From Tubulanus polymorphus (lineage: Eukaryota > Animalia > Nemertea): a stretch of DNA of 64,000 bases. The stretch lies in the NCBI RefSeq assembly GCF_964204645.1, contig NC_134032.1, forward strand, positions 15,674,275 through 15,738,274, in the 5' to 3' direction. Both the position numbers and the translations under genes were made by a program. Of this stretch, positions 1 through 64,000 are shown one piece after another. The first letter of the stretch is position 1, and each line of letters opens with the position of its first letter. The notes under the pieces are model-generated. The model was not told where the DNA came from, did no database searches, and worked only from the letters and a program-made list of their open reading frames with translations.

Positions 1-979
1 GGGTTGTGGACACTCCCGCTACAGCTTCTTGAAGTTTGGCCACTCGAACCATAGACGGAAAGACTTTGCCGATTCGGAGATCGAAGTCCATGCCGAGATA
101 AGTGAACTGTTGGGCCGGCGTCAACTGAGATTTTTCCCTGTTTACGCGGAACCCTAGCTGATGGACTAAGTCCAAGACTGAGGTCATTGCCTCCCGACAT
201 TCCTGAGCCGAATTCGCGACTATTAACCAGTCGTCGAGGTAAACGAACAGTCGAACACCCCTTGACTGAAGTACCTTCTGAACTGACTTGACCAACTTGG
301 TGAAAACCCACGGGGCCGTACTGAGGCCAAATGGAAGAGACCTGAATTGGAACTGGCGGCCTTTCCACTTTATCCTGAGAAATCGCCGAGATTTTGGGTG
401 AATTGGAACCTGAAAGTAAGCATCTTTCAGGTCCAATGAAGCCGCCCATTGACCCGGACGGAGCCCTTGAATCACGTCCTTGGGCTTGGTCATCCGGAAC
501 CTTGGAATGTCTAGGTGCCGATTGAGGGATGACAGATCTATCACTGTCCGTTGACCCCCTGTGGCCTTTGGTACCATGAATATTCGAGAAAACCAGCCGG
601 GAGAAGTTTCGTTGCAAACTGGTTCTATCGCTCCCTTCTCTGCCAGTTCCTTGAGAGCCGGAGAGATTAAGGCCTCCTGACCTGGTTTTGGCCGCATGTC
701 GGGAGGTGACCTCATCAGGCGCGGTCGCCTTAGGAAACGGAGACGGTAGCCCCGAGAGACGACCCGGGAGGGCCAACCGTCTCCAAAGAGGTCGGACCAG
801 TGGGTTGCTGCCTGCTGCAGACAACCTCCCACTGGTCCCAAGAATTCATTTCGAGTTTTTCCGAAAGGAAGAGCCCCTTTTTGGAGCCTTCCCCTTGCCT
901 CGATACGAACCGGAACTGTTACGACCGGACGAGGCTTGACACGATTGTTGAAGTTGCGCGCTAGTTCTCCAACCGGCAT
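1..979 (-). CDS. DIRS reverse transcriptase (pol), truncated by window edge
   Basis: Manual translation: PVGGCLQ..W..GYRLRF..ELAEKGAIEPV..GWFSRIFMVPKATGGQRTVIDLSSLNRHL..FRM..WAASLDLKDAYFQVPIHP..LFVYLDDWLI, with YLDD at 230-241. The frame is open into gag; the in-frame ATG at 979 is a tentative start. Confidence 0.92.
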   Translation of the reverse strand, partial: MPVGELARNFNNRVKPRPVVTVPVRIEARGRLQKGALPFGKTRNEFLGPVGGCLQQAATHWSDLFGDGWPSRVVSRGYRLRFLRRPRLMRSPPDMRPKPGQEALISPALKELAEKGAIEPVCNETSPGWFSRIFMVPKATGGQRTVIDLSSLNRHLDIPRFRMTKPKDVIQGLRPGQWAASLDLKDAYFQVPIHPKSRRFLRIKWKGRQFQFRSLPFGLSTAPWVFTKLVKSVQKVLQSRGVRLFVYLDDWLIVANSAQECREAMTSVLDLVHQLGFRVNREKSQLTPAQQFTYLGMDFDLRIGKVFPSMVRVAKLQEAVAGVSTT

Positions 980-3095
980 CCGAAGCCGCCTGAGAAAGCG
1001 CTGAAGTTTGAGATGGTCCTGTTTGCGTCCGTGCCGAACCTTGCGCCGCCGGCGTCGGACCAGAACGCTTTTTCCACGGAGTTCGGGGGTTGGACTTGGC
1101 CTGAACCTCCCGAATCTTCCTCAGCTCTGCGGAAACCGGAGCGCACCAACCGGAGAAGAGACGTGAAGACGTCCCCAATGGGGCTCTCAGCAAAGCATTG
1201 GACACCATATCCGGTAGACGAGTTTTGGCACTGGAGTCCATCACTGACTGACGGGAGGCTAACACCAGATTAGCCTGACCCCGAACCGACAACGGAATTA
1301 CATGCGAAACAGACCGAGCCAAAGATTGGATAATCCGGTCCATTCCCTCCAGTTTTAGGGCAACTGACTCTGGGTCGGAGCCCGCATGAACGGCGGCGTG
1401 AGTCTCGCGAAGCTCACCCGTCAACACCTTAAGTGCCATATCTTGAAACGAACCAACCCTGGTAAGATTGTCCAGGATTGACGTCATGGCCACCAAACCG
1501 GACTTAGGCAAACGAATACCCGACTGTGCTGTAACAGTATCCGGGCTGATCAAAGTATAATCAGCATCCAGGCAGTTATGACTGTGATCCACAGCACCTG
1601 GAGTTGCGTAATACGCCGAGCGAAATGCGCCTATAGGTGGATCGGTTGAACTAAAATATTTCCCAGATTTCATACCCCGTTCTGGAGGGGGAAATGAAAA
1701 AGTTCCAGGCCGACATTCACCCCATAATTGCGTATCCAATCGAGCCCATTCTCTTGAAACCGCTGACGATTCCCGTAAAACGTTAAGATCGGAGTCCGGA
1801 GGGCGATAAGCTTCCATTGACTCACCGACCAGAGGAGCTGCTGTGGGCTTAGCGCGAGTTGCCCCGTGCTTGACAAAGAACTCACTTATCATCGCTCTAA
1901 ATGGCATGTCCCCCGCTGGTTCGGATAAAACTGAACGGGACGGAGATACATTGCGAGCCAGGGAAGCCCCCATCGTCTGGGGCAACCCACAATTGCTTGC
2001 GACAGAAACGACCCCAGAAGGAATTGCCGCCTCTGGGACCGGATCCTCATTGAAATCAGACCCTACCGCAGCATCCAGGAATTCAGAGTCAGAATTCCGA
2101 AAAACTGAGTGGGCTGGCGAACTTCTAACCGGACAATCAGGAATAGGCTTACCTGTTGTAGAAGTTGCAGCGACTTGTTGCGACGAAGATAACAAGTTTA
2201 AAATTTTCTCCTCAAATACATGGAAATCCTTCTGAGTCAGGTATTTTCCAGTATCCCGACGATCATGCCGACTTCGGTGACGGTCCCTCGAACGGGATCG
2301 TGACCTACTAGAAGAATCGCTTTCATCGCTAACCGACGTCGACGAACGATGAGAAGACCGACGGCGAAACTTCCGACAATAACGATCGTAGTCCCTCTCG
2401 CGATCAAACCTTGATCTGCGAGAAGGAGATCTTGCTCGTTTATTACGCTCCCGGCGTCTAAATCTAGTGGGAGAGCGAGCTCTATCCCCGGAGCGACGAT
2501 CAGAATCGGACGATGAACGTACCGGATGTTTTGTACCGGACGACGTCTGGACCGGACCGGTGGCCAAACCGGACCGAACCGGACCGATGCCCGACCCGGA
2601 CCGGACCGGTACCGACCGAACCGGTGCGGGCCGTTCGCGACTACCGCGGCGCGCGCTCGGTTCCGAACATGTAGTCTGAACCGGCCGAACCGGCCGAACC
2701 GGTGAACGACCAGAGACCGGTGAATGACCGGAGACCGGTGCCGGTGAACCAGCGTTCTTCCCCGGTGAACGGAGTTGGGAAGCCGATCGTACCTGAACGA
2801 CCGGCGACCGCTCCGCTTTACGATAAGAAACAGGATTAGAAACGTCGGTTGGCACATCGGCCGAAACCGACGAATCCCTGCTAACTCGACGACGATCTCT
2901 TAGTTTAAGAGCCTTATCGGCCCGAAGCCAAAGGTCCTCGGACCACACGACGCAAATATTGCAAGGATTGCTCCTTGCACATATTTGACCGGATTTGCGC
3001 CTGCACGACGCACATGAATCGTGGTTGTCCCAGGCGCCGAACAAATGCCCGCATCCCTCCCCGCCACGATGCTGACCCTTAGGAGGGGGTGGCAT
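846..3095 (-). CDS. DIRS gag-like ORF1
   Basis: 756-aa ORF in the track, first ATG at 3095. N-terminal CGH..DNHDSCASC..C..PCNIC zinc-finger-like cluster, long Arg/Ser-rich region, stop at 846 inside the RT frame overlap. Confidence 0.85.
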   Translation of the reverse strand: MPPPPKGQHRGGEGCGHLFGAWDNHDSCASCRRKSGQICARSNPCNICVVWSEDLWLRADKALKLRDRRRVSRDSSVSADVPTDVSNPVSYRKAERSPVVQVRSASQLRSPGKNAGSPAPVSGHSPVSGRSPVRPVRPVQTTCSEPSARRGSRERPAPVRSVPVRSGSGIGPVRSGLATGPVQTSSGTKHPVRSSSDSDRRSGDRARSPTRFRRRERNKRARSPSRRSRFDRERDYDRYCRKFRRRSSHRSSTSVSDESDSSSRSRSRSRDRHRSRHDRRDTGKYLTQKDFHVFEEKILNLLSSSQQVAATSTTGKPIPDCPVRSSPAHSVFRNSDSEFLDAAVGSDFNEDPVPEAAIPSGVVSVASNCGLPQTMGASLARNVSPSRSVLSEPAGDMPFRAMISEFFVKHGATRAKPTAAPLVGESMEAYRPPDSDLNVLRESSAVSREWARLDTQLWGECRPGTFSFPPPERGMKSGKYFSSTDPPIGAFRSAYYATPGAVDHSHNCLDADYTLISPDTVTAQSGIRLPKSGLVAMTSILDNLTRVGSFQDMALKVLTGELRETHAAVHAGSDPESVALKLEGMDRIIQSLARSVSHVIPLSVRGQANLVLASRQSVMDSSAKTRLPDMVSNALLRAPLGTSSRLFSGWCAPVSAELRKIREVQAKSNPRTPWKKRSGPTPAAQGSARTQTGPSQTSALSQAASDAGWRTSAQLQQSCQASSGRNSSGSYRGKGKAPKRGSSFRKNSK

Positions 3096-3444
3096 AATTA
3101 TCCTGTTACAAATCAAAACAATTCAATTCAATTCAATCAAATTATATTTGTAAATAAAATTCTTACGGAAAAAAAGAAATCAGGGATAACCCCCAAACCG
3201 AACGGACTCACCGTTACGAGAGTGAAAAACTCCCTAATATCCTAATTCCCAGATTTTTACGGCGAAAAAATCCAACGCGTTCTACTGCGAGAACGCCAAG
3301 AAAAAAGAAAAAAGATGGCGGATTTCGCCGGTGGCTAAATGCAATACCGCAGGGCCGGGTCGTATAGAAAAACCATTGGCGATAAATCCAAATTTAGAAA
3401 ATATTGGCAAAAACCATAGGAAAGGGTACAGTACTCGATGGAAA

Positions 3445-6220
3445 TACTCATTTTAGTTCTATAACCAATCTAACAACTTAAGACCAGTCTAAACTCGATT
3501 TTAAGTTTGCATTCGAAACTATTTAAATTTAGATAGTTTGTGACATGATACTAACGATTGTAACGAGCAGTCAAAAGATTTTGCCGAAAGAAACGACCAT
3601 AAGTCGACCATCTAAATTCCAATTGGGCAAATATTTTGGGCTGCAGCATTCGCAGTTTGAGTCCATGAACAAATTATCAGAACCAAACATCAAAAACTAT
3701 CAGATTTTGTCTACGGACAGATGGATTGATGGATGGACAAAAAGTGAACGTAATAATTTTAGTCCCAAACAGCATGAATTAGTTAGAACTCTAAAATGAA
3801 AGATGTTTGTTTAATCACTTACAGCTGACGGTCCTGGTGTTGGTGATGGATTCTGTAAAGATAAAATAAAACAAAATATTAGATGGATATTCATGAATGC
3901 ATGTATCACTGATTCGGGTTTTCAATAAAAACTGTTTAACTAAATTTTGTAGCAAATTCTGAAATTTAAACAGATGGAATGATGCGTTCAGCCGATCCAG
4001 GACAATTTCGCAAACGTAATTTTCAATATTTTTCTTTTTATCCATTTTAGATGTAATTCCGTTCAGAATTCAGGGATATGAAAGAGAGTAACTTTTACTT
4101 CAGACCAGTCAATTTAAGACCAGTTTAAACTCATTCTAGTTCTATAACCAATCTAACAATCTAAGACCAGTCTAAACTCATTTTAGTTCTACTACCAATC
4201 TAACAACTTAAGACCAGTCTAAACTCGATTTTAAGTTTGCATTCGAAACTATTTAAATTTAGATAGTTTGTGACATGATACTAACGATTGTAACGAGCAG
4301 TCAAAAGATTTTGCCGAAAGAAACGACCATAAGTCGACCATCTAAATTCCAATTGGGCAAATATTTTGGGCTGCAGCATTCGCAGTTTGAGTCCATGAAC
4401 AAATTATCAGAACCAAACATCAAAAACTATCAGATTTTGTCTACGGACAGATGGATTGATGGATGGACAAAAAGTGAACGTAATAATTTTAGTCCCAAAC
4501 AGCATGAATTAGTTAGAACTCTAAAATGCATGATGAATGTTTAATCACTTACAGCTGACGGTCCTGGTATTGGTGATGGATTCTGTAAAGATAAAATAAA
4601 ACAAAATATTAGATGGATATTCATGAATGCATGTATCACTGATTCGGGTTTTCAATAAAAACTGTTTAACTAAATTTTGTAGCAAATTCTGAAATTTAAA
4701 CAGATGGAATATGCGTTCAGCCGATCTAGGACAATTTCGCAAACGTAATTTTCAATATTTTTCTTTTTATCCATTTTAAATGTAATTCCGTTCAGAATTC
4801 AGGGATATGAAAGAGAGTAACTTTTACTTCAGACCAGTCAATTTAAGACCAGTTTAAACTCATTTTAGTTCTATAACCAATCTAACAACTTAAGACCAGT
4901 CTAAGCTCATTTTAAATTTGCATTCGAAACTACTTAAATTTAGATAGTTTGTGACATGATACTAACGATTGTAACGAGCAGTCAAAAGATTTTGCCGAAA
5001 GAAACGACCATAAGTCGACCATCTAAATTCCAATTGGGCAAATATTTTGGGCTGCAGCATTCGCAGTTTGAGTCCATGAACAAATTATCAGAACCAAACA
5101 TCAAAAACTATCAGATTTTGTCTACGGACAGATGGATTGATGGATGGACAAAAAGTGAACGTAATAATTTTAGTCCCAAACAGCATGAATTAGTTAGAAC
5201 TCTAAAATGAAAGATGTTTGTTTAATCACTTACAGCTGACGGTCCTGGTATTGGTGATGGATTCTGTAAAGATAAAATAAAACAAAATATTAGATGGATA
5301 TTCATGAATGCATGTATCACTGATTCGGGTTTTCAATAAAAACTGTTTAACTAAATTTTGGAGCAAATTCTGAAATTTAAACAGATGGAATGATGCGTTC
5401 AGCCGATCCAGGACAATTTCGCAAACGTAAATTTCAATATTTTTCTTTTTATCCATTTTAAATGTAATTCCGTTCAGAATTCAGGGATATGAAAGAGAGT
5501 AACTTTTACTTCAGACCAGTCAATTTAAGACCAGTTTAAACTCATTTTAGTTCTATAACCAATCTAACAATCTAAGACCAGTCTAAACTCATTTTAGTTC
5601 TATTACCAATCTAACAACTTAAGATCAGTCTCAACTCATTCTAAATTTGCATTCGAAACTACTTAAATTTAGATAGTTTGTGACATGATACTAACGATTG
5701 TAACGAGCAGTCAAAAGATTTTGCCGAAAGAAACGACCATAAGTCGACCATCTAAATTCCAATTGGGCAAATATTTTGGGCTGCTGCATTCGCAGTTTGA
5801 GTCCATAAACAAATTATCAGAACCAAACATCAAAAACTATCAGATTTTGTCTACGGACAGATGGATTGATGGATGGACAAAAAGTGAACGTAATAATTTT
5901 AGTCCCAAAAAAGCATGAATTAGTTAGAACTCTAAAATGCATGATGAATGTTTAATCACTTACAGCTGACGGTCCTGGTATTGGTGATGGATTCTGTAAA
6001 GATAAAATAAAACAAAATATTAGATGGATATTCATGAATGCATGTATCACTGATTCAAACTAAACTCATTTCAGTTCTATAACCAATCTAACAACTTAAG
6101 ACCAGTCTAAACTCGATTTTAAGTTTGCATTCGAAACTACTTAAAGACCAGTCAATTTTAGACCAGTTTAAACTCATTTTAGTTCTATTACCAATCTAAC
6201 AACTTAAGACCAGTCATAGA
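3445..6220. repeat. Tandem repeat, ~680-730-bp unit, about 4 copies
   Basis: Near-identical ORF-track peptides start at 3545, 4275, 4956 and 5685. Units include MITE-derived AGACCAGTCTAAACTCATTTTAGTTCTATAACCAATCTAACAAC blocks also seen at ~17760 and, reverse-complemented, ~62060. Confidence 0.95.
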
Positions 6221-8983
6221 TGATTGTTAGATTTTATTTGTAGAGGTCATTGTCATCTAATGAGTACATACAAATAATTATTTTGAGACACTGATTATTT
6301 TTTTTGAGACACTTGATTTAAACAGATAATCATTTTAATAAAACCAAACAGCACTGATACGAGACCCTGTGATATAGCACTTAATTTAAATGGTTAAATT
6401 TTAATTCAAATTCAAATTTACTAATGGCTTATTAGAGAATAATTGTAACTTACACCATGTGTTTCCTCGATAAGGCTTTCTGACAGTGGAAACTGAAAAT
6501 ACAATCAAAGTCATAATGTTAAAAAACAGGAACAAATTATAACCATTATGCGATTTCTATAGTGTAAGCAAATTATTTATGGTACATTGGTATTGATGGT
6601 ACACGGGTATTGATGGTACACGGGGAGTGATGGTACACAGGTAGCGATGGTACACGGGGATTGATGGTACACGGGTAGTGATGGTACACTGGTAGCGATG
6701 GTACACGGGGATTGATGGTACACTGGTAGTGATGGTACACTGGTAGCGATGGTACATGGGTATTGATGGTACACTGTTAATGATGGTACACTGGTAGCGA
6801 TGGTACACAGGTATTGATGGTACACTGGTAGCGATGGTACACGGGTGGTGATGGTACACTGTTAATGATGGTACACTGGTAGCGATGGTTCACTGATGGT
6901 GATGGTACACGGGTATTTATGGTACATTGGTAATGATGGTACACGGGTATTGACATGGGATGGGATGATACACTGGTGGTGATGGTACACGGGTATTGAT
7001 GGTACACTGGTAGCGATGGTACACGGGTATTGATGGTACACGGGTGGTGATAGTACACTGATGGTGATGGTACATGGGTATTGATGGTACACGGGTGGTG
7101 ATGGTACACGGGTATTGATGGTACACGGGTGGCGATGGTACACGGGTGGCGATGGTACACTGGTGGTGATAGTACACTGATGGTGATGGTACACTGATGG
7201 TGATGGTACATATGGATAGTGATGGTACACGAGTGGTGATGGTACACGGACGGGTATTGATGGTACACGGGTGGTGATGGTACACGGACGGGTATTGATG
7301 GTACACGAGTGGTGATGGTACACGGACGGGTATTGATGGTACACGAGTGGTGATGGTACACGGACGGGTATTGATGGTACACGGGTGGTGATAGTACACT
7401 GGTAGCGATGGTACACGGGTGGTGATGGTACACGGGTATTGATGGTACACTGGTGGTGATGGTACACGGGTATTGATGGTACACTGGTGGTGATGGATAG
7501 GGAGGCGTGTGAGGTCAGGGGTTTGAATGATATTGAAATAATTTTACTTACGAGGCGCACAGCACAAGGAGGCTTATCCTAGAAAAGACAACAACAAAAA
7601 TATAATTAGTCAAATTCGCTAAGGGCTGAATTTTAAAAAATTGTGGTAAAATAATAAGCTTCATTAGTTCAAGACGGTGCTGGTCTTAAACATATTCAAG
7701 GAGAGTAAAGTATTCAGAAATAGATAGATTTTGTCTAAAGAAATGGCCATCAGTTGACCATCTTAACCCTTTCAGTGTAGAACCACTATAGTGGTATGAT
7801 CGAATCATTCGTTTCACAGACTTCGCGCAGTTCGGAAGAGTATTTGAGTAAGACGACAGAAAAAAAGTAACAACTGTTAAGTATTATGCCTGCTGCAAGT
7901 TGTCCTTGCCTTAAATGATTTAGGCCTAACTACTGATGAAATACATCACATCAGAACCACATTTGCAGTTGCAGTTGCAGTGAAGATGCGTGTTGAGGCT
8001 GGTGCTGGTCACTGGACGATGACCAGCGGTCAGATGATCGAGTCATTCGTTGCATAGACTTTTCACAGAGAGGGACAGAAAATGTTACAACTTTAAGTAT
8101 TATGCCTCATCACATATCAGCACCACAGTTCCAATGCCAGTAAAGGTTCATGTTGATTGGTCGTGGTTGGTACGGGTTACTGGACAATGACCAGCGGTCA
8201 ACTGATCAAAACATTCGTTTCACAGCCTGGTAATGGCTTGCCAATTATACTTTCCCTTTTTTACAAAATTATCTGATTCTGTTTTTGCAGTATCTAGATA
8301 CCTCTGATTCAGATTGTTTTACTGTTTGGAACTAGTGATCATACAGCTTTGCCATATAAGAAAAAGTTTTTCATAACTAAATAAGCTTCTTCCAAAATAT
8401 AATTTCATCAGTCATAAAAAATTATTGCAATTTATGCTAATTAGCTAATTAATTATGTGTAATGCCTGATTTTTCCTAAAACTACATTAAAAAATCTGGA
8501 GGAGTGGTTCAATCTCCTCACTTCTACTACTGCTATTACTAAATGCTACTAGAATTTATCTTCTAACTCACTTTCATCTTTTCATCTTCTAACTCACTTT
8601 CCAATTGTGACGACGCTTCAAAGTGACTGTCGGAATCAGGGACGATATCATTTATCACATTCTGTAACATTAGTCATTTACCGGACCCTGGCATCGTGAA
8701 AAAATACCTTTTTTCCGCGAAACTTTGAATGAATAGGAACCTATCGACATTTTTATTGCTCCGGAAAAACCCGGAAGTCTATGATGTATTTCCGCAGTGG
8801 GATTCCCTGTCTTAACTGAAGCAAACAGAGATCAGCCGCTTGAAAACCCGGGTATCGTAAGTCACCGATCGGCGACTTCGACCGTGAGATTACATGCGCT
8901 CTGAATTACCATGAAAGCAGTAAATTTGAACTTACCTTTTTGTATGGACTTTTTCTTGAAGTTTTTTTCTTAGCTTTAGGCAT
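3823..8983 (-). CDS. Putative micro-exon gene (all phase-0 exons), 3' end not in window or interrupted by DIRS
   Basis: AG/GT-flanked exons 8936-8983 (MPKAKKKTSRKSPYKK), 8572-8661 (NVINDIVPDSDSHFEASSQLESELEDEKMK), weak 8302-8331, 7552-7578 (DKPPCAVRL), 6454-6492 (FPLSESLIEETHG), then 5964-5993, 5234-5263, 4553-4582, 3823-3852 (NPSP[I/T]PGPSA). All lengths are multiples of 3 with no stops; most donors are GTAAGT/GTGAGT. Confidence 0.55.
6580..7497. repeat. 17-bp minisatellite (GATGGTACACGGGTATT-like)
   Basis: About 50 degenerate copies; the rotating-frame YHH/VPS/CTI ORFs are artefacts of the 17-bp period. Confidence 0.95.
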
Positions 8984-11900
8984 CTAGAAAAATAAATGAA
9001 ATTATTCAATCATTTCAAATTACAATATTTTCAGACATGAGTTATGTGCAGTTCAGCCAACTATTCCCCTATGTGGTGCACAAGTACACTAGGGGTCCTC
9101 CAGGGACACCATGCCCTGTTGAAAAGTGGTTTGAAATGCTCAACAAATTCAATATTCAACGCCCCCTGGTGAATCCATACTAAAACCAATGATCTTGAAA
9201 CTCGCAGCAATCGTCAAACATGTCATGAGCTACGATTTTGCGATTGATTGCGGTTGAGATGCTTATCCCCCGGACACCCAGCACCAGTACTTGGACGCCT
9301 GATCATAAGGAGTTGGTCTCTTTATGATTACTGTATTCTGGGGATTCAAATAACTCAGGGACCTACGCGATTGTGTCTCCGAGTCGCAACCGACCTACGC
9401 AATTGTGTCTCCCAGTTGCAACTGACCTACACGACTGGCAGAAACTAGTACGATAACCACACTGAAACGTGGTGAACGGATAATAAGATAAAAACCCACT
9501 ATCTACAGAATAAAAGAATTTAAAATCAAGAATCTATTTATTCGAACAATTTGAAATATATAATAAACACGACGTTTCGACCTCACCCTAGAGATCCTCG
9601 TCAGGTGTCTTACGATGATCTCTAGGGTGGGATCAGGTGTCATCACCCGACGATGATTTCTAGTGTGAGATCGAAACGTTGTGTATTTTACATATTTCAA
9701 ATAGTTCGAATAAATAAATTCTTGATTTTAAATTCTTTTAATCTGTAAATAGTGGATTTTTATCTTTTTTGGCAGAAACTAGTTGCATATCGTTTAGTCA
9801 CGTAACGTAACGCCTACCTATGACTATTCCCGGGTTAAGACACCAAATTTTCCAGGGTGAGATCATTCAACGGCGGCCATTTTGAAAACGTGTGGAGGGT
9901 GCTGGCACCTGTGGACCAGGACAACAACAAAAAACTAACGAAACGAAACGACGAAATCGAAAAAAATTAAGAAATCAACACTAATTCATATTTTTCTTCA
10001 ACCAGAATTTACTATTTCCACAATTATTATGGAAAACATGAAGATTTGAAATATATGTTGGAAAACCATCGAAAATAAAAATTTTTGTTTCGTTTTGTAA
10101 GTTTTATCTAGGGTTTTGTAGGTCACCTTGTCTATCACGCTACATGTATGCAATACAGAGAAATGGCCGCCAATGGCCGAATTTGCGGAGAAATTAATTA
10201 ATTTCTCAAAAAAAGTCGATTCATCGCTCGAAACAAACATAAAATCGGATTATTTCGAAAGGTACCTGTGTTAGTTTCTGAATTAAGCCATTAATTGTGG
10301 ACTGAAGTCGATATAGAAGAAAGTATATTTTTGAAGTGTTACTTTTTTCAACCGTGTTTTGGTCCTTGTCAACCCTAACGTTGGTATAAGCCCATCCGAT
10401 TATAAAAAGCTTACCACCAACGATAAGGTAACTAACTAAGCAAGGGCGAGGCATAACATAACACTTTTTTTCTCTTTTTTTTCTTTCCTGTAGATCTCTA
10501 TACTTGGCTTACGACAAGATAGCTATATCCATAAAAAATTCAAATAGCTCCAATCTTATTGAAAGAAAGCTTGTTGGAATGGGGAGGGCTCAAATAACAA
10601 TATGCTTTTTAAATTTTTGAATTATCTTCAGTAGTTTTCGAGATATCGCAAATTGAAGTTTGAAAATTTGAGCGAAAAGTGTCTTCATGTTTCAATACAC
10701 AAAAACTGTGATCTAAGAAGGCAATATTTCATGTAAACAAACTTCAATATCTCTTAAACTAAAAGAGATAGACTAGAAATTTAAAGAGCAATAAACTCAT
10801 AGCACTTTCAGGTGACAGTTGAAAGACCCAAAATTGTTATCTGATTCCAAATGCCTATGGTTTCCATGGAAACCAGCCGAAAAATGGTAAAATAATGAAA
10901 ATATCGATGTTAGATCAAAAGTTATGATGTAGAAAGGGGATAGAATAACTAGTTATCAATAGTTTATGTTTGCCCTAAGTTTATCTAGGAATATCTATTA
11001 TTATATAGATTATTATTATTAGGTTTCCATGGTAACGGCAAGAAAAAATGTGAAATATTGAGAAATATTGATATGATTTCAAATGAAATTATTTTTTTCA
11101 CTACATGATTTTTGAAATGAATAAACATGATTATCAAGGCCTGTCAGTTAGATCTATAGCCATAGGCTCCTATTGCAAATTGATTTAAATATACCAATTT
11201 TATATATTATTTGCTAAATGAATTTTAGTTAAGAAAAGCAGAAAATTAGGCTTGGCCTAGCTCAAAACGCTGAAATTTGAAATATTCATGATATCATAAT
11301 AAAATCAATCAGTTTAGAAACATAAACCAAGCAATAGTAATAATACTACTAATAATAACTAAATAATAATCCATTTGTTTTGTTTTGAGCTAAATTTCAA
11401 CAATATTTTATATATATTTCAATTTTGCTGCTTTTGGAAAATCGGGAGCCTCATTGTCCCATCACGCTCCTCTATTTTTGCCCGTCACAAGCCTCAATTC
11501 ATCCCATTAGACGCCTCCCTCTTTCAACAGCCGCTTTACCGACGGGAGCGTAGTGGCGATCCACGCGCAAAAAAAATCCGCGCGCCGATCATTTCGCTAA
11601 ATCTGTCCTAATATTCAGAAATATAGTGATGAATAATTATGAATCGGAAAATAAATACAATAATTCACCGCTAGACCGATGAATAATTGTTGAATATTGA
11701 TCTCATCACGAGCAGCGCAGCGCGTAGTCATTCAATAACAAGTGCCGGCCGCCATTTTGTATCGCTCGCTTCAACGCAAAACTTAGACATCGACTTTTCC
11801 GGCAGCGATCGCTCAGCCCCGACACGAAATAAAATCATGCGGTCTTCAGCATTTGAATTTTATGATCCTAAACCTTTTGATTCCTGATGATTCGTCGCTT

Positions 11901-12680
11901 ATTCCGGGTCCTAAGCTGACGAATTTTGCTCTTGAAAAAGGTTATTTTTTGATTTCTATTTTCTTCGACTAAAATGCGGATTTATACACTAAACCAACCC
12001 CCAAGTGATAAAGATCGATCTTATTGGTTGATTCCAAATGATTTTAGCTCATTTGCATTGATAGACAGGTTTTATGAATGATTTTACTACGCTATGTCAA
12101 AACGCGTAGTAAAAACGCGCATCACACTTTTCCTAATCAATAATGGTCGTCACAATCGATAGTGGCGCCCCGCGCGGACATGAACATACCTAGACAAGAC
12201 TTAAAAGTTCCAACATACTAACATCGATTTCACTTAGGTTCACACGTAGTCGATTAACTGAACCCACGTTTGCCCTGATAGCATCAAAAGCGAATGCTAT
12301 TTAACCTTGGCCTGACGCAATATGGCCGCCCATTTGACCTTGGCAAACAATAAATATGGCCGCCCGTCTGGAGACATGGCTAAAAATTTTCCACCAGCAA
12401 ATGTATTAAAATGATAAATCATGACCAAGTATATGTGATATCTAATCATTACTAACTGGAGCTAGGAGCTGATCTAATGTGTTTTTCATCAGTTTTAGTT
12501 AATCATATCATTCATATTTAATTAGGCCTCTATACATCTGTATGATACTTACGATAACAGCGTACTTTTTCTGCTATAATTTTCACGTCTTCTCAAATAA
12601 AGTTCTGTGAAACGAATGATTCGATAAGCTGACCGCTGGTCACTGTCCAGTGACCAGCACCAGCCTCAACCAATCAACAC
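7795..12680. repeat. Dispersed inverted repeat pair: three degenerate tandem copies at ~7795-8225 and an inverted copy at ~12600-12680
   Basis: GTTGAGGCTGGTGCTGGTCACTGGAC..TGACCAGCGGTCAG..TCG..TCATTCGTT at ~7992-8060 matches the reverse complement of 12600-12670. Confidence 0.6.
9450..9769. mobile_element. Penelope-like terminal-repeat fragment in inverted arrangement, with 14-bp target-site duplication
   Basis: Arms ~9483-9605 and ~9645-9765 are reverse complements, each with a CTGACGA/CCGACGA..GAAACGTC/T hammerhead-type motif. TGGCAGAAACTAGT is directly repeated at 9436-9449 and 9770-9783. Confidence 0.7.
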
Positions 12681-14291
12681 GCGTATTCATACATTTCCCA
12701 TTCAAAACCAGAAATGCAGATCACCAAAGCGGAAGTAGTACCTGTAGACTGGTTACCGGTCTGTAGGTGGCGCAGAATTTTACTAGACTGGTTACCTGTC
12801 CCATTCTAATAGACTTCATCCACCTTCCGCGGGTTTTACAGATCCAATCAGATTTCAGTATTTCATCACGTGAACAATGTAACATGGCCGCCTACATTGT
12901 GTCTCGATTTACGTTCCATGGACCTCTTTAAAGTCATTTTTTATACCAATGAAGAAAGAAATTCCATTAAAACTGCCAGGTAACGCTTCTGCAGGCTTTT
13001 GTTAAGCGTGTGGTACCAAAAATATCGGTATTCAATTCAGGATGGCTGCGTGACAGCGCCGTCAAAATCTACCGGTCGTCAAACAGCAATTTGGACTGTA
13101 GTGCCGTGGATGGAAACAACAATACATACAATACTAACTATACCACTACTGACATACTGAACCTTGCAGCAGAGGCTACTTGTTTGTTCACTCGAGGCGA
13201 TTGATTGATTGTTCTTAATGTGACGTTGGACATCAGCAGTTGATCCAGTGAAAATAATGACATCAACAAGGTAACTTCACCTACTACTTACTTCGTAAAA
13301 ATGTGAACATTGAATATGAGTGCTATTTCACAAACACTATATTGATTATCTTTTGTAGATTATTGTGAGCGTTTTAGTGATGATTTTGTGAGTCACAACT
13401 CGTAGGATGTTTTAAGAAATTGAAGTAATGCGTATCAAATTAGCTCAACTTAAAAGAATAGATTGCAATGCATCAAGGTAAGTTTGAAAAATGGATTCTG
13501 AACCATTAATTTGTAAAATCAATCCAGGTTTAATTGTAAGTTTGATATGTGTTTTAATTTCAGAATGATAACATCATGCAGTAATTGAAGAGAATAAAGA
13601 ATCAGCACTAGCTGTCATGAAATGAGATTCCAAATAACAGGCGGTGAAACTCCTTGATTCTGATAAACTCGTCATCATCAGTTACATCAGCAAGCGCCGC
13701 TGCGCCAAGATGTTGTGTACTGTATTTCTCCACTGCTCACGATCTGCTAAACTGATGAGGTTAGCGAGCCTTCTATTTGAATTGTGATTGGATTATCTGT
13801 CTGGTCGAGACATGGTCTTTATGATTCTAAAGACACTATCATTCAAATCAGGGATATCAGGATCGTCCCAATTTGTCGATGAAAAAAAAACTACTGTTCT
13901 ATGTCATGAAATACGTAGTGTCATTGTTTATTCTCTTGTCAGGGGCTGAACAAGATTTTGTACCAGAAGTGAACAATAAATATTGAATTCAGTGAAAAAT
14001 AATTGGTCGTGATGAATTTTATAATCGATTTCTAGCAAAGTCAACATTGACATTGTGTGGTCCATGAGGAGAGAGGATATTGCGAATTTCCAGTGTGATC
14101 TGAGTATCTTGTCTTGACCAAGTCTCTTAATTTGACTGTCCCAACTTGCTATCTGTATCAGGAAATCAGTAGGCTGAGGTGGATCCAAATATCTGATCTA
14201 ACAAAGCACTAAGGAGTTCAGCAATTGTAAACTTTATTCAGATACTAAATATAGTCATTTTACAACACTGTATTAAAACATCAATTCACTA

Positions 14292-15043
14292 CTCGTTTGA
14301 TGGCGCTATTCAGAACCGGAAATTGTAACCTAAATCCGCCATGTTCTAGTTCATTTGCGATAAAAATCTCTCGTTTCAAGTTTTTAGTTGGCGATATTTT
14401 ACTTACTATACATAAGCACGCACAATCCTTTAAGTATGATATCTTGGCAATGTGTTGAATTCGATAAAACCTCACTTTGAACGCTAAAGATCACTAGAAA
14501 TGTGAAAAAACTACCAAAAATCACAAATTTAGCGATGACGCTCGAAGCAGCTAACGGAAGTAATGACTGGTGCCGGGTGTCATCACTTTGTTGTTGAGTT
14601 CAAGACTCTAAGGTGAATTCATTGCAGGCTACACCATAAATATGAAATAATATTACGAAATAAAATTGATGTTAGAAGGACTACACTCGTAGATTCATAA
14701 TAAAAATATGAAAACTACAAGGACTCGAACCAACAATCGAAATTGGGCCGTCAAGTGCTGCCACCATGTGATACCTGGCAACCAGTCTTCACATCTTCAG
14801 CCGTTGCAAAATGTTTTTTAATAATTTTAGGACACTTATAGTGATTTCTAGCCTTTGCAGTGAGGTTTTATCATATCCAACGTAACGGTAGGATAACATA
14901 TTAAAAGGATTACACGTAACGATGTATAGTAAGTAAAATATCGCTTATTGAAAACTTGAAGCGAGAGATTTTCATTGCCAATGAACTAGAGCATGGAGGA
15001 TTTAGGTTCCAATTTCCGGTTCTGACTAGCGCCATCAAACGAG
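14292..15043. mobile_element. Non-autonomous DNA transposon (MITE) with ~200-bp terminal inverted repeats and TA flanks
   Basis: Starts CTCGTTTGATGGCGCTA..AGAACCGGAAATTG and ends CAATTTCCGGTTCT..TAGCGCCATCAAACGAG; TA on both sides (14290-14291, 15044-15045). Confidence 0.85.
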
Positions 15044-15121
15044 TAATTCAAGAACTTGAATTTGTCGATATCCCGTATTGAAGATAAAGACCGGCAACCA
15101 GTCTATTACTTACAATTGATC

Positions 15122-15192
15122 ACCCTCGCTTGCCAGGGTCTAATTGCCGCTCGCCGGAGCTCATGCCATTTCAGTCCCTGGCCGCAAACCCC
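15122..15192 (+). repeat. Unclassified dispersed repeat (CCTCGCTTGCCAGGG...CCCTGGC.GCAAACCC)
   Basis: Similar copies at ~50851-50925 and ~52623-52693; the bare CCTCGCTTGCCA motif recurs at ~38500, ~52231, ~52253 and inverted at ~48959, ~50237. Confidence 0.7.
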
Positions 15193-16257
15193 TTATTGGT
15201 CTATGCAACTTGATGCGTTGCTGGAAGTTGAAGGATTCGTGTGCGTTGCTGGAAGTTGGAGGATTCGTGTGCGTTGCTGGTGCTTGGAGAACTATTATGC
15301 GTGCATGTTTAGTTCTAAGTCAGTTTTTTTTCAATTCTTGTGAATTCTTAAGAAATTTAATCAAGAAATTTGATATTCGTTTAATATGTATTGTGTTCCT
15401 TCGATTTACTGATGTTGTTAACCTTGTTCACCCTGTTGACGCCCTGTTCATCCTATCCTCTATTCAGCATCAGGACCACTCTAAATCAGCATCAGTTATT
15501 TCTGGGTTCGAACCCAGAAAACGCCTGTACATCCTCTATACAACATCAGGACCACTCGGAATCAGCATCAGTAATTACTGAGTTCGAACCCGGGACACCC
15601 CTGTGCATCCTCTATACAGCATCAGGACCACTCTGCATCATTACTTATTATATTTAAAAAACCAGTTCTATTTTTTTATTCCGGTAGATGGCATATTTGA
15701 CAATGTGGTCAATATCGATTACTGTTGTCAAGCATAGAATTTCTGTTTGTAGTTCAGTGAAATTCTAATAGATGGAGCAAATAGAGAATCATCATCCAAA
15801 AGTGGCAAGTGGGTTCGAGTCATACTGGCTGCTTACGGTGTTCGGGCAACACTTCAAAGGCTGAGGTCCCGTCGTGAGGTTAAATGAATGAACCATTCGA
15901 GCTAGTTGGGAAACCAACACCCACACGAAGTAAAGCCAAACAAACAACGATGTCAGTAATACTAGAACATACTCGACGCATTTTTTAACATTTCAACGAA
16001 AAACAAAACATGAATGTCCATCACTTTTGGTAACGGCTCATAGAATAGAAGCCTTACAAACAAAACAAAACAAACATCCACAATTACCCGGTTCGAACCT
16101 AAATACATCATCTATTCAGCATCAGGCTTCGAACCCGTGACATCTCTGTACATCATCAGCACCACTCTGAATCGGTTTCGTAACTCTCCGTGTAACAGGT
16201 TCCCGTTAAACGGTGTCACGGTTCTAAAATCGAATCAAATTAAAATTGGTTTTATGT

Positions 16258-19200
16258 TCACGTGATACTCCGTAGCCGCGACCTTGGCATTGGACTGATG
16301 GTGCCCTGTTGTAGATGTTGTTGTTGTTGTTGAGAGTCGTTGTCTTTACGCTTCCAACGGACGACGTTTAACGCGTATAAATGCCACTTGTCCGGTATCA
16401 TCACCAACACGTATGAGATGACGATGAGAACAATAGCCGATACTCGCATCGGTTTCTCAAGCGCTTTACCGTGTTCGGTGCTCCCTTTCTGCCAGATCGA
16501 TTCGGCTACTTTAGAATAGAAATAAATAAATCATTACAATATTTATTTTACTTACATTTCACACTAGTTTTTTAAATATTTTGTATTCTTATTCAACTAT
16601 GTAACTTCTTATTATAATTTAAATCGTAGATAAGATATTATTATCATTATTATTATTATTATTATCGATATAAAATGGTAAGTACAGTAGACTCCGTCCG
16701 AGTCGGATAACCGTTCAACTCGCCGATGCTTGTCGTAATATTTTTGTGGGAACACTTGTCTAGAAATACATAACATCCGACTCGGATATCGGTCCCGATA
16801 TGATCCGACTTGAGCGGAGTCCAAATACAAAAGTGACCGTCTAATTCTATAAGAAGACAAAACCCACAGGATGTTCCGGAGGAGGGGACGATCATACTTA
16901 CTAGCTGAGAATGGTATCGCCAACAGTAAACCGATGTTTATGAATACCTGATAAGTATATTTCAGTCCCAAATGAGTCAGCATTACAAAAACTACAAGAG
17001 CAAAACAAACACGATATTAAATTTGCAGGGATATTATACGAATGCATTATGTGCCTTGATTTTCGTAAGTAAAAAAAGGTTTTATCCCGAGTTTGTAACT
17101 TGGAATAAACCTCAACATCTTTTTAGTGAATAATATGTCCCCAGGACGCCAACTATTATTCCTGATATGTCATTAAGAATTGCTGAACGCCCTAGGCGCG
17201 CACATACCGATCGATGATACCGATGTACCAGTAAGGTAATACCAAAACGTCACGTTCCGGAAGTTCAGCGGTTCGGCGTTCGTGAAATATAAAATCGTTA
17301 ATAACGGCCACATCGTTACAATGTTGAATACGGCTGGAATAAAAAAAAACCAGATACATTCATATATTGCTGATACACGAGCAGATAATACCAGAGGAAG
17401 ACCCATGGGATCCGCGGCCTCGGAACTCGAAACGTTTCGATTCACTGGCCGTGGATTTAGTTGGAGCAAATTTTTAGAATTGATATCGTGTTTTGTGTTT
17501 TATTTTGTTCTAGTATGTGCAAATTAGGCTCCACCGCGGCCAGGGCCCAGTTGCACAGTCGTGACTTACGTCCAAAAGTGGTCTTAAATCTTAGGACTGG
17601 TCTTAAGTTTAATTTAGTTGGTCTTAGACAAGTCTTAAATCTAAGCCATGACTATGAAACTGGCCCCAGGAGTCTAACGTTAACATCAGGTTCAAATTAT
17701 TTGGATGACGCGTCTTCTAGGGCAGGGCCCAGTAGCACGGTCATTGGCCTATACCTAAGACCAGTCTAAGACCATCTTAGTTCTACAGCCCAACTTACAA
17801 CTTAAAACCAGTCTTAAGATTTAAGACCATTCACTTTTTGACTCACTTTTTGACTTACGTAAATCACGACTGTGCAACTGGGCTCAGTGGTTTGTACTGT
17901 GGTAGAGTCTGGCGATGTAGCCACCGAGGTCGAACCCGGCCCCTGCTCAGGTAAGATGAGGTCAGATTAAACTTACCGATACACGATAAGAAGAGCATTA
18001 GTTGTACGTTTGAAGCGTCGCCCATTAGTCGCTTAAAGAGAACCTAGCGTAAATTGAATTAAAAAAAACATCACGAATGTAAGTTTCAGAAGTATCGGAC
18101 GTCTATTCTTCATAAATCAGAGACTCTCTTACTACACGTTATATCATTTACGCCCTGCTCCCCCCCCCCTCCCCCACTGAGTACACACACCTTGATGGTT
18201 GCTGAACCAGCAGTTCCTGTAACGGCCATTACTACCCCACCCATAGATGTCGCTGGTACCAAACCGTCCAAATACGCCATCAATACCACTCCACTGATAG
18301 AAAATATCACGGCGACTATCTGTAAATGAAAACATAGTATCAGATATATCAGAGAGCTTGACGGGGAGTGTGAGAGACGGGGAGAGGGGAGAGGGGAGAG
18401 GGGAGAAGAGAGGGGTGGTACTCTTGCAAGCAGCATTAATTAAGAAAGATTCCGGATTCTGTGTGAAATTGATTTCTGTCGATTTTGTATCGAATGACAA
18501 ATTGTTCCATTAGACAATTCCAAATATTTTGCTACATTACGTTCGGTTACTATAGCAACAGCAAAACGCGGGTAAATATTATTACATCCGCGTCGGCGTT
18601 ATACCGGTCGCGGTAGGCCGGGTGTGCGCGCCGGTGTGTACGCCCGTGTGCGTCGACGTGGCTTCAATTACGCGGTCATCATTTATTGAAACAAAAACTA
18701 AAGCGGCGATAAACTAACGTCTTATCGGACCGGTACCATGGCAACGAGAAATTAATAAACAGCGGTGCGTATGTAGGCGAACTGACTGAGAGGGGTGAAC
18801 TGAGGGGGGCAGGGGGTGAACTGAAGGGGGCAGGGGGTGAACTGAGGGGGAAGGGGGTGAACTGAGGGGGGCAGGGGGTAAACTGAGGGGGCAGGGGGTA
18901 AACTGAGGGGGAGGGGTGGAGGGGAATTGAAGGCTGCTGGGGAGAGCGAACTTGGGATAGAGCGGAACATGGCTGACGCTGGAAGTAAAGGCAAAATCAA
19001 TTCAATTTCAATTGAGTTAATCGATCAGTCTATAAAAACCGGCCCCAGCTAGATAGGTTTTAATACTGACCCGTATAGCGAGGAATTTTTTCTGTAGTAT
19101 AATCCAACTGAGCAGATACACAAAACTAGGACTGCAGATGTAGAGTATAATGACGTCGAGCGGTATGATTATAGTTAAAGCTCGTATGAACAAATAATTC

Positions 19201-22200
19201 GAAACAAACCATAAAAACGTGAACAGACTACAGCGAAATAGAATGGTCTTACTGCGCAGGCGCAGATCGGCCGGTCCGAATAATTTCATATCCTCCCTAG
19301 AAAAAGAAAAAATCATGAACCATTTTAAACATTTATCGGATGATGAAACGTTTTAGTTTATAACAAATCGGATCGATAGGTTTTAGATATAGACAAAAAG
19401 TACACAATATTGCGACACAGGGATAAACAGAGTGATCGCTTACCTTGTCGCTGTATTGTGTATCGTTATAACTGAACAATAAATCATATTTTGAAAATGG
19501 CTCGTAGAATTGAAAGTTGAAACATTTTAAACTGAATCTCTTAGACGTAGGGTAATGTCTATTTCAACTTGACTTGAGAGCATTCCTGGTGGCCCAGTTC
19601 GGTCGGTTTTGGTGGTACATACCCGATAAAGGTCAAGTTGAAATAGACATTAGTTACCTTGTCGCTATATCGTTATTACTGTATAATAAATCATATTTTG
19701 AAAATGGCTCAAAGAATTGAGAGTTGAGACGTTAAAACTATCTATTAATTTTTTCTTCTAATTGTGGGTTTATCAATCAGCCACTTGTCCACGGAAACCA
19801 AAGTAGATAAAGACACAAGTAGGTATTCAATGATATCGATGATAATCATAAGATAAAACATTATGCTATAACACAGTAGTTATCATAATCTTTATCATCG
19901 AAATCTCTGCGATTTTTAAAAATGAAATTTTCCTGAGCAAATTACGCACTCTCGATTTAACCTCAATCCAACTCCATTAGCTTCAGGTAGGTTATAAATA
20001 AAGTTTATCTAATATTAAATATAGCCGCGAACCATTTTCAAATTCAGCCGCGGATTTAAACTCGCTTTGAACTGTTACAATGTCTAGCGGTCTATGTTGT
20101 GTGTATTGTATTGTGCCAGTAGATTAAATCTAATAGCGCGAATAAACGGTTACCTGGGAATTCTATCTTTGCCGATTAAAGAAGGGCTGGGCCGACGTAA
20201 CCGGATTGGTATTAATACATTATCATGTACACGCGTAACACCGCGTGCAAACTTTATGATGATAATAATTTATTTATTTAGTTTATTTTCTAACAGTATC
20301 GATGTTAATTCTAAACGTCATCTTCAGAGGAAACTCTGAAATTCTGGTTCCTCTGAAGATGACGTTAAGAATTAACTTCGAAATTGTTAGGAAGTAAACT
20401 GTTTCTACAAGATCTACTGGGTTTTTTATTCGATGACTGGGTTATACTGGACTAGACTATTGAACTATACTGGACTGGACTGGACTGGACTGGACTAGAC
20501 TATTGGACTATACTGGTCTGAATGCTACTGGAATATACAGGACTGGGCTATACTGGACTGGACTATTGGACTATACTGGACTAGACTGGACTATACTGGA
20601 CTAGACTATTGGACTATACTGGACTAGACTATTGGACTATACTGGACTAGACTATTGGACCACTGGTCTGAACGCTACTGGAATATACAGGACTAGACTA
20701 TACTGGGCCGGACTATTGGATTATAGTGGACTGGACTGGACTGGACTGGACTGGACTGGACTAGACTGGACTGGACTATACTTACTGGACTATATCCCTT
20801 ATCGACAGTTGACCTCGTTTGTAGATCCAGCGTGCACCTGCTGATAGCGGGTAAAATACGACCATCCCCGACAAGGAAAAATATACGATAAAAAATGGAG
20901 CCATACAGTCCGTTTCAATAAACGTGAGCCACATGAATTGTGTTGACGAGACTAGAGTTATTCCGATTACGATCATAAATATTCCTCCCAGAATGCACCG
21001 CTGTATCCGGTCGGTGACGCAGTATTTCGCGGCCGATGATGACCCCCACAATGGAGGTTCGGAGGTCCCATCTGTGGAAGATAAAAACGAAAGAAAAATA
21101 AATTCGGTGATCGTCATCAAATACTTTGAACCGTAATAGAACTAGGCCTTCTCTGTACGCGTGCGCTCACTTCTCTCATACGAACCAAAGTTTGTATGTT
21201 TTTATTTTTTTATTCATTTTTTTTAAATTTTTTCAATTTTGATTCTAATTTTTTTTTTTTGGATTTCGTATGAATATTAATCGTGAACCAAAATAAAAGT
21301 CCATCCATTCAAACCATCAAAGAACATGTCTGAACGCGCGCGTTTAAACGATAATTTTCAATCGAGTAACCCCTTATACAGAGTAAAGAACAACGAATTG
21401 TTGTTATCTAGTTCCGGATTGTGATGATGTTCGTTTAGACGTTTTATTTGTTCATGAAGATCACTTTAAGAAAGAAAGTAGGAAACATTTGGGACACCTG
21501 ACGCTGATCTCTAGTGTGAGATCGAAACGTCGTGTTTTTACATTTTAGAAATAAATTCTCGATTTTAAATTCTTTTAACATTGTACATAGTGGGTTTTTA
21601 TCCTATTATTTAGGAGTGTTTTTCTTATTTTTTTCTGTAGTGTATGAGAGGCTATTCGAAATTTCTCAGATTCCGTTGAAGAGAGAACGAGAGACTAAAG
21701 AGTTCTCGGTGAAGGTTTAGAGATAGGCGTGGTGTAAGTGTCACTACTAAAGTGGCGGTCTTCAAACGCGTACACAGGAAGCCTTGACGGGCAATCCTCA
21801 TCAGTAACTATGGTTACAGAAATTGTCGGATTGACGAAAGTCCTGTTGCTATTAATAAATCGTCTTGATATAAAATTGCTTCTGGTATAAAATTATTTGA
21901 AATTATCGACTTTCAACAATGCGAGGAACGACTTTTCGAGCAGTCCCGATTTAGGTATAAATGAATCGATAATCTGTGCTGGTCCTTTAAAGATCTGTAT
22001 CAGGTATCTCCCACTAAAACTGATCGAGCTATCAATTTACGAAAAAAAATGAATAAGAAATCTATGTTTTAGTTAGGCTGCCCGTCAAAAATCATGTCGG
22101 TCATCTTTTCAACACCTGTATAATCTACCAGTACTCCACCAGAACTGATTATTAGGTTATTGTTCGAAATTTAAACAGAATTTTCCGCGCAAAATGAACA

Positions 22201-22703
22201 CGCAGATGATCCGACGATTAGCTTAAAAACGAAACGAAATGTAACCAGAAAAAAGGTTTGAACTATCGAGTGAAAATATATATTCGATTATCAAAATCCA
22301 TGATCTAAGACATTCTGCGCATGATTGTACAACCAGGATGGCCGAGTGGTTAAGGCGTTGGACTTAAGTTCCAATGGACGAATGTCCGCGTGGGTTCGAA
22401 CCCCACTCCTGGTAGATATTTTAACTGTGTCCCTAATGTAAAAATCATTTTACCTTCTTTTGTAACGGAAACTTGTGAGGTCGGTCTCGAATATAACAAA
22501 TCGGTCCTCGATTTTTGGACTTGTGATTTTGGCTTGGCTCCAACAACTGCAGCAGTTGTGTGGCCCGAAACCGCGTCGGCATCTGTGGTCACAATAGCCG
22601 GTATAGCGGGAGAAAACCGGGTCGGACTTCGGCCGTTACGAAAATCCACGAAGTTGCTCATCATGAATATATCCCTGTTCGAAGAGGCGCTTGATTTTGA
22701 CAT
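16258..22703 (-). CDS. SLC35F3: SLC35F3/SLC35F4-like solute carrier (putative thiamine transporter, DMT superfamily), 474 aa, 8 exons
   Basis: Exons 22454-22703, 20786-21071, 19071-19296, 18191-18319, 17977-18043, 17208-17333, 16902-16991, 16258-16508; all GT-AG and in phase (1425 nt). Multi-TM protein with APFFIVYF, LWFVSNYLFIRAL, SFVYLLSWIIL, IVAVIFSISGVVLMAY, KVLFKRLMG, IGLLLAIPFSA motifs. F3 versus F4 orthology cannot be resolved. Confidence 0.9.
17544..17666. mobile_element. PIF/Harbinger-like MITE with CAG target duplication
   Basis: Ends GGCCCAGTT / AACTGGCCC, internally palindromic, CAG on both sides. Confidence 0.7.
17726..17884. mobile_element. PIF/Harbinger-like MITE with CAG target duplication
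   Basis: Ends GGCCCAGTAGCAC / GTGCAACTGGGCT, CAG on both sides. Relatives at ~29853-29978, ~32074-32203, ~34198-34315, ~36340-36467. Confidence 0.7.
18785..18925. repeat. G-rich 21-bp minisatellite (AACTGAGGGGGCAGGGGGTG-like)
   Basis: About 6 copies in SLC35F intron 3. Confidence 0.9.
20436..20792. repeat. (GGACT/AGACT)n degenerate microsatellite
   Basis: ACTGG/ACTAG/ACTAT pentamers running up to the SLC35F exon 2 donor. Confidence 0.9.
22332..22414 (+). tRNA. trnL-TAA: tRNA-Leu (anticodon TAA)
   Basis: 83-nt cloverleaf: acceptor ACCAGGA/TCCTGGT, A-box TGGCCGAGTGG, anticodon arm TTGGA-CTTAAGT-TCCAA, long variable arm, T-loop GTTCGAAC, TTTT terminator downstream. Confidence 0.97.
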
Positions 22704-23835
22704 GCTGCCGTGATCCCTTCTCGAAGCCAACGTCGACTCGCGCCTCTAAGACGACATCGACTATAAATTAACTTGACGTCACAAGGCCGTCCGTCCGTCC
22801 GTCCGGGACTTTTAGGTAAACACTTTTTACGACAAATCGAACTACAAAATCGATTAGGCCAACTTCCGCACATCGAAACAAAAACAGACGTATAAAATCA
22901 TTTTCAAAACCGACCGGAAATTAATAACAGGTGCGAGAATAACTCCGCGGTTGTCGTGGTGACCGTTTAAAACGGTTCGAATTGTTGAGATTTTAATGCC
23001 TTCAAAATCGACACGAATTTCTATGATTTCTGCTTCGTTGAGACAGTTCCAGCTGTGTGCTTCTGCTCGGTTTAGTGTTCGACAGTTTATTATCGTTTCC
23101 TCTCGTTTGACAGACGAGAATAATTAATCCGCGGGATAAATACCTGTTTCCCGGTAAGCGATCGATCAGCTGCTGCTGCTGCTACCGCATTGGTGTGATC
23201 CGCGGCATCAATCACCTAAACCCTGGCTCGTCGGTAGGCCTACGTACGACTCTAATTCTACATCCAGATAAAACGATGACTGGCTGTGGCTCTGTGATAC
23301 CGCTGCTGCTGCTGCCGCCGCCGCCGCTGCTGCTGCTGCTGCTGCTGTTGTTCGCTGATTATTGAAACAAATTTTGTCAAGTGCAGATCAATTATCGCTA
23401 CGGGACAGGACTCAATAGCGGCGACAAAACCGATCACAATTAATGAGTTCACGCACTGTGTCTGGCTGTCTGCCTGTACTGCGCTAGTTTTAATCAACCT
23501 GTCTCTCTCTCTCTAATCACAGTGAATGTAGATGGAAGTCGGAAACAAGCCGTGCAGGTTCCAAGTAGTGTCTCCCGTTAAAATTCAACACGTTTATGGT
23601 TAAATCATTGAAAATGAACTTATTTCTAAGTTAACTGGTTAAGGGCCAATAGAATTTGATAAAACCGTTTGGTTCGGTTTGCGATACTGGATCGGGTCAA
23701 TCGATGTGGAACGCTCATAACAAGAACATGAAAGGATGATTTTTACCAGAAAAAGAAGCTTGAATTCTATCGAGTGAAAATATGAATTCGATTATCAAAA
23801 TTCATAATCTGAGACATTGTGCACGTTACTGTACA

Positions 23836-23918
23836 ACCAGGATGGCCGAGTGGTTAAGGCGTTGGACTTAAGTTCCAATGGACGAATGTCCGCGTGGGTT
23901 CGAACCCCACTCCTGGTA
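23836..23918 (+). tRNA. trnL-TAA: tRNA-Leu (anticodon TAA), identical second copy
   Basis: Same sequence as 22332-22414, followed by a TTTT terminator. Confidence 0.97.
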
Positions 23919-25309
23919 GAGCTTTTACACATTTTCTTTCGGGACTGTAGATCTTTTTTTGAGAAATTGGACCCTAGGGGTTAACTTAATTACCAAGGAG
24001 AATGACAGAGGGCGTGACCATAATATCCGGAAAGACTGGATACACCCATCATTACAATACAGCGACTACAGATTATAACAATGCTGGTGATAATAGTAAC
24101 TTGATATACGACCTTGCTAATTGAAAATGTATAGACTTACTTCTACACCCCCTCCCCTCCCGCAATTATCAACTTCCATCCACAGCTCCAATGTCTGTTG
24201 GCCATAGTTCAAGAAAATAACTACTTGAAAAGAACGACCTGGAGAAAAAGACCACTCGGAATCAGAGCAATGACCCAACGGATAACGGCCCAACGTAAAT
24301 TAGTAACTAAAGGGAAATATTTTACTACTCGATCTCAATCAAAAGTGCGGGATTTTGGCACCGTCAGTATTTGGGGGCAGATCCAGTGACCACTGACTTG
24401 TACAAGTCCATGGCAAGTGCTCATTTCACTGCCGAGGTTGCGTCTATACATATTGCCTCTTTGGGCATCAAATATTGCGTCCTTAGGGCGTGACAAGTTC
24501 ATCACACCCCCGGCTTCAACCAACCGAGAAAAGGTGGATTCGGAGAAGATGGCGCAAGCGTACTTCGAACTATTCTCACCTGAATCTAGACGGTTATTAT
24601 TTTTTCCGATTCTGCAGTGGTCCTCGATATGTTGCGCATATAAGTTGAAGGTCACTTGCCAGCGGTCGTCTGGTCGTTGCTATGGTTACCGGATAACACT
24701 TCTACGATTATGCCTTGCTTGTTGTTAATCAGACGTGGGGATGGGAATCTAAGCTAATTACATCTCGATGAAGAGACTATCGCCGTGTAATTAGTTTGAG
24801 AAAGTAATTAATTGATTAATTAGTCGGAGTCACGTGATACGTATCACGTAAGAATAGCGTATTTATAGACAGGTAGCGATCCCCTTGGGTTACTTTTCGG
24901 CGATCAGTTTTTGGATGTTAATAAAATTCAATTTTTAATCCATTTAAATTAAGAATCTGTTAGTTAAGCACTGAACACGCGTGAAGTGTGGACGATCAGT
25001 TTTTGAAAGTGAGCTGATAAAATGTCTAATATCTGGTGTTTGTAGTTCATTTTCGATTGAAAATGTCTTTGGTGAAGTTCTGAACACGCGTGAAGTGTGG
25101 ACAATCAGTTTTTGAAAGCGCGCTGATAAAACCTGTCTTCGTTCACCTCATTTGCATATTTGCATATTTAATCAATTCACTACAAAATCACTAGATCTAT
25201 TTCAATAACATTTTATTGACACATGTAACATCAACAGCAACGAAAACAGAAAACATTATTTTTAACAAGAAAGAATATTTCAAGACTCAGTTCCACAGAG
25301 CTGAGGTTC

Positions 25310-25860
25310 AACTGTTGAGTTAACTCACAACTGTGGAACTGGATCCTGAGTTAAGAGTTAACTCTGGACTACCAACTGTGGAACTGGATCCTGAGTTCAG
25401 GGTTAACTCTGAACTCACAACTGTGGAACTGGATCCTGAGTTCACAGTTAACTCTGAACTCACAACTGTGGAACTGGATCCTGAGTTCACAGTTAACTCT
25501 GAACTCACAACTGTGGAACTGGATCCTGAGTTCACAGCTAACTCTGAACTCACAACTGTGGAACTGGATCTTGAGTTCACAGCTAACTCTAAACTCACAA
25601 CTGTGGAACTGGATCCTGAGTTCAGAGTTAACTCTAACTCTCAACTGTGGAACTGGATTCTGAGTTCAGAGTTAACTCTAACTCACAACTGTGGAACTGG
25701 ATCCTGAGTTCACAGTTAACTCTAACTCACACAACTGTGGAACTGGATCTTGAGTTCACAGCTAACTCTAACTCACAACTGTGGAACTGGATCCTGAGTT
25801 CACAGCTAACTCTGAACTCACAACTGTGGAACTGGATTCTGAGTTCAGAGTTAACAACTG
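25310..25860. repeat. 45-bp minisatellite (AACTCACAACTGTGGAACTGGATCCTGAGTTCACAGTTAACTCTG)
   Basis: About 12 copies; same family at ~56510-57090 and ~62835-62950. Confidence 0.95.
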
Positions 25861-26094
25861 AGAAACTGGTTCAAGGAATATAATCCCAGATAAATCCGAG
25901 TGATGAATATCGTCTCAAGGAAATATTTCGGACTCCGTTTGTCCTTATAGTGTGGCATTTTATCCTATCCTAAAACACGAATCCAGGGAATCAATGCGTT
26001 TAGAGTTCACAAATTGTCTTTAACCGTTTATCCTGTTCATCCTTTATCTATGACAAGAAAATGCATTTTTTCCATTTTGGAAGGATTTTGTTGG

Positions 26095-29000
26095 TCATTG
26101 TTCCATGGTTCCTTGCACTGCACCGCTCTGCCTTATCTGGAAATAAAACAAATAAATACAAGGTAGTTATCGTTCTTTCAATGTCAAATCTATCAGATTT
26201 TTGAAGCACTAACAAGAGCGATACTTCCGCTGAATTCACAAACTAATACCAACTAATGGCCTGAAGAAAGTTACTATCAAGGAAAGGGCCAACTGTCTGG
26301 AGGACCAGTACAACCGCTACGTGTTAGAGTAGAAATTAATTTGAATTTGATTGACTTCGCTACAAGGAGTGATCGCGATCGCCCGACTGCAGGGAGTGAT
26401 CGCGATCGCCTGACTGCAAGGAGTGATCGCGATCGCCTGACTGCAGGGAGTGATCATGATCGCCTGACTGCAAGGAGTGATCGCGATCGCCTGACTGCAA
26501 GGAGTGATCGTGATCGCCTGACTACAGGGCGTGATCGCGATCGCCTGACTGCAAGGAGTGATCGCGATCGCCTGACTGCAGGTAGTGATCGCGATCGCCT
26601 GACTGCAAGGAGTGATCGCGATCGCCCGACTGCAGGGAGTGATCGCGATCGCCTGACTGCAAGGAGTGATCGCGATCGCCTGACTGCAGGGAGTGATCAT
26701 GATCGCCTGACTGCAAGGAGTGATCGCGATTGCCTGACTGCAAGGAGTGATCGCTTGACTCAAAGATCGCCTGACTCCAAGGAGCCATTGCCTGAGCCCA
26801 GGGAGCGATATCCGGACTCAAAGGAGCGATCGCCGATTGCGAAGGCATGAACAACTGACAGACAAGGTCACGTTATTCCTAGAAGAGATTTGAATACATT
26901 ATCATCCATTTTACCTCGTCGAGTTGCTGTTTAGTTTCAGCCTCAAATTGCCGGACCTCTTCCATCGTCAGGTCCGTCCACTCGTCCGTCCAGCAATGTA
27001 GTCTTCGAAAAAACGCCAGGAATATTCGAGTTGTTACCTGCGTTTAAAGATGAAAACGAAATTAAATAATCGAAATTATTGATTTCTCTGAGTATTTTGG
27101 ATGAAAAGTCGATCTCGACACTACCCATAATACCTCTGCTTTGAGTGTTGCTACAATACCACATTGTTGAACAAAATAATTTCACTCAACAATAGCGTAT
27201 CATAGCAACGAGCCGGAGGTATCACGGGACTTATTTTCCGGCCGTTTTTTTTTCAAAATTCAAAACAAACCGCTCCAACCGCCGAGAAACGCGTGTCCTG
27301 CCTTCCCCCCTCGCTGTATACTGACCCGTTTTAGAATCTGCTCAGCTCGATTCTGTAAACCCCACCATTTGAATCGTATTGAGACCAATTTATACACGCA
27401 CATCGTTTCACAAGACTCCTAGAAAAAAAAACGAAATCGGAATTCATTTCTTCCAATGAATTTCGTGTTTAACTGTTAAGTCGAGAATATTCGTAGAGCA
27501 TCCGTATGTTATTAACCGGGTTTAGAATAAATGCAATGAGACGATCAATACTTTACAGGTGTAATCAATTCGGTCAACCGCTAGTGCTTTTTTCTGGTCC
27601 TAATAAGACTTTTATCAGGTGTGGACCAAAAACGAGCTAGTCCACCTGGTGTGTTCCAAGTCAAGTTGAAATAGACATTAGTCACTCATTCACCTGATGA
27701 AGCTATTATACAATATTAGCTAAAACTCGTACGTCAAATAAAAAAAGTAGTCATACCTTTGTAGTACTACTCATCCATGTTGCATTTGTAAAGTCGAGGC
27801 ACTCAATTTTGCCAGTAAACAGTTAAACTATGTTGTAAATTATCGAAATGTTTCATGATTTTTCTCAACTCACCTCCCAGCCGTTCTGTAAAGGCCCACG
27901 TCCCGTTTTCGCTGACTTGTATATATTCGGGTCCTCATCCGGCTTGTAGTCCTGTGAATACACATTCAACAAATCAAATAATCGATTTTAGGCTTAGATC
28001 TATTTTTCAAAGATTGAAGAGGCAATTGCCACAATTTCAACCCTAAGTTCGAAGTTAACAGAAAACCTCGAGGAATCGTTTTATTTTCTAACTATATCAA
28101 TCGACAATGAATTCAGTTTAACCACATAGTTCACTCAAGTCAAAATTTCACTGAGAACCTTTTAGTGTTCAGTTTTTTTTTTTATTACGATTACGGTGAT
28201 ATATCGCTATCGCGACCCCTGGTGGTGGTGGTACACGCGAGCTCGTAGTACGCGCAGTATACGGAGCGCCGCGAACCGACCACTCTCAGGACTGGGTGAA
28301 GTTAGAATTATTGGTCTATGAAACCAGCCTGTAACGCTTTTTAACGGGTCTATAAACTGGGACGGTCGGTTCTATCGTTGGAACGGGGACCATGAGGCTC
28401 CAGGGGCGGATGCAGGGGCATGTTGTGACCATGTCGACCAATAAAAAGGGCATATATTCTTAATTTAGGGTGGAAAGGTGTATCAGCAAAATTTTTGAAA
28501 TTTTACTATTATTTTAGAGCTTTCTGGGCATCTCTGAGAGGCATTTAATCAAGAAACATAGGTTATATATTTAGGAAAAATATCTTCTGTTTATCTCGGG
28601 TGGTAACAACGGCAAATTATGATACAGAGAGAAAAAGTAAAAATGCACTAAAGAATTCCGACCGTGTCGGGCAACACGGTCGACACGGGCTAAATCCGCC
28701 CCTGGGCCCCTTCGGTTTAAACTGTTACCAGACTTTCTGCTTGAAAAATTAATAATTCTTAAGAAATTTACTTGTGCATCGATTAATGAGTTGTCCGCTA
28801 TATCTAAGTGTATAACTTCTCTGCGTTTGAGTTCATCAGCCGGGAGGTTGTGGGCCTACAAAAGAAAATTGATAAATAAATCGACTTTTATTCATTTTTG
28901 AGATCGATTTACTTTTGTATTAAGAACGAATTCGTGTTTTCTTTTATCATACAAAATTATTTCCAAATTTGAAAAAAAAATCGCGCGGAAATTTTGATTT

Positions 29001-30992
29001 ATTTTCGCACGAACTCAACCGGAAACGGATATAGTTAAATACATGAGCTTCGCGCACGCGCACTTACGTTTTCCCTAGTTCCGTCGTCTGCGTCGAAATG
29101 ATACGTCTCGATACGATACATAAAATCATCGTTCATAAAATTGTTCTGCAAAAGAAAAAAAAGGGAATTCGTACCCGACTGAAACCGACGCCATATTGTT
29201 GGTCGATTGAGTTTAAATCTTGAGTCGAAATAGTTCAGTTTCAATTCTTTTGATTCTAGGGTCATGATTTTTAAATAGTAATGTACAGGGTAGATAGGCG
29301 ACCGACCGGAAACAAATTCTAAGCTCAACAGAATTGTGAAACAAAGTATCAATTCTTAGCTTTAAATGATACCTATTTAACACAATGAAAGGTTACGCAA
29401 TAAAGCGATCAAATTGTGATTTATTTGTTATTTTCATTTTTAACTGACCGTTATATCAGTTTTACAATACGGATAGGCGTTCCAGGATTTTTCGTCCACG
29501 TCCAGATAGTCATTGGGCGTCAAATAGCGCACAAACGCAGGAAGTTTCCTGTGAAATACAAACGAGATAACATGCAACACGTGGGTTTCAACAAGCCGAG
29601 ATCATAATCCCATCGATCATTTATTGCAACCTGCTTTTAAAATACAAGTGCTATTAGAAGTTTTGTTATAACAGTTTTATTATTCTTGTCACCTATAGTC
29701 ATGTAATATTGATTTAAAAGACAATAAACAACATTTGAATTGAATTGGATTGCAACACGAACATCGACTTGTCACTTCGATCAGTGTTGACAAGAATCAG
29801 GACAGAGTCCCGGAAGACCGCTTCTCTTCTCCCCTTCCCTCGGAAAGCCCAGGGGCCAGTTGCTCAAACATTGGTTAAAGATAACCAGTGGATAAATACC
29901 ATAGTAACAATGATATTTCAATATTGTCAACGAGTCAGCTATCCACTGGTTAACTCTAACCAACTTTTGAGCAACTTGTTTCCCCATCTGGTCCCAATGT
30001 ACGTACTCAGATAGGTGGATCTTTTTGTCAACGAGTCAGCTATCCACTGGTTAACTCTAACCAACTTTTTATACGTACTCAGATAGGTGGATCTTTTTAC
30101 GTGTAAACTGTCCACTATTAAACCCGTCCGGTAAGTCGTGTTCGTCTGAACCAGTAAACGGTATATTCTCCACGTATTCGATTCCTTCTCCTCCCCCCGT
30201 TTCTGTTTTACTCGATCGTGATATCGCGTAAAGCCTAGCGATTTTATGCTGCAAAAATAAACAGCGAGTCTCTATATATATGAATCAGTTGAGAATCATC
30301 GCAATATCCGCGATAAAACGATGAGATCCGACAATGAATGAACGAATCTAAAAAGTTTATTCAAAAAAATTGGTAATATTTCGGATGGTTGCTACCACAC
30401 CCTTATTCAGTCTGAAATCACTTGCAAAAAAAACACACTGAGTCTCTATATATTAGTTAAAGATGCGCCGAAAATTTCGATATCTGAATGAAAATTATAG
30501 TTGTTAGTTTATAATGAACTACATACCTCATCAACAGTCATTGGTAAGCGTATCCGGCTGATGTAAAAGATTTAAAAAGAAAAAACAAAACACATTTAAA
30601 AAACCATTTCATCCAGAAAGCGATTCGTACTTTATCTAAAAGCGTTAGTTTTATTCGTGTACTATAAATCATGACTTATTGATAACTATAAGAACCTAAT
30701 ATGTACAGATAAGAAATTTCAAAAATCGAGAATTTCATTTAATCAAAAATTCAAAATGACACGAAGACATTTCGACTCTCTATAGATCATCGTCAGGCGT
30801 CATTTCAATTTTTGATTGAATTAATTCTTGATTTTTTTAGTTGGCTTCACATTTTAGTTTGGTTGTGTGCTATTGACTTATGACTTACTATTCTAGTATC
30901 ATCGAAGGCTGTTGTTTGTCCGGGTTTTGAGACTCCGTCGATTCATCTGACGACGACGAATTGAAATCGAAAATTCTCGGAAGAAACGGCAT
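26095..30992 (-). CDS. PITP: Class I phosphatidylinositol transfer protein (PITP alpha/beta-like), 300 aa, 10 exons
   Basis: Exons 30889-30992, 30527-30557, 30079-30248, 29449-29548, 29068-29145, 28772-28855, 27874-27951, 27326-27418, 26915-27037, 26095-26136 (903 nt, in phase). Motifs [79 protein letters not shown]. Confidence 0.95.
26358..26830. repeat. 27-bp minisatellite (ACTGCAAGGAGTGATCGCGATCGCCTG)
   Basis: About 15 near-identical copies plus a degenerate tail, in the last PITP intron. Confidence 0.95.
28401..28704. mobile_element. MITE with CAGGGGCGGAT / ATCCGCCCCTG terminal inverted repeats
   Basis: 11-bp perfect TIR plus weaker subterminal symmetry; no clear TSD. Confidence 0.6.
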
Positions 30993-31055
30993 TTTTTTTT
31001 GCTTATGGAATCTTCATAAAAAATGTCTTTAAATCGTTCACACAATGTTTCATAC

Positions 31056-31557
31056 GACAGAGTTTAAACTCTCGCTGCTCCTAGTGACAGGGTTTAAACT
31101 CGCTGCTCCAACTGACAGGATTTAAACTCGCTGCTCCTAGTGACAAGGTTTAAACTCTCTGCTCCTACTGACAGGATTTAAACTCGCTGCTCCAACTGAC
31201 AGGGTTTAAACTCACTGCTCCTAGTGACAGGGTTTAAACTCGCTGCTCCAACTGACAGGGTTTAAACTCGCTGCTCCAACTGACAGGGTTTAAACTCGCT
31301 GCTCCTAGTGAAAGGGTTTAAACTCGCTGCTCCTAGTGAAAGGGTTTAAACTCGCTGCTCCTAGTGACAGGGTTTAAACTCGCTGCTCCAACTGACAGGG
31401 TTTAAACTCGCTGCTCCTAGTGAAAGGGTTTAAACTCACTGCTCCTAGTGAAAGGGTTTAAACTCGCTGCTCCTAGTGAAAGGGTGTAAACTCGCTGCTC
31501 CTAGTGAAAGGGTTTAAACTCGCTGCTCCTAGCGAAAGGGTTTAAACTCACTGCTCC
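31056..31557. repeat. 28-bp minisatellite (GACAGGGTTTAAACTCGCTGCTCCTAGT)
   Basis: About 18 copies immediately upstream of the PITP start codon. Confidence 0.95.
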
Positions 31558-32552
31558 CGTTGGCCGTATGTATTCACGATCCAATTGCCCGCATGCACAA
31601 TAAACCGCTGTTAAGATATGTGGTTTATAATGTGGATATTAAATACACACTGTCGTTCTCTAAGTTGTTTAATGTATAGCGGTATATAATATATATATAT
31701 ATATATACACATTGACAAAATATCTACTGTCGCTCACATTGTAGTTCTTTGAATTAAGAACAGTTTGTAGTCGTAGAACGCTTATAGCCTTTGGATGAGG
31801 GGCGCTTCCGAGTCCGAGCTGTCCACAATGGACCTAGCCGGTTTGCCAGAGAGGAAATGAAGTAGATAGTAATTGATTTTGATAACTCAATATATTTGAA
31901 ATAACTTAATAATTGATTTCCTAAAATTATTTTTTGTGAATTTATTTCGTTTTCATATTCCTGCTTGGAATACGAGTATCAATCTTCGAGTTCGAGTTCA
32001 ATTTTATTTCACGGACAAACAGTAAACAGAGATAAAAAATAAGGAGAATTTATGAATAAGCGACGAAATTCAAGGCCCAGTTTCACGAAAAAGTTTAAGC
32101 CAAAAACGGTTAAGTTTGAATTGTTGTCCTCATTGAAAATATGAAGTAACCATTAGCGACTACGCCAAAAATTTGAGTAAAACATTTTTTGTGAAACTGG
32201 GCCCTGATGAACGATCAATAGTTATAAAAATGGTCATTACATCGATGGTTGATCCGTTAGATCTTGACCGTCAGGTGCTGCCCCTATATAAAATAGTAGC
32301 GGTGAATACGTGAACCATCTCGACAAGGCAATTTTCCTACTGTGGCATGCGGGTAATAGGTTAGTTCACGTATTCGCCGTCTACGATGTGTATAGAGGCA
32401 GCACTTGACGGTTAAGATTTCAAACGCGTTGAGCTTCAATTTGAGTTTGATAGAGCAAGTTTGTTCGCTGATAATGGCATTAAAAAGAAAGGGCATTATA
32501 ACGAACTTAAACTGAGCCGTAACTTAATTCTAAAAGTGGTCTTAACAACCGA

Positions 32553-33090
32553 TCACCCAGTCCTGTTTGTCTCCACCAGTGAACTCCGTCACTCTACGAT
32601 CTTAGTTAACTCAACTGTGGTACATCAGACACTGAGGTTCTTGGTGAACCCCTTTAGTTCACCCAGTCCTAGAAGTGGTTGCATCTACAGTGATCTCCGT
32701 CACTCTACGGTCCTAGTGAACCCAACTGTGGTACATCAGACACTAAGGTTCTTGATGAACCCCTTCAGTTCACTCAGTCCTGGAAGTGTTTGTCTCCACA
32801 GTGATCTCCGTCACTCTACGATCCTAGTGAACCCAACCGTGGTACATCAGACACTAAGGTTCTTGATGAACCCCTTCAGTTCACCCAGTCCTGGAAGTGT
32901 TTGTCTCCACACTGATCTCCGTCACTCTACGATCCTAGTGAACCCAACCGTGGTATATCAGACGCTAAGGTTCTTCATGAACCCCTTCAGTTCACACAGT
33001 CCTGGAAGTGTTTGTCTCCACACTGATCTCCGTCAATCTACGGTCCTAGTGAACCCAACTCTGGTATATCAGACACTAAGGTTCTTGGTG
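32553..33090. repeat. 111-bp tandem repeat
   Basis: About 5 copies; 37-aa periodicity in ORF 32461-33126. Confidence 0.92.
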
Positions 33091-34439
33091 ATGTTACGGG
33101 AAGGTACAGTTCCTCCGATCCCGTAGGTCCTTTCCAACAGGTCGTCGCTATTATCCTAATTACAGTCAATTGCCGATATACTGCCCTCTCATATACCGCC
33201 ACCCTCGCCTACCACCAGGTTTTCTCAATGTACATCTCTATACAAATACATAGTAAAACATCCCCGCTATACCGCCATACTCTCTGTACCACAAAAAAAT
33301 CGTTCTGCAGCGATGTGGGCGATATATCTGTATCTAATATTTACCCGAATCATTTAAAAAACAAATGAAGTGAAACAAATTTCGAAAGAGTCATTTAACA
33401 ATTTTATTTTGTTATTTTACCGTTAGTAATATTATTATTATCGTTATTATGATAAAAAGTGAACACATACAAGAACAAACGGATGTATTATACTTTAATA
33501 GAACGCGCGAACACGAGAGAGATCGGAAACAATTTCATTTGCATAATTATATATTCACCAACCAATGGGAAGAGAGATAGAGAGTGAGAACATACAGAAT
33601 GTGTGACGACTTATGTGAGAAAATCGATAAATGTATATATTCAAATAGCGGAAGAATTCGAGGAAATTTGATTACATTATAATATGCAAAACAGCCGTGT
33701 GTCAATATTAACCAATCGGATGTATGTGTGTTTTAATTTATGTTGATATATGCAAAATTATTTTTTAGATGACCAACCGCGCCTGAATCATAGCGAAGTA
33801 TTTTTAGATGGCCTTAAAATGGTCTTAACTCGAATTGGAATCTTGATACAACAATCAGACAAAGTGACCATTCGAAAATATCCTTCCCTCAACACGGGCT
33901 TAAAATACAGATAATAAGATCTTTGAAGACTCGATTTTTTAACAACTTTGAAATGCGTCAAACGGCATGCGCGAATAATTACATCTTGACAATTCTTGTT
34001 TCCATAATAAATAGAAAGGAATTCACGAATGGTAAAGTTAACATACAAATCAACATAAACCCAAGCTGCCGTGTTGCCCAGCCATAGCCCAAATGTTAGA
34101 AAAGTCTAAGGTCGAAAACAAATCTAACAACTTAACACCAGTTTCCAGAGATCTAAGACCACTTTTGGACTTAAGTCTCGACTTTGGAACCGGCTTAGGG
34201 CCCAGTTGCATAGCGATGACTTGAGTCCAAAGGTGGTCTTAAATCTTAGAAAACTAGTGCTAGATTCGCTGAATTACTTAAGTTGGTATTGAATCTAAAC
34301 CACGACTGTGCAACGAGACACAACAGCTGTTTCTATTACTTAATTCATATGACGTCACATAGGATGATATGCCTTCGGGTCGATGCCGTCGGGTTCGAGT
34401 CCCTAAAATATATCAATTGGTGACAATATGATTTTTTTA

Positions 34440-34575
34440 ACCTGGGCCATCCCTGAGGCAGGGCTGACTTGATGAAATGCTACCGCCAGCTGCGCTTCTG
34501 CTATTCCGGGATTCGAACCCGGTGGCATCGCGAGACTCTGTCTTGGACTGTCGAATGCACGGTATAACCACCAAA
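34440..34575 (-). mobile_element. tRNA-derived SINE fragment
   Basis: Minus strand reads CAGAGTCTCGCGATGCCACCGGGTTCGAATCCCG with a B-box; same head as the repeat at 53200-53545; no cloverleaf. Confidence 0.55.
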
Positions 34576-35949
34576 TAAAGACCCCTAGGTCCAATCAATC
34601 AGAATGCGATAAAAATCGAAAACAAATTCAATTTTCGCTGATTATTTTTGACGGTTGACAACAGTCGATATTTCAATTCGAATTTAGTATCGCTGGTGAT
34701 CATATTCTTTTTGAAAGACCACGTGATCGTCAACATTAAGATAAACACAGAACAATAAGCGGGAACGACGACCTCTCAAGAATCCGCTAGGTGCCGCTGA
34801 ATACATTTTCCACAGCGTCCCCTTAGCAAGCGTTAAACGATAAGCCCGTGCCATTTTCGAAAAATGTTTAAAGCTTAACCCCAATCGTGAAAAATGTTTT
34901 CCTCAATTATAGGCCTACCCACAAGATCTAGTGTCTATCGCTTGCGGTAGATGGCGCTGTGCAGAAGATGCTTAATAGTTGGTTTAAGTTTAAGTGATCA
35001 ATGTCATGGTGACAATTGAAATTGCATTATTACCACGGTATTCGTCCATCCGTCAACTCTAGACACTCTGCTTTGAAATTAGTAGATTTTCAATAAGTTG
35101 ATAAAGTTTATTCTTAACCCACAACTGTGGAGCTTAGCCCAGACTACTAGCGATGCCTGGTGGATTTTTGAGGAGTCAGCATTCTTCCCGTTTTGCGTTT
35201 GTAGTTAAATATAAAAAAAAATATTATTGTCCTACAATGATCCGGAGCCAGTTCCGCAGTTTATAGATCCGCGGCCAGTTCCGCAGTTTATAGATCCGCG
35301 GCCAGTTCCGCAGTTTATGGATCTTCGGCCAGTTCCGCAGTTTATAGATCTATAAACTCTGTAGCGTGAAATCTGAACCCAAAACCGTGGAATAGGGTCA
35401 TATATACTACCGTCTATTCATTTTCATCTGGCATCGATTTTTTGGGGGATATTTCTCTCGATAACATGTACCTTAAATTGGTATCAATGCGCGACCAGTG
35501 AAACCATCGTATCATCACCAAATTGAGGCGTGTCTTACAGAAATATGCCCCAAAAAATCGATGTCATACAAAAAAAACAATAGACTTTAATCATAATTTA
35601 CAATTATTTAGAAAAACCAGCAGTCTTAATTAATCGGTGACAATTAATAATAAAATTACACAATTATTATAATTATATAATACAGAATGAGAAAAATAAA
35701 TTATCATATTCAATTCTTTAAATTTGTAATTACCGGAGGCTTAAATTATCATTATTATTATTACTTTTTTTTAGAAAAACCAACCGCGCTAACGACCCCG
35801 TATCAGAGGCAATACGATGAGAAATATCTAAATGATCACGACACCAAAAACGTGGATACACTGCAACAACATTCATCTTTAAAGAGCTTTATATATATAT
35901 ATATATGTATATATTTATAATTACAATAACAACAATTATAATATTCATA

Positions 35950-36058
<109 letters not shown>

Positions 36059-36580
36059 TGTATATATTCGAACCTGATTCATTTCCAAGATTCACCCCCG
36101 AGCACATTCATGCATGCAATAAACAAGTTGAGGTCACACTTCCCATTTCACGGGGGGGGGGGGGATGTCAACATAAGATAAATCGAATAAATAAAATCCT
36201 ACAATAGGAACGAGTATGATATGTTTCCTTTGGATAGTATCCTGAAGATGACTATTTCCAATACAGTAAAAACACTAATATAGTCATCTCCAGTATTACT
36301 GAAATTATAACTAATTCATGAAAAGTGTATAAAATCCTGGGCCAGCAGTTGCTCAAAATTTGGTTAGAGTTAACCAGTTGATAATGAGTTGACATAGTGA
36401 CAGTTTAAAGTCCGTTGTTACTGTGATATCCGCCAGTTTCCTTTAACTAAATTTTCAGCAACTGGCTCCACAACAAAAATACAAAAATTAATACGTAAAC
36501 ATTTTATTACTTGATTAGTCTTTTTGTTCCGGGCTGTGCAAATATGTCTCAGACTTATTATCAGCTATTTTAAAGATTGT

Positions 36581-37613
36581 CTGAAGATGACTATCAGGAT
36601 AAAGTCGAAACGTTGAATAAACTACACTAGCTCAAGGAATACAGTATTTCTGAAGATGACTATTAGGATATAGTCGAAACGTTGAATAAACTACACTAGC
36701 TCAAGGAATACAGTATTCCCGAAGATGACTATTAGGATATAGTCGAAACGTTGAATAAACTACACTAGCTCAAGGAATACAGTATTCCTGAAGATGACTA
36801 TTAGGATAAAGTCGAAACATTTAATAAACTACACTAGCTCAGGGAATACAGTATTCCCGAAGATGACTATTTATAGGATATAGTCGAAACGTTAAATAAA
36901 CTACACTAGCTCAAGGAATACAGTATTCCTGAAGATGACTATTAGGATATAGTCGAAACGTTGAATAAACTACACTAGCTCAAAGAATACAGTATTCCTG
37001 AAGATGACTATTAGGAAAAAGTCGAAACGTTGAATAAACTACACTAGCTCAAGGAATACAGTATTCCTGAAGATGACTATCAGGATATAGTCGAAACGTT
37101 GAATAAACTACACTAGCTCAAAGAATACAGTATTCCTGAAATGACTATTAGGATTAAGTCGAAACGTTGAATAAACTACACTAGCTCAAGGAATACAGTA
37201 TTTCTGAAGATGACTATTAGGATAAAGTCGAAACGTTGAATAAACTACACTAGCTCAAAGAATACAGTATTCCTGAAATGACTATTAGGATTAAGTCGAA
37301 ACGTTGAATAAACTACACTAGCTCAAGGAATACAGTATTCCCGAAGATGACTATTAGGATATAGTCGAAACGTTGAATAAACTACACTAGCTCAAGGAAT
37401 ACAGTATTCCTGAAGATGACTATTAGGATATAGTCAAAACGTTGAATAAACTACACTAGCTCAAGGAATACAGTATTTCCGAAGATGACTATTAGGATAT
37501 AGTCAAAACGTTGAATAAACTACACTAGCTCAAGGAATACAGTATTCCTGAAGATGACTATTAGGATTAAGTCGAAACGTTGAATAAACTACACTAGCTC
37601 AAGGAAACATTTC
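36581..37613 (+). ncRNA. Tandem array of ~15 x 69-bp units, each a minimal type I hammerhead-ribozyme motif
   Basis: Unit TATTC-CTGAAGA-T-GACTA-TTAGGATA-TAGTC-GAAA-CG-TT-GAATA-AACTACACTAGCTCAAGGAATACAG: helix I TATTC/GAATA, core CUGANGA and GAAA, helix II GACT(A)/(T)AGTC, palindromic ACGT helix III. The repeat is certain; activity is inferred. Confidence 0.75.
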
Positions 37614-39166
37614 TTTTCTTTCCAATTGTGGGATTCTATGTTACCTTTACAACGGGGCGCACAATGTTTCATCAATGGTTATTAAGTTGCAATCTTGCAG
37701 CCATTTTTGTCACGTGACGTGACGCCATATTGGATGCCGTACTAGTGATGATAAGTACGACTAGTTTCTATATCCCCATTTCCCAATTCAAACGGATCAC
37801 ATGACTATCGATTTAATGGATCATTCAATATTCAAATCGCACAACAGTCGCAACCGTTCTTAATTCAACCTTTACAACGGAAAGTGGTAAACCCCCCTTT
37901 TCACACTCAGTCACAATTATTTACTCTAAAATTCCTAAAAAGTAACGACCACCAAGATTTATTTATCAATAAAAAACACATTTCTTTCGAGATTATTTAG
38001 GGTAGACAGAGTATTTGAACACTTATTGATAAAAAATTCTTTAAAAAGCCTTCGACATCCGGCATCAGAGTCGGCAATTCCAAATCTTTTCTAATACGGT
38101 CGGGTGTTATTAACAAATTTTGGACCATGACAAATTTGACGGTAACATCACCATAAACTCCTAAATCTAATAGGTTTAAATGGATCATCGATTTCGTGGA
38201 TATACGATCGAGTGTGAATGGGGTACCGGCACTCACCAGATGGCGCAACGATTCATTTCCGTAGTGAAAATGAGTTCATATTCAATGCGATTTGAACTTG
38301 ATTTGAAGGCTTCTAATACCGAGTCACAAATATACATAAGATTTGCTTCTCATTATCAGTTTATGCTCAATAGACAGCACTGAAAATTGATTGACTTATC
38401 GGAAAAGTCGATTCGAATTTAGATGAAATGAAAAATGTAGGAGAAATTGATGTGCGGTAACCTGTGCCACTAACGACACCTGGGGAATCATCGCGGAAAC
38501 CTCGCTTGCCACAGTAACGGTGCCGTTACCCCCATTCAGATCGATTCGTCGTTTTCTTCAAAGTTCACGATACGATCATAATTACGAAAAGATTTAACCA
38601 TATTTCAAAACCTACATATATTGATTAATTGTGATTAAGTTTAGTAACTTTGTGCAGATTTTAAATCGAATTTCAATGATTTTTAAATCGGCCGCCATTT
38701 ATTAAACAGCCAAACGATGAGCCTAATTATCATATTTAAATGAGCTCTTAATGAATCTAACACTATATGCTAATTGGATAAAATTTTTATAGGGGGAATA
38801 ACCGGACCATTTTCGCATCGACGTTTTAAAATGTTCATTATAAAGCTAGATTGTTAATACCTCACGCGTTAGAGACAGCTAGGAGGAACTCGAAAGTAAC
38901 AAGGTCAAGGTCAAGGTCACGACGAGACAGACGGACGAACCGGAATCCCTTGCGCGCGCGCATGCGCGTTGCACTAATCTCGAGAAATCTCGCGCCGCTG
39001 GATACTAAAACAAACACCGATTTGATGTTCATTTAACCATAATGCATCTCTTCACTCTTCCAGCAACCATTAAAGAACCAAGGCTAACATAAGAAAAAAT
39101 GCCAGCATTCATAGCTGGTCACGCACACATCAAATCAAGTCTATTATTTTAGTATATATGACAATA

Positions 39167-39225
<59 letters not shown>

Positions 39226-39606
39226 GTATTTGCATGATTGGATTGTTAGAAGGATAAGTGCGTGAAGAGACAAAAATCGATTGGAACACTCTCTGATTGA
39301 TGACGTCATCAATCATCGCATCCTGTTTGCGTCGTGATATACGTTGACCGGTGACGTCACTTCCTGCGCCGCACACGTATCGCGAAGTAGCTTACGTATT
39401 TTCCGCGTTTTCTCGCGTCCATTTTGAGAAATCGTAGTTACACAGAAGAATCAGGATACGCACGACGCGCGCCTCTTTATTGTGGAGACTGGAATATATA
39501 TTATGCACTTCCGGGAAGTGTCGATGTTCGAAGACAAACTGTTGTTGTTTGAAGTCACACAGAATTTAAGGCAACGTTCTCTATGAATTCCATACAGCAG
39601 TTATAA

Positions 39607-42600
39607 CTACTTGCCGGTCATCATTCGAACGAATTCTAGAAGAAAAAAAAGAAATAAACTCATTATTTATTACGCGCACAGATTCTAAAAAAAGAAATAA
39701 CGATTATGATAAAGGATTGGACAAATACAATTAAAAGTTCGTCAAATGATCAGAAATGAACTTATCATTAGAAGTTTGATATGAAGTTTGTTTAAAGAGT
39801 ATTTTGGCTTTAAACTCTGTTCTAGAGAGGAGGACGTTACATCGACGGCGGTAATGAAAGAATTGAATGGAGGTTTCTATGTTTTGTGTTAAAGATTTGC
39901 TGTCATGGTAACCAAGGGTTTTAGAAGATCGAAAACAGCCTCAAGCATAAACAAAACATGGGCCATAAAACATACTGTATAATACATACTAATGTCTGTT
40001 TCAAATTGACTTGAGAGTACCTCAGTTGGCCTAGCTCAGTCAGTTTTGGTAGTACATACCTGATAAAAGTCTTATCAGGACCAGAAAGCATTGGCAGTTG
40101 ATCAAAAACATTGATTTTTGATCCGTTTGAAACTGTATTGAAGGATATCCAAAAAGTCTTCCCTGAAAGGGGTTAAATGAAGAGAAGTGACTCCATGATT
40201 TGAAAGTTTAAAAATATGTTTCCATTTCTACACACCAAACATCGGTTGGTAGGCATGGAAACATATTGTTAAACTTTCAAATCATGGAGTTACTTTTCTT
40301 TATTTAACTTCTTTCAGTGAAGACTTTTTAGAAATCCTTCAATACAGTTTAAAACGGATTAAAAATCAATAGTTAAGGTCAACTGCTAGTGTTTTCTGGT
40401 CCTCATGAGACTTCTATCAGGTATGTACCATCAAAACTGACCGAGCTAGGCCAACTGAGGTGCTTTCAAGTCAGGTTGAAATTTGTCTCCCCAACCGCAG
40501 CTGTGATAGGAGGGGGTTCACTGAGAACCTATTGCGACTGTTCTACTCTCGCTACAGCTGTGAGGGGGAGGGTTCACTGAGAACCTATTGCGATTGTTTT
40601 ACTCACTGCTCTCCCGCTACAGCTGTGAGGGGAGGGGGTTCATCGAGAACCTATTGCGTCTGTTCTACTCCCGCTACAGCTGTGAGGGGAGAGGGTTCAT
40701 CGAGAATTTATTGCGACTGTTCTACTCGCAGCTCTCCCACTACAGCTGTGAGGGGAGGGGGTTCATCGAGAACCTATTGTGACTGTTCTACTCGCTGCTC
40801 TCCCACTATAGCTGTGATAGGAGAGGTTCACCGTGAGCCTATATCGCGTCAGTTCTAGTCACTAGAGATCGATATAATGTTCGAATCAGCTACAATCAAT
40901 CATCGTCTCTCGTTTCAATCAAAAATAGAAAGTAACGACCGCTTAAAGAACAGACGAATTCAGCTTCTATTTCCGTAATAAACAACGTGCACACTCAGTA
41001 TTATTACTGTAGGCACTCGGGTATAGCGTTAATGAGGCGTTTATGTGAAAATTCAATGCAAATGGTCCCGATATAACGATATATCAATAGCAGTTTTATA
41101 GTCACACAAAAATTATATCGTTTTTTTCTGAATGAATCATAACGTGTTAGAAATATTGAGAGAGTTAACATCACAAGAGTCTGTGTTATAGAAACTGGAA
41201 TTACTAGAGAAAGTGTGCAACTGGGTCCAGAAACTAATTGAACCCACACAACTGTGCAACTGGGTCCAGAAACTAATTGAACCCACACAAGTGTGGAACT
41301 GGGTCCAGAAACTAATTGAACCCACACAACTGTGGAACTGGGTCCAGAAACTAATTGAACCCACACAACTGTGGAACTGGGTCCAGAATCTAATTGAACC
41401 CACACAACTGTGGAACTGGGTCCAGACACTAATTGACCCAACACAACTGTGGAACTGGATCCAGAAACTAATTGAACCCACACAACTGTGAGCTGGGTCC
41501 AGAATCTAATTGAACCCACACAACTGTGGAACTGGGTCCAGACACTAATTGACCCAACACAACTGTGGAACTGGATCCTGAGTCAAACTTAACCCACACA
41601 ACTGTGGAACTGGGTCCAGAAACTAATTGAACCCACACAACTGTGGAACTGAATCCTTAGTCAAAATCAACCGACGCAACTGTGTAACTGGGTCGAGAGA
41701 CAAATTAAACACACACAATTGTGGAACTGGATTCAGAGTCAAATTATACCCACACAACTGTGGAACTGTATCAATTATAAACTCACCTTCATAGTTAACC
41801 TGTCCGTCTCCATCAATATCAGCCGCTCTAATCATTTCATCCAACTCATCATCAGTCAGGTTTTCCCCTAATGACGTCATCAGATGACGTAACTCAGCGG
41901 CGCTGATGTAACCATTTCCGTCCTTATCGAACAACCTGTTTATGATCGAGATCACGAGATTACTATAAAAACAGTCGCCTTCTTATTCCATATGTTTCTA
42001 GTAACGTCCACTATAGACGCATTTGGTAAGGATAAGGATAGGGTTATATAGTGGAATTTGGGAAGCAAAACATTTGTCATATTTGAAATAAAAATTGCCC
42101 TTGAAAATTCCTTCAATTCCTAGCAATCCGGGGTCTGACTTTAAAACTGAAGTTATTAGCAGAGAATGTCTTGATAGAGCGGTTATTGTTACTCCACACC
42201 TCTGACTGAACACCTTCTATAAGTGCCAAACAAACTGCGCCAATCACAACTGGTCTATAGTCTAGTGGTGAGCGTAGCTGTTAGGCGCCCCACACAGGTT
42301 CGAAGTCAACTTTTTACCGAATAATTAAGTCACTTTTTTCGACATCAATTTGGATCCTTAAACGCATTACATGATACGATAATCATTTTGTATTTGTTGT
42401 GATTCGGTGAATAGATTATCTACACATGAGAGTAAGATAAAGCGCGCATTGTTAGTTATAACGGGTTAGTCACCACGCCGACCAGACGAACGTAGAAACT
42501 ACGCACAACTAGAGCGGGGGAACTAGGGTTAGGGTTACGAGCGAGCTAGGGGATATTCGTGGGTCGATCGTAGCGATCGGCGGTAGAACTAATTCCAACC

Positions 42601-45600
42601 ACGAGACGCAACTGGTCCCGATCCCATCTTCAGGCTTTTCTAGACTTAACACCAACCAGTCTAAGCCTCGACTGGGCCAGAACTTTGAAACTATAGGTTT
42701 CTTAAGGCATTATATCGAATATTAACGGTCTAACCTCATTATTTGAAAACATTATTTCCTCTAAATGAATATAGACTGATTTGTGTAGCCTTTTAAACAC
42801 ATACTTCACGTCTGATATATAATGCATGAAGTGGACTCTTGTGTATAACTCGAATTCATATAGGTTTAATTGAGAGAGAATGCACATGTCATTATTACCT
42901 GCTACAGTGTAGAATTAGAATCGCTTCCATAATAATATCGGTAATCATAGTTAATGTGTATATCATATAGCGGTAATACGATTGATACAGAAATAGAGTT
43001 TGAGAAATACTGCAGAATTTGGGCAGCTCAACTTCTATCCCGAGTTGGTACCAAATATTGAGTAAAAATTTGCGTAATACGTTTTTCCAATTGAATGTGT
43101 ATTGTTTGTAATTTAATTTTTAATCTTCTTTCCTCCTGTAGTTTGGATTTTTATTTTTTGGCGAAATAAAGACATATTGTTATTATTCTATCATCAAGAT
43201 GCTATCGTGGAGTTGGTCAAAAGAGTTTGTGAAATACAGTAGACTCTGTCTCTTACTGCGGTTAAGTTGAGACTAGTAAAATTCTACCCCGAGTTGGTGT
43301 CAAATGCTGAGTAAGAGTTTGTGAAATACAGTAGACTCTGTCTCTTACTGCGGTAAAGTTGAGACCGGTAAAATTCTACCCCGAGTAGGTGTTAAATGCC
43401 GAGTAAGAGTTTGTGAAATACAGTAGACTCTGTCTCTTACTGCGGTAAAGTTGAGACCGGTAAAATTCTACCCCGAGTTGGTGTCAAATATTGAGTAAGA
43501 GTTTGTGAAATACAGTAGACTCTGTCTCTTACTGCGGTAAAGTTGAAACCGGTAAAATTCTACCCCGAGTTGGTGTCAAATACTGAGTAAGATTTTGTGA
43601 AATACAGTAGACTCTGTCTCTTACTGCGGTAAAGTTGAAACCGGTAAAATTCTACCCCGAGTTGGTGTCAAATACTGAGTAAGAGTTTGTGAAATACAGT
43701 AGACTCTGTTTCTTACTGCGGTAAAGTTAAGACCGGTAAAATTCTACCCCGAGTTGGTGTCAAATACTGAGTAAGAGTTTGTGAAATACAGTAGACTCTG
43801 TCTCTTACTGCGGTAAAGTTAAGACCGGTAAAATTCTACCTCGAGTAGGTGTTAAATACTGAGTAAGAGTTTGTGAAATACAGTAGACTATGTCTCTTAC
43901 TGCGGTAAAGTTGAGACCGGTAAAATTCTACCTCGAGTAGGTGTTAAATACTGAGTAAGAGTTTGTGAAATACAGTAGACTATGTCTCTTACTGCGGTAA
44001 AGTTGAGACCGGTAAAATTCTACCCCGAGTTGGTGTCAAATATTGAGTAAGAGTTTGTGAAATACAGTAGACTCTGTCTCTTACTGCGGTAAAGTTGAGA
44101 CCGGTAAAATTCGGACCCCAAACAGGTGCACTCGGTTAGACCCCAATCGGGATGAACTAACCTGAAAGCTTCCTTTATCTCTTCCTCTCGGTTGCATTCT
44201 TTCTCTTTCCGTACCATCATTTTGAGGAATTCGTCGAAGTCAATTGTGCCGCTATCTAAAAGTACAAACAAAGTCAACGATCCTAGGATTAATGAAACTC
44301 GAATCCACGGCGTCAACCAGATCAATTTTATCAATGTTATAAGTTTATTTCGGGCGCCGCGCGAGGTTTTCGACGCTTTATCGTTAACCCGTTCAGATTC
44401 GTCCCGAAAGATATCATTCACCGTCCGGTGGCTCCCCCTAAGATCGTTAATATATCCAGATTGATTTTGAATCAGTCGCCGCTGCCGAGGTTTTATCGAA
44501 GACATATTATCATCCGGTTTGAAGCGCGCGCTGATTTTCACAAAAGTCTCAAAACGCTAATTTATTATCGGCGGTTCTTAATACGCAGTTTTCATCGCAC
44601 GCACTTCCGTATCCGGTATAGAATAAATCTCGCGAGACTTCGCGTTATTCCCGCGCCATTGCGGTGATCACGGGATTTGGTGGTTTAGTGGAGGGTGATT
44701 ATAACAGCCGTCCGGACCGAGCAGACGACCGTGATGCTCAGTGCGCCTGTGCTGATGGTTACTACACTGTAACACTGTATTCCCCTCCGCGATTTGCTGC
44801 GAGTTTTCATTCGGCCTTCACACCGCGTATCGCATCATCACGTGATACGTTAACGCAATAGATCGCTAGCTTTTTCTCTTTTTTCAAATGATCAATGATT
44901 AAAGCCGTTATTTTTCAAATTTATTTGTATTTATGAAATAGTGCCGTATTTTATACAATATGTCTGTACTTTTTTCTCTGAAGACAAATACAGCTTAAAC
45001 CAAACAATACAGATTGAGGCTCAAAAATAGAGATGACTTCAGTAATGTGACAACTTATCCAAATGATGACTTACACTTAGTAAATTGAATTAGAAATATA
45101 AATTTAGACTCAAAAATAGATATGACTTCAGTAATGTGACGACTTTATCCAAATGATGACTTACACTTAGTAAATTGAATTAGAAATACAAATTGAGACT
45201 CAAAAATAGAGATGACTTCAGTAATGTGACGACTTTATCCAAATGATGACTTACACTTAGTGAATTGGATTAGAAATATAAATTGAGACTCAAAAATAGA
45301 GATGACTTCAGTAATATGACGACTTATCCAAATGATGACTTACACTTAGTGAATTGGATTAGAAATATAAATTGAGACTCAAAAATAGATATGACTTCAG
45401 TAATGTGACGACTTTATCCAAATGATGACTTACATTTTAAATTGAATTAGAAATACAAAATTGGCAGTGGGATGTTGACGCGTTTGAGTACATGCTATGA
45501 TAATCTGTTCATCATTCTCGATAACAATCTGTCAAACAAAATATCATCCGATATAAATTATTCAAATCATGATCACCACCTTCGCGCATGCGTCACTGAG

Positions 45601-48600
45601 CAATTATATCAGTTAGACCCTAGCCTACCGCGCAACACATTTACCAGTATATTCCGTATATAGATCTATAATTCATTGAATTCGCTTTATCCAAATCGGC
45701 CTGGTGGCGATTACCAGAACACGAAATGTCACAATAAATAGCCTATTACATCGTGTTAGTATTTATAATCGATGAAACCATTGATGAAACGTTTTACGTT
45801 CATTTTGTAAAAGATTATACAAAATCCAACGCTGAAAGTAAAAAGTTTCAGAAACGCAGGCGATGTTTCCCTGAGCTTGTACGTAGTTTATTCGACTCAG
45901 ATTAGTGAGTCTTCGGGAATAGTACGATAACCTGTACACTCAAAAGTGGTGAATGGATAATAAGATAAAAGCCCACAATGAACGAATTTAAAAAATTCTA
46001 AACTCGAGAATTTATCTCTAATATGTAAAAAACCACGACGTTTCGATCTCACACTAGATATCATCGTCAGGTGTGAGATATAGACTAAAAGCAGGGGTAT
46101 ATATACAGAGGAGGACAGGTTAATTGAGTAAATTGATGAGTAAGTAAGTAATTAGTGTTTGGCAAGGCCTCCTCCGTATATAAAAACGTGGTGAACGGAT
46201 AATAAGATAAAAATCTACTATGTACAAATTAAAAGAATCAAAATCGGGAATTTATTATTTCAAAAAATCTCTAAAAGATACCGCGACGTTTGGATCTCAA
46301 CCTTGAGATTATCGACAGGTGTGAGATGGTGACTTAAAACGGACGGGAAGAATATGAGGCTATTGTGTAAATTAGCGAGTGAGTAAGTAATTAGTGTTTG
46401 GCAAGGCCTCCTTAGTAAATTATTGACTCATTTAAGAGAACATCGAACGCGGAAATGAGGCCGACTTTCTACTAGCGACACCTGGTGGATCCGAACGCGG
46501 AAATAAGACCGTCTATCTACTAGCGGCACCTGGCGGATCCTCGCCTGCCATACGTGGAATCCTCAATTGCCACACTGCGGGTATCCCATTTACTGATGCG
46601 TCCATGTTTTATCATACCAACCAACGAAAATCGATTACCAAACCTTCTTCCCACTCGAAACAGGCGACGTAACTTAATACAAGAAATTAATTCTCACATC
46701 CCGGAAGAAGAATTAGACTTCGTATACCGGTCACGGGACTCATATACTTATGTCGTATATTGAATGTTTTAGAGACTCATATACGTATGTCGTATATTGA
46801 ATGTCTTATATCCATCGACCGCTGGGTGTTATCACACAGTAAGTGGCGGAACGCTTACAATTGAAATACTCACTGATAACCATATTTACATTGTACTCGT
46901 GTAGTGAAGTTATTTTTGAAGTGTTTGAATTTAAGCGATACCGCCTGTATCTGAACTGTATCCAAACTGTATCCTAACTGTATCTAGATAGTATCTTAAC
47001 TGTATCCATGGAATACAGTATTCCTGAAGATGACTATTAGGATAAAGTCGAAACGTTGAATAAACTACACTAGCTCAAGGAATACAGTATTCCTGAAGAT
47101 GACTATTAGGATAAAGTCGAAACGTTGAATAAACTACACTAGCTCAAGGAATACAGTATTCCTGAAGATGACTATTAGGATATAGTCGAAACGTTGAATA
47201 AACTACATTAGCTCAAGGAATACAGTATTCCTGAAGATGACTATTAGGATAAAGTCGAAACGTTGAATAAACTACACTAGCTCAAGGAATACAGTATTCC
47301 TGAAGATGACTATTAGGATAAAGTCGAAACGTTGAATAAACTACACTAGCTCAAGGAATACAGTATTCCTGAAGATGACTATTAGGATAAAGTCGAAACG
47401 TTGAATAAACTACACTAGCTCAAGGAATACAGTATTCCTGAAGATGACTATTAGGATAAAGTCGAAACGTTGAATAAACTACACTAGCTCAAGGAATACA
47501 GTATTCCTGAAGATGACTATTAGGATTTAGTCGAAACGTTGAATAAACTACACTAGCTCAAGGAATACAGTATTCCTGAAGATGACTATTAGGATTTAGT
47601 CGAAACGTTGAATAAACTACACTAGCTCAAGGAATACAGTATTCCTGAAGATGACTATTAGGATTTAGTCGCAACGTTGAATAAACTACACTAGCTCAAG
47701 GAATACAGTATTCCTGAAGATGACTATTAGGATAAAGTCGAAACGTTGAATAAACTACACTAGCTCAAGGAAACATTTCAGACTCTTTTTATTCTTAGTG
47801 CGCAAGGATTTTCGACATCGTTTTTACAACACGGATTCAGAGAGTGTTTCATCATCGTCATTTCCTTCCCCAAATATCACAGAGATTTAAAAAAAAAACC
47901 AAAACGCATCTTAAAAATCGAAAAGAATTTTCAGTTTTCAGTTGCTCACGATAAATAAATCTTACCATCTTCGTCGACCTCATTTATCATGTCCTGTAAT
48001 TCACCTTCGGTCGGATTCTGACCTAATGACCTCATTACTGTACCCAATTCTTTAGTCGTTATCGATCCGTCGCCATCTTTATCGAACAGCGAGAAAGCTT
48101 CTCTGTATTCTGTGAAATAGAAAAACTGAAATATCAAAATCGAGGGTTCGTTACAACTACACATACGCCATCTGCCGTCGTGTAGGCACATTATGTGTTT
48201 TTATCTTAAAATACGGATTGACCGGGTGATTGACCCCCATTATTCATTTGATTGGTAGATTTCGTTTGATTTATTTTGATTTGGTGTCCCTTTACAAACC
48301 ACACCTGCCGGGAACGAAACAGGGGGTTAGATGTAGAAATCGAAGTACAGATAACGGATGGACGGACACATTGTGTTCATCACTAGGAGACTCAGAAACT
48401 GATGTCGTTCAGTCGTTTCTAAACGAAACAGCATCATTTACAAATTACAATCACTAGTTCTGTACCCTGTTCCACAGTTCAGTTCCACAGTTCAGTTCCA
48501 CAGTTCAGTTCCACAATTCTGTACCCAGTTCCACAGTTCAGTTCCACAATTCTGTACCCTGTTCTTCAGTTCAGTTCCACAGTTCAGTTCCACAATTCTG

Positions 48601-50530
48601 TACCCAGTTCCACAGTTCAGTTCCACAATTCTGTACCCTGTTCCACAGTTCAGTTCCACAATTCTGTACCCAGTTCCACAGTTCAGTTCCACAATTCTGT
48701 ACCCTGTTCCACAGTTCAGTTCCACAATTCTGTACCCAGTTCCACAGTTCTGTTCCACAATTCTGTACCCTGTTCCACAGTTCAGTTCCACAATTCTGTA
48801 CCCTGTTCCACAGTTCAGTTCCACAATTCTGTACCCAGTTCCACAGTTTACTGATTTGAGTAAAAACCTCAGTTCAAGTTAGAACTAGTTTATGAAGCCG
48901 CCCCTGGGAAGCGGTTTCCAATTTTAATGTTGTTGCACTGTCTGTGTACAGCCTACATCGGCAAGCGAGGGATATATATCAGACGGAGTGATTTGTATGC
49001 AGCGGGTGGCTCCGAATATTAATCTCCCGGGCCGAACTACGCACGCTTTTTCGCTCGTTTTCGATGAATATTAATCCGCCGCGATGGCGGTGCACGCCAG
49101 TCTCTCTCCGCACCGACAAATAGCATGACGTCATTCGCACTAACGTATATAATCTGACGTAAACGTGACGTCACAACAAGACTAAGCAATAGATAAAAGG
49201 CAATTACTTTGGGCGAAGTCGATGAATGAGTCCGGGGATGCTCGCCTGGGAATAGGGCCTATACGCCATGGCCCGGTAAGCCCGCGTCACCCAAGGCTCA
49301 ACATGCATGGACCAGGCCCCAGTCCGCCCCATAAGGCGATAACTATTCCTTTTCCCACACCCTGGCAGCAAACTCCTGCACCGCCCGAGATTTCTAGGGC
49401 GGACTGATTGCCGCTAAGTGGGCATGTGAGGCGGAGAGGGGACGTGGGGCGGAGAGGGGATGTGGGGCGGAGAGGGGAGTGAGATGTGGGGTGGAGAGGG
49501 GATGTGGCATGTGAGGTGGAGAGGGAGAGGGATGTGGGGCGGAGAGGGGATGTGGGGCGGAGAGGGGAGTGAGATGTGGGGCGGAGAGGGGATGTGGGGC
49601 GGAGAGGGGAGTGAGATGTGGGGTGAAGAGGGGATGTGGGACGGAGAGGGGATGTGGCATGTGAGGTGGAGAGGGAGAGGGGATGTGGGGTGGAGAGGGG
49701 AGTGAGATGTGGGGTGAAGAGGGGATGTGGGACGGAGAGGGGATGTGGCATGTGAGGTGGAGAGGGAGAGGGGATGTGGGGTGGAGAGGGGAGTGAGATC
49801 ATCCGGCGATATCGTTGATTATATATACACAATGTTGTTAGATACCAGTAACAACTGAATCCGATAATCCAATCAGCACTCTCGTGCATTCTCGTCGTTC
49901 TCAGGCCAAGTCTCGCGAGATTTCAAATTGGTGATTTTTCAACGCGCGTTACAGCAATTATATCACGTGGTATAAACCCGATAGTAAAACAGGCTCTACG
50001 CGCATGCGCATTGATCGTGATTATTCTTTGACCATTAGCTGTAAGGGGATGTGGGAGGGGCTGTTCGTCCTTGGCTCGGATTGTGGGAAGGGAACCCTTC
50101 AAATCATTAAGTACTCACCGGCTATTTCCTCTTCTGAGAAATTCGGAGTTGTAGCCATCGTTTGGTCATTGCGTCGATTACTCTGAAATATATAGAAAGA
50201 TGTTTCGTGTTAAATCATCAGTGTTTGTCTCGCAGTGGCAAGCGAGGAACCGCTAGGGCGGCGCTAGTGTCGTTTTTATGGCGTGAATGGCTTCGATGAA
50301 TCATGATTTTTATGTGAAATCGCGGGTTATAATTTCTCAAGGTCAGTTAGCAGCGCGGCAGTGTAGTTGCAGCTGTATAACGAGACCGAAAACGGCAATG
50401 AGTAATGGCACCACGCGTCGCTCCATCTCGATCGGGGCTGCTGTAAACAGCGCCGATCTCTTACAAACTACTGCTGCTGCTGCTACCGAGCAGATACAGA
50501 GACAGTGAATGCATTCTCCTCTCCCTCTCA

Positions 50531-50571
<41 letters not shown>

Positions 50572-51430
50572 TGTCTGTCTGTCCCTGTCCCTGTCCCTCT
50601 GTCCATATCCATGTCCCTCTATCCGTGTCCATGTCCCTCAGTCCGTGTCCCTGTCCGTATCCCTGTTCCTATGTCCCTCTCTGTCTGTTACTGGCTTACT
50701 AATGTAATGATTGCTGGTTACTTTGGTGTCTATCGGGGTTAACTCTATCTATTTAAACTGGATCAAAGTTAATCAACTAACTTTCTAGAAACTAGTGTTT
50801 AATACGTCCATGCTCTGACCAACACTGTTGGGAACCTACAGCGACTGTACCATCCTCGCTTGCCAGGGTTTGTTTGCCTCCCGCCGAAGATCACGCCGAC
50901 ACAAACTCTGGCCGCAAACCCCAAACCCTCCAGTGATTTATTACATTGCTGAAGATTTCTTTAGAGCGCAGGTTTCTGTATCCATGGTCCTCCATCCTCC
51001 CTTCGGTCTCCCAGCTCGTAGTCACGTCTGAAGCTAGAAAAAACCTCCGAACTGAATAAGTGACGAACCGCAATTGGGCCATCCCGAAATGAAGTTATGT
51101 TAAAGAAGACTTCCGTAACGCAAACAGGCCCCGCTTTCAAATCGAAGGTGACATTATAGTCTAGGGTAGAACCGTTGACTTTTAGGGGACCCCAGGGCCC
51201 CTGCTCCCTGTTCCTCGACCCAGGGCCCCTGTTCCTTGTCTCTGATCAATCCGTACATTGCTGTAACTGTAGCTTTGCGCGGCAGCCTCACTCTCGCCTG
51301 CCACAGCTAGCTCATCGTTTGCGCATTTACATATGAATCGACTCGACGCCAGACGGACATGCTGCTGAGTTATGAATTCAGACATGTTTTGTGATCATCC
51401 TTCTCTTCGAACTAACGGCTTTTTTGAATA

Positions 51431-51469
<39 letters not shown>

Positions 51470-63914: not shown

Positions 63915-64000
63915 ACCGTTCAGACTTCGCGATTTCTTATATACGAAAACCCGATCTCTGTGGGGCTAGGTGCCGACTTTGACGCATAGAAACTGACATT

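Follow-up and report, generated by a model that had tools for sequence, protein, structure and literature searches.

In the genome of the nemertean Tubulanus polymorphus, a run of short tandem repeats, each of which carries what reads as a complete hammerhead ribozyme (HHR), raises the question of how such a satellite came about. The units could represent a minute self-cleaving replicon that is cut out of its own transcript, a passive repeat spread at the DNA level, or an offshoot of a larger mobile element. Here, the 64,000-nucleotide stretch of DNA containing the repeat (referred to as the window) was analyzed together with related loci across the genome (268 Mb, 77 contigs). The answer that we consider likely is that the arrays are non-autonomous derivatives of Penelope-like elements (PLEs), that is, a non-LTR retrozyme with a minimal HHR that would be mobilized in trans by the PLEs resident in the same genome.

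Hammerhead units in the window

Two arrays of a 69-nt unit are present on the forward strand of the window. Array 1 (36581 to 37606) was delimited by Tandem Repeats Finder with a period of 69, 14.9 copies, 94% matches, and a score of 1808, which together with direct reading of the units bears out the original prediction of a satellite of about 15 head-to-tail hammerhead copies. The span given there (36581 to 37613) was correct at its start but not at its end, where the last seven nucleotides (ACATTTC) belong to a conserved 3′ tail and the repeat itself stops at 37606. The array is 5′-truncated and starts at CUGAAGA, without the 5′ strand of helix I. About 280 nt upstream of it (36236 to 36300, strand unassigned), two degenerate hammerhead 5′ halves (AGTATCCTGAAGATGACTAT ... 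ATAGTCATCTCCAGTATTAC) are arranged in inverted, hairpin-like fashion without a GAAA box, probably as the remnant of an older PLE-type insertion. Array 2 (47010 to 47772) has the same orientation, comprises 11 copies of the 69-nt unit, and opens with GGAATACAG. Its 5′ end is adjoined by about six 11-nt mini-repeats (CTGTATCYNAA, 46945 to 47009) that loosely resemble the ACAGTATTCC stretch of the unit.

The unit is composed, in order, of UAUUC, CUGAAGA, an unpaired U, GACUAU-loop-AUAGUC, GAAA, ACGU, U17, and the helix I 3′ strand GAAUA. Helix I is formed by 5 bp between UAUUC and GAAUA, helix II by 6 bp (GACUAU/AUAGUC) closed by UAGGAU, and helix III by the palindromic, loop-less ACGU, with GUU as the cleavage triplet. 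In some unit variants (AUAAAGUC, AUUAAGUC, and AUUUAGUC) helix II is shortened to 4–5 bp, and one helix II position shows an A/T polymorphism of 52/48% among 318 sampled 69-nt units. A complete example of 45 nt, from the 5′ strand of helix I through its 3′ strand, is found at 36923 to 36967 (forward strand), where the cut is predicted between 36962 (U17) and 36963 (G1.1). The HHR occupies 45 of the 69 nt, and the remaining 24-nt spacer opens by completing AAUAAA (AAUAAAC after GAAUA).

Core mutations, which had been predicted for several copies, turned out to be commoner than stated. When array 1 was read unit by unit, 8 of 15 cores were found to be damaged and 7 intact: U4 is changed to C in four units, one core base is lost in two (CUGAA-AUG), G12 is changed to A in two (GUCAAAAC), one of which also carries U4>C, and one unit combines ACAUUU (G16.2>A) with G1.1>U. 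Units with identical mutations recur as blocks, which indicates that DNA-level duplication continued after the core had been lost. In array 2, 10 of the 11 cores are intact, by which measure it looks younger than array 1. At least two consecutive intact motifs are found in each array (36921 to 37059 in array 1 and units 1–9 in array 2).

A search with the Rfam hammerhead models, one of the checks originally proposed, gave no match to either array at the gathering score or at E ≤ 10. In our reading this blank carries little weight, as the models are expected to need a closed helix III, which is absent in a loop-less motif. The consensus unit contains the core C3-U4-G5-A6-N7-G8-A9 ... G12-A13-A14-A15.1 ... 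U16.1-H17, and both core boxes are kept in 255 of the 318 sampled units. Furthermore, two additional PLE families among the retrieved loci possess a HHR of the same architecture with other helices: one of them pairs GGCUAA with UUAGCC in helix II, the other GGGUGG with CCACCC, and helix I differs as well. Families 1 and 2 have ACGU as helix III and family 3 has AUAU, and the single unpaired nucleotide between A9 and G10.1 is U in families 1 and 2 and A in family 3. In the alignment of these motifs (A1, including window positions 36921 to 36976 and loci L068, L072, L075, and L079) the core columns are invariant across the three PLE hammerhead families and G10.1-C11.1 is a G-C pair in 7 of 7 rows. 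Covariation, which was assessed across these three independent families only, is found at 8 of 11 helix pairs altered on both sides; 90.9% of the alignment cells are paired, compared with 34–44% when the partner strand is slid, and the covariation score was reached by 0 of 500 shuffles.

Could an AT-rich satellite simply happen to hold CUGANGA and GAAA boxes? The silence of the Rfam models would fit such a coincidence. On the other hand, the same motif is located at the 3′ end of PLE copies, where PLE hammerheads have been reported (PMC4209133, PMC8557442), and it shows all four of the extra features by which minimal HHRs were defined by Cervera & de la Pena 2014 (PMC4209133), namely a short helix I with a long helix II, a nucleotide at A9/G10.1, the G10.1-C11.1 pair, and a palindromic 15.2-16.2 without loop 3. 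It is the covariation across three families together with the position of the motif in PLEs that excludes a chance origin, whose probability we regard as negligible. On the strength of its match to the PLE copies and of this covariation, each unit is a minimal type I hammerhead motif of the PLE kind, with palindromic, loop-less helix III, as had been proposed, and its self-cleavage is a prediction.

Two details of the alignment may be added. The first three nucleotides of loop 2 are UAG in each of the PLE hammerhead families, three in number, although its remainder is variable (alignment A1), and this UAG could make a tertiary or protein contact. The AAUAAA that follows the cleavage site was considered as a conserved poly(A) signal and rejected, because it is limited to family 1 and absent from PLE families 2 and 3; its presence is probably incidental.

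Kinship with resident Penelope-like elements

At least 150 GIY-YIG matches were found in the genome, many of them within open frames of 817–841 aa. At locus L080, RVT_1 and GIY-YIG are encoded in one frame, part of an 833-aa open frame whose stop lies 385 nt upstream of the HHR. In eight retrieved PLE loci the same HHR is located ~650 nt past the start of the GIY-YIG match. The array unit is 96–98% identical to the PLE loci over the HHR and 82–85% identical over the first ~95 nt (the HHR and ~50 nt downstream), and the region 3′ of the HHR is alignable for ~95–135 nt among the PLE copies, a longer satellite unit described below, and both window arrays.

Most retrieved arrays run from their last unit into one conserved tail sequence. 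When this tail was used as a query, it was found inside a second satellite with a unit of 167 nt (L058, 1458 to 2187, 4.4 copies, 97%), and about 13 other arrays of this type are present in loci L032–L060 (contig C8 at 0.2–3.7 Mb, C6, and C9). In the 167-nt unit, the HHR and the initial 20 nt of spacer are those of the 69-nt unit and are followed by another 102 nt; the unit covers the PLE sequence that begins at the hammerhead and ends at the 3′ terminus, and adds a linker of 20 nt. Both core boxes are kept in 20 of 41 sampled 167-nt units. The 69-nt unit corresponds to the 167-nt unit with ~98 nt deleted, and every 69-nt array thus closes with one partial long unit. In array 1 this partial unit, homologous to the PLE 3′ end, covers 37607 to 37681 of the forward strand; it ends in ...CATCAATGGTTA and contains a degenerate copy of an AC-rich stem-loop at ~37646–37673. 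The corresponding tail of array 2, also on the forward strand, covers 47773 to 47854, with the stem-loop strands AACAC at 47828–47832 and GTGTT at 47844–47848. Beside the 167-nt hammerhead array in L058, elsewhere on the contig, a 39/78-nt satellite (…AACTGTGGAACTGGRTCCAGA…) was observed at 768–1159, which also occurs in the window (41211 to 41768).

The PLE copies have two alternative 3′ stops, three of them ending at ...GGGATTCTCTCyaCAT and five ~38 nt beyond at ...CTACCAATCGT. The boundaries of 35 arrays (22 of the 69-nt unit and 13 of the 167-nt type, the latter with periods of 156–167 nt) were compared with the 8 PLE ends, and their 3′ ends cluster ~63–75 nt and ~103–110 nt past the cleavage site, as in the PLE copies; a few arrays end elsewhere (37–50 or 81–82 nt past the cleavage site). 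The optional ~40 nt between the two end classes hold AACAC-loop-GUGUU, and the tails of both window arrays belong to the long class. Arrays and autonomous elements thus share both 3′ end classes at the nucleotide level.

The unit is dispersed in the genome. A 28-mer spanning the cleavage site and spacer has 962 exact copies, a 32-mer specific to the 69-nt junction has 956 (479 forward and 477 reverse), and the PLE-type version of the site has 536. The retrieved arrays are distributed over nine contigs in both orientations, are concentrated in a small number of regions at low or high coordinates of the contigs, and are flanked by unique sequence on both sides in more than 30 cases. Since the junction deletion is unlikely to have arisen twice, it was junction-bearing multimers that moved, rather than monomers only. 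The retrozyme-like, mobile nature suspected from the sequence of the one array is supported in this respect, with the junction-bearing unit found at dozens of loci with unique flanks. Carriage by a Helitron or another DNA transposon was weighed and set aside, as the 3′ flank is the PLE end and the 5′ flanks are unique.

Insertion ends, cleavage, and decay

The 5′ ends vary among arrays but concentrate at the beginning of the HHR: 13 of 22 69-nt arrays and 6 of 13 arrays of the 167-nt type start within its first 8 nt (in a preliminary tally of such hammerhead-edge starts, 11/21 and 7/11, the binomial P was ~6e-6 and 2e-7). The predicted cleavage site is the start of 0 of the sampled arrays of either type. 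Genome-wide, starts were counted with patterns demanding four non-matching bases ahead of a given position. A start exactly at G1.1 gave 0 matches for the array type and 2 for the PLE type, compared with 0 at the control offset of +2 (array type) and with 2 and 0 at the control offsets of +4 and −4 (PLE type), so that element starts at the cleavage site are not enriched. A start at the second base of the HHR gave 9 matches under a stricter flank rule. Inserted copies carry no cleavage footprint and end preferentially at the 5′ edge of the ribozyme.

Inverted copies in head-to-head arrangement lie beside several arrays as well as beside sites of the PLE type. Hammerhead sites of this latter type are often paired head to head in inverted orientation, at a distance of 56–130 nt (for example, C1:1110950/1111049 and C2:4776758/4776849), a geometry that places the junction near the 5′ edge of both hammerheads, i.e., at the same preferred end as in the arrays. 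By eye, no convincing target-site duplications were found at the two window arrays or at the retrieved loci, and many 3′ flanks begin with A/T.

These ends bear on the possibility that unequal crossing-over multiplied a PLE terminus and that segmental duplication or recombination spread the arrays, with a passive hammerhead and no retrotransposition. Such a history would explain the blocks of identically mutated units inside array 1, the gathering of arrays in few regions at low or high contig coordinates, and the neutral decay of the copies. Segmental duplication would, however, bring flanking DNA along, against which the unique flanks count; moreover, the 3′ ends coincide at the nucleotide level with the two end positions of PLE copies, the 5′ ends vary among arrays, and the two orientations occur with equal frequency. 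Spread purely at the DNA level is therefore judged very improbable.

The original prediction went further than mobility and had the transcript cut into 69-nt monomers, as an ultra-minimal retrozyme or circRNA replicon. Spelled out, double hammerheads of neighboring units would cut after GUU, and the resulting 69-nt monomers would circularize and serve as rolling-circle templates for reverse transcription, which would yield new arrays. The head-to-tail organization, the high share of units with both core boxes, and the consecutive intact motifs in both window arrays agree with this scheme, which also follows the metazoan retrozyme model of Cervera & de la Pena 2020 (PMC7229834), and weak in vitro cleavage is reported for dimers or trimers of minimal PLE hammerheads (PMC4209133). 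Against it stand the array boundaries: each array is closed by a tail that a 69-nt circle would not contain, and starts at the cut site are no more frequent than at control offsets. In the one PLE that was tested biochemically, mutation of the HHR leaves insertion normal, and the cleavage site is not an end point of RNA-seq reads (PMC11167929).

The pattern of decay argues in the same direction. In 318 in-register 69-nt units from 22 arrays, the variability amounts to 1.3% in the core, 2.7% in the whole HHR, and 0.8% in the spacer, and in 41 units of 167 nt the respective values are 2.4%, 3.5%, and 1.0%; the core is in neither set of genomic units better conserved than the spacer. An excess conservation of core and paired positions, one of the points on which the original prediction had made its case depend, is absent in these genomic copies, a comparison that is blind to selection on source copies. 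As the core is no less variable than the spacer, the copies decay without protection of the core. The HHR part of the 69-nt unit is about three times as variable as the spacer; CpG decay in GTCGAAACGT accounts for only part of this, and two CpGs in the GUCGAAACGU 3′ box account for some of the excess.

Folding predictions likewise do not favor the dimeric ribozyme. Helix II is formed with P = 0.97 in RNAfold, and the double hammerhead reaches −4.5 to −10.7 kcal/mol compared with a minimum free energy (MFE) of −17.5 to −18.5 kcal/mol, a gap of 7–14 kcal/mol in energy models that leave out core tertiary contacts. For the 69-nt dimer the values are −4.5 kcal/mol for the double hammerhead and −18.5 kcal/mol for the MFE fold. 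Here, the deletion junction gives rise to a hairpin of 7 bp (AGGAAUA-CAG-UAUUCCU) in which the helix I strand and C3-U4 are engaged; this palindrome is absent from the 167-nt unit and from the PLE. The hairpin is suggestive of a fold that would compete with the active hammerhead.

In a search of sequencing runs the repeat was found in no run on record as RNA, and X11, the only run guessed to be RNA, holds none. Runs X1 and X2 cover the unique flank evenly at a depth of 15–22 and so behave as DNA runs.

With tails outside the unit, no enrichment of starts at the cut site, cores kept no better than the spacer, and a competing junction hairpin, the step from satellite to 69-nt monomers and circular RNA is not supported, and we regard an active replicon of this size as unlikely. 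Were it true, 69-nt circles would be the smallest known ribozyme-bearing circular RNA retroelement, far under the ~170-nt floor of demonstrated retrozyme RNAs.

A putative route of origin and its place among described systems

An origin from PLEs, which we favor, can be laid out as a sequence of putative steps. The unit would derive from the PLE 3′ region from the hammerhead onward, with the 167-nt form arising first and the 69-nt form by the ~98-nt deletion. A transcript of an array plus its tail may then be copied to new sites by the reverse transcriptase/GIY-YIG endonuclease of a PLE acting in trans. Reverse transcription would begin inside the tail, on either side of the AC-rich stem-loop, and thereby generate the two 3′ ends; it would stop or truncate upstream, preferentially at the first bases of a hammerhead, and thereby generate the 5′ ends. 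After insertion, the arrays may change in length by unequal exchange at the DNA level and subsequently decay neutrally, so that array 1, half of it inactivated, would be the older copy and array 2 the younger.

The two 3′ end classes and the AC-rich stem-loop fit what has been described for PLEs (PMC11167929, PMC8557442). Craig et al. 2021 (PMC8557442) described the PLE 'tail' as an optional extension of 30–40 bp, and Frangieh et al. 2024 (PMC11167929), who tested a Poseidon element of Anolis biochemically, explained it by a start of reverse transcription at two adjacent internal sites, with an AC-rich stem-loop ~110 nt past the HHR. Here, the two 3′ ends are likewise ~40 nt apart around an AC-rich stem-loop, which is located ~85–105 nt downstream of the HHR cleavage site. 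The 5′ truncation, the head-to-head inverted copies, and the non-autonomous derivatives in multiple head-to-tail copies, which have no more than the 3′ end in common with the autonomous element, are further parts of this insertion signature. Unlike the biochemical evidence for the Anolis element (PMC11167929), the signature is deduced in the present case from end positions, and the HHR of the resident PLE family is found in the 3′ UTR and not at the start of the ORF. The clustering of starts at the 5′ edge of the ribozyme and the unprotected cores both argue against cleavage setting the template ends. The hammerhead fold may instead mainly cause the PLE reverse transcriptase to stop or turn around. 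With such a stop, arrays, 167-nt units, and inverted PLE pairs would all begin at its first bases.

The motif itself resembles the minimal HHRs of PLEs (PMC4209133) in its 5-bp helix I, its 6-bp helix II, the one unpaired nucleotide between A9 and G10.1, the G10.1-C11.1 pair, and the palindromic helix III without loop 3, which can consequently form only between two motifs. It is also sited alike, within a terminal repeat or 3′ region, in a PLE that encodes reverse transcriptase and C-terminal GIY-YIG. Minimal PLE HHRs cleave poorly in vitro (PMC4209133). However, the HHRs surveyed in PMC4209133 are mostly single, highly variable copies or pairs ~3 kb apart, whereas here one nearly invariant motif is repeated about 1,000 times at a spacing of 69 or 167 nt.

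With metazoan non-LTR retrozymes, the arrays have in common that short AT-rich units with a type I hammerhead each are dispersed in tandem, are non-autonomous, and are related to PLE terminal repeats. In Cervera & de la Pena 2020 (PMC7229834), retrozymes are described with units of ~170–400 nt, canonical HHRs with loop-loop contacts, and demonstrated linear and circular RNA. The 167-nt parent unit lies at the lower edge of that size range, while the 69-nt unit, which is known from DNA alone, differs in its length and in its minimal HHR without loop 1. That retrozyme monomers are usually longer than 69 nt, as originally stated, holds for the 2020 units but is weakened by a recent preprint (Li, Clavereau & Pollet 2026, 10.64898/2026.07.22.740005), which accepts minimal HHRs and reports retrozyme families of 51–972 bp; in view of these, the length of 69 nt alone is not new. 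The operational definition given there, a tandem repeat with two or more complete HHRs in succession, be they canonical or minimal, applies to both window arrays. Classical hammerhead satellites (newt satellite 2, Schistosoma Sm-alpha, and cave-cricket pDo500; PMC4209133 and PMC7229834) are similar in that the satellite unit encodes a type I hammerhead. According to PMC7229834, the weak helix III of amphibian hammerhead repeats favors dimeric cleavage, although these repeats, unlike the 69-nt unit, measure ~330 bp, possess a short but real helix III hairpin, and have documented transcripts.

The only published link between retrozymes and PLEs that we found is that preprint, which proposes, for vertebrates and by co-occurrence and sequence relatedness, that retrozymes are PLE derivatives, a proposal that the present arrays fit. 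A sharing of short and long 3′ ends between arrays and autonomous PLEs is not reported in the accessible portions of PMC7229834 or 10.64898/2026.07.22.740005. To this the window locus adds the nucleotide-level agreement in both end classes, the derivation of the 69-nt from the 167-nt unit, and the starts clustered at the ribozyme 5′ edge; in an invertebrate, satellites of the retrozyme type are thereby tied to PLE-type priming with nucleotide resolution. The genome holds hundreds of PLE-type hammerhead sites, many open PLE ORFs, and 167-nt as well as 69-nt derivatives with the same ribozyme and the same two 3′ ends, and is thus valuable comparative material on the role of hammerheads in Penelope-like elements. 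For annotation, it is recommended that the arrays be labeled as PLE-derived repeats and not as novel ribozyme genes.

Several further satellites make the window a repeat-rich region, including a 28-nt satellite at 31056 to 31557, a 111-nt satellite at 32564 to 33091, and a 92-nt satellite at 43221 to 44112. A full-length U2 snRNA gene on the reverse strand at 63722 to 63914 (187 bits) and two tRNA genes of 83 nt mark the window as eukaryotic. The tRNA genes, with a long variable arm, are encoded on the forward strand at 22332 to 22414 and 23836 to 23918; they are identical to each other and 1.5 kb apart.
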